IMG/VR virus record: IMGVR_UViG_3300037312_000757
DNA length: 64,000 nt
Reading direction: 5' to 3' (one strand)
Origin: a virus
Taxonomy: Duplodnaviria > Heunggongvirae > Uroviricota > Caudoviricetes
Each line of letters opens with the position of its first letter. Within the stretch, counting starts at the first letter, position 1. The notes beneath the pieces were generated by a model, which was given only the letters and a program-made list of their open reading frames with translations, was not told the DNA's origin and made no database searches. Below are positions 1 to 64,000 of the stretch, one piece after another. The position numbers and the translations under genes were made by a program.

Positions 1-45
1 AATGAAATATCGTTCGAGAATGAAATCAATAACGACTAATGCCAT

Positions 46-396
46 TTATAGCCACCGCAGCTTAAACATCACTGCCAGTTTAGCATCTAAAATATGAAGG
101 TAATACCGAGATTCTGATATCGTTTTTGAGTATGGCAAAGCTGCCCAAGGTTGACCAGGCTTGCCACCCCATTCATGCTCAGGTATCGGGTTTTGCATAT
201 AGACGGTTTCGTATGTAATCGCCCAGTGTTCGCCACGATTTCTGATTTGTTGAGCATGCCCAGTCTCGATCAACTCAAAACTAGGAAGTCCAAGAATTTC
301 TGGTCCTATGTTTTCGTGCAACCAAGCGAATACTTCGTTATCTGAGTCCTTGACTAGCAGATATTTCCACATCAAGTCCGTGATGTTTATAACCAT
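46..396 (-). CDS. small 'FKLxW' C-terminal motif family protein
   Basis: 116-aa ORF; 'WLHENIG' core and terminal AVMFKLRWL shared with neighbours. Confidence 0.8.
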   Translation of the reverse strand: MVINITDLMWKYLLVKDSDNEVFAWLHENIGPEILGLPSFELIETGHAQQIRNRGEHWAITYETVYMQNPIPEHEWGGKPGQPWAALPYSKTISESRYYLHILDAKLAVMFKLRWL

Positions 397-623
397 ATAA
401 GCGAAAATCTCCGTTCGCTTTGTTCTTCAACGCATTCAAGGAAGAATCGTTCTTCACGTTCGTGAATGACCCACCCACGACCACACCAACGACCTTCGAC
501 TGGTGCTTCAGGTTTGCGTTTTCCACCGATTTGTTCGTAAAGCCAATTCACGCACATTGGAATTGACTGTGAGTTGCGACCATTAAGGTGCTTGGTGATA
601 ATTCTTGTAATTTCTATAGCCAT
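387..623 (-). CDS. small 'FKLxW' family protein
   Basis: WLYEQIG...GRGW...RFSLIWL; 10-bp overlap with next gene. Confidence 0.75.
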   Translation of the reverse strand: MAIEITRIITKHLNGRNSQSIPMCVNWLYEQIGGKRKPEAPVEGRWCGRGWVIHEREERFFLECVEEQSERRFSLIWL

Positions 624-853
624 TTCAATTTGAATGCCACTGCTAGTGTGTCATCATCAATATTTACATACCATGTATGACCACCTTGGGTGAATTCAAC
701 CTCGATAGTCCAACCCACACCAGAGTACGAAAACAGCATCTGGCCTGAGTCGTGTTGAGGACCAATATCCATCTTCAATGCAGTCAACAAAGCTTGCAGA
801 TCGCCTGCTGGATTTTCTGGTCCGATGTGAGACGTTACGTCAATCAGGGCCAT
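614..853 (-). CDS. small 'FKLxW' family protein
   Basis: GVGW...IDDDTLAVAFKLKWL. Confidence 0.8.
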   Translation of the reverse strand: MALIDVTSHIGPENPAGDLQALLTALKMDIGPQHDSGQMLFSYSGVGWTIEVEFTQGGHTWYVNIDDDTLAVAFKLKWL

Positions 854-1158
854 GTCAGCTTAAACATCACGGCCAATTCAGGGTCATCAATAGTGACGCA
901 CCACTGATAACTCGTTTCCATAGGCTTGTCTGACTCATTTGAGATCGCCATTTTGTTCAATGACCATCCTTCACCACAACGACCAATACCAACACCGTCA
1001 TAAATTGGATCGTAACCCTGCATCGCTCTGCTAACATTCGTTTCCAACCACTCAACCATCTCGTAATAGTTGTCGAACAGAATGTCGCTGAATGCAGGGT
1101 ATAAGTCAGGAGTATTTTTCTTGCTCAGATATTTCTGAACATTAATATAGTTCTTCAT
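844..1158 (-). CDS. small 'FKLxW' family protein
   Basis: EWLETNV...GEGW...IDDPELAVMFKLTWP. Confidence 0.8.
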   Translation of the reverse strand: MKNYINVQKYLSKKNTPDLYPAFSDILFDNYYEMVEWLETNVSRAMQGYDPIYDGVGIGRCGEGWSLNKMAISNESDKPMETSYQWCVTIDDPELAVMFKLTWP

Positions 1159-1439
1159 CCGCAGTGATCGCCATACTTGAGTTTATACATAACAGCATGG
1201 CTATCGTCATCGATCGTCAATGCGATACCGCTTCGATTTTCATCGTTAGACCGATTGATGTCAATACGCCAGCCATAACCATAATATGGCAAATAGCGGT
1301 TATTGTCAGATATTGTCCAACCAACATTATCGTCGAGCCAATCAATTACTTCGACGTAGATTGATGGCTGCGGAGCTTTGTTTATGATTGAGACGCTGTG
1401 GTAGTGCTCATACCACATTCTGGTGATGTTGAAGTCCAC
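1155..1439 (-). CDS. small 'FKLxW' family protein
   Basis: DWLDDNVG...GYGW...IDDDSHAVMYKLKY. Confidence 0.8.
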   Translation of the reverse strand: MDFNITRMWYEHYHSVSIINKAPQPSIYVEVIDWLDDNVGWTISDNNRYLPYYGYGWRIDINRSNDENRSGIALTIDDDSHAVMYKLKYGDHCG

Positions 1440-1440
1440 G

Positions 1441-1728
1441 TCATTGTTCTTTTATTGGGACGTCCGGCACAATCATTCTAAAGTGAACGGCATCTGCATC
1501 ATTCTCTAGATGCAAATAGCGTTTCATTGTTACATATCCATGTGAATCGGGTGGTGACATCACCCATTCAATCTCCCATCCATCCCCTTTTGCTGGAGAT
1601 GCCGGCCGTCCGCTTGGCAAGCGGCGTGTTGCTTGCGCTCCGGTTGTCGGATATGCTGGGCTTATGTGTGCTTGACACCATTCGCTGACAACTCTTGCGC
1701 TGATATTTGAGACGTCGAAAGTGACCAT
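1441..1728 (-). CDS. small 'FKLxW' family protein (divergent)
   Basis: EWCQAHI...GDGW...ENDADAVHFRM. Confidence 0.75.
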   Translation of the reverse strand: MVTFDVSNISARVVSEWCQAHISPAYPTTGAQATRRLPSGRPASPAKGDGWEIEWVMSPPDSHGYVTMKRYLHLENDADAVHFRMIVPDVPIKEQ

Positions 1729-1961
1729 ACTATTTTGAATTGTAGTTCGTCAAGTTCATTTTCGAACTCGAAGCAGAAGCGCAGACCACCACGGCCACGA
1801 ACGCGCTTCAGGCTGGCTAGCCAACCGTCACCGATATGAATTCCTCCGGCCATTTGCTTGATTGCGCCGATGTTCGACGCACACCAGTCAATCATCTGGT
1901 CGAAACGCAGCGGATCGGTCCCGTTTGCGTTGTCCATCACAAAGTCAGTCACATCGATCAT
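1662..1961 (-). CDS. small 'FKLxW' family protein
   Basis: Start at ATG 1961 after GGAGGT; DWCASNIG...GDGW...ELQFKIVW. Confidence 0.75.
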   Translation of the reverse strand: MIDVTDFVMDNANGTDPLRFDQMIDWCASNIGAIKQMAGGIHIGDGWLASLKRVRGRGGLRFCFEFENELDELQFKIVWSLSTSQISAQELSANGVKHT

Positions 1962-1980
1962 AATACCTCCGAAGATCATT

Positions 1981-2010
1981 CATTATAGCACAAATGAAGG
2001 ATCATTTGTA
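1981..2010 (-). promoter_or_regulatory. sigma70-like extended -10 promoter with upstream inverted repeat
   Basis: Minus strand TGCTATAAT preceded by ACAAATGA-n4-TCATTTGT. Confidence 0.5.
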
Positions 2011-2016
2011 GGAGAA

Positions 2017-2421
2017 TTACAGCCAGCGCAGCTTGAACATTGCGATGCCTTCCTTGTCGCGGAACTTGAGTGTCAAGGTATCGCGCATCAACGAATTATT
2101 GTTGAAATACGTGAGGTCGAGCCACTTTGCATGCCAGCGATATTTACCCGATGCGCCGCCTTCACCAAGTGTCTCACGGCACCATTCGACCTTCTCTGCA
2201 AAGTTTTCGACAATCACGTGCCATTCATTTCCAACTTGCCTGATTTTCATCAGTTGTTCTTCCCGAGCTTGTAGATCCAATTGGTGACGATATTGCTGAA
2301 GCCACGCCGAGGTCATCAAAGTAGACTTACCAGTATTTCTCGCTCCCCAAATGACAGCCTGTCCAGCAGGAATACCATTTTGCCAATTTGGTGGAATCCA
2401 TGCACCTGGGTTGTGACTCAT
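2017..2421 (-). CDS. small 'FKLxW' family protein
   Basis: EWCRETLG...IAMFKLRWL. Confidence 0.75.
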   Translation of the reverse strand: MSHNPGAWIPPNWQNGIPAGQAVIWGARNTGKSTLMTSAWLQQYRHQLDLQAREEQLMKIRQVGNEWHVIVENFAEKVEWCRETLGEGGASGKYRWHAKWLDLTYFNNNSLMRDTLTLKFRDKEGIAMFKLRWL

Positions 2422-2672
2422 AAAATGCTCATCTTGAATTGTACGGCTTCGTTGTCATCTGGTACCGACACGAAAAGTTGATACGTTCTGGATGATGACT
2501 TCACCACATGCAATACTCGGGCGGAGCTAATCGTTTGGAGGAATTCATCAAATTCTTCACGCTCACTGCTATCAACTTCTAGCAGAAAGTTGTAGCCGAT
2601 CCTGAAACCATGCCGCATCCAGAATTCACCCTGGTCGACATGTTTACTCCATTGTAATTTAATACCTTTCAT
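2418..2672 (-). CDS. small 'FKLxW'-like family protein
   Basis: DDNEAVQFKMSIL; ATGA overlap. Confidence 0.65.
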   Translation of the reverse strand: MKGIKLQWSKHVDQGEFWMRHGFRIGYNFLLEVDSSEREEFDEFLQTISSARVLHVVKSSSRTYQLFVSVPDDNEAVQFKMSIL

Positions 2673-2742
2673 GATTCTTATGGTGAAATGGCAAGGGGTT
2701 TACCTTGCCATTTTACTACGACTATGATCTCACACAACGATA

Positions 2743-2934
2743 TTATGGCTTTTTCTTGCCATACATGTTGTTCATCAAACGCTTCGCCCAGGCTTCTGGG
2801 TCTTCATCCGTGCTCTTCTCGCGCGCTTCCAGTGCTTCCTTAGCAAGACGTCGCGTTTCCTCGCTCATCGGTACAGGTTTCCCTGACCTGAAACGCTCTA
2901 ATGCTTCGCCAAACTTCAACTTCGTTGGTTTCAT
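2743..2934 (-). CDS. hypothetical protein
   Basis: 63-aa ORF, ATGA overlap with upstream gene. Confidence 0.6.
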   Translation of the reverse strand: MKPTKLKFGEALERFRSGKPVPMSEETRRLAKEALEAREKSTDEDPEAWAKRLMNNMYGKKKP

Positions 2935-3224
2935 TTGGCCAAAGCTTCGGATGCGATCTCGACAATTTCATCGGCATCACCCAGGGCAGTCTTTTCTGTT
3001 GATGCGGATGAGATGCGCAGGATGTCAACCAGTGCCTTCTTGAGGCCTGGTACTTGACGCTCGAGGAACTCTTTGCCAGCTGCACCTTCGATCGCATGAG
3101 CGATCAGTTCGACGAAATCATTGTACTTGATGTAGTCGCCGTTCTCATCCATGTACAGGCCCTTGTTGCCATCATCGTCGACCTGACCGAGGGTGTATCG
3201 TTGCGGAGTAATCATGTAAGCCAT
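2931..3224 (-). CDS. hypothetical protein
   Basis: 97-aa ORF in tightly packed operon. Confidence 0.65.
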   Translation of the reverse strand: MAYMITPQRYTLGQVDDDGNKGLYMDENGDYIKYNDFVELIAHAIEGAAGKEFLERQVPGLKKALVDILRISSASTEKTALGDADEIVEIASEALAK

Positions 3225-3802
3225 CCTGGTTTTCTAAATTCAGTGGGTTCTGCCTGGGTTTCATCGCGCTCCTCTAGAGTCCACGAGCTATCAGAAAGCG
3301 TCTCAACCTCATTGAATTCTTCGTGAGGAATTGGCTCTATGACTGGAGTCGAGTTGATGCCAATTGTAGCATCGTCTTTATGATTGGCGTTCATATTAGT
3401 AACCATATCTTTCAATACTTGGTTTTCTTCTCTGATAAGGGAGATTTCGTATTGTAGTTTGGCTACTTGTTCTTCGAGGGGATCGATTTCCTCTTCGATG
3501 TTCATCATGAAGCCGTGTTCGAGCAGGAGGATGTTGGCGAATACGTACAGTCTTGTGGTGAAGAGTTCTTTGGTGACGTTATTGTGATCGATGTGTTGTC
3601 CATCGTGTGTGGTGCCACCGAATACTTTGGCAGCTAGATCCAGGACATTGTCTTTTGCGATGGGTGGGAGGACTAGGCCGCTTTTCTTTACTTGGTTTTC
3701 GAGCATATTGATGAGGAACTTGGTGATCTTCTCCTCATAATTTTCATCGCTCGCGTCGCGGTTACCAAGCACCCGCATTAGGGTGTTGATTATTGATTTC
3801 AT
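3212..3802 (-). CDS. hypothetical coiled-coil protein
   Basis: 196-aa ORF, GGAG SD, heptad segment LEEQVAKLQYEISLIREEN. Confidence 0.65.
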   Translation of the reverse strand: MKSIINTLMRVLGNRDASDENYEEKITKFLINMLENQVKKSGLVLPPIAKDNVLDLAAKVFGGTTHDGQHIDHNNVTKELFTTRLYVFANILLLEHGFMMNIEEEIDPLEEQVAKLQYEISLIREENQVLKDMVTNMNANHKDDATIGINSTPVIEPIPHEEFNEVETLSDSSWTLEERDETQAEPTEFRKPGWLT

Positions 3803-3985
3803 TGATCTTTCTCCGGGATGGATTTCTTTTTGATGCCGCGGATACTTGATCTGTAATCATGTGATAGCAGCGATCACATGAATTTATCATCAAAGTGGTG
3901 AATGATACCTTGCTTTGCTGAGGAAGCGACGTTTGTCACAGAAGCTTGGTGTGCCTGTGTCTGCCATCAAGATCACAATCGAGGC

Positions 3986-4171
3986 TCAAAGCAGCCCGAA
4001 TCCGTGAGTAGCTAGTATGCAGAAAATCAGGATCAAGAGGCCGATGTTGAAGGGGACGGCTGGTACATATCGTGTCGTGTAATAGATTAGCGCCGAACAC
4101 GTGATAATGCCAGCCGCAAAGCATGCAAGGCCGAAGAGAAGAGTTGTTTGCAGATATGGGGAGACGAACAT
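3986..4171 (-). CDS. small membrane protein
   Basis: Two hydrophobic segments. Confidence 0.55.
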   Translation of the reverse strand: MFVSPYLQTTLLFGLACFAAGIITCSALIYYTTRYVPAVPFNIGLLILIFCILATHGFGLL

Positions 4172-4172
4172 C

Positions 4173-4406
4173 TTACATCACCGTATGTGTACGTGCTCGC
4201 CAGCAATCACCATTATCTGGATTCATGAGTGCGTTGAAGTAGCAGTCTGGATCGTAGTACCACAATTCGTCCCAATAAAGTCTTGACACTTCTGGTATAA
4301 ACGGTTCACCGTCTTCCGTGAACCGTTTCACATCGTACCAACCTGGTATTGCGGGATCGTAAGTGCAGGCAAACCACTCGGTCAAGCTTTCACCCAACCC
4401 TAGCAT
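4173..4406 (-). CDS. hypothetical protein
   Basis: AAGGAG SD; Trp-rich 77 aa. Confidence 0.65.
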   Translation of the reverse strand: MLGLGESLTEWFACTYDPAIPGWYDVKRFTEDGEPFIPEVSRLYWDELWYYDPDCYFNALMNPDNGDCWRARTHTVM

Positions 4407-4467
4407 TCGGGGCTCCTTACTATCTAACGAGCCTACCTATTATAGCGGAACGCTAAGGTGAATGCGG

Positions 4468-4788
4468 TTAGGGTCGATTTAGATAAGTCACGATCGCCAC
4501 AAGAACGTCTTCAGCTTTCGGATCTTTGAGTGTGCTGAGTATGCGACAGGAAGCTGTTAAAAGAGCCTTGGCGCTGTTTACGTGCTCTTTTAGATGCGGG
4601 TAGTCAGTTGCCCCTGCCAGGTGCAGGAAGGCGCTCTGATCAAGTTTGGCAGGCATTCCTCGAAGTAGGTTAGCATGCAAGTTAGTTGGATCTTCGAGTT
4701 TACGCCATTCATATAGCTCTTTGTCTCTTGCTACGAGAAGCATGCACAGTTCTTCTTTTGACAACTCGGGGTAATCAATATCAGACAT
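4468..4788 (-). CDS. hypothetical protein
   Basis: 106-aa ORF coupled to upstream gene. Confidence 0.65.
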   Translation of the reverse strand: MSDIDYPELSKEELCMLLVARDKELYEWRKLEDPTNLHANLLRGMPAKLDQSAFLHLAGATDYPHLKEHVNSAKALLTASCRILSTLKDPKAEDVLVAIVTYLNRP

Positions 4789-5269
4789 GAACGGCCTCTA
4801 CGATAGGAGTCACTTCTGTATTCGTTACGTTGATTGTACACGTAAACGTCTCTGCGAGCTCATCTTCTTCAATAGGCAACCATGGTCTGCGATGACACAG
4901 CGTGAGTGTACTGGTGCCCGGTTGACCGGCCCAGAAACGCCACAGAACATGACCTCCGCCACCGACAAGCAATTCGCCCTTGTCAGTGTGCGTCCTGATT
5001 GGAGTGTGTTCGGGATCTTTCATCTGCATCAGAATTGATGCATTGTTTTCAGCTAGTTCCCACAAAAAGCCCGTGCTAGGGTTGTCTGGGAGAGTGAGAA
5101 GAATACCGGAGTCGACCGGTACGGTGATCGTCATGTTGTTCTGCTCTGCACCCAGCATGAAGTGCGTGCAGTCTTTGTGCAAACAGCGTCTTACTTTCTT
5201 CTTCTTCATACAGCCTAGAAAGTAACAAAGAATGGTAAATGCAATCACATAAAGTGGTAGGAATGACAT
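4781..5269 (-). CDS. chagasin/ICP (inhibitor I42) family cysteine-protease inhibitor with N-terminal TM anchor
   Basis: Three I42 loops in order: NPSTGFLW, VGGGG, RRPW; N-terminal hydrophobic helix followed by KKKKVRR. Confidence 0.75.
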   Translation of the reverse strand: MSFLPLYVIAFTILCYFLGCMKKKKVRRCLHKDCTHFMLGAEQNNMTITVPVDSGILLTLPDNPSTGFLWELAENNASILMQMKDPEHTPIRTHTDKGELLVGGGGHVLWRFWAGQPGTSTLTLCHRRPWLPIEEDELAETFTCTINVTNTEVTPIVEAVHV

Positions 5270-5312
5270 TTTAGTCTCATGAATGATAGCCGCATAAAGC
5301 AGCTATCATTAT

Positions 5313-5573
5313 TTACGACTTGACGATCTGCTCAATTGGCTTCCGCCAGATTAGCACCATGGCGGTAGCGAACCAAATAAACATAATCGCAGCAACTACC
5401 ATCTTGTGATCGACAATGAATTCTGCTACCGGAGATCCATACTGCAGACGTACATGAACGGCTAGACTCAGCAGAACCGTCATGCAACCGACACCTGCAA
5501 TTGCCAGTAAAGTTGCTGCCACACAACGAACTTCCTTGCAAGCAGCCAGTAATGTTGTTTTGAACTTGGCCAT
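5313..5573 (-). CDS. membrane protein (2 TM)
   Basis: Start MAKFK at 5573 after AGGAGG; two hydrophobic helices. Confidence 0.6.
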   Translation of the reverse strand: MAKFKTTLLAACKEVRCVAATLLAIAGVGCMTVLLSLAVHVRLQYGSPVAEFIVDHKMVVAAIMFIWFATAMVLIWRKPIEQIVKS

Positions 5574-5631
5574 CCACGCCTCCTGTGTTAGGTGTGCAAT
5601 TATAGCAAGAAGGATGGCAAAAAAGTAAGAG

Positions 5632-5907
5632 TTACGCGAACGTAAGGTGGAACTCGATGGCGGCTGCGTGGGACTTGAAGCAGAATTCGACGATCGCATC
5701 AAAACTTGGATCATCAAAACAGGTCAAGCGAACAAAAGCTTCGTTTTTCCCCATGAAAATGATGCCTCGCTGGTGATATACGTCGTTGTCATATCGTTCT
5801 TCTAGCCAGCGGATCTCATCGTCAAACATCATGAAGGAATTGAACGGTGAAGTCGTTTGGACCACGTACCATTCACCGTCCCGATCGAAGTGAAAAGCGT
5901 TACTCAT
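5632..5907 (-). CDS. small 'FKLxW'-like family protein
   Basis: RWLEE...FCFKSHAAAIEFHLTF. Confidence 0.65.
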   Translation of the reverse strand: MSNAFHFDRDGEWYVVQTTSPFNSFMMFDDEIRWLEERYDNDVYHQRGIIFMGKNEAFVRLTCFDDPSFDAIVEFCFKSHAAAIEFHLTFA

Positions 5908-6188
5908 GCAGTCTGCTGGTTATACCATTCAATGAACTTCGCAGCATGCCCGCCCATTGTCCGCGCGTTTCCGCTGACGACGCGCCACCGACCAGTTGAA
6001 GGGAAGAAGTCGACCTTTGGCTTGCCCTTCTCACGGAAGAGAATGCTTTCGCCGTTATTCGTGAACGTGTGCGGGATGCCTGATGCCTTGATCACGTTCA
6101 CGTTGTCGTTCCACCATTCCTGGTGTCGTTCCTTCTTGAGTTCCTTCATGAATCCCAAGTTGGTGGAATCATCGTCAGGGTAGCTCAC
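5904..6188 (-). CDS. hypothetical phage protein
   Basis: 94 aa; VDFFPSTGRW. Confidence 0.7.
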   Translation of the reverse strand: MSYPDDDSTNLGFMKELKKERHQEWWNDNVNVIKASGIPHTFTNNGESILFREKGKPKVDFFPSTGRWRVVSGNARTMGGHAAKFIEWYNQQTA

Positions 6189-6649
6189 GGTTTGTTATCC
6201 CTCACTCGAACGCGATAGTAACCACTTGGCAACTCTCGCCGATTAATCAAATCATGTATCAACGCGCACACATCTTCAATGAAACACGCTGCTTCTTTCT
6301 TACAGTCGATTTCAACTATGGTCTGCTCGCCTGGATCCAAAGGTCCAGGCCCCAATGAACCTATTTCGTGAATGCTGTCTTGCTTACCACCGTACACGTC
6401 AAACGATTTATACGTGCCATAGACCTTCTGCGCTAACTCCTCCAGATGATCCGTGTACACAAGATGCGTATCGGCGATACCTCTCGTCTTAGACTTGGTA
6501 GTCGAAACGAAAATACGATATTCCCTCGTATCATTCAGCATTGCACGCTCCATGAACTGCGTTGCGGAACGCCTTATTTTACGCTCGTATGGTGAAAAGC
6601 GCAAGCCGTATTCACTTGCGCTTTCTTTTACTCTTTGTATCTGACCCAA
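6185..6649 (-). CDS. hypothetical protein
   Basis: 154-aa ORF in packed operon. Confidence 0.55.
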   Translation of the reverse strand: MGQIQRVKESASEYGLRFSPYERKIRRSATQFMERAMLNDTREYRIFVSTTKSKTRGIADTHLVYTDHLEELAQKVYGTYKSFDVYGGKQDSIHEIGSLGPGPLDPGEQTIVEIDCKKEAACFIEDVCALIHDLINRRELPSGYYRVRVRDNKP

Positions 6650-7170
6650 CCAGGTTCACGGAGTGCTATATCAGGACTAATGGTCTGAACCCGTCGTCCG
6701 TCTTTGACGTACATAGCACCAGGCGCTCCTGTAATTTCACACGTTCGTGCTGACATGCTTGCTGCCATGTTAATAGCACCTATGCAAAATTCATCTACAG
6801 AAAATGTTGGATAGACTGTCAATGTGCCGAACTTTTCTTTGATAGTACCGAACTCAGGATACCTTGGCTCAGTCCTCATTTCCTTGAAATTCTTGAAATC
6901 ATTAAATTCAAGGACACGACGTTCAAGCACATTTGACACATTTGAAAAATCAAGTGTCACACAAGCATTGCGACCAGCTAACCAATACTCGTAACTGCTT
7001 TGCACGTAATCAGCATGGCGTTGGATGGCTTCACACATTGAATCAATGATGTTATACCATCCGTCACCGCATGCGATACCCGAATAGAACAAACTAGAAT
7101 TCCGATTGTCCTTCTGCACGAACAGCTTTGGATATCGTGCGTACAGCTGATTCTCCAGATATTCTTTCAT
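6628..7170 (-). CDS. conserved phage hypothetical protein
   Basis: CGDGW...IKEKFGTL...TCEITG motifs typical of a widespread phage family. Confidence 0.75.
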   Translation of the reverse strand: MKEYLENQLYARYPKLFVQKDNRNSSLFYSGIACGDGWYNIIDSMCEAIQRHADYVQSSYEYWLAGRNACVTLDFSNVSNVLERRVLEFNDFKNFKEMRTEPRYPEFGTIKEKFGTLTVYPTFSVDEFCIGAINMAASMSARTCEITGAPGAMYVKDGRRVQTISPDIALREPGWVRYKE

Positions 7171-8063
7171 CGGTACTTCGTCACGAGTCGTTCCAGTTCA
7201 GCAACCAACTTGTCAGCCTTATTGGGCTCAGCTACTGCATTACTGAGGTTGCCGTAATGCTCTTCCAAGCAATTGACAAGCAAGTTCTTCAATGCGTCTT
7301 CGTCTGGGGTGTGGCGCAAAGTGCTTGACACATACAGTCCTTCAAGCTGTCGATGCTTGTCTTCAGCCCACTGATCTAGCTGCGCAAGTGTCCACTCACC
7401 ACGACGAATAGCCTTCAGCTGTTCGCGATTCTGTTCGATGTTGAGGTCACCAGTCATCAAGATCTGTTCGCACTCATCAAGCAGACGCACAACGTGGTAA
7501 GCAAATTTCACGTCAAAGCCGTATGCTTCAATAGAAGCGGCCCGCTTCTCATTCTGAGCATTGGTCTTGTTCTTGATCTTGCTCATCTGAGCATATGCGT
7601 AACCCTTAAACTTGTGCCAGCAACCTTTGTGCAAGAATTCCTTACGTGCATCACGCACCATTTCGCCGATCTTGGTCGAATGCACAACGCAACGACGTGG
7701 TGTGAAGATGCTGTCGATCATGTTCGGGTTGTTTTCCATCAGCAACTGGAAATACTTCACAATGTTGTAGATCGTGATGTCGTATTCTCGACTTGTTTCC
7801 TTGTCGATGATGTGGTGATGCTGATATTGTTCGAATCCTGGTGGCAAATTCTTACCGAAGCCTGGCACATAACCAGCCAAATGCGGGAAGATCATTGTCT
7901 TCGGTGGGATGCAGAAGCCATAAACGTCACGATCGCTGTCGTCATTGCTAACACCATACGATTCCGATCCCATGATCGTTTCATACATGGTGTTGCTGAC
8001 TACAAATTGCGGGGCGTCGCTCAGAAGGTCTTTCTTGCGGAGGGTTTGTACGATGCTTGACAT
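7167..8063 (-). CDS. RlaP/YcgL-like Pol-beta nucleotidyltransferase
   Basis: GSESYG-x5-SDRD motif, NPNMID, KFAYHVVRLL, LKAIRRG. Confidence 0.85.
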   Translation of the reverse strand: MSSIVQTLRKKDLLSDAPQFVVSNTMYETIMGSESYGVSNDDSDRDVYGFCIPPKTMIFPHLAGYVPGFGKNLPPGFEQYQHHHIIDKETSREYDITIYNIVKYFQLLMENNPNMIDSIFTPRRCVVHSTKIGEMVRDARKEFLHKGCWHKFKGYAYAQMSKIKNKTNAQNEKRAASIEAYGFDVKFAYHVVRLLDECEQILMTGDLNIEQNREQLKAIRRGEWTLAQLDQWAEDKHRQLEGLYVSSTLRHTPDEDALKNLLVNCLEEHYGNLSNAVAEPNKADKLVAELERLVTKYR

Positions 8064-8104
8064 GATGCCTTTCTTATTCTAATTATGTGGCAATTGTATT
8101 ACGA

Positions 8105-8443
8105 TTATCGCTGCGGCACAAGCACCAAATTCAAGCCTTCAACCAGATGCTCGAAGAACTCGTCGTTGATAAGTTTGGTGGTGGCAAACTTGTGCATTTC
8201 GACAATAACTTCTGTGTATTTGTCGATCACTTGGTCCATGAATGCTCGGTCTGCATAGATGTCATCGTGAACAACTATCTGTGCTTTTGTCACAATGTGT
8301 TCAGCCATCTTTGCGTCAAGCCCTTTCGCAATGAGCTTGTCGCGCACCATCAGCATCACAGTGTAATTGGTGCTGTGCATGATGCCGCTCTGCAGCATGT
8401 CATCAAGTTGGTCTAGAATTGCTTTCTTGTAATCGTCGTGCAT
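8105..8443 (-). CDS. hypothetical protein
   Basis: Probable start MHDDY at 8443. Confidence 0.6.
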   Translation of the reverse strand: MHDDYKKAILDQLDDMLQSGIMHSTNYTVMLMVRDKLIAKGLDAKMAEHIVTKAQIVVHDDIYADRAFMDQVIDKYTEVIVEMHKFATTKLINDEFFEHLVEGLNLVLVPQR

Positions 8444-8505
8444 GTTTTTTTCCAATGAAAAGAGCTGCCGCCATTTTACAGCGACAGCCCGCACGACGCG
8501 AAATG

Positions 8506-8628
8506 TTAGTGGAAGATCAACCAGATCACCAACAGCACGATGATCAATGCTCCCGCCATTTCACTTGGTGTCATGAGCGGAGGAGTGCCTTTGTCAACAC
8601 CATATTCGTCTTTGTTGTCCCAGCTCAT
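8506..8628 (-). CDS. small membrane peptide (40 aa, not in ORF track)
   Basis: MSWDNKDEYG...ALIIVLLVIWLIFH; ATGA overlap with 8625..9281. Confidence 0.5.
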   Translation of the reverse strand: MSWDNKDEYGVDKGTPPLMTPSEMAGALIIVLLVIWLIFH

Positions 8629-9281
8629 TCTGCTGCCTCGTAAGGATAATTTTCACAAACGCACGTCATCACTTCTTTGGCCGTATCGAACGGGCCTTGG
8701 TCCCAGGTCGTGGCAAATTCTTCGGGCTGCTTGTAGCGATTGTAGCTGCGCCACCTACCACAATACCACTTCTTAGTTCCCGGGTTGTACGCGAACTTGT
8801 ACGAACCCCATTCACTCAGAGTCGATTCGAAGATGCTGAAGATCAACCAACCGTGATAGTCAGGCAGCGGTTTATATAGCGGAACAAGCGTTTCCAGTAC
8901 CTTTGCCGCTTCTTCCACTTGCTGTTCGTTACCACGCGTGAACTTCACACGAAGAGCGTGCTGCTGCGTCTCCGGGAAATATCCCGAGAATTCAATTCCA
9001 TTGCTCGGCGCAACCTGACGCATCGCCAGTATGACTTCTCGATAATGACGATCACCACTTGGACCGGCATCTAGAAGCAATGCCCAGTCAACTTGATCTG
9101 ACGCTTGCATTGCTTCGTACTGCATTTTCCCTTTGCGCTCTTCGACCTTCTTCTGGGTTTCACGGAGAGCGATAATTTGCTTGTTGATCGTTGCCTGCTG
9201 CTCGAATAGCGGCCCCAGCTTTGCCTCGATACTATCGTACTCCGCTTGCAACTGCTCAACCGTCATATCTTCGATCTTCAT
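8625..9281 (-). CDS. hypothetical protein, N-terminal coiled coil
   Basis: 218 aa; AGGAGAG SD. Confidence 0.7.
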   Translation of the reverse strand: MKIEDMTVEQLQAEYDSIEAKLGPLFEQQATINKQIIALRETQKKVEERKGKMQYEAMQASDQVDWALLLDAGPSGDRHYREVILAMRQVAPSNGIEFSGYFPETQQHALRVKFTRGNEQQVEEAAKVLETLVPLYKPLPDYHGWLIFSIFESTLSEWGSYKFAYNPGTKKWYCGRWRSYNRYKQPEEFATTWDQGPFDTAKEVMTCVCENYPYEAAE

Positions 9282-9342
9282 CAGTCTCTCCTGTTCAATA
9301 TGTAGCCATTATTGGCTCATTTGAACGAATAATCAAGCGAAG

Positions 9343-9368
9343 AAAAAGCCCCTCGTTGAAGGGGCTTG
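9343..9368 (-). terminator. intrinsic terminator after tRNA-Nudix unit
   Basis: AAGCCCCT/AGGGGCTT hairpin followed by T-run on minus strand. Confidence 0.65.
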
Positions 9369-9393
9369 TATTAGTATATCAGCTACCTACTGC

Positions 9394-9906
9394 TTAAACG
9401 TTGCCTTGAGACTTTGCAGCCAAGTAACGTTGTACTGCTTCGTTGTGGAGCGGGAACGCAAGGTCGTCAGCAAACGAAAGCTTCACCACCTCCAGTGTTT
9501 CGGGGCATGCAACGGCGGTTGCCAGCAATGCTTCATCCAGCGTTTCTGTGTAAATGCAGAACGACAGGATCTGGCCACCAGGTGTAGGTGCCGAATAGAA
9601 CTGATAGAACTTGTTTGCGTCAAGCTTGATGCCGCTTTCTTCGAGAATCTCACGGGCGACCGTTTCTTCGATGCTTTCGCCCTTCTCGCTAAAACCACCC
9701 ATCAGCGCTCGTTTGCCATAGCCGTAACCCTTGATGCCACGAACGCCGCCAAGCAAGCCATCGCCCATCGGGACAATACCAACACCAACTACATTCGGCG
9801 AATCGTAGACTTCACGCTTGCATGCTTCGTTGACACAAACACGGGGGAATGTTTCGACTTGGGTGTACTTTGTACCGCAGTGATGGCAAAAATTGAAAGC
9901 TGGCAT
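9394..9906 (-). CDS. Nudix hydrolase with N-terminal Zn ribbon
   Basis: FCHHCG..C..C and Nudix box GGFSEKGESIEETVAREILEESGI; start at 9906 because the longer ORF overlaps the tRNA. Confidence 0.9.
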   Translation of the reverse strand: MPAFNFCHHCGTKYTQVETFPRVCVNEACKREVYDSPNVVGVGIVPMGDGLLGGVRGIKGYGYGKRALMGGFSEKGESIEETVAREILEESGIKLDANKFYQFYSAPTPGGQILSFCIYTETLDEALLATAVACPETLEVVKLSFADDLAFPLHNEAVQRYLAAKSQGNV

Positions 9907-9926
9907 GTTTTCTTCTTGTAGGAATT

Positions 9927-10003
9927 TGGCGGTCCCTGTGGGATTCGAACCCACGACCCTTGGTTTTGAAGACCAGTGCTCTGACCGCTGGAGCTAAGGG
10001 ACC
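9927..10003 (-). tRNA. tRNA with anticodon UCA (opal suppressor, Trp-like body)
   Basis: GGTCCCT TA GCTC CAGCGGTCA GAGC A CTGGT CTTCAAA ACCAA GGGTC GTGGG TTCGAAT CCCAC AGGGACC G CCA: 7-bp acceptor, T-arm, encoded CCA, loop CU-UCA-AA. Confidence 0.9.
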
Positions 10004-10025
10004 GTTGCGTGTTGCTATAGTTCGT

Positions 10026-10053
10026 ATTCTACTGCCATATGGCAGCAAGTCAA
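10026..10053 (-). promoter_or_regulatory. sigma70 promoter of tRNA(UCA) with palindromic spacer
   Basis: TTGACT-16nt-TAGAAT; spacer contains perfect 14-bp palindrome CTGCCATATGGCAG. Confidence 0.65.
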
Positions 10054-10083
10054 CACTTTTACGAACTACAGCAACCGTATTGC

Positions 10084-10554
10084 TTACTCGTGATCGTAAT
10101 CGTCAACTGTGACGCCTGATGCAGTCACGCGAATGCTGACGTGGTCGCCGAATGCAAACTGAAGCACTTCTTCGCCGAGCGGACTATCCATGAAGTGGAC
10201 CAGATCGTCGAGATCTTGAATGCGACTATGACGGCGGTAACCAGTAAACGTCTGGAGGTCAGCCGGTTCATCATCTTCGCTGTCCCATTCGCCATAGTGG
10301 TTGATGTCTTCATAGTTCGCAGCATAGACATCACTGACACGGAACACACATTCGTCACCATCGTTGAAATATGGTGTGTACTGAACCCACGTGATCACCT
10401 TGATTTCGGGGTGACGAGCGAAAATGCCCTTCAGCTCACTGAGGAAAGCTTGCTTGGCTTCGTTGCGGGCGTTGTCCATCGTCTGTTGCAGACGCATGAC
10501 TGTGTCTTGAAAAGTTGCCTGTTGAATTTGTGTCATTTTAGTCTTCGGCGCCAA
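10084..10554 (-). CDS. conserved phage hypothetical protein
   Basis: WVQYTPYFNDGDECVF...DYDHE. Confidence 0.75.
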   Translation of the reverse strand: MAPKTKMTQIQQATFQDTVMRLQQTMDNARNEAKQAFLSELKGIFARHPEIKVITWVQYTPYFNDGDECVFRVSDVYAANYEDINHYGEWDSEDDEPADLQTFTGYRRHSRIQDLDDLVHFMDSPLGEEVLQFAFGDHVSIRVTASGVTVDDYDHE

Positions 10555-10909
10555 ATGGGATATGTTTGCGGTTTGTGCTAGGGTTCGACTTTTGTGTGCC
10601 TGACATCCATGGCTGAATAGTCATGTTGTTCAGGTATTGTTCGACGGTCGGAATAAAACCCAAGTCTTCCTTGATGTGCTCTTCAGCAACATCACGCGGA
10701 CTGTATTCCTTTCCGTCAGAATTGGTACGCACCACGCCGTACATTTGTTCCACCAGAAAGCAGCCAAATGCACTGTGAAGGATTGCACGATGACGAATAT
10801 CAGGCATGCAAGCCTTGCTTGAGTCGATAAAGTTGTGGATATCCATGTAGTCTTCAGCTACACCACCAAACTTCTTTACCGAGATCTTGGCGTGGAGATA
10901 GGGTTTCAT
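10538..10909 (-). CDS. conserved phage protein (DUF6915-like)
   Basis: PYLHA..S...GG..EDY..IH..D.SK...RHRA.LH...AEEHI.EDLG. Confidence 0.75.
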   Translation of the reverse strand: MKPYLHAKISVKKFGGVAEDYMDIHNFIDSSKACMPDIRHRAILHSAFGCFLVEQMYGVVRTNSDGKEYSPRDVAEEHIKEDLGFIPTVEQYLNNMTIQPWMSGTQKSNPSTNRKHIPFGAED

Positions 10910-10913
10910 TTTA

Positions 10914-11201
10914 TTAGAGCTTGATCAGAACGTTCGTGATAACCGAGTCCGTATCCTTGAACAAGGGATCGACAACAGCATGCGATTCGAGAATGACCAC
11001 ATCGGTGATCTTCGATTCGTCGAACAGCTTCCAGTCAGCTGCGTGAGCGACACCATTCGATTCTTGCTGCGTGCCACGCAGACGGTATTGGTTGTTCTTG
11101 TCTGTGCCGTAGACATGCGGGTTGATCACACGGACTGCGCCGTTGTACGTGAACTTGACTTGCTTGCGTTGCGAGATGGCTGCGAAAATTTCTGCGTTCA
11201 T
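10914..11201 (-). CDS. stand-alone WYL-domain protein
   Basis: AI-x3-K-x-V-x-F-x-Y...R.I.PH.YG...WKLF...KI pattern. Confidence 0.7.
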   Translation of the reverse strand: MNAEIFAAISQRKQVKFTYNGAVRVINPHVYGTDKNNQYRLRGTQQESNGVAHAADWKLFDESKITDVVILESHAVVDPLFKDTDSVITNVLIKL

Positions 11202-11497
11202 TATTTTAGTTCTGCGTAAGAGATTGAGCATTCGACAATGAATTGATTGTCGAGGAATTTCACCGGTACCACGTTGTACAGCTTTGCATCTTCAACTTCC
11301 AGCACCGGCATATGCATACCAATTGCGACAGGCTGATAGCTGAAGTCGATCACGACGTTTTCCCATTTCTGGCCTACTACGCCTTGGGCTTTGGTCGTGC
11401 GCTCTTGATTGAGCGAGAAAATACGACGAAGCAGTGAAGTCTTGACTTCGATTTCACCAGTTTCGACCGTCAATGTTGGTCGTTTTACGAATTTCAT
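11201..11497 (-). CDS. hypothetical protein (paralog of 12289..12609)
   Basis: MKFV.RP...VIDF...Y.V.P..F.D...VEC.I..A. Confidence 0.7.
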   Translation of the reverse strand: MKFVKRPTLTVETGEIEVKTSLLRRIFSLNQERTTKAQGVVGQKWENVVIDFSYQPVAIGMHMPVLEVEDAKLYNVVPVKFLDNQFIVECSISYAELK

Positions 11498-11498
11498 G

Positions 11499-12062
11499 TT
11501 AGTCCCAAAGTGATTGATAGTGTTTGCCGAAGAGCTCGAAGCCTTCTTGCACACGAGCAGCATATTCTTCGTGACCCTTCTTGTCATAAGTGTCGTTTTC
11601 AAAGAACTTGTTGTCAGCATCTTCATCAAGCATTTGCTCGAACGACCAAATCATCTTGTCCATGATCTCGTCCCACTCAGCAAAACCCGCTTTGTCTGCT
11701 TCGTCATCACCTTCTTCGTAGAAGTCGAAGCAAAGTTGCGGCCATTGATGATTCGAACGATCCTCAAAGCCTTTCATGCTGATAGGCGCTCCATGCTTAG
11801 TTTCCTTGAGGATCTTCAACATAGGGAGCACGATGTGCGCAAGTGTGTAGTCCATACTCCAAGTGTCATACTTATCGATCTGAATATCGATCTGACGTTG
11901 ACGCTTTCTGTGGATCCACTCACAGAAGTCTGCAAACTTCGTGGCTGCGAGCTTTTCGCCGATTTTCTCGTGCGTTTCTTCCTTGAAGCCGACATACTTC
12001 AGCAGCTCAGCGATTTGGTAAGGCCCCCACCAATTCAAATATGGTCCGATCTTTACTTTCAT
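11499..12062 (-). CDS. conserved phage hypothetical protein
   Basis: MKVKIGPY...DTWSMDYTLA...GFELFGKHYQSLWD. Confidence 0.8.
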   Translation of the reverse strand: MKVKIGPYLNWWGPYQIAELLKYVGFKEETHEKIGEKLAATKFADFCEWIHRKRQRQIDIQIDKYDTWSMDYTLAHIVLPMLKILKETKHGAPISMKGFEDRSNHQWPQLCFDFYEEGDDEADKAGFAEWDEIMDKMIWSFEQMLDEDADNKFFENDTYDKKGHEEYAARVQEGFELFGKHYQSLWD

Positions 12063-12289
12063 TGTTGTTCGAAAATAGGAATAACTTCGCTTTCAGTCTC
12101 GATCCACACCTTTGCACCACATGACAGAGGTTTGTCAGGTGAATACACAACACGGCAAGGCCCTGTGATCTCAGCAGCGTAAGCGTAGGTGTTAGACTTG
12201 TAAGTCTTGATCGTTAGCACGGGCTCACGTTCATCGTTCTTTGCGTTCGACTTGATAATGTGCTGATTGACGTGGACAACGGTTTTCAT
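12059..12289 (-). CDS. conserved phage hypothetical protein
   Basis: IHVNQH-type start, YSPDKPLSCGAKVWIET. Confidence 0.75.
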   Translation of the reverse strand: MKTVVHVNQHIIKSNAKNDEREPVLTIKTYKSNTYAYAAEITGPCRVVYSPDKPLSCGAKVWIETESEVIPIFEQQ

Positions 12290-12609
12290 TATTGTTCTTT
12301 TGCGTGGTCGATACCGCATTCAACGACAGTCAAGCTGTCGTCTACAAAATTTAGTGGGATAACACCATACATTGTCAGCCCGTCAATCGTCAGTTGATCG
12401 ATCTTGGTATACAGTTGTACTTGATGTTGCTCAAAGTCGATGACTGCTTTCGACCACGTGATTCTTCCATGAAAGTAATGTGTCATGACTGGTGGCTTCA
12501 CCAGCATACGCACATGCCACGGAAGGCTGCGATATTCGGGATCGTCCTTATTGGGACGGTCAATGCCGATTACATCGACAGATTTGACGGGTCTTGAAAC
12601 AAACTTCAT
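12289..12609 (-). CDS. hypothetical protein (paralog of 11201..11497)
   Basis: Shared motifs with 11201..11497. Confidence 0.7.
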   Translation of the reverse strand: MKFVSRPVKSVDVIGIDRPNKDDPEYRSLPWHVRMLVKPPVMTHYFHGRITWSKAVIDFEQHQVQLYTKIDQLTIDGLTMYGVIPLNFVDDSLTVVECGIDHAKEQ

Positions 12610-12716
12610 GTGCTTTGTTATTATTGTGCATCACAGACAACATTATACATATGGCAACTGAAGCCACAAGGCAAAGATGGCACCATTGTGGTGCCATCCT
12701 TAAAGTTGATTCTGTC

Positions 12717-13340
12717 TTACACTGCAACCGACTCAACTGCCTTGAGTGTTGCAACGCCGTCAGCGTCAATCTCAAGCGAACAATCTCGAAGACGAATTGA
12801 ACCCTTCGTACTGTCATGATCCGGTGTTTCTCGCGTCGACCATGGACACAATGCATTGACGTGATGCACGTAGAACGTTTTGCCCTTCGTTTTCAGTACC
12901 CACATGGGAATCCAGGGGAACTCGAGGTGCTTCTTGTTGAAGTGAAAGTCGACACGATCACAGTGCTCAATGCTGATCGGGAACGACGCCAGGTGTTCCT
13001 TCATCGCTTTACGCATGTTCGTGATGTTACCCATGCGAATCTTTGCCTCGTCCAGCACCGTACAGAGCTTATGGGCGGCTACTGACATACCCTTGAGCTT
13101 CTCCCTTGCTCGCGTGTAGGCAACAAAGTGTGGATTGGGCTTGTACTTTGCGTTAGGTGTACCGCGCACAGCTTCCCATTCACGTTCGTGCTCGTTCGTG
13201 AGCTTCTCGTAACGCTGCACAGTTTTCTTTTGCGCCTTGATGCGTGAGCTGACTTGCTTATAAACATCGGCCCACTGTTTGCGCCATTCTTGATAACCTG
13301 CGTAGGTGGTAAATTGGGGTTTCAGTCCGTAAATGCTCAT
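12717..13340 (-). CDS. hypothetical protein
   Basis: Helical N-half plus C-terminal FHFNK...WVLKTKG domain. Confidence 0.7.
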   Translation of the reverse strand: MSIYGLKPQFTTYAGYQEWRKQWADVYKQVSSRIKAQKKTVQRYEKLTNEHEREWEAVRGTPNAKYKPNPHFVAYTRAREKLKGMSVAAHKLCTVLDEAKIRMGNITNMRKAMKEHLASFPISIEHCDRVDFHFNKKHLEFPWIPMWVLKTKGKTFYVHHVNALCPWSTRETPDHDSTKGSIRLRDCSLEIDADGVATLKAVESVAV

Positions 13341-13342
13341 GA

Positions 13343-13693
13343 TTAAATTCCGTTCCAAGTAAGTTTAAAGAGTACCGCATCGACATGTGATTCGAAAATC
13401 ACACCAACTGTATAAGAGCAACCAGATTCCCACCCTACGTGGTCGTATTTGCTCGTACAGTTGTCAATACACCATTGTTTCATATCAGCCATTGATCCAT
13501 ATGTGAAATCATAACACTTCACCAGAAACCAATTAGCTGGATATTTCTTACGCACTTCTGCGATGGCGTATGAGTCTTCCCATTCATCTTCACCAACGAA
13601 GTCGTCGAAATCAAGTTCGTCGTTCTTCGTTTCCACTTCTACTTCTTTCTTTCCCAACAAATTTTTCAATGCTTGAAACATTGGTGTCTCCAT
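13343..13693 (-). CDS. small 'FKLxW' family protein
   Basis: QWCIDNC...FESHVDAVLFKLTW. Confidence 0.75.
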   Translation of the reverse strand: METPMFQALKNLLGKKEVEVETKNDELDFDDFVGEDEWEDSYAIAEVRKKYPANWFLVKCYDFTYGSMADMKQWCIDNCTSKYDHVGWESGCSYTVGVIFESHVDAVLFKLTWNGI

Positions 13694-13925
13694 TTTCTTG
13701 TTTTTCTGTTATTTGGTCACCAAATGCGAACAAGAACGCCATTGCTTCTAGTCGATCCTCTATTCTCCAAAAGTGGAATCGACCTGACTTCTTGTCGCGA
13801 CCTCTAAGCCATGTGGGTCTAATGGATAACTGTTCCACCGACTCACGTTTGATACGAGCCATTGCCTTGTGGAAGCTTTCACCGTCGCCGCCAAAAGGAG
13901 TCCGAACCTCGTATGTTATTGACAT
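13611..13925 (-). CDS. hypothetical protein, possibly 'FKLxW'-related
   Basis: WRIEDRLEAMAFLFAFG. Confidence 0.5.
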   Translation of the reverse strand: MSITYEVRTPFGGDGESFHKAMARIKRESVEQLSIRPTWLRGRDKKSGRFHFWRIEDRLEAMAFLFAFGDQITEKQENGDTNVSSIEKFVGKERSRSGNEERRT

Positions 13926-14356
13926 AGCGAGAACCTCTTGGTGATGTGATGAATTTCTGCTTTGCGAGCAGGACCGATACCCAGCGCAGTGATGATGGGT
14001 TCGCCTGTAAAAGCAGTGCCAGGGATGATGTGATGCTGATCGATAATCAGTTCACAGGGAATGCCAGCTTCCTTTGCGGCGTCGTACGCCTTCAGAATCG
14101 CGTCTTGGTTCTTGGCCTTCAGGCAGATTTTCGTGCCGATGCCGTCTCGCTGGTAAAAATCAGCGATATCAGGACGCTCTTTGAGAGCTTTGAGGTATGC
14201 ATTGAGATACGCGTGTCCGGCTTGTGCGGCAAGTTTGCCGGCAGACATGTTGAGATCGCCTCGCGTAATGGCGTAAAGACGATATGGGTCCTCTTCAGCT
14301 TCCGTTGCGGAATTCTGGAGGAACTCTTGCACTCAGCGATGGTCGAGATGATTCAT
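13916..14356 (-). CDS. pth2: peptidyl-tRNA hydrolase, Pth2 family; ATG 14356 separated from body by in-frame TGA (14333-14335); alternative GTG start 14332
   Basis: RGDLNMSAGKLAAQAGHA, KICLK, IID, TALGIGP = Pth2 motifs; SD AAGGAG 8 nt before ATG 14356. Confidence 0.85.
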
Positions 14357-14453
14357 TTCATTTGCTCCTTTTAGGGTTTCAGTTAGCTAGTGAAGATGTT
14401 TCACTAGAGATCATACTCTAGCATCGTACATCTTCACCGTGCAAATATTTATT

Positions 14454-15392
14454 TCACTTTGTTGCGTCGAGGTAACGAACGGCATCCAATGCAGCTTGAC
14501 AACCTGATCCAGCACTTGTGATGGCTTGACTATACACTGGGTCGGCAACGTCACCGCAAGCAAACACACCAGCTTTGCCGGTTCCTGTTTGGAACGTCAG
14601 ACCCTTTGTAGTCTTGATGAAGCCATAGTCATCAAGCATCAGCTGATCTTTGAACAGATCAGTATTTGGCTTGTGACCGATTGCAATAAACACGCCCGGT
14701 AGCCGGATTGATGTCAATGCTTGGCCGTTTGTGATGCTGATGGAATGCACACCGTTGTCATCACCATGTACTTCACGTAATGTAGAGTTCAGATGCAGCA
14801 CAATCTTGCCTTCATTGACCTTTTCCATCAAGTGATCGATCATGACTTGCTCAGCCTTGAATGTGTCACGACGATGGATCAAATGCACCTTGCTTGCGAT
14901 GTTGGACAGATACAGAGCTTCTTCAACCGCAGTGTTACCGCCACCAACTACCGCAACTTCCTGACCTTCATAGAAAAAGCCGTCACATGTTGCACAGCCT
15001 GATACACCACGTCCAAGGAATTCTTGCTCTGATGGCAGACCCAAATACTTAGCTGAAGCACCAGTCGCGATGATCAGCGAATCGCAAGTGTATGTGTCAC
15101 CAGTTTCTGTTGTCAGGGTGTATGGCTTGGTGTTGAGGTCAACGTTATTGACATAATCAATCACTACATTTGCACCAAAGCGAGTAGCGTGATCCTCGAG
15201 ACGTTGCATGAGGTCTGGGCCCATGATGCCTGTGACGTCGCCTGGCCAATTGTCAACTGTGGTGGTGGTCATCAGCTGGCCACCTTTGTCGAAGCCAGTG
15301 ATAACCGTTGGCTTCAAGCCTGCTCGTGCAGCGTAAAGGGCAGCGGTCCAACCAGCCGGGCCACTACCGAGAATAATGAGTTTTGAATGCAT
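14454..15392 (-). CDS. trxB: thioredoxin reductase
   Basis: GSGPAG, CATCDG, GGGNTA, HRR, GD motifs. Confidence 0.95.
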
Positions 15393-15404
15393 ATTTTTCC
15401 AATG

Positions 15405-15441
15405 AAAAAGCCCCAGTAGGGTTTCTACTGGGGCTTATTTT
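15405..15441. terminator. intrinsic terminator
   Basis: AAGCCCCAGTAG/CTACTGGGGCTT hairpin with A/T tails. Confidence 0.7.
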
Positions 15442-15466
15442 ACTGGAAAGCTGGCTACTGGCCGAA

Positions 15467-15859
15467 TTACTTGATGTACGGCTTGACGTGCTCGACTGCC
15501 ATCTTGTAGCGCTTGCCATCGGCAGCTTCGACCTGCACCGGGTATTCGCGCGCCTTCGTGTTCCAGCCGATGATCTTGAACGTACCGAGCCGCGGATGGC
15601 TGTAGCTCTTCTCGAGGTCGATACCCGGGAGATACAGCTTCGCGTACACCTCCAGAGCACTGGCCTTGCGTTCTTGCTTGCGACCTTCACTACCTTGCGT
15701 CATGAACTCGACCTTCACGAGACTCGACGTCGGCGAGAACGACGCTCCGCGCACTGCCACGTTCAGGCCGTACTTCTTGGCAAACTCCTGCAGGTGAGCG
15801 TTGAGTGCAGCGTTGAGGTCACGTGCAACTGCGCGGTCGAACTGTTGAACTTTTTCCAT
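15467..15859 (-). CDS. hypothetical protein
   Basis: AAGGAGAG SD; C-terminal F.IIG.N...EYPV...DGKRYK. Confidence 0.7.
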   Translation of the reverse strand: MEKVQQFDRAVARDLNAALNAHLQEFAKKYGLNVAVRGASFSPTSSLVKVEFMTQGSEGRKQERKASALEVYAKLYLPGIDLEKSYSHPRLGTFKIIGWNTKAREYPVQVEAADGKRYKMAVEHVKPYIK

Positions 15860-15925
15860 TTGTTGCTCTCCTTTGTTGTTTACCATGCATCAAATGATAA
15901 GTTCACTTGAACCGCCAGTCAACAC

Positions 15926-16249
15926 TTATTTGACTATCACTCTCATTCTGTTGGCTGTGAACACAACCTCCAAGTATTCCGATACATAGTTCGGAGCCCA
16001 CCACTCGAATACTTTGAAACCATCAGCGATGGGGATTGACGTCGTTTCGACTAACCCGTTGCGCTTGACTGCTGCTTTGATAACGTCATCGCTGATGCTG
16101 GCGTAATGCGCCTCCAACAGGGTGTCACTGTTGTTCACCAGCATGAGCTGCGGTACGTTCACTTCACGCAGCGACAGCATAATATCGCTTGCTTTTCGTT
16201 CGAAAGCTTTGAAGGCAGTGTCGTAGGCCGCCTGCTTGATTCTGCTCAT
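15926..16249 (-). CDS. hypothetical protein
   Basis: 107-aa ORF. Confidence 0.6.
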   Translation of the reverse strand: MSRIKQAAYDTAFKAFERKASDIMLSLREVNVPQLMLVNNSDTLLEAHYASISDDVIKAAVKRNGLVETTSIPIADGFKVFEWWAPNYVSEYLEVVFTANRMRVIVK

Positions 16250-16332
16250 TTACCGTCCCAAATATATCAGTTAACTCAAAAAGAATGAGCTGCCATTTTA
16301 GCAGCTCATTCGGTCGTCAACAAGCGAAGTGA

Positions 16333-16785
16333 TTAGGATGGTTCGTGGTCCCTGATGCGCTCGCGTTGTTGTGCATCGTATTTGTGGGCAGACTTAGCAC
16401 CAGTTCCCGACATGGGCCAGAAACGGTCATCGTCTATGATGCTACGCCGAGAGTTCTGTGATGCTTCCCTGAGGTTGGCATATTGATCGGTGTGAGTGCC
16501 AGAAGGATATTCGACAGGCCGATCAGTTTGAGGCGATGCTGTTTGCATTTTCTCAACCACGTTCACAAATTGAATTACCGGGAAACTGTTCAACCAACCA
16601 GCTTCGGCACGCTTGCAGTTCTCCATATAAAAGTCGCAGCAAGCGCCCGATACTTCGACAAGCGGTGCGAATATTCCCCATGAAAGCAGATTTGCGTAAT
16701 TGGTTACGGCTTTTACCGTTGATACTTGGGCTTCAGCAACCAGTGTTGTGAGCCCGTTAATCCGCTTAAACGTTTCTGCCAACAT
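16333..16785 (-). CDS. hypothetical protein
   Basis: 150-aa ORF. Confidence 0.5.
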   Translation of the reverse strand: MLAETFKRINGLTTLVAEAQVSTVKAVTNYANLLSWGIFAPLVEVSGACCDFYMENCKRAEAGWLNSFPVIQFVNVVEKMQTASPQTDRPVEYPSGTHTDQYANLREASQNSRRSIIDDDRFWPMSGTGAKSAHKYDAQQRERIRDHEPS

Positions 16786-16814
16786 AGCGATCCCTTAATA
16801 AGCTAATATGTCAA

Positions 16815-16970
16815 TTACATGCCCTTTCGTTGTTGATCGGACTGCTGATTGGGATGCTTTTGCTGGCCCTGGTCTCTCCGTTGTTCCTGCTGGTTCGGTT
16901 TCTGATTCTGCTGGCCCTGGCCTTGATTCTGGCTCTGCGACTGATCCGACTGCTGATTGGATTGGCTCAT
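16815..16970 (-). CDS. Gln-rich 51-aa peptide
   Basis: MSQSNQQSDQ...; GGAG SD upstream of ATG 16970. Confidence 0.55.
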   Translation of the reverse strand: MSQSNQQSDQSQSQNQGQGQQNQKPNQQEQRRDQGQQKHPNQQSDQQRKGM

Positions 16971-17064
16971 GAACTTCTCCAGAGAGTTGAGATCCCCGTT
17001 ACCGGGACAAACAATTGTACAGAGCTGATCTGAAAGCGCAATACATGATTCATAGCCATCAATA

Positions 17065-17092
17065 CAAAAGGGCCACTTGCGTGGCCCTTTTG
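17065..17092 (-). terminator. terminator of tmRNA gene
   Basis: AAAAGGGCCAC-GCAA-GTGGCCCTTTT. Confidence 0.8.
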
Positions 17093-17532
17093 GGTGTTTT
17101 CTGTTGCTAGGCATTTCCTGCCCCGGCATCGCTTAATCCCGAAGGATTAAGCAGCCATCGCAAAAACGTTGTCGTTTGCGGTTACTTCTTTTGTGCGCTT
17201 TACGAGCGTCACCTCAACGGATACCTCGTCTAATCTTTATTACCGCCCGTCGAAACCAGGTCGGGCCCATCAGGACAGTCCTCAGAGTACCAACGGGGTA
17301 AGCACTTTACGCCTTATCAGTGCGTCGCTTTGCCCAATTACCCCCAGTGTGAACCAGGGCGCTTGTGAGAGCTACAGCCTGCTTAGTTAGCAAGTGCTCT
17401 ACTAAAACTCTGTCATTCTGCACGCTTATCGCGAATCTGCTTGCATTCAGACCACAAAGACTGTTTTGGTGGACCCGGCGGGAATCGAACCCGCGTCCGA
17501 ACCGTCTATTCCATTAGATGTCAACAGCATCA
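17093..17532 (-). ncRNA. ssrA: tmRNA, circularly permuted (two-piece): acceptor piece ~17532-17467, coding piece 17268-~17093
   Basis: 3' end GCGGG TTCGATT CCCGC CGGGTCC A CCA lies upstream of 5' end GGGCCCGACCTGGTTTCGAC; acceptor stem with G3.U70, A73; tag ORF 17179-17147 ANDNVFAMAA*. Confidence 0.92.
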
Positions 17533-17538
17533 AAACAA

Positions 17539-17567
17539 ATGATAACGCAATTAGTTCACCGCGTCAA
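17539..17567 (-). promoter_or_regulatory. sigma70 promoter of tmRNA
   Basis: TTGACG-17nt-TATCAT. Confidence 0.75.
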
Positions 17568-17800
17568 GCGCTGTTTGCACCCAGGTGGCTGTTATTCACA
17601 ACACTCCGAGGAAGCGCTTTGAAGACGGCATGGCGATCGTTCTTGACGGCAATGCCTTGAGGTTTGAAGAAGGGAGCCATTGGGTCCTGTCTTGCGTAGG
17701 TGTCTTCCATAGCGTCGACCCATTCGAAGAAACGCTTGCGGTCGTATTCTTCGGGCGTTGTGCAGCCGTGCGCTGCGAGGAAATCTTGCTCATCGTGCAT
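17564..17800 (-). CDS. hypothetical protein
   Basis: Start MHDEQ after AGGAGA. Confidence 0.55.
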   Translation of the reverse strand: MHDEQDFLAAHGCTTPEEYDRKRFFEWVDAMEDTYARQDPMAPFFKPQGIAVKNDRHAVFKALPRSVVNNSHLGANSA

Positions 17801-17894
17801 GGTCTCTCCTAGTTGCCATGTGCCATATTGTAGCAGTATGATGGCAACCGTCAAGGACCAAAATAGAAATGGTACCAACGTGGTACCATTTGCT

Positions 17895-18383
17895 TTACTT
17901 CTGTGCGTTGTTGTCTAGAATGCGGTTGATCATTCCACTTTCCCACGCTTGTCGATATCGACAGTCCTCGGCGTGATACGAAACGTCCGGTGTTTTCGTC
18001 ATACACGAACACAGCGGAAAGTCTTGTAAGGCAGCTTGCATTTCTGCAAGCTTATTGGCCTCAATCTCTTCATGAATCTGTGCAGCATGTGCAGCACGCG
18101 CAGCAAGAGACCGTTCACAAACTTCGCGGAGTCGTTCAGTGTCATTTTTGCTGAGCATAACCGTATCCCAGTGACCGTACTTTGAAGTATATCCAAATAC
18201 GTACTTGACTGCAACCCAGATTCGCTTAAACACATTGTGATACTGGTTGAGATACGCGCTCAGGTACAATTCACCTTCTTCTGTATCGAACGTAAACTTG
18301 AACGTATGTTCATCACTACCACAATCGCAGTCGAAGTGATGTTTTTCAAATCCTTCCCACATATTATCCCCTTTTACAGCCAA
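17895..18383 (-). CDS. conserved phage hypothetical protein
   Basis: CDCGSDEH...RIWVAVKYVFG; C-terminal CxC...H...C. Confidence 0.7.
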   Translation of the reverse strand: MAVKGDNMWEGFEKHHFDCDCGSDEHTFKFTFDTEEGELYLSAYLNQYHNVFKRIWVAVKYVFGYTSKYGHWDTVMLSKNDTERLREVCERSLAARAAHAAQIHEEIEANKLAEMQAALQDFPLCSCMTKTPDVSYHAEDCRYRQAWESGMINRILDNNAQK

Positions 18384-18634
18384 CGCAACTTGAACACCAT
18401 TGCGTCAGCTTCTTCTTTTATATGAACAGTGACAATTGGGTCGCCACCATTGAAGCGGTTGATTGCTTCGTATTCACCTGTCATCGTCTCTTTCATCCAC
18501 TCGATAACAGCATAACGTTCGTCGTGAGTGCCATACACCCAGCAATGCCAACCTACGATGTCTTCTTCGAATCGTTTTTCAGATCCGAACGGGAAGGACC
18601 ACCCGTCATGATATTGCCAATAATCAACTCGCAT
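18374..18634 (-). CDS. small 'FKLxW' family protein
   Basis: EWMKETM...RFNGGDP...DAMVFKLRWL. Confidence 0.8.
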   Translation of the reverse strand: MRVDYWQYHDGWSFPFGSEKRFEEDIVGWHCWVYGTHDERYAVIEWMKETMTGEYEAINRFNGGDPIVTVHIKEEADAMVFKLRWL

Positions 18635-19556
18635 TTGCTGCCTCAAACAATTCAACATAGTCTACATCTGGTGTTTGGATCTCACCCCAGTGGTCGATTG
18701 CAAATTCACGGAACCATCCTGACGTCAAGTTCGTGCAAATACGCATCAATGCGCGACCATATGCTTTTAACGGATCAGTTTCCTTACCAGGAATCACGTA
18801 GCGCTCAAGTGCGATAACCATCGCTTCTTCACGAACAGTTCTCAGCTTGTTTTCGTGAGACTGTCGTTCAAACAGTTGCTTGTCGATCCACGCTTTTGAT
18901 GGATCGTTCTTCAGAACCTGGTACATTGGCGTATCGTGATACTTCACGATATCATGCAAGTCATCGTGTTCGTAGACTCGTTTCAATGCACGCTCACTCT
19001 TTGCGAAAAACTGTGCATTAGACTGATTTAAGCGTGCCTCGAATCGTTTGCCAAACTTTGCTTCATTCTCTGCTAGGCGGGCGTTGAAGAAGTCGACATG
19101 TTCACGAAGAAAATTTCCACAATACGGCTTCATGTACGTCAAGTCAGAAATCGTCTTTTGCCAGTGAACTTGCCAATAGACATGGCTACGTTTCATCAAG
19201 TACAGGTACTCAATTGGCGGAACATGGCCAGTCGTGTCGACTGGCACGCCGTCGTCAATGCACAGCGTGATATGCATCGGTGTGAATGTATCGCGCATAT
19301 CCCACAACATCTGAGAACTTGGGTTCACTTCGGCAATTTCAAGCTCAACCCGACGCCCACACTTCAACAGACACTTGAACTTCCACGGTGACGTGGGAAT
19401 CATGTACTCGATGTACTTTTGGTTTCTTGTGGCCCAGTCATGTATCTGAGTCAACGAACCAATCATGTCGAGATCATTAGCAGTTCTTAATGCTTGCCGT
19501 CCCTGAAGTCTATTCAAATGATTCAAGCCATATGAGCCAACCACAATCATTGTCAT
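18624..19556 (-). CDS. conserved large-phage protein, possible nucleotidyltransferase fold
   Basis: VVGS...DLD, K.SH, HDDLH, EE.MV.ALER, GWFR. Confidence 0.75.
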   Translation of the reverse strand: MTMIVVGSYGLNHLNRLQGRQALRTANDLDMIGSLTQIHDWATRNQKYIEYMIPTSPWKFKCLLKCGRRVELEIAEVNPSSQMLWDMRDTFTPMHITLCIDDGVPVDTTGHVPPIEYLYLMKRSHVYWQVHWQKTISDLTYMKPYCGNFLREHVDFFNARLAENEAKFGKRFEARLNQSNAQFFAKSERALKRVYEHDDLHDIVKYHDTPMYQVLKNDPSKAWIDKQLFERQSHENKLRTVREEAMVIALERYVIPGKETDPLKAYGRALMRICTNLTSGWFREFAIDHWGEIQTPDVDYVELFEAANAS

Positions 19557-19828
19557 TAGTCCGATGATTCGTCTTCGCTGCTATCGTAATCGCCGTCGTC
19601 GTATGAACTACCAGGTACCACCGCCATCTCTTTTTCCGCCGTGTCGAGGATAGCTTTCACACCCATCAAAGGAATTTGTCCACTACTCTCTTTGGTGAAT
19701 CGAGTCTGGCGCACTGTGAGCTCAGCCTCGGCTTCGGCACGAGTCAGTTCAGCTGCTTTGTACCGGTTGACGACGCTTTGGATAGCGTCGACCGTTTTAC
19801 GGAGGATAGCGAGGGCGTTCGTGGACAT
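19556..19828 (-). CDS. hypothetical protein
   Basis: 90 aa, acidic C-terminus. Confidence 0.6.
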   Translation of the reverse strand: MSTNALAILRKTVDAIQSVVNRYKAAELTRAEAEAELTVRQTRFTKESSGQIPLMGVKAILDTAEKEMAVVPGSSYDDGDYDSSEDESSD

Positions 19829-19887
19829 ATTCAGTTAGTACAGTAATGGCAACCAATGATAGTACACTTTTGTTGCCATTACTACAA

Positions 19888-20799
19888 TCAAATAACCGAC
19901 TTTAGGACCGAAGACAACGCAGGTGACGTCATCTTCGATGCAATGTCCTTGAAGCAAGGGTCAGATTGAATCGCGCTCATCGCGTTTGCAATACCAATCT
20001 TCATTTGGTTTTCGATAGCGATCGCTGCTGAGTCTACTACATTAACGACAGTAGAGATCGCCGACTTGACACTAGCGGTTGCTGAACTGATTGCTGAATG
20101 AATGTCGTTAAAGACTTCACTCGCAATGGGAACACCAGGAATCGATGTTGGCAACCCAGTAATCGGATCGATTGGACCAACTTGAGGTAGTGCATTCTTC
20201 ACAGCATTTGCAAAGTTTGATACCGCACTACCAATTGATGACTCAAGTGCGTTGATCTCTGATCCGATTGAACCGTAGAGCTGACCTAAAGACGATTGGA
20301 CAGCATGGATTCCATCCGAGATGCCCTGAATTGCAGCACATGCAGAAGGTGCTGAGCCGGGGTTTACCGCGTTCAGACGTGCATTCAATGCGTTCTGGCT
20401 TTGCGCAGTTGACAACATTGACATCGCATTCGGTACACCAATCGATTGGGTAATCGTTGATGTCTGAGTACCATAACTGAACAGTTGACTTGGAATTGAA
20501 GTCACACCGTTCAATGTTGGCATCACTTGACTAGTCATCTGGGCTGTGATCTGATCCATCGACTGCAATCCACCGCCACTATGAATGTCGAGCATGTCAG
20601 ATAAGTGACCACGCAATGCAGCAATATCAGCAGCAGCAACGCCTGAGGCGTTGGTCATGGCTGTATCAAAATCAGCGAGCGATGGAAGATTACCCATCGC
20701 ACTATGAATAGCACCAAATGCAGAACCACTGAAAGGATTTTGAATAAACTGGCTAGGGTTCAGAGCCAGAACACCACTTAGTTGACTTTCGCCAATCAT
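19888..20799 (-). CDS. putative virion protein (Ser/Ala-rich)
   Basis: Follows PAAR gene; amphipathic composition. Confidence 0.6.
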   Translation of the reverse strand: MIGESQLSGVLALNPSQFIQNPFSGSAFGAIHSAMGNLPSLADFDTAMTNASGVAAADIAALRGHLSDMLDIHSGGGLQSMDQITAQMTSQVMPTLNGVTSIPSQLFSYGTQTSTITQSIGVPNAMSMLSTAQSQNALNARLNAVNPGSAPSACAAIQGISDGIHAVQSSLGQLYGSIGSEINALESSIGSAVSNFANAVKNALPQVGPIDPITGLPTSIPGVPIASEVFNDIHSAISSATASVKSAISTVVNVVDSAAIAIENQMKIGIANAMSAIQSDPCFKDIASKMTSPALSSVLKSVI

Positions 20800-20809
20800 A
20801 TTATTTTCC

Positions 20810-21067
20810 TTAACCGCAATCGCTTGTTGGGGAACCACCAGTAATGATAGCTCCGCAACTTAGCTGATCACCAATTCGCGCTGTCCCGAGTGAGTCGGTT
20901 TGTACTGTTGTAGAACCACCAACAATAGTGACGGTGCCATGCTCGTGACAATAAGCAGTATCACCCACTCGAGCAGCACCAAGACCGTCAACGGTCACGT
21001 CGCCACTAGCTGACGTAATATATCCACCATGGGTGTGACTATCACCCAGTCTTGCAACGCCACCCAT
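20810..21067 (-). CDS. PAAR-repeat spike tip protein (T4 gp5.4-like)
   Basis: Three ARxGD repeats, C..HG, CGA.I..GS. Confidence 0.9.
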   Translation of the reverse strand: MGGVARLGDSHTHGGYITSASGDVTVDGLGAARVGDTAYCHEHGTVTIVGGSTTVQTDSLGTARIGDQLSCGAIITGGSPTSDCG

Positions 21068-21399
21068 TACAGCTTGATGTTTGAATCAACGAGTTCAATA
21101 GACGAAGTAGCCTTGCGATACTGTGAAGCAGCATCTGAACGTGCAAGTGCTGGTTCGACCATCAGACGGCTTTCGTGAATCACATAGTCGTCTGAGTCAT
21201 CACGACCAAGCATGAAAGGGGCGAACTGAACAGCACCTTGACCATTGCCAACTGGCACCAGCTGCATGATAACTGGTTTTGTAACAGTGTATTTGCCGTT
21301 ATCAAAGCTTGAGAATGTTGCGAGGATTTCCTCACCGTTCATGAACTTGAGAACGATGACGTCGCGTGCGTCGAAAGGTTGAGAGTTATTAACAAGCAT
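21067..21399 (-). CDS. conserved hypothetical protein (Sm-like pattern)
   Basis: LKF.NGEEILA...KP...Y..ATS.I. Confidence 0.7.
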   Translation of the reverse strand: MLVNNSQPFDARDVIVLKFMNGEEILATFSSFDNGKYTVTKPVIMQLVPVGNGQGAVQFAPFMLGRDDSDDYVIHESRLMVEPALARSDAASQYRKATSSIELVDSNIKL

Positions 21400-21488
21400 T
21401 ATTGCTTCCTTTTGTAATTGTGGTATGATTATAAAAGAAGATGGCTAGGTATTCAAAATACCTAGCCATCTTGCTGAATAATTACTAA

Positions 21489-22496
21489 TTAGAAATCGAG
21501 TTCGTCGTCGAAGTTGACGTCACCACCAATACCAACTGTGTAGTCAGCAACGGTACGCTCGAAGAAGTTTGTATGGCTGCTCAAATCTTGCAGTTCCATG
21601 AATGGGAATGGGTTCTGTGACTTGTACTTTGGCAGCATACCAAGACGAACACGACGTGCATCACCAATGTATTGGAGATATTCGCGCATCTGTTCCTTGG
21701 TCATACCAGCAACGCCGAGTGACAGTGCTTCTTCAGCAAACTGCATTTCACATTCGATCGCTTCATCGATCATGTCGCTGACTTGTTGTGCGAAGTCATC
21801 ATTCCAAAGCTCTGGATATTCTGAACGGATCAGGTCAACCAGTTCGAACGCAACTTCCATATGCTTGGACTCATCACGGAACACCCAGTTGGTGCCGCTA
21901 CCAAGACCATGCAGGTAACCCTTGCTACGCAGGTAGTAGACATATGAGAACGCGCCGAAGAAGAACAACCCTTCGATAGCTGCCGCAAATGTGATCAGGT
22001 TCAACAGGAACGTGCGACGATCTTCTTCAGTCTCGAGACGGTCAATCTTTGCTGATTGGTCGAGATACTTGAAGCAGAAGTCACCCTTGCGCTTGATACT
22101 TGGGATTTCATCCAGTGCAGCAAATGCTTTTGCGCGATCTTCTGGATCTGGCAAGTACTCGTCAAGCAGTGTCAAGTAGAACTGAACGTGCAGTGCTTCT
22201 TCGAAGATCTGACGTGAGTAATACAGACGTGCTTCTGGTGAATTCACGTGCTTGTACAGATTGAGAACTGCATTTTCACCAACGATGCTGTCGCCAGTGG
22301 CGAAAAATGCAACGATGTATTGCACAACTTGTTTTTCAGCAACCGTGAGCTTGTCACGCAAGTGTTCTTTGTCTGTGGAGAACGAGATTTCTTGCACTGT
22401 CCAGTTATTCTTCTGTGCATCAACAAAGTGATTAAACAGTTTTGGATAGCGCATTGGGCGCAGGGTGTGATTGAACCCCGGATCAAGAATTGGCAT
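21489..22496 (-). CDS. nrdB: ribonucleotide reductase class Ia beta subunit
   Basis: FFATGD, EEALH..FY, IEG.FF, RDESKH, NFFE. Confidence 0.95.
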   Translation of the reverse strand: MPILDPGFNHTLRPMRYPKLFNHFVDAQKNNWTVQEISFSTDKEHLRDKLTVAEKQVVQYIVAFFATGDSIVGENAVLNLYKHVNSPEARLYYSRQIFEEALHVQFYLTLLDEYLPDPEDRAKAFAALDEIPSIKRKGDFCFKYLDQSAKIDRLETEEDRRTFLLNLITFAAAIEGLFFFGAFSYVYYLRSKGYLHGLGSGTNWVFRDESKHMEVAFELVDLIRSEYPELWNDDFAQQVSDMIDEAIECEMQFAEEALSLGVAGMTKEQMREYLQYIGDARRVRLGMLPKYKSQNPFPFMELQDLSSHTNFFERTVADYTVGIGGDVNFDDELDF

Positions 22497-22539
22497 TGTT
22501 ACCTCAATAATTTCTAATTTTTATTCAGCGATGGATGGC

Positions 22540-23016
22540 TTACTCGTCATCCAATTCTTCTACGAACTCGTGATCGAGCAGGATAGGGAAGTCTGGCTTA
22601 TTCAGTGCTTCAGTATCGAAGTCACCTACGTCATAGCTCAATGTGATATGGCATTTGTATTCTGGGAAGTCATACGTTGCTCCCTTTGCCATTGCTTCGT
22701 CGAAACGCTTATGTTGATATGAACTGTAATAGTGCCACACCAAGCAACGTTTGCCACCTCGAGTATCCCACGTCTCGAGTACGGAAGAGTCTGTATTTAC
22801 CTTCAAGTTTATGCGTTCTGCCGGAGTCCAATCAATATTGGTGCGTGAATATACGACGGTAGAATGCAGGTCTTCGGGTGATACAGGATCGGGGATATTG
22901 TTACGGCGTTGAAACTCGACGATTGCGTCGATGGTTTCTTGTTTGAATTTGACAGCGACGTAGATTCCGGGAGCCTCGCCCCCGGAAGTCACTGTATTGT
23001 CAGCGACATCAGCCAT
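22540..23016 (-). CDS. acb1: 2H phosphoesterase, T4 gp57B/Acb1-like anti-CBASS protein
   Basis: YVAVKF...LHSTVVYSR...GATYDF..Y..HITLSYDVG matches the T4 57B pattern. Confidence 0.85.
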   Translation of the reverse strand: MADVADNTVTSGGEAPGIYVAVKFKQETIDAIVEFQRRNNIPDPVSPEDLHSTVVYSRTNIDWTPAERINLKVNTDSSVLETWDTRGGKRCLVWHYYSSYQHKRFDEAMAKGATYDFPEYKCHITLSYDVGDFDTEALNKPDFPILLDHEFVEELDDE

Positions 23017-23289
23017 TTACTTACCTGTTGCTGGTGTAGTTGCTGATGTTGTTGCGGCGGTAGCTGTGTCAACAACTGCTGACACTTCTGTTGCAACTGT
23101 TGCTGTTGCATCAACCGCAGCTTCTGCTGCTGTTTCTACAACTGGCGCCTTCTTTGTGATCTTTGACCACAAAGCCTTTGCCCATGCTGGTTGTGGAATG
23201 TTCCAACCGATCAACATACCGATCAAGAGAACGATAAGTGATGTCTTGGAGATCAGGCCACCTGTGATGAAACTGAGAATTGTTTCCAT
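23017..23289 (-). CDS. small membrane protein
   Basis: TM + GWNIPQPAWAK + Ala/Thr tail; TAAATA upstream. Confidence 0.65.
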   Translation of the reverse strand: METILSFITGGLISKTSLIVLLIGMLIGWNIPQPAWAKALWSKITKKAPVVETAAEAAVDATATVATEVSAVVDTATAATTSATTPATGK

Positions 23290-23349
23290 AATGGTACCTC
23301 AATATTAAGCCCAACGTAATTATTGAGCTTAATATTTATGGCATCAATA

Positions 23350-25803
23350 TTATTGGCAACTTTCGCAGATTTCTGGCTCTGGTGGATTAGCATCACCACC
23401 CTTGCCTTCTGATTGCGTAGTTTGTGTGACTGTGGTCTTCGCAATCTTTGTCGCTGCCTTACCACGCAGGTAGTAGCTAGTCTTCAGACCGGATTCCCAC
23501 ACCATCATGTACATTGCTGACAGTGTTGCAATGCGCTTGTCTTCAGGAATCTTGTTCATGTCCAAGAACAAGTTCATTGATTGGCTTTGATCAATGAATG
23601 GACCACGTGCCGCAGCGTGTTCAATGATCTTCTTCTGTTTGATTTCCCATACTGTCTTGTACAGTGCGTACAAATCAGCTGGAAGACCAGGAATAGCTGC
23701 CAATGAACCATTGCTCTGCTTCAGCAGGTTAATGGTTTCCGTGTTCCAACGACCAAGCTTCTTGAGGTCTTCAACCATGTAGCGATTGACATCAACGAAT
23801 TCACCGCTGAGTGTTTCACGCTTGAACAGGTTTTCCTTTGTCGGCTCTGTACATTCTTGCGCACCAGTAATTGAAGCAATTGTCGCTGTTGGAGCGATAG
23901 CGATTGACAAGCTGTTACGAAGACCGTGCTTCTTGATCTCTTCCTTCAATGCATCCCAACGAGCTGTGTCCTTGGGGGTCACACCCCACAGGTCAAATTG
24001 CAGCTTGCCTTGTGCAGCATGTGTTTTGTCGAAGTCACGATGTGGACCAAATTGCTTTGCCAGTTCGCAGCTTGTCTTCAATGCCTGATAGTAAATCTCT
24101 TCCTGAATCTGAGCTGACATTGCAACAGCTTCATCGCTCTCGAATGGGAGACGCAGCTTGTAGAACAAGTCTTGAAGACCCATCAAACCCAGACCAACTG
24201 GACGCCAGTGGTTGTTTGAAGCCTTAGCTTCATGCACTGGGTAGAAGTTACGATCAATAACGCGATCCAGGAATCGCATAGCGATGTCCACGTTCCGGTG
24301 CAGCTTGGCTGTGTCAAGCTTGCCGTTCTTCACGTAGTTGCCTGCGTTGATTGAGCCGAGGTTACATACGGCCACTTCTGAACCAACGATTGCAACAAAG
24401 TCACCGTTCTGATCTGTGCCAATAACGTTGATATTCTGTTCGATCAGATCTTGCGCTGACAGCTTCATGAAGTCTTCACGCTTGATGATCTGTTCTTGAC
24501 CTGAGCTTGTGACTTCCAGAATTTCTGTACACAAGTTTGACAGGTGAACAACGTAACCATTTGTTGCTTGGTTGCACTTCTTGTTCGCTGCATCACGGAA
24601 GTTCATCCAACCGTTACCGGTTTCCGCCAATGTCTTCATCATACGTGCGAAAATCTTACGTGCTGGTAGTTGCAGTGAGGCCTTGCCTTGTGCTTCCAGT
24701 TCGAGATAACGTGCTTCGTACTCATCGCCAAACATGTCGTTCAGTTCTGGTGCAACTGCTGGGTCAAACATTGACCACATTTCGTCAGCCTTGACACGCT
24801 TCATGAACAAGTCAGGAACCCAGTTAGCTAGGTTCAGGTTGTATGCACGCTTTTCCTTTTCACCAGCATTGTCACGCAGTTCCAGGAACTCCATGATGTC
24901 TGGGTGGTGTGTATCCAGGTATGCAGCAAGAGCGCCCTTACGCTTACCACCTTGGTTAACCGCACCGACTGAACCACTCAGTGTGTGCAACCATGGTGTA
25001 ATGCCGTTCGACTTACCGTTGGTGCCCTTAATCAGTGAGCCGCTTGAGCGAACACGTGAGTAAGACATGCCAACACCGCCCGCAAACTTGGACAGCTTTG
25101 CAACATCCTTGTACTTCTTGTAGATATCACCCAGATCGTCGATTGGGGAATCGAGCAAGTAGCATGATGACATCTGGCTGTGTCGCGTTCCTGAGTTGAA
25201 CAGCGTTGGCGTTGATGTCATGTAGTCATGTGATGACAACAGGTTGTAGAATTCAATTGCTTCAGCAGCAGTGTTTGCAAGACCACAAGCAACACGCAGG
25301 AAGAAGTATTGTGGAGTTTCTATAACCAGACGTGAAGTTGGATGCTTCAACAGGTAACGATCGTACACCGTCTTGATACCGAAGTATTCAAATGCGTTGT
25401 CACGATCAACCTTGATTGCGGCATTCAGCTTGCGCTTATTCTCCATGACCAGCTTGTATGTTTCATCACCGATCAGGCCGTTGTCAAAACCAACTTGAAT
25501 TGATTGGCTGAAGCTGTGGATTTCTTGACCAGTAACTTCCTTGTCAATGAAATTTGCCATCAAGCGGGAAGCAACCTTCCCGTATGCTGGTTCTTCAACC
25601 ATAAAGCCCAGTGCTGTTTGGATACTGAGCAGATCCAGTTCACGTGTTGGAACGCCATCATACAGGCCACCAACAGTCTTAATAGCGACCTTCAAGAAGT
25701 CCAACTCACCAAGACCTTGACATACACGCTCGATTGAGCTAACGATCTTTTCGAGTTTTACTTCTTCAAACTCACCATTTCGTTTCTGTACCTTCTGTTG
25801 CAT
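23350..25803 (-). CDS. nrdA: ribonucleotide reductase class Ia alpha subunit with ATP cone
   Basis: KRNG ATP cone, TPTLFN, SSCY, SNLCTEI, VCNL, APTA, C-terminal CxxC. Confidence 0.97.
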   Translation of the reverse strand: MQQKVQKRNGEFEEVKLEKIVSSIERVCQGLGELDFLKVAIKTVGGLYDGVPTRELDLLSIQTALGFMVEEPAYGKVASRLMANFIDKEVTGQEIHSFSQSIQVGFDNGLIGDETYKLVMENKRKLNAAIKVDRDNAFEYFGIKTVYDRYLLKHPTSRLVIETPQYFFLRVACGLANTAAEAIEFYNLLSSHDYMTSTPTLFNSGTRHSQMSSCYLLDSPIDDLGDIYKKYKDVAKLSKFAGGVGMSYSRVRSSGSLIKGTNGKSNGITPWLHTLSGSVGAVNQGGKRKGALAAYLDTHHPDIMEFLELRDNAGEKEKRAYNLNLANWVPDLFMKRVKADEMWSMFDPAVAPELNDMFGDEYEARYLELEAQGKASLQLPARKIFARMMKTLAETGNGWMNFRDAANKKCNQATNGYVVHLSNLCTEILEVTSSGQEQIIKREDFMKLSAQDLIEQNINVIGTDQNGDFVAIVGSEVAVCNLGSINAGNYVKNGKLDTAKLHRNVDIAMRFLDRVIDRNFYPVHEAKASNNHWRPVGLGLMGLQDLFYKLRLPFESDEAVAMSAQIQEEIYYQALKTSCELAKQFGPHRDFDKTHAAQGKLQFDLWGVTPKDTARWDALKEEIKKHGLRNSLSIAIAPTATIASITGAQECTEPTKENLFKRETLSGEFVDVNRYMVEDLKKLGRWNTETINLLKQSNGSLAAIPGLPADLYALYKTVWEIKQKKIIEHAAARGPFIDQSQSMNLFLDMNKIPEDKRIATLSAMYMMVWESGLKTSYYLRGKAATKIAKTTVTQTTQSEGKGGDANPPEPEICESCQ

Positions 25804-25836
25804 ATTCTTTTTATTCTTATTCTAGTGGAGGGAATT

Positions 25837-26286
25837 CTATTTAGCCTTATAGCTTCTTCCCGAGTACTGATATTCAAACTTAATATCGAGATCATCTTTG
25901 GCCTCTGATATAAGTGCAGGTGTGGCATAACTATAGTTGAGTAGAAACTCATCGTCAATTTTAACCACTAGAAATTCAGCACATTCTTCCGCAGAGTAAA
26001 CATACTGCAACGAAAGACGCTTAGGATCCCAACCTGAAAGACGCAACGTTGCTTCCATGGCGACTGCCAAAGCATTTTGGCAGAGATCACCCGAATACAA
26101 CATTTCCCAAACAGTCATCCATGACTTTGGTTCATAAGGATCAAGGCTACGCTTGTTTAGGGGAGCGAGACCCCACCAACGGCATACCTTTTCGAGTTGT
26201 TCTGATTCTGGGAGTGAAGGCAACCCATCACGAAAGGTTGTCCACTCGTTGAGCCGTTCAGAAGGCTCTAACATGAATGGATTCAT
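25837..26286 (-). CDS. conserved jumbo-phage hypothetical protein
   Basis: ERL.EW..FR...W.T.WE motif. Confidence 0.7.
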   Translation of the reverse strand: MNPFMLEPSERLNEWTTFRDGLPSLPESEQLEKVCRWWGLAPLNKRSLDPYEPKSWMTVWEMLYSGDLCQNALAVAMEATLRLSGWDPKRLSLQYVYSAEECAEFLVVKIDDEFLLNYSYATPALISEAKDDLDIKFEYQYSGRSYKAK

Positions 26287-26288
26287 TT

Positions 26289-26951
26289 TTAGAACTGAGC
26301 GTTAAAAGTTACGACTGAATAATACAGTTTGGCATTGACATTGCTGTTATTAGTATATGTCAATGTTGCAACACCCGCATTAACGGATATAGCTACTTCA
26401 AAGACTGATAAGTTTTCGAATGCGATTGGATCAGTATAGCCAAAGTAATCCATACCAACGTCCACACGGTCGTCAAGTACATTACCGGCGCTCTGGTTCA
26501 TCACAATCGAGAACGTGCCTTTTCTGATAGCTGTTGGAACATTCTCAAAACATAGCATATACCGTACTTCGGCCACATTTATTTGTGCAGCATTCCATAC
26601 TAAATCAGTTGTGCCTGTTGGGCCCGATGAATTGGCTGGAAGAACAATGCTATTAAATTGAGTCTGCAATTGACTAGCCACATTCTTGATGAATGCTACT
26701 GACGAAGAAGTCTCAGTCAGCACACGAATGTTGGCATAGGGGAATTCTGCTTGACGCTCAAGGTCAAACAATTGGTAGTTTGGATCTGAACCAATGAACA
26801 GCTCACCCGTATCTTTGGCAAAGCCAAATTCACCAGGATCAAGACCCGGCGGATTCGATGACGTGTTCACCATAGGCTGACCTGGCAGCTCTACAGCAAG
26901 GCCCGTGCGAGCCATCATTTTTCCAGTGATTGTTATTGGTGTTGTTGACAT
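26289..26951 (-). CDS. virion/tail structural protein
   Basis: L.PGEFGFA.DT.ELFIG motif; late promoter upstream. Confidence 0.7.
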   Translation of the reverse strand: MSTTPITITGKMMARTGLAVELPGQPMVNTSSNPPGLDPGEFGFAKDTGELFIGSDPNYQLFDLERQAEFPYANIRVLTETSSSVAFIKNVASQLQTQFNSIVLPANSSGPTGTTDLVWNAAQINVAEVRYMLCFENVPTAIRKGTFSIVMNQSAGNVLDDRVDVGMDYFGYTDPIAFENLSVFEVAISVNAGVATLTYTNNSNVNAKLYYSVVTFNAQF

Positions 26952-27056
26952 AATTAACTACCCTGTTATTCATGTATTTAGTATGAGTGAACTGTTGCTG
27001 GCATAGTATTGTTGCGTTAGTCTTGTAATACGGTTTACGTCACTGAGGACCCTCCA

Positions 27057-27455
27057 ATGAACAAAGCCGTCTCTGAGTTTCTCTCAAACGCAGCACCTGC
27101 AAACCCTTCTTCTGTAATAGTTACAGACAAAGTTCCTCGCATATATAAAGGAGGGCACATCATTACTGATGTCGAACTTGCCGATGAACTCGGCATCATT
27201 CAACAGCAGATTGAAGCGCTTGAAGCAGTGGCAGATAACATCAAGGAGCGAATGGCAAAGTGCGGGCCCGGTCTATACTTTGGCGATGAACACAAAGCTC
27301 GGGTATATTGGGATACTGTCACCAAACTAGACGTCGACCGTATCAGACGGGAGATGGGTGATGCGTGGATGTCAGACCGAATGGTTTCTGGTCCTTGCAT
27401 CATGTGTGAATCATCAGAGATTTCACTACAAGATATCGAGCGATACCGATTGTGA
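27057..27455 (+). CDS. hypothetical protein
   Basis: GAGGA SD; one of few plus-strand genes. Confidence 0.65.
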   Translation: MNKAVSEFLSNAAPANPSSVIVTDKVPRIYKGGHIITDVELADELGIIQQQIEALEAVADNIKERMAKCGPGLYFGDEHKARVYWDTVTKLDVDRIRREMGDAWMSDRMVSGPCIMCESSEISLQDIERYRL

Positions 27456-27796
27456 AGAAGATGTATGCATTGTACTCGCAGGACTGCTTCTTCGGCGGTT
27501 CTGCACAATGCAAAGTATTAGTTACTGACAACAGCGGGCAAATCACTAAGATTTACGACTTAGAGCCGTCGTTAACTGGTGCGCCTTTTGTTTGGGGATT
27601 GTTCACGCCTGGCTGTGTCCATCTTGCTCAGCGAATCCTCCTCGACTGCTTCGAAGAGATCTCCGTGGCCACACGCTTTGAGACGATTTTCAGTGATGAA
27701 GTCTTAGCAAACATCCCTATGGAATGCTCGCTAAGACTTATATCGAGCGAGGATATCAAACAGTACGTTACTTCTTTGCAGTTGCGTGGTATGTAG
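27452..27796 (+). CDS. hypothetical protein
   Basis: GTGA overlap; F.WG...G...LA..IL.D. Confidence 0.55.
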   Translation: MKKMYALYSQDCFFGGSAQCKVLVTDNSGQITKIYDLEPSLTGAPFVWGLFTPGCVHLAQRILLDCFEEISVATRFETIFSDEVLANIPMECSLRLISSEDIKQYVTSLQLRGM

Positions 27797-28451
27797 CAAC
27801 GCGTTGGTTCCACTCGTCAAGATACTTGTAGAATTCATCACCTTCCACTACAAACTCTTCAAACTTCAGATCACGACTGACCATGAAAATAACGATGGTC
27901 GAAATATCTGTGCCGAACAGATGATTATGCGCCTTAGCATAGGCCGCACCCTGACAGAAGTAATCTGAAATCATTTCCTTCGTCTTCATCTTGTTGGTTG
28001 TCTTGTAGTCCATGATGCAAGGCTTGTCACACCATGTACCGAGCAAGTCAGCAGTACCTGCGTACTCACCAGGATAGTACAGTGGAATCTCAAAGCCCCA
28101 TGCTTCATCGACATGGATGAGACCACGTTGAATGATAGTATCGGCCATGTTTCGAGCCATTTGACGCACTAGGTTAGAACCACGTGGACGATCAATCTGC
28201 TGAATGTGACATTCCAAATGTTCATGCATCAGGGTACCCAGACCTGTTGCCTCATCTCTGATTTGGTTTGCCTTGGCTTCCCCTACAAACTGTCTCCAAG
28301 CGTCTAGTCCACTCTTGTCAGCAGTCGCGCTGAGGATGGTTGTTACGCTTGCCAGAGGGCCATCTGGCGTTAGATAGACGCGTTCTCCTGATGGAATAGT
28401 CTCGCGATCCATCGTGAAATATGGGTACTTCGTATTATTTAGAGTTGTCAT
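27768..28451 (-). CDS. PD-(D/E)XK exonuclease
   Basis: SVTTIL, GT.MH, AGTAD, IMDYKT, Q..AYA. Confidence 0.85.
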   Translation of the reverse strand: MTTLNNTKYPYFTMDRETIPSGERVYLTPDGPLASVTTILSATADKSGLDAWRQFVGEAKANQIRDEATGLGTLMHEHLECHIQQIDRPRGSNLVRQMARNMADTIIQRGLIHVDEAWGFEIPLYYPGEYAGTADLLGTWCDKPCIMDYKTTNKMKTKEMISDYFCQGAAYAKAHNHLFGTDISTIVIFMVSRDLKFEEFVVEGDEFYKYLDEWNQRVATYHATAKK

Positions 28452-28601
28452 GGAATGAATTATATAAAGCTGGTCAAAAATAGCCAATAAAAAAGGTGGT
28501 ATTAAAATTTTCCGTAGAAAACCTTAATACCACCAATATTTAACTTCGCAAATTTAAGATGCCAGGACAGCCGGAGTCACTAGGAGCGGCTGACGGTTAT
28601 A

Positions 28602-28967
28602 TCACTCATCACCGATATTCTTCTTGGCTTGATTCGCTGCTGTAGTTTTGATCTTTTCTTCTTGCTTTTGCTTCTTCTCTGCGGGAACTGCCTGCTCAGA
28701 ACCGTTGTCACCGTTGCTGAGCTTGATACGGTCACCCTCAATACTTGCCACCAATTTGACTTGATCGGGATCTAAAATTTGCATCAACATTGAACGATCA
28801 ATGTCAACACCTGTGCCAGAATTTTTCAAATCGTCAAGAATTTGTTGAACGGTTACAAACTGTACACCGTTAGCTGCCAATGGAGTTAAGATGTCAACTA
28901 CAGCACCACGGACTTGGTCCATGATGCTGTCAGAGTCAAGTGATTCTATGATTTCGTGATAACGCAT
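28602..28967 (-). CDS. hypothetical head-associated protein
   Basis: MRYHEIIES start typical of protease-processed head proteins. Confidence 0.65.
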   Translation of the reverse strand: MRYHEIIESLDSDSIMDQVRGAVVDILTPLAANGVQFVTVQQILDDLKNSGTGVDIDRSMLMQILDPDQVKLVASIEGDRIKLSNGDNGSEQAVPAEKKQKQEEKIKTTAANQAKKNIGDE

Positions 28968-29897
28968 TTAGATTTTTGCAAGCTTGACACACTGTGATTC
29001 AGTAATCTTACCTGATGCGAAAGCGTTTGCAGCATTGACGCGATCTGCTGTGACGTATGCTTCAGCAGCGCCAATATTCTTACCTTCCTTCATTGCAAGC
29101 TTGTGTGTCAGGACAGTCTTTGCCCATTGCTTTGTATTTTCACCCAAGAGCTTGTCAAGCTTCATCGCTTCGATGAAGTCGCGCATAGCAATGCCAACGT
29201 CTTCAACGTCTACACCATAAGCTTCAGCAACTTGCTTTGCTGCAACTGCTGCTGACAGCTTTGATTCACGAACAAGCTTCATTGTTGCCTTAGCCAGGAC
29301 TTCGTCTGGGTTTTCACTTTCGATAAGTTCGAGAGCTTGTTCGCTCAGAACAAAACCTGAGAATTCAGCTGATTCCTTCTTTGTACGGCCTTCTGGACCC
29401 TGATCAGCGTTTTCTTCTTCACCGCCGAGCAGTGAGTCGATTTCGCCAGCGAGGTCGTCAGCGCCTTGATCACCACCTTCAGCTGGAACTTCACCTACAC
29501 CAGCATCAGCCGTTGGAGCCACTGGAGCTTCTGGTGCCATTTCTGCATCAGTACCAGTGTTTGTGGCCATGTCGTTTGACCCTGTGCCAGTGACGATGCC
29601 TTGCATGTTCTGGATGGCTTGACCGATTTGGTCTTTTGACGTCTTGACTGCTTCAAGTGCTTGGCGCAGTGAGTCTGTAGCGGCATTGTTCAACTGTTCA
29701 GCAAACTGTGGACCAAACTGTGAACGGATACCGTCCAACAGTGGCAGCACGTCATCAGCTTCGATCTTAGCGATATCTTCAGCCATGTTTTGCAGCTTGT
29801 CGAGGATTGCCTTGGCTGCGAGCACCAGCTCCGCACGATCCATTTCGTCTTCCATCAGACTAACCAGGCTTTCGCTCAGTGTGATTTTCTTTGTCAT
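28968..29897 (-). CDS. putative prohead core/internal protein
   Basis: LSES/LME sites, helical then acidic. Confidence 0.6.
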   Translation of the reverse strand: MTKKITLSESLVSLMEDEMDRAELVLAAKAILDKLQNMAEDIAKIEADDVLPLLDGIRSQFGPQFAEQLNNAATDSLRQALEAVKTSKDQIGQAIQNMQGIVTGTGSNDMATNTGTDAEMAPEAPVAPTADAGVGEVPAEGGDQGADDLAGEIDSLLGGEEENADQGPEGRTKKESAEFSGFVLSEQALELIESENPDEVLAKATMKLVRESKLSAAVAAKQVAEAYGVDVEDVGIAMRDFIEAMKLDKLLGENTKQWAKTVLTHKLAMKEGKNIGAAEAYVTADRVNAANAFASGKITESQCVKLAKI

Positions 29898-30193
29898 GTT
29901 GTTCTCCGGGATTTCTTTTTGCGGCTAGGCGCTATTTCTCTGAGGTAAACGCGAATAGCTTCAGTAATCAATACGATTTTGCCCATTTCAGGACTTGTTG
30001 ACGTATGGGTGTTTTCCTTCAAGTACATCTTCTTGCGTTCCATGTAATGTTCATACACGAAGCGAAGATGGTCCTCAGGAGCATCCCAGTCAATCTTGAG
30101 CCCATACAGCTGGTCGAGCAACTGGTTAAATTGCTCGAGCTTCTCATGGGTCCGCGGTTTAAAATCCGAAACGTTCATACTGATACCATGCAA
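29894..30193 (-). CDS. hypothetical protein
   Basis: TAAATA promoter upstream. Confidence 0.6.
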   Translation of the reverse strand: MHGISMNVSDFKPRTHEKLEQFNQLLDQLYGLKIDWDAPEDHLRFVYEHYMERKKMYLKENTHTSTSPEMGKIVLITEAIRVYLREIAPSRKKKSRRTT

Positions 30194-30237
30194 TAACTTA
30201 TTACTTTATTTATCTGTATGACGTTTTGCGTCGTTCA

Positions 30238-30897
30238 TTACAGAGACTTGCAGATGGCGATCAGCTTGGAACGCAGAGCAATCGCTTGCTGACGGCATTC
30301 TTCGTAGCGATCTTCTGCAACGTTGGCACGAAACTCATCGCCTTCCTTCAACATGCGGTTAATCTTGCGCTTGAAGTTGGCTGCGTCGGTGCGTTGACGT
30401 GTGAAATTTTCTTCGAGATCGAGAATCTCACGTACCTTTGGTGTATTGATACCAGAATTGCGATTGAGCAACTTTGTCAGTGCCAATGCGCTTTCATACA
30501 AGCTCAAGTCGTGAGCAATAGGTTCATCAGTATGAACGTTAACCACGTCATACGTCTTTGTACCAGGAACGTCTTCGTGAACACGAATCTCCCAGGAACC
30601 AACCTGTACACCGGCTTGAGTACGCTTTGTTTCAAGCGCTTCTTTGAGACGTGGACTTTGCTGTACCTTTTCTGCTACTCGCTCCGTTGCTTGATTGGCA
30701 CTTTCGTAGAAACGGCTCAGAATTTCCTTCATGTCGGCCGCACCAGGATGTGAAGAAATCGCTGGTGGCGCTACTGATGGACGATGCTGTGGTGCGGATT
30801 CTTGGATATATTCTGGTTCTGATTCAAGACCACTACCGTTCATAATATCCATCAGACGCTGCATGTCATCAACATCTTTTCTATTCACTGGACCCAT
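30238..30897 (-). CDS. conserved hypothetical virion protein
   Basis: DL.LYESA..L.KLLN. Confidence 0.65.
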   Translation of the reverse strand: MGPVNRKDVDDMQRLMDIMNGSGLESEPEYIQESAPQHRPSVAPPAISSHPGAADMKEILSRFYESANQATERVAEKVQQSPRLKEALETKRTQAGVQVGSWEIRVHEDVPGTKTYDVVNVHTDEPIAHDLSLYESALALTKLLNRNSGINTPKVREILDLEENFTRQRTDAANFKRKINRMLKEGDEFRANVAEDRYEECRQQAIALRSKLIAICKSL

Positions 30898-31127
30898 TAT
30901 ATTCTCCAAATGTCTGGCAAACCGTTAGGTTCGTAGTATATTTTGCCATCTTTTTGAAGTCTATTTAATAGACCACGCGACACCATCTTCGTTGCTAGTT
31001 CAAGCTGGTACTCGTCAAGTTCTTCAGCCGTAATAAGATTCTCACTTTCTTTTAGAAGAGTGAGAATCTCTTGCTCATCAGAACTGACTGGCATACGAAA
31101 ACCACCAGCAATTTCAAAATAGCGCAT
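30897..31127 (-). CDS. small winged-helix-like protein
   Basis: LA.KMVSRGLL.R. Confidence 0.6.
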   Translation of the reverse strand: MRYFEIAGGFRMPVSSDEQEILTLLKESENLITAEELDEYQLELATKMVSRGLLNRLQKDGKIYYEPNGLPDIWRI

Positions 31128-32422
31128 TAGTCGCCCAGATAGCTCTTACCAATTTGCTGCAATTGCACTTGCAGATCTTCAAGACGTTGAATCAATGTCT
31201 TGTATTCGCTGATCTTCACGTCTGGCAGGTTTGTCTGAATACTTGTCAGTGCATCATCAATCAGTGTGTATGCTGGTGAGCATGAAACTTCTGCTCCAAC
31301 CATATCACCGCCCATTGCTGAATCAACACCAGCGTCAAATTCAGCACCAAGATCATCACCACCCATACCGTCATCAATATGATCGGCTGTCAGTGGATCT
31401 GGATCCATACCAAGATCATCACCACCCATATCCATATCCATTGCATCATTAGCTGCATCTTGAGCTGGCAATGCTGGCACTTCTTCAGCATCAACTGGAA
31501 TTGCTGGATCAACAGCAACTTGTTCAACATCACCCATCGGCATACCAGCCAGTTCCATCATACGGCGGAGGCCTGGCAGGGCTGTCATGCCCATAACGCC
31601 TTCATTTACTTGTGTCTTTTTCATTTCTGTCACACCAAAATCTACACCGGAAAGGAAACCTTCGGCTGTAAGTGATTCTTGGATCTGTGTCCAAGTCGAT
31701 GAATCAGTATTCAACGCCTTACCATCAAATGTTACTGAATCACCAAAACTTTCGAGAACAACCGTGAACGCGTCGCCACCATTTGTCCAAAAAGAAACAG
31801 GGTCGAAACCCTCGTCGAAGGAACGACCCTTATGCTTGCTTGCGGCTTTCGCAACTGTTGTCTTCTTGTTAGGAGTAGACTTCGAACGGAAAATACCTGA
31901 CATCTCACCATGAGCCAAAGCTGACTTGGCAGTATCCAGTGGCTTTGATGCTGGAATCACGATCTTGCTATCCTTGGAAAACTTCTTGAACTTCTTATCC
32001 ATGGATTTTTCTCTCAATTGTTTAGTGGCAACAGAGTCGGATAGACTTTGTGCCAACTTGATTTCCTCTGTGTTTTGGCAGTGGATGCGTACGATACTAC
32101 CAAGACCGAAGGAATAGCTAATATTATTTTCTTCGAGAAGCCCCAAAAGCTCTTCTCGTGCTTCAAACTTAGGAAACTTGCAAGTCAGAGTTACGCTCTC
32201 CGTCTTGACCTGTTCTGGTTGCTGAGCAGGTGCATTATCCAACGCACCATCCTTCTGCAACATTGGAGCCAAAAGATCCTTGATCTTACCATGATCACCG
32301 TCATGAACCAAGTTCATCAAAGTGTAAATGTCATCAAATGACATTTCACCAATCAGATCCTGAATGTCACCAGGAACCTTTCCAGTGATACGGCTGAGTT
32401 CATCAATGAAATTCTTGTCCAT
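31127..32422 (-). CDS. putative head-associated protein
   Basis: 431 aa acidic, 'RMMELAG' motif shared with 54811.. and 59390.. Confidence 0.65.
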   Translation of the reverse strand: MDKNFIDELSRITGKVPGDIQDLIGEMSFDDIYTLMNLVHDGDHGKIKDLLAPMLQKDGALDNAPAQQPEQVKTESVTLTCKFPKFEAREELLGLLEENNISYSFGLGSIVRIHCQNTEEIKLAQSLSDSVATKQLREKSMDKKFKKFSKDSKIVIPASKPLDTAKSALAHGEMSGIFRSKSTPNKKTTVAKAASKHKGRSFDEGFDPVSFWTNGGDAFTVVLESFGDSVTFDGKALNTDSSTWTQIQESLTAEGFLSGVDFGVTEMKKTQVNEGVMGMTALPGLRRMMELAGMPMGDVEQVAVDPAIPVDAEEVPALPAQDAANDAMDMDMGGDDLGMDPDPLTADHIDDGMGGDDLGAEFDAGVDSAMGGDMVGAEVSCSPAYTLIDDALTSIQTNLPDVKISEYKTLIQRLEDLQVQLQQIGKSYLGD

Positions 32423-32460
32423 AGCAGTCCTAAGTAAACGTCTTTAATTATTTAGCAGGC

Positions 32461-32491
32461 AAAAGAAAAGGCTCGTAAAAACGAGCCTTTT
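32461..32491 (-). terminator. intrinsic terminator
   Basis: AAAAGGCTCGT/ACGAGCCTTTT hairpin with T-run. Confidence 0.7.
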
Positions 32492-32529
32492 CAAACTTAC
32501 CAACTTACCGAATCACTTCGGTCATCAAA

Positions 32530-32946
32530 TTACAGTGTGTTCAGTGTAACAACTGTGTTTGATGAAGTGAATGGTGACACAACGTTAGCCGCTGGGTTCA
32601 ATGTTGTACCTGTCAGAGCACCTGATGCGTTTTCTGATTCGAAAACTTCAGCAACTGTAATTGCTTCAATAGCTGTCAGCAATGTTGCTGCTGTCCATGC
32701 ACCTGTGTGCTCAACTGCAAACTTCAGAACTGTTGTGTTGCCTGTCAGGCCTGATGATGCTGAAGCTGCTGCTGGAGCTTGCAGTGCTGAAATAACTGGC
32801 TGACCATTCAGAGCGATTGTTTCGATCAGAACGTTCAGAGCTGATGCGTTTGTTGTCAGGTCAACTGTTGTCTCAACTGTGAAGAAGTCGAGCTTTGAGC
32901 CCAATGACATACCAGCTGCTGCGTTCTTATTTGGTGATGTAATCAT
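32530..32946 (-). CDS. putative virion protein (highly expressed)
   Basis: Own TATAAATA promoter, AAGGA SD and terminator; Ala/Thr-rich. Confidence 0.7.
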   Translation of the reverse strand: MITSPNKNAAAGMSLGSKLDFFTVETTVDLTTNASALNVLIETIALNGQPVISALQAPAAASASSGLTGNTTVLKFAVEHTGAWTAATLLTAIEAITVAEVFESENASGALTGTTLNPAANVVSPFTSSNTVVTLNTL

Positions 32947-32993
32947 GATTTGGTTTCCTTAAAAGAAAGGGTTTCTAATTCTATTTATAACGG

Positions 32994-33197
32994 TTAGTCA
33001 TTTCGCTTAATAACTACCGGCTTATTACCCTTTTTCTTCTTGGTCTTCTGAGGAGCAACCTGAGCATAAATGCTACGAGCTGCGGTCTCCTTGGGATCAG
33101 AAGAGAAAAATGGTTGTACCGATGTGGCAACACCGGCCGATGAACTAGCGCCACATGACGCATTCTCATTGAGACAAGCAAAGTCTGTATATCGCAT
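32994..33197 (-). CDS. small head-associated protein
   Basis: LNE-NASCGASSSAGVA pattern; AAGGAG SD. Confidence 0.6.
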   Translation of the reverse strand: MRYTDFACLNENASCGASSSAGVATSVQPFFSSDPKETAARSIYAQVAPQKTKKKKGNKPVVIKRND

Positions 33198-33247
33198 AGT
33201 CTCCTCCTTTGTTACCACTATTTACAACCAATTATACGGAAACCTGG

Positions 33248-34252
33248 TTACAGTGCCAAATTAGGAATCTCCTTACCAATCTCAACCAACCGCTCACAAA
33301 ACAACTTCCAAATCAAATCCTTCTCCTCATACAACTCAGGATTCCCCAAAATACACGCTCTGACACTCTCATACGTCTCCAACGCCTCAGGACAAATACC
33401 CTCACCAAACAACTGTCTGGCAATGAATACTGGGTCGGTAGACGTCTTGGTGATCAACTCATCCTCAGAATATGCATCGATCTCATCCGGGTAACGAGCC
33501 ATAAAGAATCTCGGAAAGAAATCACCCACAAATTCATCAACATTCTGAGCAGTAACAGGGATCATCTTCTTGACATATCCCTTACCATCCTTCCGCTTAG
33601 GAGCAAATCGCCCACCATGAACCAAACCCTTATCATGATTCAAGGTGTACCCCAATCTCCCAACCATCTCCCCAGGATTATACTCATGATCCGATTCCAA
33701 TACCATGGTCCAATCAGATAACGCCTTCGCCACAGCCTTGATCAACTCAGTTCTATGGCTACCCGAATAACGACTGGTACCAGGAAAAGGGCTCCAATGA
33801 GTAAACTCCAATAACTCAACCTCACCCAACATATAATCAACTTGGTGCCATCCACTACCAGGAACTAATACTCGAGTATAAACCTGATTGATAGATGGAT
33901 TGATCTTCACATTATCACTACCATATCTCTCCATAAGGAAAGATACTAGAGAGTCATACGTCCAGTCAGAAGACGATACCGCTATGTCTACATCACCACT
34001 CAGGTCCTTCTTACCAGTAGACCCCAATGTCCTCAAACCATTCTTCACGAATAATTCATGGAGGTTGTAGAACATGTCGCCGTTATCACTGGCTCTATCA
34101 GATGTTTGTGTCAAACCCAGGTAGAACTCTTCAAATTTGGCGGGGTCATATTCCTGGTCCCGGAGCTCGAACAGAGTCAGAACCCAGGCACAGATACGGA
34201 TGCTGGTATGGCGTGGAACATCAACAACGTTGTCAAATGCTTTTCCGCCCAT
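33248..34252 (-). CDS. Pol-beta-type nucleotidyltransferase
   Basis: MGG.AF start, LGSTGKK..SGDVDIAV, QVDYM. Confidence 0.75.
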   Translation of the reverse strand: MGGKAFDNVVDVPRHTSIRICAWVLTLFELRDQEYDPAKFEEFYLGLTQTSDRASDNGDMFYNLHELFVKNGLRTLGSTGKKDLSGDVDIAVSSSDWTYDSLVSFLMERYGSDNVKINPSINQVYTRVLVPGSGWHQVDYMLGEVELLEFTHWSPFPGTSRYSGSHRTELIKAVAKALSDWTMVLESDHEYNPGEMVGRLGYTLNHDKGLVHGGRFAPKRKDGKGYVKKMIPVTAQNVDEFVGDFFPRFFMARYPDEIDAYSEDELITKTSTDPVFIARQLFGEGICPEALETYESVRACILGNPELYEEKDLIWKLFCERLVEIGKEIPNLAL

Positions 34253-34709
34253 GGTGGGCTCCTTTATTTTCTTTTGGCTTGGGTACGTATGGCTTCATCT
34301 CGGGTCTCTGCTCAGGCCCAAGATGATACAACACATTCGTTGCATCAGGATGATCCACACCCAAACGAGCAGCCACAGCTATTGCTTCGCTTGAGAAGCC
34401 AATAGTGATGCCATATGTTTTACGTCGATCTACTCCAATCACAAAGTCATTTGGTGAGATCAACTCTTTGTATTTGTTGTAGATCTTCCTGATCTCTGCT
34501 CTGAGACCACTGCCATTGTGCCATCTGAGCTTGTCACGCTCAGGCTTGTAATACAGCACGGTAACATGAGGCCAAGTGTAGGCGATTTCCGCTCCCATGT
34601 CGGGGCCATACGTTTTTGAACGCCAATCATTTCCTACAAGTTCTTTATAACGTTTGTCTCGCCATTCACGTAGAGGCTTAGTATCCGCCGCCGGTGACTG
34701 TGTGTCCAT
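34233..34709 (-). CDS. 'WP...IGF' paralog
   Basis: WPHV...IGFSSEAIAVAARL. Confidence 0.65.
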   Translation of the reverse strand: MDTQSPAADTKPLREWRDKRYKELVGNDWRSKTYGPDMGAEIAYTWPHVTVLYYKPERDKLRWHNGSGLRAEIRKIYNKYKELISPNDFVIGVDRRKTYGITIGFSSEAIAVAARLGVDHPDATNVLYHLGPEQRPEMKPYVPKPKENKGAHHGRKSI

Positions 34710-35064
34710 CTGCCAATTCCAAATTAAAACGCATTGCTATTGCATCCGACATATCAGTGAAACCAAATACGATTACTCGTTCATGAAAATCGAACGAACA
34801 CGCCAAGATATAGTTTCCTGGGCCACCCATGTATGCTTCGACCTGTTGGCAATAGCTATTGATCATGGCATACATCGTATCACGTCTATTAATACGTTTT
34901 GTGACATTCACGATGATGTGTGGCCAGAACCGTGGAATCAGAACCGTATAGGGAATACGCTCATCAGGATCAACCACACTTAGTTCGAGCAAACGATACC
35001 AATCTCTGATCGTGTTATACCCCTTGACCACTTCACCAGCCATATGTGACCTTGTAGAAATCAT
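34678..35064 (-). CDS. 'WP...IGF' paralog
   Basis: WPHI...FGFTDMSDAIAMRF. Confidence 0.65.
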   Translation of the reverse strand: MISTRSHMAGEVVKGYNTIRDWYRLLELSVVDPDERIPYTVLIPRFWPHIIVNVTKRINRRDTMYAMINSYCQQVEAYMGGPGNYILACSFDFHERVIVFGFTDMSDAIAMRFNLELADGHTVTGGGY

Positions 35065-35386
35065 CTTTTATTTGAATTTGAAGCTTTGCGGCGACCGCAG
35101 TAGCGATGTTCTGGAAGCCTATGACCAATTCCTTTCGATAGGCTACCACCACAAAGTCTTGTACATCTATGATTTGCGCCAGCACGCGATGAACACCCCG
35201 GGCCCAGGTTGCGTTTTCGGCCATCGTATAACTTTCAAAGTTCTCCGGGGCGGTAACGCTGATGTATGGCCATTTTGCCTTCACGTCATCACAGAAATTG
35301 TGCAAGTGAGGACGATCAAACGAGTCTCTCAGGGCTTCAGCCCAGATACGGATGCATTCTTGTTCGTTATTTGTAAGAGTCTGCAA
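35033..35386 (-). CDS. 'WP...IGF' paralog
   Basis: WPYI...IGFQNIATAVAAKL. Confidence 0.65.
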   Translation of the reverse strand: MQTLTNNEQECIRIWAEALRDSFDRPHLHNFCDDVKAKWPYISVTAPENFESYTMAENATWARGVHRVLAQIIDVQDFVVVAYRKELVIGFQNIATAVAAKLQIQIKDDFYKVTYGW

Positions 35387-35687
35387 TTACATCACCAATC
35401 GTTAGTTTGAATGCCACCGCATCCGCATCAGTCGAGAATCCAATTAGAAGCACATCGTCGGGTATCACCCACCTGGTATACCAATCCCAACCGCCACAAA
35501 TGTTCTGAAGATGGCTGAAAATAGCTTGCTGTTGTTCATCATCAATGAGGTAGTCGCCAATGTCGTCTGCTTTAATGTAGACGTGGGGCCACTTTTCTAT
35601 TTCTTCTGTTGTTGGAACAGTTTCTTGATCGAAAGCCCAGCGGAGAATTGGGGGTTTATTTGAGTTCGAAATCGCTGTCATTTTCAA
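35367..35687 (-). CDS. 'WP...IGF' paralog
   Basis: WPHV...IGFSTDADAVAFKL. Confidence 0.7.
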   Translation of the reverse strand: MKMTAISNSNKPPILRWAFDQETVPTTEEIEKWPHVYIKADDIGDYLIDDEQQQAIFSHLQNICGGWDWYTRWVIPDDVLLIGFSTDADAVAFKLTIGDVIADSYK

Positions 35688-35991
35688 TGTAATTTTCAGC
35701 CGCAGCTTTTTCTTGTTCGTTGTTGAAAAAGAAGATCATGAGGTCAGCTCTGACCATTAGTACCAGCGGGTAATATGACGATATGCCAGCTTCCTTCTTG
35801 ATCTGCTTGTTCAGCTTGAAGATGCGTCGCTGAAGCACGCCAGGGCTCATTGGGCCCTTCTTATCGCGCACATAGCGATATGGCCAGCGTTTTTGTGCTT
35901 CGTAGATCGCATCGTCTATCGATCTGAGCTTTAATTGATCGTTGATCCAATCACTTACTTTCATCTGGCATACCGTTCTTTGCGATGTCAT
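35656..35991 (-). CDS. 'WP...IGF' paralog (divergent)
   Basis: WPYR...FFFNNEQEKAAA. Confidence 0.55.
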   Translation of the reverse strand: MTSQRTVCQMKVSDWINDQLKLRSIDDAIYEAQKRWPYRYVRDKKGPMSPGVLQRRIFKLNKQIKKEAGISSYYPLVLMVRADLMIFFFNNEQEKAAAENYIENDSDFELK

Positions 35992-36958
35992 TCAACTGGG
36001 CGCGAAGGCTTGCCAGAGATTCAAGATTACGCAAATGTGTGTTGGGTTGATAGTTGTGCCGATCCCAGTCATGGTAGAGCTTGAATTCCACATCAAGTTC
36101 TTTGAGTGAGTTCCAAGCCGCCACTTTCGGGTCACCATTCGCTGCTGCCGCATAGAAGCGATCCATGAGCGAATTCTTGATTCCTTTGGGTGAACGGAAG
36201 AGGCCGTTTCTGAACGCGTAGTTTTTCTTGTTCTGCTCGGTAAACCAATTACGGTCTACAACCTTGAACATCCATCCATCTTTGTGTTTGAAGATCATGC
36301 CTTCCATCCGCATGAAATGCCCAGGCGAGAAGTTGCTGCAATTTGTCTGCACCATGTGCAAGATTTCATGCTCGAGATCATCAACCGTCGTGATATATCC
36401 CATGTTCATCTCACCCTTCAGATGTGGGATCATACCATCAAGAAAATCGAGATTTGTGATATCGTATTCATATCGTTTTCTTGTTCGTTTGATGGTATAT
36501 CCATCGTCGGTATACGGTACGTCATCAAGTTCGATGCTCGTGCTGAAATGATATGCAGCAAGTGCAACTGGCGTATGTATGATGAGTCGGTTAATTGGGC
36601 CGTAATCGATCGTATTTGGCGTATCAGAGAACAGCATCTCCATCTCAAGCATCACACCTGGTGGATAGAATGCATCAGGGTAATTCCAGTGTGGATAGTT
36701 GATCCGTGGAAGTGCTTCAATGAATGCAGCATGGGATGCTCGGAACCCACGTGTCCAGAAGTCAGTTCCCCATTCATCTGGGCACGTATAGATGGGAGCG
36801 TTCTTGCCGCCCTTGCGCACAGCCCAAGGGAATGCTTCGTCGTTCTTGATCTTCAGATAACTACCGTCAAGCTTCTCTTGGACCTGGAAGTCTTCGATGT
36901 GATCGAGTGCGATCTTTTTGCGACGATCGGAGAGTGCAGAAAAGTGTGGGATGCCCAT
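35951..36958 (-). CDS. RNA-ligase-like covalent nucleotidyltransferase
   Basis: Motif I QEKLDGS, motif IV EGMIF, motif V FKVV. Confidence 0.7.
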   Translation of the reverse strand: MGIPHFSALSDRRKKIALDHIEDFQVQEKLDGSYLKIKNDEAFPWAVRKGGKNAPIYTCPDEWGTDFWTRGFRASHAAFIEALPRINYPHWNYPDAFYPPGVMLEMEMLFSDTPNTIDYGPINRLIIHTPVALAAYHFSTSIELDDVPYTDDGYTIKRTRKRYEYDITNLDFLDGMIPHLKGEMNMGYITTVDDLEHEILHMVQTNCSNFSPGHFMRMEGMIFKHKDGWMFKVVDRNWFTEQNKKNYAFRNGLFRSPKGIKNSLMDRFYAAAANGDPKVAAWNSLKELDVEFKLYHDWDRHNYQPNTHLRNLESLASLRAQLNDIAKNGMPDESK

Positions 36959-37054
36959 ATAGATGCCAATTGTTTTTGCGCACTCTATATGATATTTGGC
37001 AACCTCGCAAGCCGCGAGGCCGTGAAAATGGCGAGGAATTATCTCGCCATTTGA

Positions 37055-39232
37055 TTAGTCTTTACGACCGTTTGCTTGTTTCCATCCTCGATCAAGTATT
37101 TCGATCTGTGACGGATTTGTGACTTTGTTGCCCTTGCTATCAACCCAGCCATCAGCTTTTCGCTGTAGGACTCGATTCGTCTTTGGGATACGAAACGTAG
37201 CGTTCATTGGAACATCGTTCGTCTTGTCCGCTTGCTTAGGTTCCTGAGCATTTGCAGCTTGTGCTGGCTGAGCGGGTTTAGCTGGTTCGACCGGTTCGGC
37301 TGGCTTTGCCGGTTGTGCTGGCTGTGCGGTTCTGCTTGGCACAACACCTACCCAATCATCCGGCGCATCATCAGGTGCTGACTGTGTATCCTGGCGGGCA
37401 GGTTGCATCGGTTCGGGAGCACCGTTCTTCTGCTTCTCGTACTGATCGTTCAACCAGTCGATTGATTTCTGTGATGTAACTGGCTGTCCTTCAGCAGTCT
37501 TCCATTCGGAACCGTTGAACGTGTATGTACCACCATTCGCCTTGACCGTTGCATTGAATGGAATACTACCGTCATCTTCATCAGCTGCTGGCACTTCTTG
37601 AGGTTTGCTCATACCAGTAGCTTTCATGTACTCATCTTGCAAGTCTGTCAGCTTAGTAGCAAATCCGTTCTGTGCTGAGAACTGCTTACCATTACCACGT
37701 TCGACCCAGCCGCCACCGGCGAGTGGTTCGTAAACTCGAGTAATGACCTTTCCGCCATTACGTTCATCCTTCGTTGCGACCGTGAGTGTGCCTTGCTTCT
37801 CATCCCACTTCACATGTTCACCACGAACATTGATGAATCTGCCTTCTGAAGTTTCATCCGAGTCATTGGCTGCATCTTGACCCTTGCCAACATTGCTGAC
37901 ACCAGCTTGTTGCTTGCCGTGTTCTTGACCCTTCTCACCAGGGATTTCACCCTTGATGTTGAAGATCTTCTGGCAGTGCTTAATGAAGTTTTGATCCCAG
38001 TTGTTGGGATCTTCGTTCTTTAAGTCAGTCATGAAGTCGTAGAACATTTGTTTGTTCTTGTTACGGAACTCACGCAAATCCCACTTGCTCAAGCTGATGC
38101 CCAGGTAGTCACCAAGCTGTTTTGCCTTAGTCAGCAAGTCTTCCTCTTGTGGTGCTTGAGGGGCATTCTGGCCTGGTGTCGCTTGGTAGTTACCGTAGAA
38201 CTGACCACCTTGACGTAGATGGTCGGCATAGCCTTGTGCCGCATGACGGAACGCGCCTGAACGGATAGCATCTTGTGCAATCTTCACAAACAACTTACGA
38301 AGTGCCGCATCTTCTGCATCTTCGTTAATCTGGCTTTCAACCATCGTCAGTGTGTCACGAGTTGCTGCCTTTGTTGGTGTCTCTGACGGAATAGCCAGGA
38401 TAAAGCGATTCAACGCCTTAGGGTGGTTCTTGCCGTATAATTCAAGTGCTCGCACGCATGAACGGCGGAACAAGTCAGCTTCTTCTTCTGAACCAGCAGG
38501 AATACGTGATGCACCTGGGACCTTCGCTTTGAATTCTTCCCAAGTAACGAAGAATGCTTCACGCTTCATTTCTTCAGTTGTTTCAGCTGGTTTAGCATTA
38601 ACAACTTGGATGAGATCCTTCAGCTCTTCTTCCTTGTCCTCATCCGCAAACACGAAAGTACCATCTGGATTCTTTGTGAACGGAACGGCTGGGGAATCGT
38701 TGTAACCAGAAGCGTCGCGCTGACGGAGGAATTCCTTGTACTCAGCAGACTTCATGAAACGCTTGACGTTTGCTGTGTTTGGCTGGAACTCGTCTGGTGC
38801 TGGCTCATATGTACCAGAAGCACCTTCGCTATCACTACTTGAACTACCGGTTGAGCTTGTGCCGACCAGACTGTCGTATGAATTACCACCGTGCTGCGCT
38901 TGCGGCTGTTGTGGTTGACCACCCTGAGCTTCTGGCGCTGGACCGTTGTACTTGATCTTCAGCTCTTGGTTGACAAAGTCCATACCCAAGTTGACCTGGT
39001 GGATCAGAAAGTCAGCAACGTCGTTACGTGTGCCTTTCGCACCTACACGACCAGCCCACATTTTGAACTGGTTGTAAAGTTCTGTCGCAAGAGTGTGAGT
39101 GTCAAGTTGACCAGCGGCTTTCTTGTTGCCAAGAGCAGCCTTGGTTGTGAGACCAACTTCCTTTGCTTTGTTGACCAAAGCATCCCAGAAGCCTTCTGTG
39201 ATTTGTTGTTCGATGTTATCGTATTTCTTCAT
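37055..39232 (-). CDS. large putative internal virion protein
   Basis: ITEG/INE processing-like sites; Pro/Ala/Gln linkers; repeated small W-x3-G-x2-V domains. Confidence 0.7.
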   Translation of the reverse strand: MKKYDNIEQQITEGFWDALVNKAKEVGLTTKAALGNKKAAGQLDTHTLATELYNQFKMWAGRVGAKGTRNDVADFLIHQVNLGMDFVNQELKIKYNGPAPEAQGGQPQQPQAQHGGNSYDSLVGTSSTGSSSSDSEGASGTYEPAPDEFQPNTANVKRFMKSAEYKEFLRQRDASGYNDSPAVPFTKNPDGTFVFADEDKEEELKDLIQVVNAKPAETTEEMKREAFFVTWEEFKAKVPGASRIPAGSEEEADLFRRSCVRALELYGKNHPKALNRFILAIPSETPTKAATRDTLTMVESQINEDAEDAALRKLFVKIAQDAIRSGAFRHAAQGYADHLRQGGQFYGNYQATPGQNAPQAPQEEDLLTKAKQLGDYLGISLSKWDLREFRNKNKQMFYDFMTDLKNEDPNNWDQNFIKHCQKIFNIKGEIPGEKGQEHGKQQAGVSNVGKGQDAANDSDETSEGRFINVRGEHVKWDEKQGTLTVATKDERNGGKVITRVYEPLAGGGWVERGNGKQFSAQNGFATKLTDLQDEYMKATGMSKPQEVPAADEDDGSIPFNATVKANGGTYTFNGSEWKTAEGQPVTSQKSIDWLNDQYEKQKNGAPEPMQPARQDTQSAPDDAPDDWVGVVPSRTAQPAQPAKPAEPVEPAKPAQPAQAANAQEPKQADKTNDVPMNATFRIPKTNRVLQRKADGWVDSKGNKVTNPSQIEILDRGWKQANGRKD

Positions 39233-39480
39233 TTCTTGTCTTCTCGAAGTTGACGCATCTTACGTGCGAACTTTTCAACGTCATCATTTTTGATAGCGAG
39301 TAAAAGTCGTTTTGTGAGATCTTCGGAGACTTCCTCTGGAAAAGAATTTTCCAAAAGCTTGATTAAATGGCGTGCTGACGCGATAACTTGTTGAGCACGA
39401 CTTTCAATGAACAGCTCTTTGTTATTTGTAGGAGCGTAAGAACTCAGCTCTTCAATAATGCTGCGGAACTGCTTTTCCAT
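39229..39480 (-). CDS. conserved hypothetical protein
   Basis: SIIEEL...IESRA..VI.SA. Confidence 0.75.
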   Translation of the reverse strand: MEKQFRSIIEELSSYAPTNNKELFIESRAQQVIASARHLIKLLENSFPEEVSEDLTKRLLLAIKNDDVEKFARKMRQLREDKK

Positions 39481-39749
39481 TACATACCTCGTAAACGATT
39501 CAACAGGTTCTGCACCATATCGGCGGCACGATTCATGCCTGCTTCCACTCCTGCAGAATATTCACCAATGTCGGGATCTTGATAACTGCGAAGCTTGAAG
39601 ATGAGCTTTTCCATCTCTTGGACCAACTCTTCATCAAGCTGGGGTTGAGCCGGAGCCTCTGGCTCGAACACCACCGGTTGAGGAATAACCTCCGGTGGTG
39701 TCAGCAGACTCTCGGTCAACGCGATAAATTTACGGAAATCTTCATCCAT
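39480..39749 (-). CDS. hypothetical protein
   Basis: TAAATA upstream; LTES. Confidence 0.65.
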   Translation of the reverse strand: MDEDFRKFIALTESLLTPPEVIPQPVVFEPEAPAQPQLDEELVQEMEKLIFKLRSYQDPDIGEYSAGVEAGMNRAADMVQNLLNRLRGM

Positions 39750-39808
39750 TCTAAATGGCTTCTCACAATATGTATCTATTTATTTCGTAAGAAACCAAGT
39801 GATTCTGG

Positions 39809-41371
39809 TTAGATATCACGTTGCACACGCTTCAAGATATCCATCATATTCGTACGAACTGCTGATGGCTTTGGTGCTTCCTGAGCTGCGCTTTGTGTGG
39901 CCGTATTTGCCGCACCGCGTTTCTCATCCATCCAAGGTGGTGTGCCTGTTGATCGGTTAGGATTATCGATTTCCTGACCTGGTTTCGCCTTAACTGCCCA
40001 GTTAGTTCCAATAGATGGTTTCTTTTCTGTTTCAGCTTCGGCTTCTTCTTCCTTCATGCGATTCTTAATCTGCTTGCCGATGCTCTGAAGATCGCGAGTC
40101 TGCATCAGTTCTTCACCTTCGTCTACGTCGGTAATACGCAGAGATGCAGTATCAAACTTCATGCTGATACGCTGACCAACAGCTGATGACGAACGAGTCT
40201 TCAAGAATTGCAGTTGGTATTCACCACGCTCACGCATAGGCTGTGAAGTGAAAATACCAAACACATTGTCCGCCGTGTTGATCTTTGAAATACCACCAGC
40301 GATGTGGCTGTGGTCAAATTCATGGGCTTCAACAGACGCACGGTTCAACTGCGATGCGGTAGCATTCAATACGTGGTATTCACTCATGAGCGCACGCATT
40401 TCTTCAGCCACGTACTTGTCCTTAACAAACATGTCACTTGGGTTGATTTTGCTGTTGTTTGGATACATCAAATCCAAGTAGTCGATCACGATAGCGTCAG
40501 GCTTGCGACCAGTTTGGATTTCGTATTCCTTCAAGTAAGCACGAATCACGTTGGCAGAAGTACCAGCTTCTGGCATCTTCTTCACAGTCAAACCACCGCC
40601 TGATTGCTTACCACGCATACGCACTTTCAGATCAACATCGTCAAGCTTCTTGAACACGTCTTTTGTTGACACGCCAGCAACCATTGCATCCAAACGTGTG
40701 GAGACCAAATTCTCCGAAAGTTCCAGCGTGATATAGATCACGTGAAGACCCATGAAAACCCAGTTCAGTGCGATGTTCTGGAGGAACAGTGACTTACCAG
40801 AGCCTGAGCCACCAGCAAAGATGTTCAGTGCGCCCTTAGTGAAACCGCCATACAGCTTCGCATCAAGATCACGCCAACCTGTACTCATAACGTCACTACG
40901 GTCCAACACTTGCTGAATACGAGCTTTCGGATCAGCAAAGTAGTCAGTACCAAGGTCACGTTGCAGAGAGATGGTAATCGCATCACGGAGTCGCTGTTCA
41001 ACTTCTGAATAGTGACCAGTTGTGATCAGATCAGCACCGTCATAGATCACGTTCTCAATTGCACGGTGACGACAAAAGCCTTCAATTTCCCTCAAGAACC
41101 ATTCAGTGTGTTGTGACTGAATGTTGTCTACCTTAGTGACCTGAATTTGTGTTTCTGCCTTGACTTGTTCTGGTGTTGGCAAAGCATGATATTCGTCTGC
41201 AAACTTCAACACATAACGAATAGCAGGCTTCAGTCGATCATTCCAGTGAGTGATATCCAAAATGTTTTGGCAACGCGTAAACGCAATAGGATCACTCATC
41301 AAGAAGTTCAAGTAGTTTTCTTGTACTTCTAGTGGATAGCTTTTGATTTCTTCTTTTTCTTTTTTCGCCAT
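39809..41371 (-). CDS. replicative DnaB-like helicase (T4 gp41-like)
   Basis: GGSGSGKS, ITLELSE, IDYLDL, TASQLNR, KTR. Confidence 0.92.
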   Translation of the reverse strand: MAKKEKEEIKSYPLEVQENYLNFLMSDPIAFTRCQNILDITHWNDRLKPAIRYVLKFADEYHALPTPEQVKAETQIQVTKVDNIQSQHTEWFLREIEGFCRHRAIENVIYDGADLITTGHYSEVEQRLRDAITISLQRDLGTDYFADPKARIQQVLDRSDVMSTGWRDLDAKLYGGFTKGALNIFAGGSGSGKSLFLQNIALNWVFMGLHVIYITLELSENLVSTRLDAMVAGVSTKDVFKKLDDVDLKVRMRGKQSGGGLTVKKMPEAGTSANVIRAYLKEYEIQTGRKPDAIVIDYLDLMYPNNSKINPSDMFVKDKYVAEEMRALMSEYHVLNATASQLNRASVEAHEFDHSHIAGGISKINTADNVFGIFTSQPMRERGEYQLQFLKTRSSSAVGQRISMKFDTASLRITDVDEGEELMQTRDLQSIGKQIKNRMKEEEAEAETEKKPSIGTNWAVKAKPGQEIDNPNRSTGTPPWMDEKRGAANTATQSAAQEAPKPSAVRTNMMDILKRVQRDI

Positions 41372-41373
41372 TC

Positions 41374-42450
41374 TTAAAATCTTTTTCTAGCTAGGTTAAT
41401 TTTCAGCTTGTTATCCGTTGCAGCGTCAATGATAGAACGTACCGTGTACAGTCTTCCATATGTATTCACTGCATCGTTGGCATCTTTAACACCAGCGTCC
41501 CATTCTGGGAGACTCACCATCCAGTTGTGTTCCAACGCAAGATCGATGAGCTTTTGACCAGCCTTATCGCGGTCGGGAAGAACGATAATTTGTTTCCCTG
41601 ATTGATTCAACCAGAATGCCTGTTGTTCTGATAGTTTTGCACCCTGTGTGGCAACGCCTTGGATTGCCAGTGCATCAAATACGCCTTCGACCAAGATTAT
41701 AAACTTGCGAGGCTTGTCTATCATAGAATTGTTAAAGAGGTAATGCGCTGGTACGTCTGAGTAATATTTTGGCTTCCCTTTCTTGACTAGGTCTTCATCA
41801 ATAAGTCGCCCTGACCATCCAACGAGTTTTTCTTTCCAGTAAAACGGCAGGATAACGCGCCGATTCATGAGGTGTTCTGTGTCCGGAGTCCAGTAATAAT
41901 CACTGGCGTTCCAAACCTCATCTCCGCGTGAGATGGCATATTGGGCAACTTCGAGAAAATCCAAACTAGTTTCACCAGCTTGCGCCCATTCTGAAATTGT
42001 CTTGGCGTTTTTGGGCAGTTGAACTTCGTCAAACGCAGGAACAAACACCGGACTTTCTGGTGTGAATGTCGTCTCTGCATTCTGCATGAGTTTCCACGCA
42101 GTGAAATTCAGTTTTTTCACTTCAAGATCGTTGATACCTAGATGTGAAAGAAAGTCTCTAACGTTGCGATTCAATGGCAATCCCGGAGACCAACGGGTTG
42201 CCAATCGACAGTTGAAGCAGTTAATAGCCAGGCTGCCACCAGGAAAGAAACGAATACCACAACGGTACTTTGTATCTGGTCTTGGTTCGCCTCGTGAAAC
42301 ACACATCGGACAATTGATATTGATACCGCCTTGTACTCGTTTTACAACACCAGGCAAGTTGGACTTGATTGCGTCTACGATGAAGTCGGGATCTTGATTG
42401 ACGACGGTGCCACTGTTTGCGAGTGCTGCTCTCAGCTCTTGCAAAGCCAT
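41374..42450 (-). CDS. DNA primase (T4 gp61-like)
   Basis: Zn finger CPMC...CFNC; TOPRIM VEGVFDA, PDRDKAG, KDAND. Confidence 0.9.
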   Translation of the reverse strand: MALQELRAALANSGTVVNQDPDFIVDAIKSNLPGVVKRVQGGININCPMCVSRGEPRPDTKYRCGIRFFPGGSLAINCFNCRLATRWSPGLPLNRNVRDFLSHLGINDLEVKKLNFTAWKLMQNAETTFTPESPVFVPAFDEVQLPKNAKTISEWAQAGETSLDFLEVAQYAISRGDEVWNASDYYWTPDTEHLMNRRVILPFYWKEKLVGWSGRLIDEDLVKKGKPKYYSDVPAHYLFNNSMIDKPRKFIILVEGVFDALAIQGVATQGAKLSEQQAFWLNQSGKQIIVLPDRDKAGQKLIDLALEHNWMVSLPEWDAGVKDANDAVNTYGRLYTVRSIIDAATDNKLKINLARKRF

Positions 42451-42554
42451 TTTTACTCCGTGATTTTTATAGTTATAGAAGGCGATGGCCACCAATGTGG
42501 CCATCTTGTTGTTGATTGCCTATGCCAGCATTGTATGGTGGCACTAACTTGGCA

Positions 42555-43379
42555 TCAATTTTTAAGTAGAACTTGCGAAATGCTACCGTTGTTGTTCACT
42601 GGGGAAACGTACTGAATAAAACGAAGCCACATGTAACTTCCGACAAAAGAAAAATGCTTAATGCCAGTAAAGTTCGTAAAATTGAAGCTTGTGTCACCGG
42701 TATTTAAGGTAACATCAAACCATTGACTATCATCATTTGGTGGTGAATTCTCCAAGCTTGCTTGGACCCACAATGTACCAGTGAAGTTATTTGCGTAGAC
42801 AGCAATTGTCTGCAAACCTGAACGGTTATCTGATTGTGCGGCACCAGGATATTCCTGGGCTACCAAATATGAAGAGATGCTTGTGTCTGTCCCCCATGAT
42901 TGTGCAGTAAACGCATCAGGCGTCAGCACAACAGCCTTCTGTGGTTGGGGGAGGGGACCCTCTTGGAACTCAAAGTATCCCTGCACCACGCGTGATTTGT
43001 CGACGTACAGCATTGTTTCTTTGCCGTTGGCATCGGTTACTGAAATACTGTACCCGAAATACCCGGCAACCCACTCAGCAGTGTCTTGCTTCAACAGAGT
43101 AAGGCGGCAATGGCCACGAGTAGGGTTGACGATTGTCAAAACTGGGTTCGTAATGGACATCAGCTTTTGGGCCTGTTGGTCAACAATGTAAATAGTTACT
43201 GTCAGGTTTGTAAGGTTGACTGGCTTGTTGTCCCAATCTTTGATCAAAAACTCAACGTCATTATCGACATGCTTGAATGCATTAAAGTCGGTGCGGTTAA
43301 TAACCGTAGCCACCGAAACGGCATTAGGCTTTGAGACTTGAATGACTTGAGGAAATTGGTATAGGTTGACGTTTGCCAT
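42555..43379 (-). CDS. virion structural protein
   Basis: Beta-rich; TATAAATA upstream. Confidence 0.65.
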   Translation of the reverse strand: MANVNLYQFPQVIQVSKPNAVSVATVINRTDFNAFKHVDNDVEFLIKDWDNKPVNLTNLTVTIYIVDQQAQKLMSITNPVLTIVNPTRGHCRLTLLKQDTAEWVAGYFGYSISVTDANGKETMLYVDKSRVVQGYFEFQEGPLPQPQKAVVLTPDAFTAQSWGTDTSISSYLVAQEYPGAAQSDNRSGLQTIAVYANNFTGTLWVQASLENSPPNDDSQWFDVTLNTGDTSFNFTNFTGIKHFSFVGSYMWLRFIQYVSPVNNNGSISQVLLKN

Positions 43380-43482
43380 GTACAGATGTCCTTGTAGGTA
43401 GGAATATTTATAACCTGCGGCTTACAAGGATATTAAGATTCATGTGGCATAAATACCTGCAACACTTTGTAAATAACCGTTC

Positions 43483-43869
43483 ATGAACGAAAATATCTCA
43501 AAAATCCTAGAAGCATTTCCCTTTCTGAGCTACGGCCAGTTTGATGAGCGGGAGTACATCGGTATCATTCAAAACAGCGACAACAGCCTGTTGTCAATGT
43601 ATGTCTTGGACATGATCCCAGACGAATCACTTCGACTACAGTTCTTGAAGTATGGTGAGGAATGGTGGTGGGGCAGTAATCGCCAGATTCCTATCAACAT
43701 CTTCTTCAAGGAGCAGTTTCTGATTTTCCGTCCGTACTTGCGTCATTTCAGCAGAAAGGACTTCAACTTAGTATCAGGCCACGCAGTTAGCCTGCAAGAG
43801 ACGATATCACGACGCATTCGCAAGCGTCAGATCACGTTAGTTCGCAAATTGCCAGCAGATCAAAAATGA
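43483..43869 (+). CDS. conserved jumbo-phage hypothetical protein
   Basis: FPFLS...EYIGIIQN...GEEWWW.SNR.IPINIF; plus-strand TAAATA. Confidence 0.8.
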   Translation: MNENISKILEAFPFLSYGQFDEREYIGIIQNSDNSLLSMYVLDMIPDESLRLQFLKYGEEWWWGSNRQIPINIFFKEQFLIFRPYLRHFSRKDFNLVSGHAVSLQETISRRIRKRQITLVRKLPADQK

Positions 43870-43870
43870 A

Positions 43871-44113
43871 TTAGTAAGCCCAGGTGAGCTTAAACATCAG
43901 GGCTTCTAATTCATCATTAAATGCAAAGGCAATGCTGGTGGGGAGTTCTAGTCCCGACAAAACCTGCAAATTCCACTCAGTGCAGTTCGCACAACACCAA
44001 GAATAAATCACCGCAAGTTCTTTTAGAGTATTGACTCGTGTAAGTACCACTCTATGCTTCAACGACGCAAAGGGCGGAAGCTTGGGGAATGGTATCACAC
44101 ATAAATCGCTCAT
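43871..44113 (-). CDS. small 'FKLxW' family protein
   Basis: SWCCANC...FAFNDELEALMFKLTW. Confidence 0.75.
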   Translation of the reverse strand: MSDLCVIPFPKLPPFASLKHRVVLTRVNTLKELAVIYSWCCANCTEWNLQVLSGLELPTSIAFAFNDELEALMFKLTWAY

Positions 44114-44571
44114 GACCAGAGCAATTTGAATGCAACGGCAATAGTAGGATTGTCAAAGGAAAAGTGGATACTGACGTCATGAACAGAATGTGGTTCAATA
44201 GTCAGAGACCATTTACCACCATTCTCTTCACACATATCAGCGCACCATTCGGCCTGCTTTTGCACGACAGCGTTAAAGGTAGCGAATTCCATGCAAGCAT
44301 AAACTGGCAATGGCTTTCGTATATCGAGGCGAACAGATGCTTGAAGTTCAAGAGAGTCTTGAACGTAGTTGACGAAGCGACCAAGGTTTAGTCGCTTCTC
44401 GTGATCATAAAGGGGAAAAAGACGTAGCGTGTACAACACTTCGTTGCCACGCATGACTTCAGAACAAACCCACGGCTGACGATAGCCATCTGGAATGACA
44501 CAAATTTGTGTTGTCACGCTCTTTAATCTTTCGTCATTCGCTACCACTGCTTTCCAACGCCTGTTCGACAA
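44110..44571 (-). CDS. 'FKLxW' family protein
   Basis: EWCADMC...FSFDNPTIAVAFKLLW. Confidence 0.75.
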   Translation of the reverse strand: MSNRRWKAVVANDERLKSVTTQICVIPDGYRQPWVCSEVMRGNEVLYTLRLFPLYDHEKRLNLGRFVNYVQDSLELQASVRLDIRKPLPVYACMEFATFNAVVQKQAEWCADMCEENGGKWSLTIEPHSVHDVSIHFSFDNPTIAVAFKLLWS

Positions 44572-45121
44572 TGAGATTCATCTGAACGACTAATGTCACA
44601 GCATAAGCCACGGCATGGGCGCGCTTGAAATGGTACGCACCATCAGTTGGCGGCACCCAAATTTCCTGATCAATCTCGGTTCTACTTTTATTTAGTAGGT
44701 GACGTTTACCAGGACGAATCAATGCCAAACATACAGCCAAGTCCATAACACTTCGGGGCTTGATTGTATCAACAATGTCAAAGTGGCCACGAACGTGTGC
44801 CAGCATATCGACAAAATCTGGTGTGCAAAGCAGATCCCAAACAGGCTCGCGCGAGCGAAGCTCTTCGAGATGTTCACCATCACGCACACCACTGTAAATG
44901 GTGTTGTTCAAGAAGTCTAGCTTGATGTAACCAAGCTTTTCAGCTTCTTGATAAGGAATACTAGCCAGCTCAGTAAACGGATTGATGGGAATGTTCTGAA
45001 AATATACGCCACTGTTATGGCGTACAAATTCACCATTCTTTTCAATAGCAGCCGGAATATGAGCAAGCTGTGCCAATGCGAGATCCCGATTGGCAAAGTC
45101 CATGTCAATGTCCGTGCTCAT
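44534..45121 (-). CDS. miniature DNA polymerase III alpha (DnaE)-like protein
   Basis: DIDMDF, HNSGV, KLDFL, ALIRPG, FKRAHAVAYA in 195 aa. Confidence 0.85.
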   Translation of the reverse strand: MSTDIDMDFANRDLALAQLAHIPAAIEKNGEFVRHNSGVYFQNIPINPFTELASIPYQEAEKLGYIKLDFLNNTIYSGVRDGEHLEELRSREPVWDLLCTPDFVDMLAHVRGHFDIVDTIKPRSVMDLAVCLALIRPGKRHLLNKSRTEIDQEIWVPPTDGAYHFKRAHAVAYAVTLVVQMNLIVEQALESSGSE

Positions 45122-45600
45122 TACTTGTCCGTGTTGTCGACAACCACTGAGAAGGTTGGTTTTGGTTTATCTGGTTGTTCGTTTGTGCGAACAGCCATCA
45201 TGCTCATAGTGAACTCATAGCTGCAATCGAGATCACCAGTGCGGATGATCTTCACTGTATCAATGTGACCATATTCGCAACGTTCTTCCAAGCACAAAAC
45301 CAAACCCATGATCATGCGATGAAAACTCGCAACCGTTGGGTTTGTCATGTCTTCTTGTTCTTCTGGAGGAAGTGAATCCAGTGAACGGAAATTTGTAGCT
45401 AGGATCAGTTGCCAATGCAGAGGATCAAGATCACCCCACTTCGTGCAACCAGCAAACATGTCAACTTCATGGCTGAGATCAACCAACAGTGCATCTTCAC
45501 GATCCCACGCGTCAATCACTTCGGAGAAGTCTTCACTCTTGAAGAACAAGCATGAACGAATGTTTTTCGTGTAATCGGTAATATAGCAAGAAGTAGCCAT
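45121..45600 (-). CDS. hypothetical protein
   Basis: 159 aa, coupled. Confidence 0.65.
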   Translation of the reverse strand: MATSCYITDYTKNIRSCLFFKSEDFSEVIDAWDREDALLVDLSHEVDMFAGCTKWGDLDPLHWQLILATNFRSLDSLPPEEQEDMTNPTVASFHRMIMGLVLCLEERCEYGHIDTVKIIRTGDLDCSYEFTMSMMAVRTNEQPDKPKPTFSVVVDNTDK

Positions 45601-45920
45601 CAGAAAGGTTTGTCCAATTTGTTATCGAGTTGTGATTCGAGGTTGCTCACAGCTCTTATTAGTTGGTTCAATGATACTACCAATCTACGGTTTGCGTTAT
45701 TTGCATTTTTGAGCTGACGCTCAAGGATGGCAATACGGTGTTCCAATATTTTGGTGTATGCAACAGTTGGAACAGTTGCAGTGGCCTCGCCCACTTTGAT
45801 AGCTACCATTCCACCACCTGCGTTCTCTAGCGCAGTTTCAACTTCTTCCGGCTCTTCTACATCCAGTTCCGCATCTTCTTCAATTGATGCGTACATAGCC
45901 GCTCGTTGTTCAGGAGTCAT
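45600..45920 (-). CDS. coiled-coil hypothetical protein
   Basis: Heptads LEHRIAILERQL. Confidence 0.65.
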   Translation of the reverse strand: MTPEQRAAMYASIEEDAELDVEEPEEVETALENAGGGMVAIKVGEATATVPTVAYTKILEHRIAILERQLKNANNANRRLVVSLNQLIRAVSNLESQLDNKLDKPF

Positions 45921-46729
45921 TAAACACCTGCCTCCTTCAAAAGATCTTTGATGAACTTAAAGTCATCTTGTTGTTGCTCAAACTTGCGTGTCCAAAACCG
46001 CGGATCAACACTTTGTTCGATCATCTTCAGCTGTTCATCACTAAGACGCTCAAATAGCTGCTCAGATGTTGTTGCTGCGTACAGCACCCACGGACTTACA
46101 CGGCCCCCTTGGATCCACTTTGTGGCAAGCCCCGGGCTGATCTTCTTGAAGAAGTCGTTCCAGTCTTCACCAGTGTCCATTGACCATTGCTGCATCAGCA
46201 GCACATTGCGCTCAAATGCCGCATCAGCTGGCTCACGCTTGTTCAGTTCACGAATGTATTGTTCATAGACGAAAGGCTTTTCCCAATTCTTCATGGGGAC
46301 CTGCGCCTTGAGGAGGAATTCAACAAACGCTTCTGGGTTTATCGCATTGATGTCAAGTATGTACCGACCAAACTTTACGAATGCAGTGTAGTGACTGCTT
46401 TTCATGAAATCGTCATATGTACGCGGCTTGGCATTTCGATAGTTCATGTCATAAAACTTCTTGAAGATCATGAACGCGACCTTGACATACTTCTCGTCTC
46501 GGTTTAGCCATCTTTGTTTGTTTACGCAAAGATGGACAGTAAAAGAACTTTCTCGTGAGAAAGTCTTTTTGCAGAACTCACATTCAAGCTTTGGCTTTTC
46601 GCTTGCTGGTTCCACTTGCTCTTTCTTTTTTCGGGGCGCTCGTGCCGTTTTCGGCGTCGTACTGCTTGAGGAGTTCTTTGAGTTCTTCGTCGCTTGCGCC
46701 GGTTGATTTAACAAACTGCTCGAATCCAT
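45920..46729 (-). CDS. conserved protein with C2H-C Zn finger (start uncertain)
   Basis: CEFCKKTF...HLC; G.VSPW. Confidence 0.75.
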   Translation of the reverse strand: MDSSSLLNQPAQATKNSKNSSSSTTPKTARAPRKKKEQVEPASEKPKLECEFCKKTFSRESSFTVHLCVNKQRWLNRDEKYVKVAFMIFKKFYDMNYRNAKPRTYDDFMKSSHYTAFVKFGRYILDINAINPEAFVEFLLKAQVPMKNWEKPFVYEQYIRELNKREPADAAFERNVLLMQQWSMDTGEDWNDFFKKISPGLATKWIQGGRVSPWVLYAATTSEQLFERLSDEQLKMIEQSVDPRFWTRKFEQQQDDFKFIKDLLKEAGV

Positions 46730-47129
46730 CTCTGTTCATTCCTGACATAATAATTCCAAGTTCCATATCGTTGGCACTTGGATACCATCGCAGCATAAAC
46801 TCTGCGATCTTGCCGATCTTCTTGCGCTTGGCCATTGGAATCCATGAGTGGCGCATTTTTACACCACTACCTGCTAATGCCATTAGCTTCCATTGTAACT
46901 CTGGGTGATCTCGCAAGGACCAAAAATCGACGTTGACAATACCATTCACCATCATTATATAGTAATCTTTATACGGTGAACTATCGGGAACAGCACTCAT
47001 CCAACGCATTGCCACAAGTGGCGAAAATTGTTTCTGCAGCTCTGGCTCAAGTTTGGCATAGAAGTCCATGTTCTTGAGGTCTGCATTTGCCATCTCGTCG
47101 AAGATGTCTAGCTTTGGTGTTTCGCTCAT
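46584..47129 (-). CDS. conserved replication-region protein (possibly clamp-loader small subunit-like)
   Basis: FSPLVAMRWMS...HPELQWKL. Confidence 0.6.
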   Translation of the reverse strand: MSETPKLDIFDEMANADLKNMDFYAKLEPELQKQFSPLVAMRWMSAVPDSSPYKDYYIMMVNGIVNVDFWSLRDHPELQWKLMALAGSGVKMRHSWIPMAKRKKIGKIAEFMLRWYPSANDMELGIIMSGMNRDGFEQFVKSTGASDEELKELLKQYDAENGTSAPKKERASGTSKRKAKA

Positions 47130-47164
47130 TATCTTTGTATCTTTTGAGATCTATGATAAATATT

Positions 47165-47267
47165 TTTGTAGGGGAAAACAAATCCCCAAATGATTTTTAC
47201 CTGAGTCTCCCCAAACGCACAGGTCAGTGAGCCCGATGAGGAATTGTTTCTCATCGGGCTTTCTTTT
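47165..47267 (+). ncRNA. candidate late small RNA
   Basis: Plus-strand TAAATA 47157-62, two hairpins, terminator with T-tail; no plus ORF. Confidence 0.35.
47230..47267. terminator. intrinsic terminator hairpin
   Basis: AGCCCGATGAG/CTCATCGGGCT with TTCTTTT on plus strand. Confidence 0.7.
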
Positions 47268-47766
47268 AGACGATCTTTGTGATGTCTAATACGTCAGGCA
47301 GCTTGTTTGTGTCTTTCACGAAATAGACACAGAGTGGTGAATCACCATCCTCAACAGGCACAGCCAGAATATGACCGTACTTGAGTTTAGGGAAATACCA
47401 ATTCACATCTGGGAAGATGTTCAAGATGGTGATATCCAAGAAGTGTGGCATATAGCCATTAATTGGATTCATAGCAAACGCCGTAAATTCACGGTCGTTG
47501 ATATTCTTCAGTTCCAAGATCTCCATTGCACCGCTAATCTTGTCAACAATCATGATTGACCAATCAAGTGGCATTTGGATACGATACGGCCCGAGTTGCA
47601 AGTCTGCGGCAGGACGTGGAAAGTTATCCAAAAAGATCAAAGGAATGAAGAAAAAGTCAACGTCCTGCTGATTGCTGTAATCCAACACACAGTATCGGAG
47701 ATCATCCACCTCATCAGGGATCTCGTTCATATCGAACGATTTGTTTTCGGGTAGAAGTATTCTCAT
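47266..47766 (-). CDS. conserved jumbo-phage hypothetical protein
   Basis: D.FFIPLIFL...MP.DW...WYFPKLK. Confidence 0.8.
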   Translation of the reverse strand: MRILLPENKSFDMNEIPDEVDDLRYCVLDYSNQQDVDFFFIPLIFLDNFPRPAADLQLGPYRIQMPLDWSIMIVDKISGAMEILELKNINDREFTAFAMNPINGYMPHFLDITILNIFPDVNWYFPKLKYGHILAVPVEDGDSPLCVYFVKDTNKLPDVLDITKIV

Positions 47767-49280
47767 TTCTTTTTCTTTAAAATAAGTGAATCGCCGTCCA
47801 CATCTTGAAGGTATTTCACCTTCGTGGTTTGATATGGATAATTCGCATCCTTGTAGTAGGACTTACGCTTCGACAGATGCTTCGTACTATACTTGAGTGT
47901 GCTGGTAATGTCGAAAATCGCGACATAATCTTTGTCCTTGGCCTTACGAATACCACGACCAATACTTTGAATCACACGCACAAAACTCTTACCGGGTTCA
48001 ACTAACACCAAGTTAAAGATACGAGGAATGTTAATACCCACCGCAGCAACACCATATGTTGCAATGATGATCTTATTGGATGACGTATTTACTTCATCAT
48101 ACTGCTCAAAACGTTCTGAGTTCTTGGTTTGGCCATACACAAACACGCTGTCAGGGATGAGTGCCTTCAGCATATGTCCAGTTTCAACCTTCGCCACCAG
48201 AATCAAAGTGTTACCGTCAGCGTTTACAGTCTGAGCAAATTTGGCTACCCACTCCATGCGTCGCTTGTCTGACACTAGGTAATCATGCTCTTCAGCATAT
48301 GAACTATGCTCGACATGGTCGTCGTCAAGTTGAACGATATTGATATCGCATTTTGACAACACGCCCTTTTCTTGCAGTTCTGCCGCTGTGATATGCCCCA
48401 CAACGTCACCAAGACCGACCTTCAAGCTGACCTTGTCCATTTCGTCTTTAGGGACAGTGCCAGTAACACCCCAACGCAAGGGAACACGCGCCAGAGGGCC
48501 AGTAAGCAATGTTTTCAGATCATTTGACTTTGCTGAGTGAACTTCGTCAACGATAACCGCGACCATGCCTTCCAGGAATTCGCCGATAGTGTATTCGTCA
48601 GCTTCACCGGCGGCGGTCTTCTTCATCAGTGCAGCAAGTGACTGCCATGTTGAGATAGTATGAGTTTTGTTCAGTTCCTTGCGCTCACCGTAGTAAACAC
48701 CAACATCCAATCCCATGTTGCGATAGTCAATTTCAGTTTGTACAACTAATGACTTAGATGGGACGATGACAATAGAACGGCCATACTTCTCGGCCATCAA
48801 ACTCAGAACCGCAGTCAACAGGGTCTTGCCGGCACCAGTTGAAATTTCTTGGATGCAAGCATGGTTTTTCAGAAACGTATTGATAGCTCCGACTTGATAG
48901 TCACGAACCATAATAGGCTCACCTTCGGCTGGGTGACCCTTTGGCCAGCAGCGTTCGGAAACCACAAACTCGTCAATCTCATCAAATTCGAAGTCCCAAA
49001 CTGGTCGTTCGTCGATAATTTCGAGATCACGTTCGAGATCGTAGCCATTCTCTGCCAGGATTGGCAGAATACGATCCAGCAAATTGAGGTATGATGCACC
49101 ACCTACAGTAGCGAAGCTGACTGTGCCGTCCCAACGACCCAGCTTGTAAGCTGGCGTGTGACGTGCGTGTGGCATGAAATACTTGAGACCTTCTACAATC
49201 TTTCTTCGGGTATGGGGATCAAGATCAACAAACTTGATATTGACCTCATCCTCGATTTTCAAGATTACCTTTTGTGACAT
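47763..49280 (-). CDS. uvsW: SF2 helicase UvsW
   Basis: WDG, RDYQ, TGAGKT, DEVH, TGT, QSIGRGIR. Confidence 0.9.
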   Translation of the reverse strand: MSQKVILKIEDEVNIKFVDLDPHTRRKIVEGLKYFMPHARHTPAYKLGRWDGTVSFATVGGASYLNLLDRILPILAENGYDLERDLEIIDERPVWDFEFDEIDEFVVSERCWPKGHPAEGEPIMVRDYQVGAINTFLKNHACIQEISTGAGKTLLTAVLSLMAEKYGRSIVIVPSKSLVVQTEIDYRNMGLDVGVYYGERKELNKTHTISTWQSLAALMKKTAAGEADEYTIGEFLEGMVAVIVDEVHSAKSNDLKTLLTGPLARVPLRWGVTGTVPKDEMDKVSLKVGLGDVVGHITAAELQEKGVLSKCDINIVQLDDDHVEHSSYAEEHDYLVSDKRRMEWVAKFAQTVNADGNTLILVAKVETGHMLKALIPDSVFVYGQTKNSERFEQYDEVNTSSNKIIIATYGVAAVGINIPRIFNLVLVEPGKSFVRVIQSIGRGIRKAKDKDYVAIFDITSTLKYSTKHLSKRKSYYKDANYPYQTTKVKYLQDVDGDSLILKKKK

Positions 49281-49410
49281 TCTTGTTGTAATTTTGCCTG
49301 AAAGACTGGTTTATTCCAGTTCTTATGGACAGGTATTTTACAACCAGCTATTCACTTTCAGCAAAATGTAAAAGGCCCCACAATGCGTGGGGCTCGTCTA
49401 CAACAAGAAT

Positions 49411-50259
49411 TTACTTGATGAGGTCTGTGTAGATGTTCAGCAGTGGTGCCAGCCTGTTAGGTGTAATGGTTAGGAAGCCGGCGTTCTGGAGAGTTTTGTT
49501 GCTTCCCTGATCAAAGAACGTATGGAACTCAGTGTCAGGGAACATTGCAGGAAATGCTTGAATGAAGTTTCGTGTGTCATGCCACTCAAGCTTCCGTTCG
49601 CGGAAATAAGGATCGTTGTTGAAGCGATGAACGAAAGTATTCATCGCCATGCCGATGATCAAGTGCTTGAATTCATACCCAAGCATGTTGTAGTCAACCA
49701 GCCGATCACTCTCTTTCACCTTATCAGTGTAAAATTGAAAATGCTGAGTAGCAACAACACCCGATTGATTGACGCAGATTCCGTGCCGTAGTGCGCGAAG
49801 TGCTTGGTGTGTCAACTTGCCAGGAGTAGCGATCACGATGTCTTCAGTCAAGCCGGTGAAGTTTTCTTCGAGCTCTTGGTACTTGATGTTCGCCTGAGTG
49901 AGAAAATTCTTCACAGCGTTGATGCTATTGGACTTGCCGTCCGATGTAAGGAACGTAATCGGTTTCAAGCCACTAGCCAGTGCTGTCAACAGCATCACAC
50001 TGAGCATATCGTACTGCGTCTTAGCAAAGACCATACAGCGCCAGTCGCAATCCGCAGCGTATTCGATAGCGGGACGCAACTCGTCAGTAGCAAGCGTGGC
50101 AAGGTCGGCTGGTAGCGTTTTGTAGAAGCTTTTGGTGTCGAACACTTCAAGCTTCGCAAGATCAGCGACCACCGGGTCGATATTGATGTTCATCATCGAA
50201 CTGTAGCGCATGAGCTTGCGAGCATTCGCCGGCGTTGGTACTACTTCAAAAGTATTCAT
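49411..50259 (-). CDS. hypothetical protein
   Basis: 282-aa ORF. Confidence 0.65.
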   Translation of the reverse strand: MNTFEVVPTPANARKLMRYSSMMNINIDPVVADLAKLEVFDTKSFYKTLPADLATLATDELRPAIEYAADCDWRCMVFAKTQYDMLSVMLLTALASGLKPITFLTSDGKSNSINAVKNFLTQANIKYQELEENFTGLTEDIVIATPGKLTHQALRALRHGICVNQSGVVATQHFQFYTDKVKESDRLVDYNMLGYEFKHLIIGMAMNTFVHRFNNDPYFRERKLEWHDTRNFIQAFPAMFPDTEFHTFFDQGSNKTLQNAGFLTITPNRLAPLLNIYTDLIK

Positions 50260-50903
50260 ACGGCTTCACCACCCATCGTTGCTTCGACCATTTGAGCCAA
50301 AAAGACATTGTTCGGGATTGTAACACGAAGGTTGCCAGTCTCGTTGTCATACGTGACTGTGGGCACCTTGTCCCGTTGCTGGGTGACTTTCATGAAGTAT
50401 TCGAGAACCGCATGATCGTATGCAAACTTGTGCCGCTTGATCAACGACTGGATGGCTTCAACATTTCCACTGGTGACTGACGCAACCCAGACACGACACT
50501 TCTTGTTGAAGTAAGGGCGTTCTTTGTTGTTGCGGTTCTTCAGCGCTTTGAGATCTACGACGACCGTTTGGTCGAGCTTGAAGCGAAATGCGATTTTGTT
50601 ACCACCCAAGTATCGCACTTCGCGAGGAATGTTCTGACTTTGCCAGACAGGCCGCTGATAGGCAGGGTTGCTGATTGCCTGTTGGATCTCTGCAACTTGC
50701 TTGCCTAGCACCTTCACCAAATGACTAGCATGCTGATTGGCTAATTTGAGAATCACTTGAGATTGAGCGGTTGACAATGCACGGCCACCGTAAGCAACGG
50801 TGTCATGCACGTTCATGATGAAGTTGCTCTTCCACGGATCCTTCTCGTGGCCGGTCAATACGAGATCGTTCAGCCCAGACAGCAAATTCTCTACGGTTAG
50901 CAT
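50256..50903 (-). CDS. hypothetical protein
   Basis: 215-aa ORF. Confidence 0.7.
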   Translation of the reverse strand: MLTVENLLSGLNDLVLTGHEKDPWKSNFIMNVHDTVAYGGRALSTAQSQVILKLANQHASHLVKVLGKQVAEIQQAISNPAYQRPVWQSQNIPREVRYLGGNKIAFRFKLDQTVVVDLKALKNRNNKERPYFNKKCRVWVASVTSGNVEAIQSLIKRHKFAYDHAVLEYFMKVTQQRDKVPTVTYDNETGNLRVTIPNNVFLAQMVEATMGGEAV

Positions 50904-50958
50904 ACGTGTTTCCTAAAGTATGCCAAAGTATAACGCAATATTCTAACTGGCAACAAGA

Positions 50959-51333
50959 CTATCGCGGTGGTTCTGGCTTGGCGATGATTCGATAGAACAG
51001 CGTAGGATACATGAGCTTCAACTGAATCGCAGTTTCTTCATCAACTTCTAGCCACTGGCCGTACCATTTATGGTCAGGCCGTTCACCCTCGTAGAGTGCA
51101 AGACCGTCCATCCAAACGATGTTACCGTAGCCTTCTTCCAATCGCCATTTGGCGGCAAACATTGGAATTCTGAGCTTATTGCCGGCTGGGTAACCAAGCG
51201 TGTCGTTTAACCAGCCTAGCATATCTGTCTGCTCTTCTGTGAGATTGAGCACCAAATCATTCGCATCGTAGCGAAATGTAGCCATGCCGTAGTACCGTGG
51301 TACGCTATTGATCTTTACTTCTAGTCGATACAT
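50959..51333 (-). CDS. 'FKLxW'-like family protein
   Basis: GWLNDTLG...DEETAIQLKLMYP. Confidence 0.65.
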   Translation of the reverse strand: MYRLEVKINSVPRYYGMATFRYDANDLVLNLTEEQTDMLGWLNDTLGYPAGNKLRIPMFAAKWRLEEGYGNIVWMDGLALYEGERPDHKWYGQWLEVDEETAIQLKLMYPTLFYRIIAKPEPPR

Positions 51334-51598
51334 GTGGAAATCTCAAACGGTATTCAACTGCTAGTGGTGTATCAAAGATGTGCAGAGTGTGCTCTCTGAT
51401 TGACCACACGTCACTGTAGACGGTGAATGTATGTTGGTCGTATGACACTTTTGTTGCTTGTTCAACTAACCAATCGAAAGCTTCTTGCACTGGACGAGAG
51501 GGGCAGTAATGTCGCCATGGTGGATCTTCACCTTGTCTGTACATTAGATGCCAGTCATCTCCAAAGTAGAAAGTGTACATGATTGTGAAGAAAGCCAT
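51305..51598 (-). CDS. 'FKLxW'-like family protein
   Basis: DWLVEQ...DTPLAVEYRLRFP. Confidence 0.6.
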   Translation of the reverse strand: MAFFTIMYTFYFGDDWHLMYRQGEDPPWRHYCPSRPVQEAFDWLVEQATKVSYDQHTFTVYSDVWSIREHTLHIFDTPLAVEYRLRFPHVSTRSKDQ

Positions 51599-51630
51599 CT
51601 TTCGATGGCTTTCTTTGCAATGTGGCTTGC

Positions 51631-52098
51631 TTAAATTGATGCGTCTTCAATACCTGCAACACGCAGCTTCGTAATGTTACCAAGCTGGAAGTGCAAGTAT
51701 TCCAAACCCTTCATAATCGCAAGGAACTTGTTACGCGTGAGCGCAACCTGGTTAATGAGCAGTGCAAGGTCAAGCACCTTTGGATCAGCATCAGCATACT
51801 TGTCAGCGTCACGACTGGTTAGTTGTCGTGCATACTTCTCCATGTAGAACTGATAACGCTCACCCTTAATTTTGCGCAACTGAATGTTCAAATATTCAAG
51901 GATTGCTTCAAGCTCTTGCAATTGTGCAAAACGATATGCTGACCAACCAGGAATCAGTTTTGCAATGTGTTCGATCTTACCCTTTGTTTTCACCTCGGCG
52001 AGTGCGTCTGCGTGCTCTTGTTCATAGTGCAACAAACATTCGACGAGGGGTGTTAGATCTTCGGGATCCGCAGTAATGCGGCCATACCACCCGCTCAT
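51631..52098 (-). CDS. uvsY: recombination mediator UvsY-like
   Basis: QLQELEAILEYL...FQLGNITKLRVAG; next to uvsX. Confidence 0.75.
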   Translation of the reverse strand: MSGWYGRITADPEDLTPLVECLLHYEQEHADALAEVKTKGKIEHIAKLIPGWSAYRFAQLQELEAILEYLNIQLRKIKGERYQFYMEKYARQLTSRDADKYADADPKVLDLALLINQVALTRNKFLAIMKGLEYLHFQLGNITKLRVAGIEDASI

Positions 52099-52113
52099 TT
52101 ATTTTTTGTCCTT

Positions 52114-52374
52114 TTAATCGAAGTCTAGTTCGCGATAGTCATCATCGTCCTCGTCTTCATCATCGACGATTTCCATGCCAAATAACGCTTCATACGCATT
52201 ATGCAGGTTGCGGTCTTCCTCCGCAATAATCCCCAACTCTTTTGCCTCAACCCCGAAGTTGATCAACGTGCTGAGGAATTCCTCAGCAACGTCGTCACGT
52301 GATTTCGAAGGGATGAAGTCTTTGACGGAGTCCCAGAGTTCCAGGAGCATCTCAACTTCAACTTCAACGCTCAT
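52114..52374 (-). CDS. conserved acidic hypothetical protein
   Basis: ELW..VK.FI..K.R..VA. Confidence 0.7.
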   Translation of the reverse strand: MSVEVEVEMLLELWDSVKDFIPSKSRDDVAEEFLSTLINFGVEAKELGIIAEEDRNLHNAYEALFGMEIVDDEDEDDDDYRELDFD

Positions 52375-52375
52375 C

Positions 52376-53446
52376 TTATTCTTCGTCCTCAACTACTGGG
52401 TCAACCAGGTTGGCTTCATCAGCGCCCAGCTTCGTGTTCCACTCAAGCATAATCTGCATGAGCAGGTCATCTGAAATCTGCTTGCGGAACAACTTGTGTT
52501 CCGTGCCGTCGTTAGCCACATATTTCAGCTTGTTACCATCCTTCACGAGAACATTCTTGCTCTCGAACAACTCGATCAGACCAGAGTATGGATCCATGCC
52601 TGTGTCGTATGGAATCTTGACTTCCATTGTTTCGAATGGTTTCGCATAACGTGACTTCATGACCTTAATCGCTGCGCGAATACCAGTCACATCTGAAGTC
52701 TTGTTGCCATCAGCGTCTTCCTTCAGCTTACGCTTCTGCATCGCAACCACAATTGATGCAGCATACACAACACCCTGGCCACCAGAGATCTTGTCATCTG
52801 GGTCAAACATGTCTTGTGACGCATATGAGTGGTTGGTTGTGACCAGACCAACATCATATTCACCGAACATGTTGGTAACGTTTGTCACCAGCGCCTTCAG
52901 TGCCTTTGGCTTACGACCCATGTCACCCTTCAGCTCACCAGCTTCAAACTGTGCAACGTCAGTTGCAGTCATCAGCATGCCCAGTGAGTCGATGATGAAC
53001 ATAACCTTTGGTCGTTCTGTAGCATCGAGTGAACCGTAGTTCGTTTTGTAGTCCTTCATGAAGTCGCTGATGATCTTAGCCACGTCATCGATCATCGCTG
53101 CGCTAATACGCATCAGCTTTGTCTCATCCGTGTCAACGCCAAGTGCCTTCAACCATGCTTCATCAAGTGCGTTTTCCGTGTCAATCATGACAACGAAAAT
53201 ACCTTGTTTCTGTGCTTCGCGCGCAATGTTGCCCGACACGATAAACGACTTGCCTGAGCCTGACTGACCAGCAAACATTGTTGACTTACCAAGAGGAACA
53301 CCCTTGAAGAAGTCGTTTGAGATCATATAGTTCAGTGCATAGTTGCCAGTGCTGACCCAAGTCTTTGGGTCATTAAAGCCAATGCTAATGCCGTTAATGG
53401 CACTAGTGATTGACTTTCTGAATTTGGATACGTCGATTGCCTTCAT
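52376..53446 (-). CDS. uvsX: RecA-like recombinase UvsX
   Basis: STGNYALN, GQSGSGKS, IDTENA, IDSLG, TNH.Y, SGG. Confidence 0.92.
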   Translation of the reverse strand: MKAIDVSKFRKSITSAINGISIGFNDPKTWVSTGNYALNYMISNDFFKGVPLGKSTMFAGQSGSGKSFIVSGNIAREAQKQGIFVVMIDTENALDEAWLKALGVDTDETKLMRISAAMIDDVAKIISDFMKDYKTNYGSLDATERPKVMFIIDSLGMLMTATDVAQFEAGELKGDMGRKPKALKALVTNVTNMFGEYDVGLVTTNHSYASQDMFDPDDKISGGQGVVYAASIVVAMQKRKLKEDADGNKTSDVTGIRAAIKVMKSRYAKPFETMEVKIPYDTGMDPYSGLIELFESKNVLVKDGNKLKYVANDGTEHKLFRKQISDDLLMQIMLEWNTKLGADEANLVDPVVEDEE

Positions 53447-53530
53447 TGTTATTATCTTTGCCAATTTTTAGTGTGAACATCGCAGCGGGAAGTCATTGCT
53501 GACTTCCCTGACAAACATGACTAATTGGAA

Positions 53531-54502
53531 TTAGTTTGTTGTGCGAGCCTTGATACGTGCAAGGATATCTTGCGCGTTTGGCTTACCAGCTGCTGCGGCT
53601 GGTGCTGCTGGAGCTGACACTGCTGGAGTGTATGACTCTTCGTGTGACTCATCCTGAGCAGGAGTAAAGCGTGGTGCTGCCGCTGCTGGAGCTGCTGCGC
53701 CGCCTTGCTTGAATGCGCCTTGTGGACGGTAAACCGAACCGTAGCTTGCTGAGTCGAATGGACGACCAGCCAGGCTGTCTTCGAACATGGCCTTGATCAT
53801 GTCAATGCCATCACGGTCTGGACGTGCGCCCAGGAATTCCTTCAGGTTCCACAAACCATATTGATCAACCGCTGCCAGTTCTGTGTCGTTCAAAGCACGA
53901 ACCTTGAATGACCACTGTGAAGTTGAGTAGTTTGCGTACTCGCCCTTCTTTGTCTTTGTCAGCTTGAAGTCACGACCACCGATGAAGTCGGTTGGCAGAT
54001 CTTCCATTTCTGGGTTCATCAGTGAGTTCTTGATGATCTCATAGATGGATGGGTTGATGATAAAGCGACGGATTGGATTTTCCGGTGCGTTTTGTTCTTC
54101 AAACGCGCTGTTCACAACAAAACCTTGGAACAGGTAGCTCTTCTTCTTGTAGTAAACGCGAGCCAAGTCCTTCTTGCTTTCGTCCTTCCACCATGGGCGG
54201 ATGGCTTCAGTAATCGGGCAGCGGTCACCGAACATGTCAACGCAAGGAACTTGAACTGTAACTTCGTTGTCTGATTGACCAACCACACCGCTGAACGGCA
54301 GCTTGATGATCTGACGTTCTTGCCAGAAGAATGTGTTGTCTTGGTCGCCGTCAGGAAGGAAACGGATCAGGGAAGTTTGACCTTCTGGTGTGTTCCAGAA
54401 TGGATAGGACGCGTTGTCGCCAGTGCTTTGTGCTGGACGCTCGCCGCTTGACTTGTTAGCTTGCTCGAGAAGCTTTGCTTGGATTTCTGCCAATGTTGCC
54501 AT
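53531..54502 (-). CDS. single-stranded DNA-binding protein (T4 gp32-like)
   Basis: IRFLPD, C...CP, GRDF, YANYSTS. Confidence 0.88.
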   Translation of the reverse strand: MATLAEIQAKLLEQANKSSGERPAQSTGDNASYPFWNTPEGQTSLIRFLPDGDQDNTFFWQERQIIKLPFSGVVGQSDNEVTVQVPCVDMFGDRCPITEAIRPWWKDESKKDLARVYYKKKSYLFQGFVVNSAFEEQNAPENPIRRFIINPSIYEIIKNSLMNPEMEDLPTDFIGGRDFKLTKTKKGEYANYSTSQWSFKVRALNDTELAAVDQYGLWNLKEFLGARPDRDGIDMIKAMFEDSLAGRPFDSASYGSVYRPQGAFKQGGAAAPAAAAPRFTPAQDESHEESYTPAVSAPAAPAAAAGKPNAQDILARIKARTTN

Positions 54503-54669
54503 TTTGTTTGCCTTTATTATTTTTGTTTATTGTTGTTGTAATTTGTAGTTGCCTACTTCTTACAGTTTACGCTACCAGCTCTTAAACTGCAAAATAAAAG
54601 TTTTATATTTTTGTTTGCCTTTATCTTGCCGTTTTCTTTAAGTGCTTCTAGTGTAACTGTGTTTGCCTA
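54502..54669 (-). repeat. repeated AGGCAAACA motifs in ssb leader
   Basis: Exact 16-nt repeat at 54502-54517 and 54609-54624; shorter copies at ~54548 and ~54660. Confidence 0.7.
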
Positions 54670-54810
54670 GACGCCGCAAAATGTTTTTGCGCCGACATTT
54701 TTATTTATCTTCCTGGTTTCTTTCTAGAACACTAGAAATCAATAAAATGGCACATGGTGCATTTCTACACCATGTGCCATGTTACGCTTACCTACGCTGG
54801 TGTGTCAAAA

Positions 54811-57300
54811 TTAGATTTTGTTCAGACCAGCAAGTGTACGCATACGGTCGATCATTGACTGGTCGGCTGTGTGGCCGTCCTTGTCCTTTGATTCAACTTC
54901 ATCAGCAAGGCTGTGTGATTGATCACGTGGCATAATGAAGTCTTCCAGACTCAAACCTTCGATCACATCAAGTGAATCATCGGTGTGACCACCGTCACCT
55001 GAAACATATGACTCGTCTGTTTCTTCGTCTGTTTCGTTGCAAGCACTGCTATCGTGCATGTTTGCGCCATTGTGATCAACGTAACCAGGACCACCAACAG
55101 CTTCATCAACTTCGTCGTCTTGCATACGTGACAGGCGATCTTGCAGCTTGTCATGGCGCATCTTTGTTTCCTTGTACTCAGGATGGAATGCGTTCATGTT
55201 CTTCAGCTTTGCCTTAACACCTGGAAGTTCACGCTTTGCATCTTGGAAGCTGATATCCGATGCTTCGTCGGTACGCTGCTTTTCTTCACGTGCCTTACGA
55301 CGTTCTTCGTCCTTTTCCTTCTTGGATTGAGAATCTTCGTCGTCATTGCGCTTGAATGACTTACCTTCCTCAACAGGTTCGTTACGACGTTGTTCACGGC
55401 GTTCCTTATCCTGCTTCTTCTTCTCATCTGCGTCTTCGTCCTTGTTACGCTTGAATGATTTGCCTTCTTCTACTGGCTCATTCTTACGTTCTTCACGACG
55501 CTTCTGGTCTTCATTGCGCTTTTGCTTGACGTCACCTTCTTCGTCATCATTACGCTTAAATGACTTGCCTTCTTCTACTGGTTCTTGCTTGCGAGAATCA
55601 CGACGCTCTTTGTCGTCCTTCTTCTTTTGATCAACATCTTCGTCTTTATTACGTTTGAAGCTCTTGCCTTCTTCGACAGGTTCCTTCTTGCGTTCTTCAC
55701 GACGTTGCTGGTCTTGCTTCTTCTTGTCATCAGCGTCTTCATCACGATTACGCTTGAATGTCTTACCTTCTGACATCGCGTGCATATGCGCATCGCTAAT
55801 CCAACCTTCATTGCGATCGTCATACCACTTTGCAACGAGCTTACCACCGTATGAAGCAGCTGAGCCATTGTCATCGTCAACATCAATGCTGTGCAGCGCG
55901 TTGAGCCATTGTGACTTGTTCTTGAACCACTTAGCACCGTAAACGCCTTCGTCAGTGCGACGCTTTTCTTCACGTGCTTTACGGCGCTCTTCGTCCTTTT
56001 CCTTCTTTGACTGTGAGTCGTCGTCATTACGCTTGAATGACTTGCCTTCGAACATGGTGTCAACATCAAACTCTGCCATCCAAGCATTGAATGCTTCAAT
56101 CACTTCGTTGTTTTCTGCCAGGCCTTCTTCATCTGGGTCAGCGTTAGCCATTTCGTCTTCTTCGAGATCGTCCATGTCATCCATGTCTTCATCTTCGTGG
56201 AATGCACCGTCTTGGCCTTCGTCTTCCTTGTCATCACCGTCATCTTGAGCACCTGATGGTGAAACAGGCTTTTGTGGTTGCTGTGGCTGCTTTGCCAGAG
56301 CGTCTTGCTGCTTGTCAGCTGAATCGTCCTGTGGGTTTGTAGCTGGACGCATATCTTCTGCTACGTCAACATGCTTGCAAACTGATTCAAGAACAGTGTC
56401 AGCCAGTTCAATACCTTCGATTGCCAGGAATGAACGCAGAGCTTCGACTGACTCGCTCAGTGCTGATTCTGTCAGTGCTTCGCCTTCTGTGATGCGTGCC
56501 GATTCACGAACATATGACGCGTCGTCACGGCAAAGACGCTCGAATGTGTGGCGCAGTGCCTTTGCGCTTTCGCGTACTGACTCACGAACGTTCATAGCTT
56601 CCGCTGGGAGGCTCTTCTGGTGTGCGTAGATGTGATTAGCGACGTTTGACAGATTTGAAAAATCTTGTGCCATACGGATAATTTGCTGACCTACTTCGTC
56701 TGCAAATGTACCACCATGGTTAACGTGTTGTGTCATGGCGCGTGCGCCTGACAGAACGTTCACTGGGAACAAGAAACGTTCTCCTTGTGCGTTCTCGATG
56801 AAGATGCTCTGAATTGAACGTCCACGGCCACCAATCATGTTTTCATTAACACGGGCGCTATGACGAACGATCATTCGAGCATTTTCAAGCTTCAGGTATG
56901 AGCTCTTGCTCGTACCGTACAAACCTTCCATAATGTTCATTGAAGAATACTCCTTTTGCTCTTGTACCGCTGCTTGGGTTGCGAAATCCTTAGGCACGAG
57001 TTGTTTGTTGTACTTGCGGAGATTGAAAAGCACATTGAATTGTGTGGCGATGTGGCGAAGCACTGTCGCAAATTCCATGACTTCAGCAATAGTGATGTGA
57101 TCACTCAAGTACACCTTAATCGCGCTGTTATCCCCGTCCTCAAGCACGCTCACGAGAATGTTGTCATCCTCGAGATAAAAACGGCGAGCGTCTGATGGTT
57201 CAAATACTCGGTTACCATTTTCGTCATAGAGGACAATTTCCTTGCCATAGGCACGAAGTACCTGAAAGGTTTCAAGGGCAAGTTCACTAAAATCGATCAT
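54811..57300 (-). CDS. large head-associated protein with charged repeats
   Basis: R.R.I.SIFIEN..GERF..P...L.GARAM..H N-domain; acidic C-half; TAAATA upstream. Confidence 0.8.
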   Translation of the reverse strand: MIDFSELALETFQVLRAYGKEIVLYDENGNRVFEPSDARRFYLEDDNILVSVLEDGDNSAIKVYLSDHITIAEVMEFATVLRHIATQFNVLFNLRKYNKQLVPKDFATQAAVQEQKEYSSMNIMEGLYGTSKSSYLKLENARMIVRHSARVNENMIGGRGRSIQSIFIENAQGERFLFPVNVLSGARAMTQHVNHGGTFADEVGQQIIRMAQDFSNLSNVANHIYAHQKSLPAEAMNVRESVRESAKALRHTFERLCRDDASYVRESARITEGEALTESALSESVEALRSFLAIEGIELADTVLESVCKHVDVAEDMRPATNPQDDSADKQQDALAKQPQQPQKPVSPSGAQDDGDDKEDEGQDGAFHEDEDMDDMDDLEEDEMANADPDEEGLAENNEVIEAFNAWMAEFDVDTMFEGKSFKRNDDDSQSKKEKDEERRKAREEKRRTDEGVYGAKWFKNKSQWLNALHSIDVDDDNGSAASYGGKLVAKWYDDRNEGWISDAHMHAMSEGKTFKRNRDEDADDKKKQDQQRREERKKEPVEEGKSFKRNKDEDVDQKKKDDKERRDSRKQEPVEEGKSFKRNDDEEGDVKQKRNEDQKRREERKNEPVEEGKSFKRNKDEDADEKKKQDKERREQRRNEPVEEGKSFKRNDDEDSQSKKEKDEERRKAREEKQRTDEASDISFQDAKRELPGVKAKLKNMNAFHPEYKETKMRHDKLQDRLSRMQDDEVDEAVGGPGYVDHNGANMHDSSACNETDEETDESYVSGDGGHTDDSLDVIEGLSLEDFIMPRDQSHSLADEVESKDKDGHTADQSMIDRMRTLAGLNKI
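55262..56049 (-). repeat. six ~33-35-aa coding repeats EGK(S/T)FKRN...
   Basis: Visible in translation; five tandem plus one separated copy. Confidence 0.9.
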
Positions 57301-57337
57301 TGGTTATCCGATTGGGTTAATAACTAGACTTATTTAT

Positions 57338-58921
57338 TTAGATGATTACTGGCATTGGCATGATGTTCATTGCATCTTCCGGATCGATTGTTTCCTTCAG
57401 ATCTTCATGATCGATGCCCTGAGCCCACATCATAACCGTTTCAAGCATACGCACTACTAACAAAGTAGCAGAAACCAAGTCGTCATGTTCGCCCAACTTG
57501 GCAGCATAGCTTGGGCCTGAGCTAACAAACATTTTGAGTTCCTTGACAAGCTCTCGGCTCCAGACGCGCATACGTCCACTTTCAATCAAACTCTTCATTT
57601 TGCCGCACGCAGCCAACTTCTTACGGTTATCAGTGTTCAAACCTTTACGGAATCGACGGGTTGCACCCGCTTTGCGAGGTTCACTAATAAAGATACCAGG
57701 GAAATTTTGCTCGCCAGTATCATCAATGATTTGCAAGACGGTCTCACCGATTGTGTTGTTCTCAACAGTCCAGAACAATTGTGGATCGCCATCTTGATTT
57801 GGATCTTCACGCAGTGTCTGATGGAGAATCAAAAGAATCTGCATGAGGATACGAACTTGTCCGGCAGCCGGGGTTTGGTTATGCTTCCACTCGGCCACCT
57901 GTACCATCTCAGGATACTGGAAAACCTGAATTGCCGCAAAATCCCCACCAGTTCCCAAAGAGGGATCCAATGCAACCATGTATGCTTTGTTTGCTTCTGG
58001 CTCTTGGAACCAACGCACTTGACCAGTGTAATGCTCTGGTTCCTTTGACTTCATAGTAGCCAGAACCATTGGAGCGATCAATGTTTCATCGTCTGAAACG
58101 AATTCACATTCAAATTCCTGGCGGAACTTAGCTTCGCCCAAGCTCAAACGGAATGGTGCCGCCCATGCTTCGTCTCGTTCCGGATGAGCGTCCCACTTAA
58201 CCAAGATCGGTTTAAAGCCGTTAACACCAAGACCGCCTTCGATTGGATTACCATATTCGTCGGTATTGTCGTTAGCACCCTTCCAGATTTGAGCAAATTG
58301 GTCTTCGTCTGACTTTGGGGTTGATGTGATAATGCAGCTACCACCGGTTGACAGTGTAGGTTGAATAGCGGTCCAGAATTCCTGCGCCATTGTTGGTCGT
58401 ACGAATGCGAACTCGTCTAGGTACAGCAGAGTAATAGAAAGACCACGACCAGCATCTGGTGTTGTTGCACGAGCAATAATTCGTGAGCCGTTGTCAAATG
58501 TAATCGTACCCTTGTTGTATTCAGTTACACCAGCACGGATGAAGTTCGGACATTCTTCGTATGAATAACGGATACGATCCATAATTTCCATCGCAGCAGA
58601 AAATTTGTTTGCGGCGATCAGAATCTTGGTATCCGGACGGAACATTGCCAACCAGAGCAGATATGCACCAGCGGTCGTTGTTTTACCCATCTGGCGAGCA
58701 GTAAGGCCAACTACGAAGCGATTTTCAGCAAATGCTTCGATCATTTCCTTCTGGTAGTCATACAGATTGAAGTTGATAGAACCCTTCTTAGGGTGCTGAA
58801 TCTTCACAAATGTTTCTGTGAAGTAAACAGGATCGTCAATGCAGCGCATCAGCATTGCCAACTGTTCTTTGTTATAGGAGTCCTTGGTGTGACTCTTCTT
58901 AATGATTTCTATATTAGCCAT
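57338..58921 (-). CDS. terL: terminase large subunit (T4 gp17-like)
   Basis: YDYQ, ARQMGKTT, YLDEFAF, TSTP, FRQEFEC, ALDPS.G.GGD, HDDLV. Confidence 0.95.
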   Translation of the reverse strand: MANIEIIKKSHTKDSYNKEQLAMLMRCIDDPVYFTETFVKIQHPKKGSINFNLYDYQKEMIEAFAENRFVVGLTARQMGKTTTAGAYLLWLAMFRPDTKILIAANKFSAAMEIMDRIRYSYEECPNFIRAGVTEYNKGTITFDNGSRIIARATTPDAGRGLSITLLYLDEFAFVRPTMAQEFWTAIQPTLSTGGSCIITSTPKSDEDQFAQIWKGANDNTDEYGNPIEGGLGVNGFKPILVKWDAHPERDEAWAAPFRLSLGEAKFRQEFECEFVSDDETLIAPMVLATMKSKEPEHYTGQVRWFQEPEANKAYMVALDPSLGTGGDFAAIQVFQYPEMVQVAEWKHNQTPAAGQVRILMQILLILHQTLREDPNQDGDPQLFWTVENNTIGETVLQIIDDTGEQNFPGIFISEPRKAGATRRFRKGLNTDNRKKLAACGKMKSLIESGRMRVWSRELVKELKMFVSSGPSYAAKLGEHDDLVSATLLVVRMLETVMMWAQGIDHEDLKETIDPEDAMNIMPMPVII

Positions 58922-58924
58922 GTA

Positions 58925-59305
58925 TTACCACGCAAGTTTGAATACAAGGGCATCCATAAGCTTTTCAAAATGGAACGTGAAGATCATCTTCTTGTAGTAC
59001 ATCTTGTTGGCTTTGTTGGTCTCGAAACGTGCTTCATAAAACCAGAGACCCGTACTGTGGGTATCAAACCATTCCTGAACGTCAAGCGGCAACATACCAC
59101 TCAATTCAATGTTGGTACCCTTCTCACTGTCCTCCCACAAAAGTTTATCTTCGAACGAGTAAGGCGGCATGGTCTTATCAACGTTCACGATAAAGCCTTC
59201 GTCATCGGCTTCCCATGAAGAGAAGTCGACGCCACGACGCTCCATTGGCGTCATGGTGTTAAGGCATCCTTTTATCCTTGGATGAGAATCGAACAATACG
59301 TGCAT
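58925..59305 (-). CDS. 'FKLxW' family protein
   Basis: EWFDTHSTG.W...FHFEKLMDALVFKLAW. Confidence 0.75.
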   Translation of the reverse strand: MHVLFDSHPRIKGCLNTMTPMERRGVDFSSWEADDEGFIVNVDKTMPPYSFEDKLLWEDSEKGTNIELSGMLPLDVQEWFDTHSTGLWFYEARFETNKANKMYYKKMIFTFHFEKLMDALVFKLAW

Positions 59306-59340
59306 ATGTATCCAAATAAATGAGTTATATCTTTATTTAA

Positions 59341-59370
59341 AAAGAAAGGGACGGTTTCCCGTCCCTTTTG
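59341..59370. terminator. intrinsic terminator
   Basis: AAAGGGACGG/CCGTCCCTTT. Confidence 0.7.
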
Positions 59371-59389
59371 TGTAAAAAGTGCTGAAAAT

Positions 59390-60979
59390 TTAGATATTCA
59401 GACCAATTTCATTGCCTTCCGCATCCAGTTGGCCATCCATCGCGTGTTCGTACTGTGACAGGATTTGCTGTTCCATGTCTTCATCGCCACCCGCTTGTTC
59501 AATGGCACCAAGGAATTCTTGTGCATCTTGACCCTGCAGATACAGACTCGCACCAGTTACGGCATCAGCAATTTGCACATTACCCATTGTGTCTGTGACA
59601 TAGCTGTAACGATGTTCACCACCAATAAACTCATTCAGATGTGTATCTGATTCGTCCATTTCGTGTGGCACGTGTTCTTCAAGCTTACCAGCCAATTGGT
59701 GGATTGCATGCTTACAGTAGTCCTTAGCATCAGCATCACTCATTGCTTCGCTTGACAGCTTATGTGCCAGCTTTGTGTAGCCTGTTGGTGTTAGCTCGAC
59801 ATCACCACTGATGATTGCTGAATCGTGAATGCCAAGAGCATGGAGCAGGTTGTGCAGACGCTCGATTACTTCTGGTGGAATAGCTCGCTTGATGATGTCC
59901 ATCACACCTTCTTCCAAATCGTCTTCACCTTCACGGCCCAGATAACCCCAGCTATCAACAACGGCTTGAATCACTTGTTGAGTCAGTTCTGGTGGGACAA
60001 TGTGTTGACCTGCGATAGTTGCCAAAATGCCTTCGTAGCAAGCTTCCTTACCTTCTTCATGTGTCATGCCTGGCTGTACCCAGTCTGAAGCGTGACTGTC
60101 CAAATACATACGATTGATCTTATCAACGTAACGCTGAACTTCTGGATCCAAAGACTGAGCTGCTTCATCAACCTCACCCTCCGTTACACCAAGATCACCA
60201 CCATGATAATCGACCATAAAGTCATCTACATATTTTTGTGCTGACTTTACACCAAGACATTCTTTAACAGCTTTGTCCAAGATTCGTGCTGCTTGCAAAT
60301 CGTCATAACCCTTAGCAATCATAGCATTAATCATCATGTAGATTGCATCACCATCAGGATAATCAGAAACAAAGTTTTGGAATTGCGTTGCGATACGACG
60401 CAATGCTGCCTTTTGTCTTGCTGCCTTTTCTTCTTCTTGCGCTACCAGTTCGGCTTTCTGCGCATCACGGTCTTGAGCCATACGCTGTTTGTTCTGCTGG
60501 GCCAATTGCTTTGCCCATGAAGGACCAGCCTCATCTACTTCTTCCGATTCACCAACTGGTGTATCATTGTCTGCTTCTGGTGCATTCAGGCTGGCTTCGA
60601 ATTCTGAACGTGGTACTGTGTTTGTAGAACCGTCAGCATCGCGGTAAGTAACGAACATCTTACCAGCAAATTGAACCGTTGCGTCGGATGGCATACCGTC
60701 AACGTAGCGCGTAACGGTTTGACCTTGTGACAAAGTAGTTTGTGGTTCGTCAGATGGTTGTTCTTCACCTTGCATTGGTTCTAGATCATCTTCGTCAACC
60801 ATCGGATTGTCACCCTGGTTGTTGATCATGCGAACTGGCAGATCAGCTTGACCTGGTTTGCTGGCGATTTGCGTAACCTTGTGAGTGCGTGGCTCGACGT
60901 GACCGAAGTCAAAATCGGCGTTTTCATTCAGCTTAACGCCAGCCAGCTGCAACATGCGCTTAATGTCTGATGTGCTCAT
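59390..60979 (-). CDS. acidic head-associated protein
   Basis: RMLQLAG, LNE, VDEA, LEEG sites. Confidence 0.7.
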   Translation of the reverse strand: MSTSDIKRMLQLAGVKLNENADFDFGHVEPRTHKVTQIASKPGQADLPVRMINNQGDNPMVDEDDLEPMQGEEQPSDEPQTTLSQGQTVTRYVDGMPSDATVQFAGKMFVTYRDADGSTNTVPRSEFEASLNAPEADNDTPVGESEEVDEAGPSWAKQLAQQNKQRMAQDRDAQKAELVAQEEEKAARQKAALRRIATQFQNFVSDYPDGDAIYMMINAMIAKGYDDLQAARILDKAVKECLGVKSAQKYVDDFMVDYHGGDLGVTEGEVDEAAQSLDPEVQRYVDKINRMYLDSHASDWVQPGMTHEEGKEACYEGILATIAGQHIVPPELTQQVIQAVVDSWGYLGREGEDDLEEGVMDIIKRAIPPEVIERLHNLLHALGIHDSAIISGDVELTPTGYTKLAHKLSSEAMSDADAKDYCKHAIHQLAGKLEEHVPHEMDESDTHLNEFIGGEHRYSYVTDTMGNVQIADAVTGASLYLQGQDAQEFLGAIEQAGGDEDMEQQILSQYEHAMDGQLDAEGNEIGLNI

Positions 60980-61767
60980 TATTTCTTCTTCGCTTTAGGC
61001 ATCTTTGGCGCAAGCGTCTTAGCGGCACCAGTGCGTGGGTTAATAAAATCTTTCTTGAAGTTGACTTCCTGTGTGGAGAAGTTGCCTGTTGGCATAACTT
61101 CAACCGCTTCCTTGTCAGCCTTCTCTACCTTTGGTGTCTCGATGTCAGCATTGAAATCAGATGCAACTTGCACTGGTTCTTGGCTGTCCTTTGGCATTTC
61201 CAACCAACCAAACAATGGCGCAGGAGCATCAAACTTTGTTGGCTTGCGTGAATCTTCTACGCCTTTGAGTGCATCAAGGAAACGACTAGTGTATGAGTTA
61301 CCAAAGTAGTTTTGACCGTCAGCAGTTTGTTCGCTTTCTGGATATTGTGAGTCAGTACCCAAAAGTGGTGCTGGCTTCATGTCTTTCTTTTCAGCCGCTT
61401 CTTCAACTTCCGCCTTCTGGTTCATCAGCTTAGTTTCGATTTCGATTGGTTCGTTTGCACCACGAACAACAATTGAACCACCAGGAACACCAAGCAGAGT
61501 ACGCAATTCTTCTGTAGCCACATAGCTGCTCAGAGGAAATGCGGTCTCGAAGTCGATCATGAAGACTTCGGCATTTTGAACGTTAGGAAAGTCGAGAGGC
61601 GCCTTCTGAAGAATTGTCTTGAAGGGACTTGAGATATCGACCAATTTGAAGCGTTGCAGGTAACCTTCAATGCGAGCCAGTGTGTAACGGTCGCTGAAGT
61701 CCACAACGGCTTTCATACGGTACTTGTATGTCTTAGTGCTTTCTTCCAAGTAGTGTCTGAAATTCAT
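60979..61767 (-). CDS. conserved virion protein
   Basis: F..YLEES.K.Y.Y...P.DFP; YFG..Y...FL. Confidence 0.75.
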   Translation of the reverse strand: MNFRHYLEESTKTYKYRMKAVVDFSDRYTLARIEGYLQRFKLVDISSPFKTILQKAPLDFPNVQNAEVFMIDFETAFPLSSYVATEELRTLLGVPGGSIVVRGANEPIEIETKLMNQKAEVEEAAEKKDMKPAPLLGTDSQYPESEQTADGQNYFGNSYTSRFLDALKGVEDSRKPTKFDAPAPLFGWLEMPKDSQEPVQVASDFNADIETPKVEKADKEAVEVMPTGNFSTQEVNFKKDFINPRTGAAKTLAPKMPKAKKK

Positions 61768-61805
61768 TCGGAGTCTCCGGAGCTATAATCCTTGTATTTA
61801 TTGGA

Positions 61806-62342
61806 TTAGTCACCACGCAAGCGGCGAATCAATTCATTGCGATCTTCGATCACTACACTACCAGTATCCAGAGCACCGCTGTTAGATTCGCTATCATTTT
61901 CACCACGGGCTTTACGTTCAACGATATCGATCTTCTGTTGTTCTTGTTCCAGCTTTGTCTTGTCAAACTGAGCTTTACGCTTTGAGTTCTTCGCCTCAAT
62001 CGCAATCTTGTACATGTTGGCTGCGTTTTCGAAGATACGACCAGCTGAGCGAGTATCAACGTTATAACCCAGATCCATGAGATCGCGTGCGTGTTGCAGA
62101 GTCTCACCATAGACAACATCCATGCTATCGGCATGGTCTTTTGCTTGTGCATCTTCAGCAACTTGTGGTGGCAGAGCGCCGGCCCCTAGAGCCGCGCCCA
62201 GTTGCATTGCCATTTGATCCTGATCATCTTCAGGAATGTCTTGTTCCGGTTCTGCGTTTACTGCCGCTGTATCTTGAGCGCTGGTTCTCAGCAGGTTCTC
62301 AAGTGTAGGCAGATCCAACGCTTCTTGGATTTTCTTACTCAT
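61806..62342 (-). CDS. conserved protein, possible terminase small subunit
   Basis: LMDLGYNV...IFE.A..M...A..AK; DRNEL; near gp4/terL. Confidence 0.55.
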   Translation of the reverse strand: MSKKIQEALDLPTLENLLRTSAQDTAAVNAEPEQDIPEDDQDQMAMQLGAALGAGALPPQVAEDAQAKDHADSMDVVYGETLQHARDLMDLGYNVDTRSAGRIFENAANMYKIAIEAKNSKRKAQFDKTKLEQEQQKIDIVERKARGENDSESNSGALDTGSVVIEDRNELIRRLRGD

Positions 62343-62773
62343 TTCTTACCAGTATGGAATAGCTGGTCCTCGGTGAGGACACGGAAAGTTAAACCGTTTT
62401 TGTGGCACCATGCCATGGCAGCGGCCCACTTGGCCTTGTTCACTGCCAATACTGCTTTATCACGTTTACTCTTGGCGCGATCATCATACGCTTCCTTTGC
62501 TGGCTTGATTTCAACGAGTTCAGCACGTTTGTTGCCGTTCTTATCAGTGAAAACGATCAGCAAATCTGGAATGTAGAATGTCCACTTGCCTGTGAGTGGA
62601 TGCATATATGGGATTGTGATACTTTCACTTGCCCATTGTGAAACATTTGGATGTGCATCCAAAACACGAAATACGGACAATTCCCATGAGGAACGGTACG
62701 CAATCGGATATTTACCGATATACTTACCAGGATTCACAGGTGTGTATTCACCTTGACTATATTTTGTACTCAT
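62339..62773 (-). CDS. head completion nuclease (T4 gp4-like)
   Basis: G.Y.P.NP.KY.G, YRSSWE, WASE, PD, EIKP, N.AKW.AA. Confidence 0.9.
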   Translation of the reverse strand: MSTKYSQGEYTPVNPGKYIGKYPIAYRSSWELSVFRVLDAHPNVSQWASESITIPYMHPLTGKWTFYIPDLLIVFTDKNGNKRAELVEIKPAKEAYDDRAKSKRDKAVLAVNKAKWAAAMAWCHKNGLTFRVLTEDQLFHTGKK

Positions 62774-62778
62774 GTTGA

Positions 62779-64000
62779 TCAACCATAATTTGACGGATCA
62801 TCAAAACCGCCGGTAGGTGTAGACAAAACACCGACTTGAGCACCAACTGGACTTGCCGCATTAATCGCACCGAGCATTGCATTGCTTGGAGCCAAACCGG
62901 AAGAAGTAGTACCAGATGCGACGTTGCTCACTGGGGTTTTGCCAGACAGCGCAGCAGATGTTGCAGCCGCAGCAATGCCTTGAAGAGTTGACGTTGGAGC
63001 ATTTGAACTAACAAACTTACCAAGCACACCTAATGACTGACCGTATGTTGATGCTGGAATCTGGTTTTGACCAATCGTGCTGAGTGATGCCAATGCAGCA
63101 GATGGGTTACGCGAGATACCATTAATCAACTGATTTGAGAAGCTTGCACCAGAGAAGCTGCCATTCATGATACCAGGAATAGCACCAGCAACAGCGCCAC
63201 TCAATGGATTGTTCTGGCCAAATACCGCCGTACCGAATGAACCGAGAATACCCGAACCAATTGTCTTTGCTGCGTTTCCAAGTTGGCCTGTACCACCAGG
63301 CGCAAGGAATGTTGCAGCCAAGCCCAAGAGCGATGAACCCAAGTTGGTTGAAGATGCAAGGCCGGTTGATTTCGCGTAGTCACCAGGAGCGCCATCACCA
63401 GGAATGTAGTTCGGAACTACGAACGGGTCGTAAGCTGGATTCAGCTTCTTCATCCATGAACTCAGGAATGCATTCGATGATATCGATGCAGGCAAGTTCT
63501 GGTTCTGATACTGAATAGCTTCGTATTCGACCGTCATGTCGATACCATGGAAATCTGAGTGTTCACTCTCGAATGCGTCAGGATCAAACGATGAAATCTT
63601 TGGGTTAATCAAATCAAACTGCATGTATTCACCAGCATAGAACTGGTAGCATTCGATTCTGTCAAAGAAGTAAGCCGTCTTGGATAGATCTGAAACTGAG
63701 TCAAAGCCAAGATTAGGAGAAAAACCGAAACCGTTTTCCGTACCCTGGAATTGGGCAGCAGTTACGTCATATGACCAAGCCTGACCTGTACTCTGGCGGA
63801 AGTCACCAAAGTAGAAATTTGTGTATTCATACCACATTTGCTGAACAGCAGCATCAATGGTATCGTAGAACGAGATTTTACAAGGGCTGTACTTGACGCC
63901 TGTTTGAACCAATCGTTTCTTGTTGTACTGATTGAGTTCTTGGATTTGCGGTGTAATCTTTGGACGATCAAACGTTCGCACGGCAAAAGACATTCCGTCA
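62779..64000 (-). CDS. tail-tube-fold baseplate/tube protein (5'-truncated by window edge)
   Basis: DRPK...NQYNKKR..QT...Y.P..I.F.D...L.NP.I...EYE. Confidence 0.7.
   Translation of the reverse strand, partial: DGMSFAVRTFDRPKITPQIQELNQYNKKRLVQTGVKYSPCKISFYDTIDAAVQQMWYEYTNFYFGDFRQSTGQAWSYDVTAAQFQGTENGFGFSPNLGFDSVSDLSKTAYFFDRIECYQFYAGEYMQFDLINPKISSFDPDAFESEHSDFHGIDMTVEYEAIQYQNQNLPASISSNAFLSSWMKKLNPAYDPFVVPNYIPGDGAPGDYAKSTGLASSTNLGSSLLGLAATFLAPGGTGQLGNAAKTIGSGILGSFGTAVFGQNNPLSGAVAGAIPGIMNGSFSGASFSNQLINGISRNPSAALASLSTIGQNQIPASTYGQSLGVLGKFVSSNAPTSTLQGIAAAATSAALSGKTPVSNVASGTTSSGLAPSNAMLGAINAASPVGAQVGVLSTPTGGFDDPSNYG

What the first reader, a model, noticed from the sequence alone, without database searches (positions are those of the whole stretch)
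14300..14370. pth2 begins SD-ATG-6 codons-TGA-body, overlapped by an ATG-AAA-TGA minigene
Seen (minus): AAGGAG CAA ATG AA ATG AAT CAT CTC GAC CAT CGC TGA GTG CAA GAG.... The ATG at optimal spacing (14356, 8 nt from SD) is in frame with Pth2 but hits TGA at codon 8. Read-through gives MNHLDHR[W]VQEFLQ. The GTG at 14332 has no SD of its own. A stem-loop (GAGTTC-CTCCA-GAATTC) follows the TGA. A second ATG (14361) forms a two-codon Met-Lys-stop minigene. Known: minigenes such as lambda bar cause peptidyl-tRNA drop-off, tRNA-Lys is limiting when Pth is short, and prfB autoregulates through an internal UGA. Inference: the leader senses termination efficiency or peptidyl-tRNA load.
Basis: partly seen in the sequence, partly recalled or inferred. 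Interest (0 to 1): 0.82.

Follow-up and report, generated by a model that had tools for sequence, protein, structure and literature searches.

The report
Suppressor-tRNA-gated phage Pth2 gene
A 524-kb phage keeps a UGA stop as codon 8 of a tRNA-recycling enzyme gene (Pth2) and carries its own UGA-reading tRNA; in about 30 related phages the early stop and that tRNA's anticodon always match, so the enzyme is most likely made only when the phage tRNA reads through the stop.

Summary
On the minus strand lie AAGGAG, ATG (14356), six codons, an in-frame TGA (14335-14333) and then the Pth2 body. No start other than GTG 14332 precedes the first strand of the fold.

It is not chance. The layout (ribosome-binding site, ATG, mostly 1-6 sense codons, stop, Pth2) is shared by a monophyletic clade of about 37 phage loci. 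In all 30 non-redundant loci where I located a suppressor tRNA, its anticodon matches the leader stop: 26 TAG/CUA, 3 TGA/UCA, 1 TAA/UUA. The stop switched three separate times, each with a concordant anticodon change. The window's partner is tRNA(UCA) at 9927-10003.

- **Supported:** read-through by the phage's own tRNA.
- **Not supported:** the ATG-AAA-TGA minigene (absent from the 92%-identical relative), the stem-loop after TGA (z -0.9, not conserved), and sensing of peptidyl-tRNA load.
- **Not excluded for this lineage:** reinitiation at the GTG.

TGA is otherwise an ordinary stop here (37% of long ORFs). I found no other gene gated this way.

Nothing is experimental, and I found no published description. 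This scan has already noted the same cassette on other DNA (amber, ochre and opal forms). The purpose of the gate is unknown.

The parts
14365..14370 (-). Shine-Dalgarno AAGGAG, 8 nt before ATG 14356
   Evidence: Equivalent AGGAG, GAAAGG or GGAG motifs lie 6-9 nt before the leader ATG in most relatives.
14336..14356 (-). Seven-codon leader, ATG AAT CAT CTC GAC CAT CGC (MNHLDHR), in frame with Pth2
   Evidence: L001 encodes MKHLDHR with synonymous changes (GAC>GAT, CGC>AGG). Leaders are 2-7 codons long in 30 of 34 related loci.
14333..14335 (-). In-frame UGA (codon 8), the gate
   Evidence: The same position holds TGA in L001 and Atu_ph07, TAG in most relatives and TAA in L147, always cognate to the phage suppressor tRNA.
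13916..14332 (-). Pth2 body (138 codons from GTG 14332, stop TAA 13918-13916). Inferred full product is 146 aa starting at ATG 14356.
   Evidence: PF01981, E 2.7e-25, profile positions 2-115 of 115. PDB Pth2 2zv3, E 2.8e-15, with the first strand aligned to 'LYAITRGDL'. K33 and D98 are invariant in the clade.
9927..10003 (-). Phage tRNA with anticodon UCA, the inferred reader of the gate. Same strand, 3.9 kb downstream of pth2.
   Evidence: ARAGORN; Rfam tRNA 63.4 bits; sequence. It is the only stop-reading tRNA among 58 in the genome. Syntenic tRNAs 3-4 kb downstream of pth2 carry UCA in G001 and CUA in G002, G006 and G009.
14353..14361 (-). Out-of-frame ATG-AAA-TGA 'minigene'; judged incidental
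   Evidence: It is created by a duplicated ATGAA, lies only 3 nt from the SD, and is absent from L001 and the other relatives.
14310..14326 (-). Stem-loop GAGTTC-CTCCA-GAATTC after the stop; judged not significant
   Evidence: dG -7.8, z -0.86. Present in L001 only, absent in L002, Phosso and Atu_ph07. Mean z over 37 loci is -0.38.
14390..14437 (-). Strong hairpin or palindrome just 5' of the SD (context; role unknown)
   Evidence: dG -23.7, z -5.9. L001 keeps it through two compensatory pair changes.

Best explanation
The gene is a stop-gated Pth2 paralogue.

Proposed mechanism:
1. Ribosomes start at the SD-ATG at 14356 and translate six more codons.
2. They then meet UGA at codon 8.
3. If release factor 2 wins, only a 7-residue peptide is made.
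4. If the phage's own tRNA(UCA) (9927-10003) decodes the UGA, translation continues in frame into the full 146-residue Pth2-type hydrolase.

The stop sits in a non-conserved N-terminal extension, so the identity of the inserted amino acid does not matter. That would explain how the stop and the anticodon have been able to switch together in evolution.

Shown here:
- The architecture of the gene start.
- Its conservation across a clade.
- The perfect stop-anticodon match across 30 loci, including three independent switches.
- The lack of any conserved start after the stop.
- The rest of the genome uses UGA as a normal stop.

Inferred, not shown:
- That the tRNA is expressed and charged.
- That read-through actually occurs, and how efficient it is.
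- What the gate is for. My leading guess is that it makes the dose or timing of this specialised Pth2 paralogue depend on the activity of the phage suppressor tRNA, that is, on the state of phage tRNA supply or read-through.
For: - **Anatomy:**
- **First five genomes:** they share SD-ATG, 2-6 sense codons, a stop, then an open Pth2 frame. Window and L001 have TGA, L002 and Phosso have TAG, Atu_ph07 has TGA. Their suppressor tRNAs are UCA, UCA, CUA, CUA (two copies) and UCA.
- **Wider sample:** a profile-based search gave 80 more loci. In the 'RLYAI.R.DL' clade the first in-frame upstream stop is TAG in almost all loci, and TAA in one. Most have no canonical start between the stop and the first strand.
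- **Adjacent tRNAs:** a same-strand suppressor tRNA lies 17-940 nt upstream in 16 non-redundant loci. It is CUA with TAG and UUA with TAA (L147). One further locus (L141) has a CUA tRNA with an aberrant loop just upstream.
- **More distant tRNAs:** CUA tRNAs were found elsewhere in the contig for G006, G009, G010, G012, G013, G015 and G017.
- **Tally:** 30 of 30 non-redundant loci match.
- **Tree:** the gated clade is monophyletic (98/87) and TAG is ancestral. Three separate switches occurred (window+G001, Atu_ph07, L147), each with a matching anticodon change.
- **No conserved start after the stop:** the next codon is GTG, GTT, ATT, GAA, GAC, CTG, ACT, AAA, AAC, GAT, GCT or TAC.
- **The internal ATG cannot be the start:** solved Pth2 structures begin 2-7 residues before the strand that aligns to 'LYAITRGDL'.
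- **The segment after the stop is coding:** window versus L001 shows 4 synonymous and 1 non-synonymous change.
- **Controls:** more distant phage Pth2 genes have ordinary ATG starts. These include XacN1, Xoo-sp13, RsoM2USA, phiCbK, phiM19, Munch, SCTP-2 and L160-L199. So does this phage's second paralogue.
- **Context after the stop:** the base after the stop is a purine in 34 of 37 loci. From my own knowledge, this context favours suppression.
Against: - No experiment of any kind supports the reading: no expression, charging or proteomic data.
- In the window and L001 the codon after UGA is GTG (UGAGUG). Termination-reinitiation could therefore make a protein only 8 residues shorter without the tRNA.
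- UGA ends 37% of long ORFs in this phage, with no excess of back-up stops. An efficient suppressor should be costly, so read-through may be weak.
- One genome rated complete (G011, 543 kb) has ATG TCG TAG before pth2, but no CUA, UUA or UCA tRNA among its 66 predicted tRNAs.
- In seven fragmentary contigs the tRNA was not located.
- Three loci (L149, L151, L154) have an ATG at the edge of the first strand that could bypass the gate.
- L144 and L148 show no leader start between the tRNA and the TAG.
- The 'DAGxT' motif of classical Pth2 is diverged in this clade, so the enzyme's substrate is uncertain.
Confidence: 0.72

Rival explanations
1. Termination-reinitiation. The 7-codon leader is an ordinary coupling uORF. 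Ribosomes terminate at UGA and restart at the adjacent GUG 14332, so Pth2 is made without any suppressor tRNA.
For: UGA is immediately followed by GUG in the window and L001. The GTG ORF contains the whole Pfam domain. ATT follows the stop in several relatives and GTG in L154.
Against: The codon after the stop is not a start codon in most of the clade (GTT, GAA, GAC, CTG, ACT, AAA, AAC, GAT, GCT, TAC). Reinitiation does not care which stop is used, so it cannot explain the 30 of 30 stop-anticodon match, the three concordant switches, or the tRNA sitting next to the gene.
Confidence: 0.13
2. The leader, its overlapping ATG-AAA-TGA minigene and the downstream stem-loop sense peptidyl-tRNA load or tRNA-Lys shortage (lambda bar-like) and autoregulate Pth2.
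For: The leaders are minigene-sized, 2-7 codons in 30 of 34 loci, and the product is a peptidyl-tRNA hydrolase homologue. From my own knowledge, short ORFs are prone to peptidyl-tRNA drop-off at their stop.
Against: The AAA minigene is unique to the window. The stem-loop has z -0.86 and is not conserved. The last sense codon of the leader varies widely. No path is evident by which peptidyl-tRNA accumulation would raise read-through. The phage also has an ungated Pth2.
Confidence: 0.05
3. Genome-wide code change (UGA = Trp, code 4) or selenocysteine insertion at the UGA.
For: ARAGORN labels the tRNA 'SeC' because of its UCA anticodon. The genome has no tRNA-Trp(CCA). A hairpin follows the UGA.
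Against: UGA terminates 195 of 533 long ORFs. The frame after it closes as fast as after TAA or TAG (median 15 versus 10-15 codons). There is no enrichment of in-frame TGA across conserved genes. The tRNA is 77 nt with a 7-bp acceptor stem and a short variable arm, so it is not Sec-type. Relatives use TAG or TAA at the same site.
Confidence: 0.03
4. Decaying gene. The stop is a nonsense mutation and the N-terminus is dead, or the gene starts at the internal ATG as annotated in Phosso and Atu_ph07.
For: GenBank annotators placed the start at the internal Met in both cultured phages.
Against: The stop is kept at the same place across a clade whose Pth2 identity falls to about 40%. The frame stays open and changes are mostly synonymous. 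A start at the internal Met deletes the first strand, which is present in every solved Pth2.
Confidence: 0.03

Closest known systems
Stop-codon recoding in phages by phage-encoded suppressor tRNAs (TAG>Gln 'code 15', TGA>Trp 'code 4'; Borges et al., bioRxiv 10.1101/2021.08.26.457843)
   Same: A phage-encoded tRNA reads a stop codon inside phage genes. Expression of those genes is thereby tied to the tRNA while the host uses the standard code.
   Different: In recoded phages, in-frame stops are spread through many (late) genes and the code is effectively reassigned. Here the cognate stop remains a normal terminator (37% of long ORFs). Only one gene carries a single stop, placed within the first few codons, and the tRNA is often adjacent to that gene.
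Orphan suppressor tRNAs of standard-code jumbo phages (Atu_ph07, PMC6102473; XacN1, PMC5852040; AP-J-162 'tRNA-Pyl', PMC11242549)
   Same: These are the same kind of tRNA, and for Atu_ph07 literally the same gene. The papers report UCA or CUA tRNAs in phages that use the standard code.
   Different: The papers state that no target could be identified. XacN1 was searched only downstream of annotated stops, and for Atu_ph07 targets were left open. Here a conserved target at the 5' end of pth2 is proposed for the Atu_ph07 group. XacN1's own pth gene has an ordinary start, so its tRNA remains unexplained.
prfB (RF2) autoregulation through an early in-frame UGA
   Same: An early in-frame UGA makes synthesis of a translation factor depend on how efficiently that stop is recognised.
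   Different: prfB needs a +1 frameshift, an internal SD and a slippery CUU, and the product (RF2) acts on the very stop that gates it.
Lambda bar minigenes and peptidyl-tRNA drop-off (own knowledge)
   Same: An SD followed by a 2-7 codon ORF and a stop, in a system connected to peptidyl-tRNA hydrolase.
   Different: bar minigenes are free-standing and toxic when Pth is limiting. Here the short ORF is in frame with, and continuous with, a Pth2 gene. The specific ATG-AAA-TGA minigene is not conserved.

Membership tests
PTH2 peptidyl-tRNA hydrolase (PF01981) | Full-length match to the family profile above the curated cut-off | tested here: met
   89.3 bits against a cut-off of 23, profile positions 2-115 of 115. 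Matches to solved Pth2 structures 2zv3, 1wn2, 1q7s, 1rlk and 1xty.
PTH2 peptidyl-tRNA hydrolase (PF01981) | Active-site Lys (the GK motif) and Asp. These are K18 and D86 of S. solfataricus Pth2, from my own knowledge. | tested here: met
   K33 and D98 are invariant in alignment A1 and align to the GK and the D of 'RDAGH' in 2zv3.
PTH2 peptidyl-tRNA hydrolase (PF01981) | Classical 'DAGxT' motif after the catalytic Asp; hydrolase activity on peptidyl-tRNA | tested here: inconclusive
   The motif reads D-Q-H-H-I in the window and D-S-G-H-V in Atu_ph07. Activity cannot be tested here.
Recoded phage genomes (code 4 / code 15) | Phage-encoded suppressor tRNA | tested here: met
   tRNA(UCA) at 9927-10003.
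Recoded phage genomes (code 4 / code 15) | Cognate stop occurs in frame in many genes and is depleted as a terminator | tested here: not met
   TGA ends 195 of 533 long ORFs. There is no excess of long same-frame continuation. There is no enrichment of cognate in-frame stops.
prfB-type autoregulatory recoding | +1 frameshift at the early UGA, with the product acting on that stop | tested here: not met
   The body is in frame 0. The product is Pth2-like, not a release factor.
Termination-reinitiation (translational coupling) | A start codon overlapping or adjacent to the upstream stop, conserved in relatives | tested here: not met
   GTG follows the stop only in the window, L001 and L154. Most relatives have a non-start codon there.
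Selenocysteine insertion | Sec-type tRNA (long variable arm, 8-bp acceptor stem) | tested here: not met
   The tRNA is 77 nt with a standard cloverleaf.
Selenocysteine insertion | SECIS hairpin after the UGA | tested here: not met
   The hairpin after UGA is not above chance. Relatives use TAG or TAA at the same site.
Suppressor-tRNA-gated pth2 cassette (noted earlier by this scan; unpublished as far as I found) | Short leader ending in a stop, in frame with a Pth2 of the 'RLYAI.R.DL...QAGH' clade | tested here: met
Suppressor-tRNA-gated pth2 cassette (noted earlier by this scan; unpublished as far as I found) | Cognate suppressor tRNA in the same genome | tested here: met
   It is the only suppressor tRNA in a complete 524-kb genome (one search gives completeness as 100).

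The most novel reading that the evidence does not exclude
The suppressor tRNA and the gated Pth2-like paralogue form a self-contained measuring circuit. The early stop reports how much functional suppressor tRNA (or how much read-through) the infected cell has. The enzyme made in response acts on the products of that read-through, or on the suppressor's own acylated or peptidyl form. Read-through is thereby held at a set level in a phage that still uses the same stop to end a third of its genes.
Probability: 0.15. Interest if true: 0.9.

Novelty: new variant of a known kind. Interest (0 to 1): 0.74.

Why it matters
Papers on jumbo phages that use the standard code report suppressor tRNAs whose targets they could not identify (Atu_ph07, XacN1). 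For the Atu_ph07/Phosso/window group, this finding proposes a conserved and testable target: the phage's own pth2 gene, currently mis-annotated as starting at an internal Met.

It would be a natural single-gene switch built from an orthogonal pair of stop codon and tRNA. It has been rewired in evolution among all three stop codons.

Two cultured phages (Atu_ph07 and Phosso) carry it, so the claim can be tested directly at the bench.

It also bears on annotation. Gene callers truncate or miss these genes and label the tRNAs 'SeC' or 'Pyl'.

Tried and rejected
- **Genome-wide recoding of TGA: rejected.** Terminator usage and same-frame continuation after TGA resemble those after TAA and TAG.
- **Other genes with the same 5' gate: none found.** I scanned the window genome, Atu_ph07, Phosso, G001 and G002. 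Candidates are as frequent for non-cognate stops, look non-coding, and only pth2 recurs.
- **Homology-based search for internal cognate stops: uninformative.** The first version was swamped by off-frame matches. The filtered version showed no enrichment for the cognate stop.
- **Initiator-like suppressor tRNA starting at the stop itself: rejected.** The tRNA has a G1:C72 pair and lacks three G:C pairs in the anticodon stem.
- **Downstream read-through-stimulating structure: rejected**.
- **Sigma-70 promoter scan between trxB and pth2:** no match.
- **Suppressor tRNA in G011:** not found by two sequence patterns, an Rfam tRNA scan plus ARAGORN on all tRNA regions, or ARAGORN with introns.
- **XacN1, whose CUA tRNAs are also orphan:** its pth gene has an ordinary start, so it is not a member.
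- **Literature:** three full-text searches found no description of a stop-gated pth2.

Full report
**1. The observation**

- AAGGAG at 14370-14365.
- ATG at 14361, which reads ATG AAA TGA out of frame.
- A second ATG at 14356, 8 nt from the SD, followed by AAT CAT CTC GAC CAT CGC.
- TGA at 14335-14333, then GTG at 14332.
- An open frame running to TAA at 13918-13916.

ATG 14356 is in frame with this body. The body is a PTH2-family protein: PF01981, E 2.7e-25, profile positions 2-115 of 115 matching residues 18-137 of the GTG ORF. No ATG, GTG or TTG lies between the TGA and the internal Met of 'NMSAGK' except GTG 14332, which has no SD.

Solved Pth2 structures start only 2-7 residues before the strand that aligns to 'LYAITRGDL'. 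The internal Met therefore cannot be the start.

**2. What the window is**

The window is part of a complete 523,836-bp phage genome with terminal repeats. The genome has 58 tRNAs and a two-piece tmRNA. Its relatives are Agrobacterium phage Atu_ph07 and Sinorhizobium phage Phosso.

The genome has exactly one stop-reading tRNA. It has anticodon UCA and lies at window 9927-10003, on the same strand 3.9 kb downstream of pth2.

TGA is nevertheless an ordinary stop in this phage:
- It ends 195 of 533 long ORFs.
- The frame behind it closes as quickly as behind TAA or TAG.
- There is no excess of back-up stops.

**3. Conservation of the layout**

The first five genomes all have SD-ATG, a few codons, a stop, then the Pth2 frame.

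| Genome | Leader, stop and next codon |
|---|---|
| Window | MNHLDHR-TGA-GTG |
| L001 (92% identical) | MKHLDHR-TGA-GTG |
| L002 (70%) | MNKQ-TAG-GTT |
| Phosso (51%) | MKY-TAG-GTT, then 50 codons without a canonical start |
| Atu_ph07 (50%) | MIGEHF-TGA-ATT |

GenBank annotates the two cultured phages from the internal Met.

Window versus L001 shows synonymous changes in the leader (GAC>GAT, CGC>AGG). The segment behind the stop has four synonymous changes against one replacement. Both parts therefore look translated.

In this genome only about 0.8% of ORFs of 90 codons or more have an SD-ATG within 11 codons upstream of their bounding stop, whatever the stop. Recurrence of the layout in relatives is not chance.

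**4. The decisive result: stop and anticodon change together**

I scanned the whole genomes or contigs of the first relatives for suppressor tRNAs.

| Genome | Leader stop | Suppressor tRNA |
|---|---|---|
| Window | TGA | UCA |
| G001 (contig of L001) | TGA | UCA |
| Atu_ph07 | TGA | UCA |
| G002 (contig of L002) | TAG | CUA |
| Phosso | TAG | CUA, two copies |
| G003 (40% identical) | TAG | CUA, 149 nt upstream of pth2 |

A profile-based search of viral contigs added 80 loci. In the clade with the 'RLYAI.R.DL...QAGH' signature:
- The first in-frame stop upstream of the fold is TAG in almost all loci and TAA in one.
- Most have no canonical start behind the stop.
- An ATG lies 2-7 codons in front of the stop.
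- In 16 non-redundant loci a same-strand suppressor tRNA sits 17-940 nt upstream, always cognate. It is CUA with TAG and, in L147, UUA with TAA.
- L141 has a CUA tRNA with an aberrant loop just upstream.
- For seven further large contigs, a CUA tRNA was found 1.5 kb to more than 200 kb away.

The tally is 30 non-redundant loci with an identified suppressor and 30 matches: 26 TAG/CUA, 3 TGA/UCA and 1 TAA/UUA.

A maximum-likelihood tree makes the gated clade monophyletic (98/87) with TAG ancestral. The three departures from TAG are separate events: window+G001, Atu_ph07 and L147. Each is accompanied by the matching anticodon change.

The tRNA 3-4 kb downstream of pth2 is syntenic in the window, G001, G002, G006 and G009. 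The change from CUA to UCA therefore happened in one orthologous gene.

This is covariation of a codon with an anticodon. I see no explanation other than that the tRNA reads that codon.

**5. Controls**

More distant phage Pth2 genes start with an ordinary ATG a few codons before the first strand. These include XacN1, Xoo-sp13, RsoM2USA, phiCbK, CcrSwift, phiM19, Munch, SCTP-2, Kikimora, Astolliot, three uncultured huge phages and L160-L199.

The window's own genome has a second, ungated Pth2 of that ordinary type. It lies at G000:444902-445288 and has GGAG, 7 nt, then ATG. The gate is thus a property of one paralogue family, not of phage Pth2 in general.

**6. What is not supported**

- **The minigene.** The ATG-AAA-TGA minigene comes from a 5-nt ATGAA duplication found only in the window. 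It is 3 nt from the SD and is missing in L001.
- **The stem-loop.** It folds at -7.8 kcal/mol, z -0.86, and has no counterpart in L002, Phosso or Atu_ph07. Over 37 loci the 45 nt behind the stop have mean z -0.38.
- **The leader's last codon.** It varies widely, so nothing points to tRNA-Lys or to any particular peptidyl-tRNA.
- **Reinitiation across the clade.** The codon behind the stop is a start codon in only a few lineages. For the window and L001, with UGAGUG, reinitiation remains a possible additional route.

**7. Other targets**

A scan for the same 5' gate in five genomes, and a homology scan for internal cognate stops, found no other recurrent target and no enrichment for the cognate stop. 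On this evidence pth2 is the main, perhaps the only, designed target of the tRNA.

**8. Caveats**

- Nothing is experimental.
- G011, rated complete, has ATG TCG TAG before pth2 but no recognisable suppressor.
- In seven fragmentary contigs I did not find the tRNA.
- Three loci have an ATG at the edge of the first strand.
- Two loci have no visible leader start between the tRNA and the TAG.
- The cognate stop is common among the phage's terminators, so read-through is probably weak or tolerated.
- The 'DAGxT' motif is diverged in this clade, although the catalytic Lys and Asp are invariant. The substrate of the gated paralogue is therefore uncertain.

**9. Why gate?**

This section is inference only. 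A stop in the first few codons is the cheapest place for a gate, because failure costs only a 2-7 residue peptide. The stop lies in a non-conserved extension, so any inserted amino acid will do. That also explains how the stop and anticodon could be rewired, helped by the tRNA duplicates seen in Phosso, L144, G009, G012 and G013.

The output should follow the ratio of charged suppressor to release factor. Possible uses:
- A delay or dose control tied to phage tRNA supply.
- Extra hydrolase capacity scaled to read-through.
- A feedback loop on the suppressor itself.

tmRNA genes lie nearby in the window, G001, G002, G003, G007 and G019. This fits a translation-rescue island but proves nothing.

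**10. Prior knowledge**

The Atu_ph07 and XacN1 papers report the suppressor tRNAs and state that targets were not identified. The AP-J-162 paper calls its CUA tRNA 'Pyl'. Three full-text searches found no description of a stop-gated pth2.

This scan has noted the same cassette before on other DNA, in amber, ochre and opal forms. I reached the covariation independently before reading those notes. One of them led me to re-read L122 as a possible four-base (UAGG) variant.

**Verdict**

- Read-through by the phage's own tRNA(UCA) is well supported by comparative evidence.
- The minigene, stem-loop and load-sensing parts of the interpretation are not supported.

Noticed in passing
window 14390-14437 (minus strand): A strong hairpin or palindrome lies just 5' of the pth2 SD. 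The outer arms are GTGAAGATGT/ACATCTTCAC and the inner arms CTAGAG/CTCTAG, with dG -23.7 and z -5.9. The L001 homologue keeps it through two compensatory pair changes. Its role is unknown: a 5' stabiliser, a processing site or an operator.
   Followed up: partly
L122:1458-1560 and L234:19755-19832 (contig G007): In this relative the leader ATG AAC ACA GCT ATG CAG ends in TAG-G and the Pth2 body continues in the +1 frame. A tRNA 6.5 kb downstream has the anticodon loop C-G-C-C-U-A-A, where CCUA complements UAGG, with G33 instead of U33. This is a candidate four-base decoding variant of the same gate.
   Followed up: partly
L127 / contig G011 (543 kb, rated complete): pth2 is preceded by ATG TCG TAG, but none of the 66 predicted tRNAs reads a stop. 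Two tRNA-like hits of about 112 nt with inserts (G011:79179-79289 and 80141-80252) were not resolved.
   Followed up: partly
G000:C1:444902-445288 (outside the window): A second Pth2 paralogue of the ordinary 'KQVIVARRDL' type has a normal GGAG-7nt-ATG start. A weak third PF01981 hit lies at 122138-122395.
   Followed up: partly
window 17089-17571 (minus strand): A phage-encoded two-piece (permuted, alphaproteobacterial-type) tmRNA with tag ANDNVFAMAA lies here. tmRNA genes also lie within a few kb of the gated pth2 in G001, G002, G003, G007 and G019.
   Followed up: no
whole genome G000: There is no tRNA-Trp(CCA) among the 58 phage tRNAs. Atu_ph07, Phosso and G003 carry both Trp(CCA) and the suppressor. 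The suppressors resemble tRNA-Trp in the D and anticodon arms but mostly have A73 instead of G73.
   Followed up: no
L139, L140, L153 (viral contigs): These leaders contain two in-frame TAGs before the Pth2 fold, for example ATG AAT ACA TAG ATT GAT AGT CCA ACA TAG in L140.
   Followed up: no
L144/L145, L148 (viral contigs): The tRNA(CUA) ends only 17-23 nt before the gate TAG, with no start codon between them. How translation starts there is unexplained.
   Followed up: no
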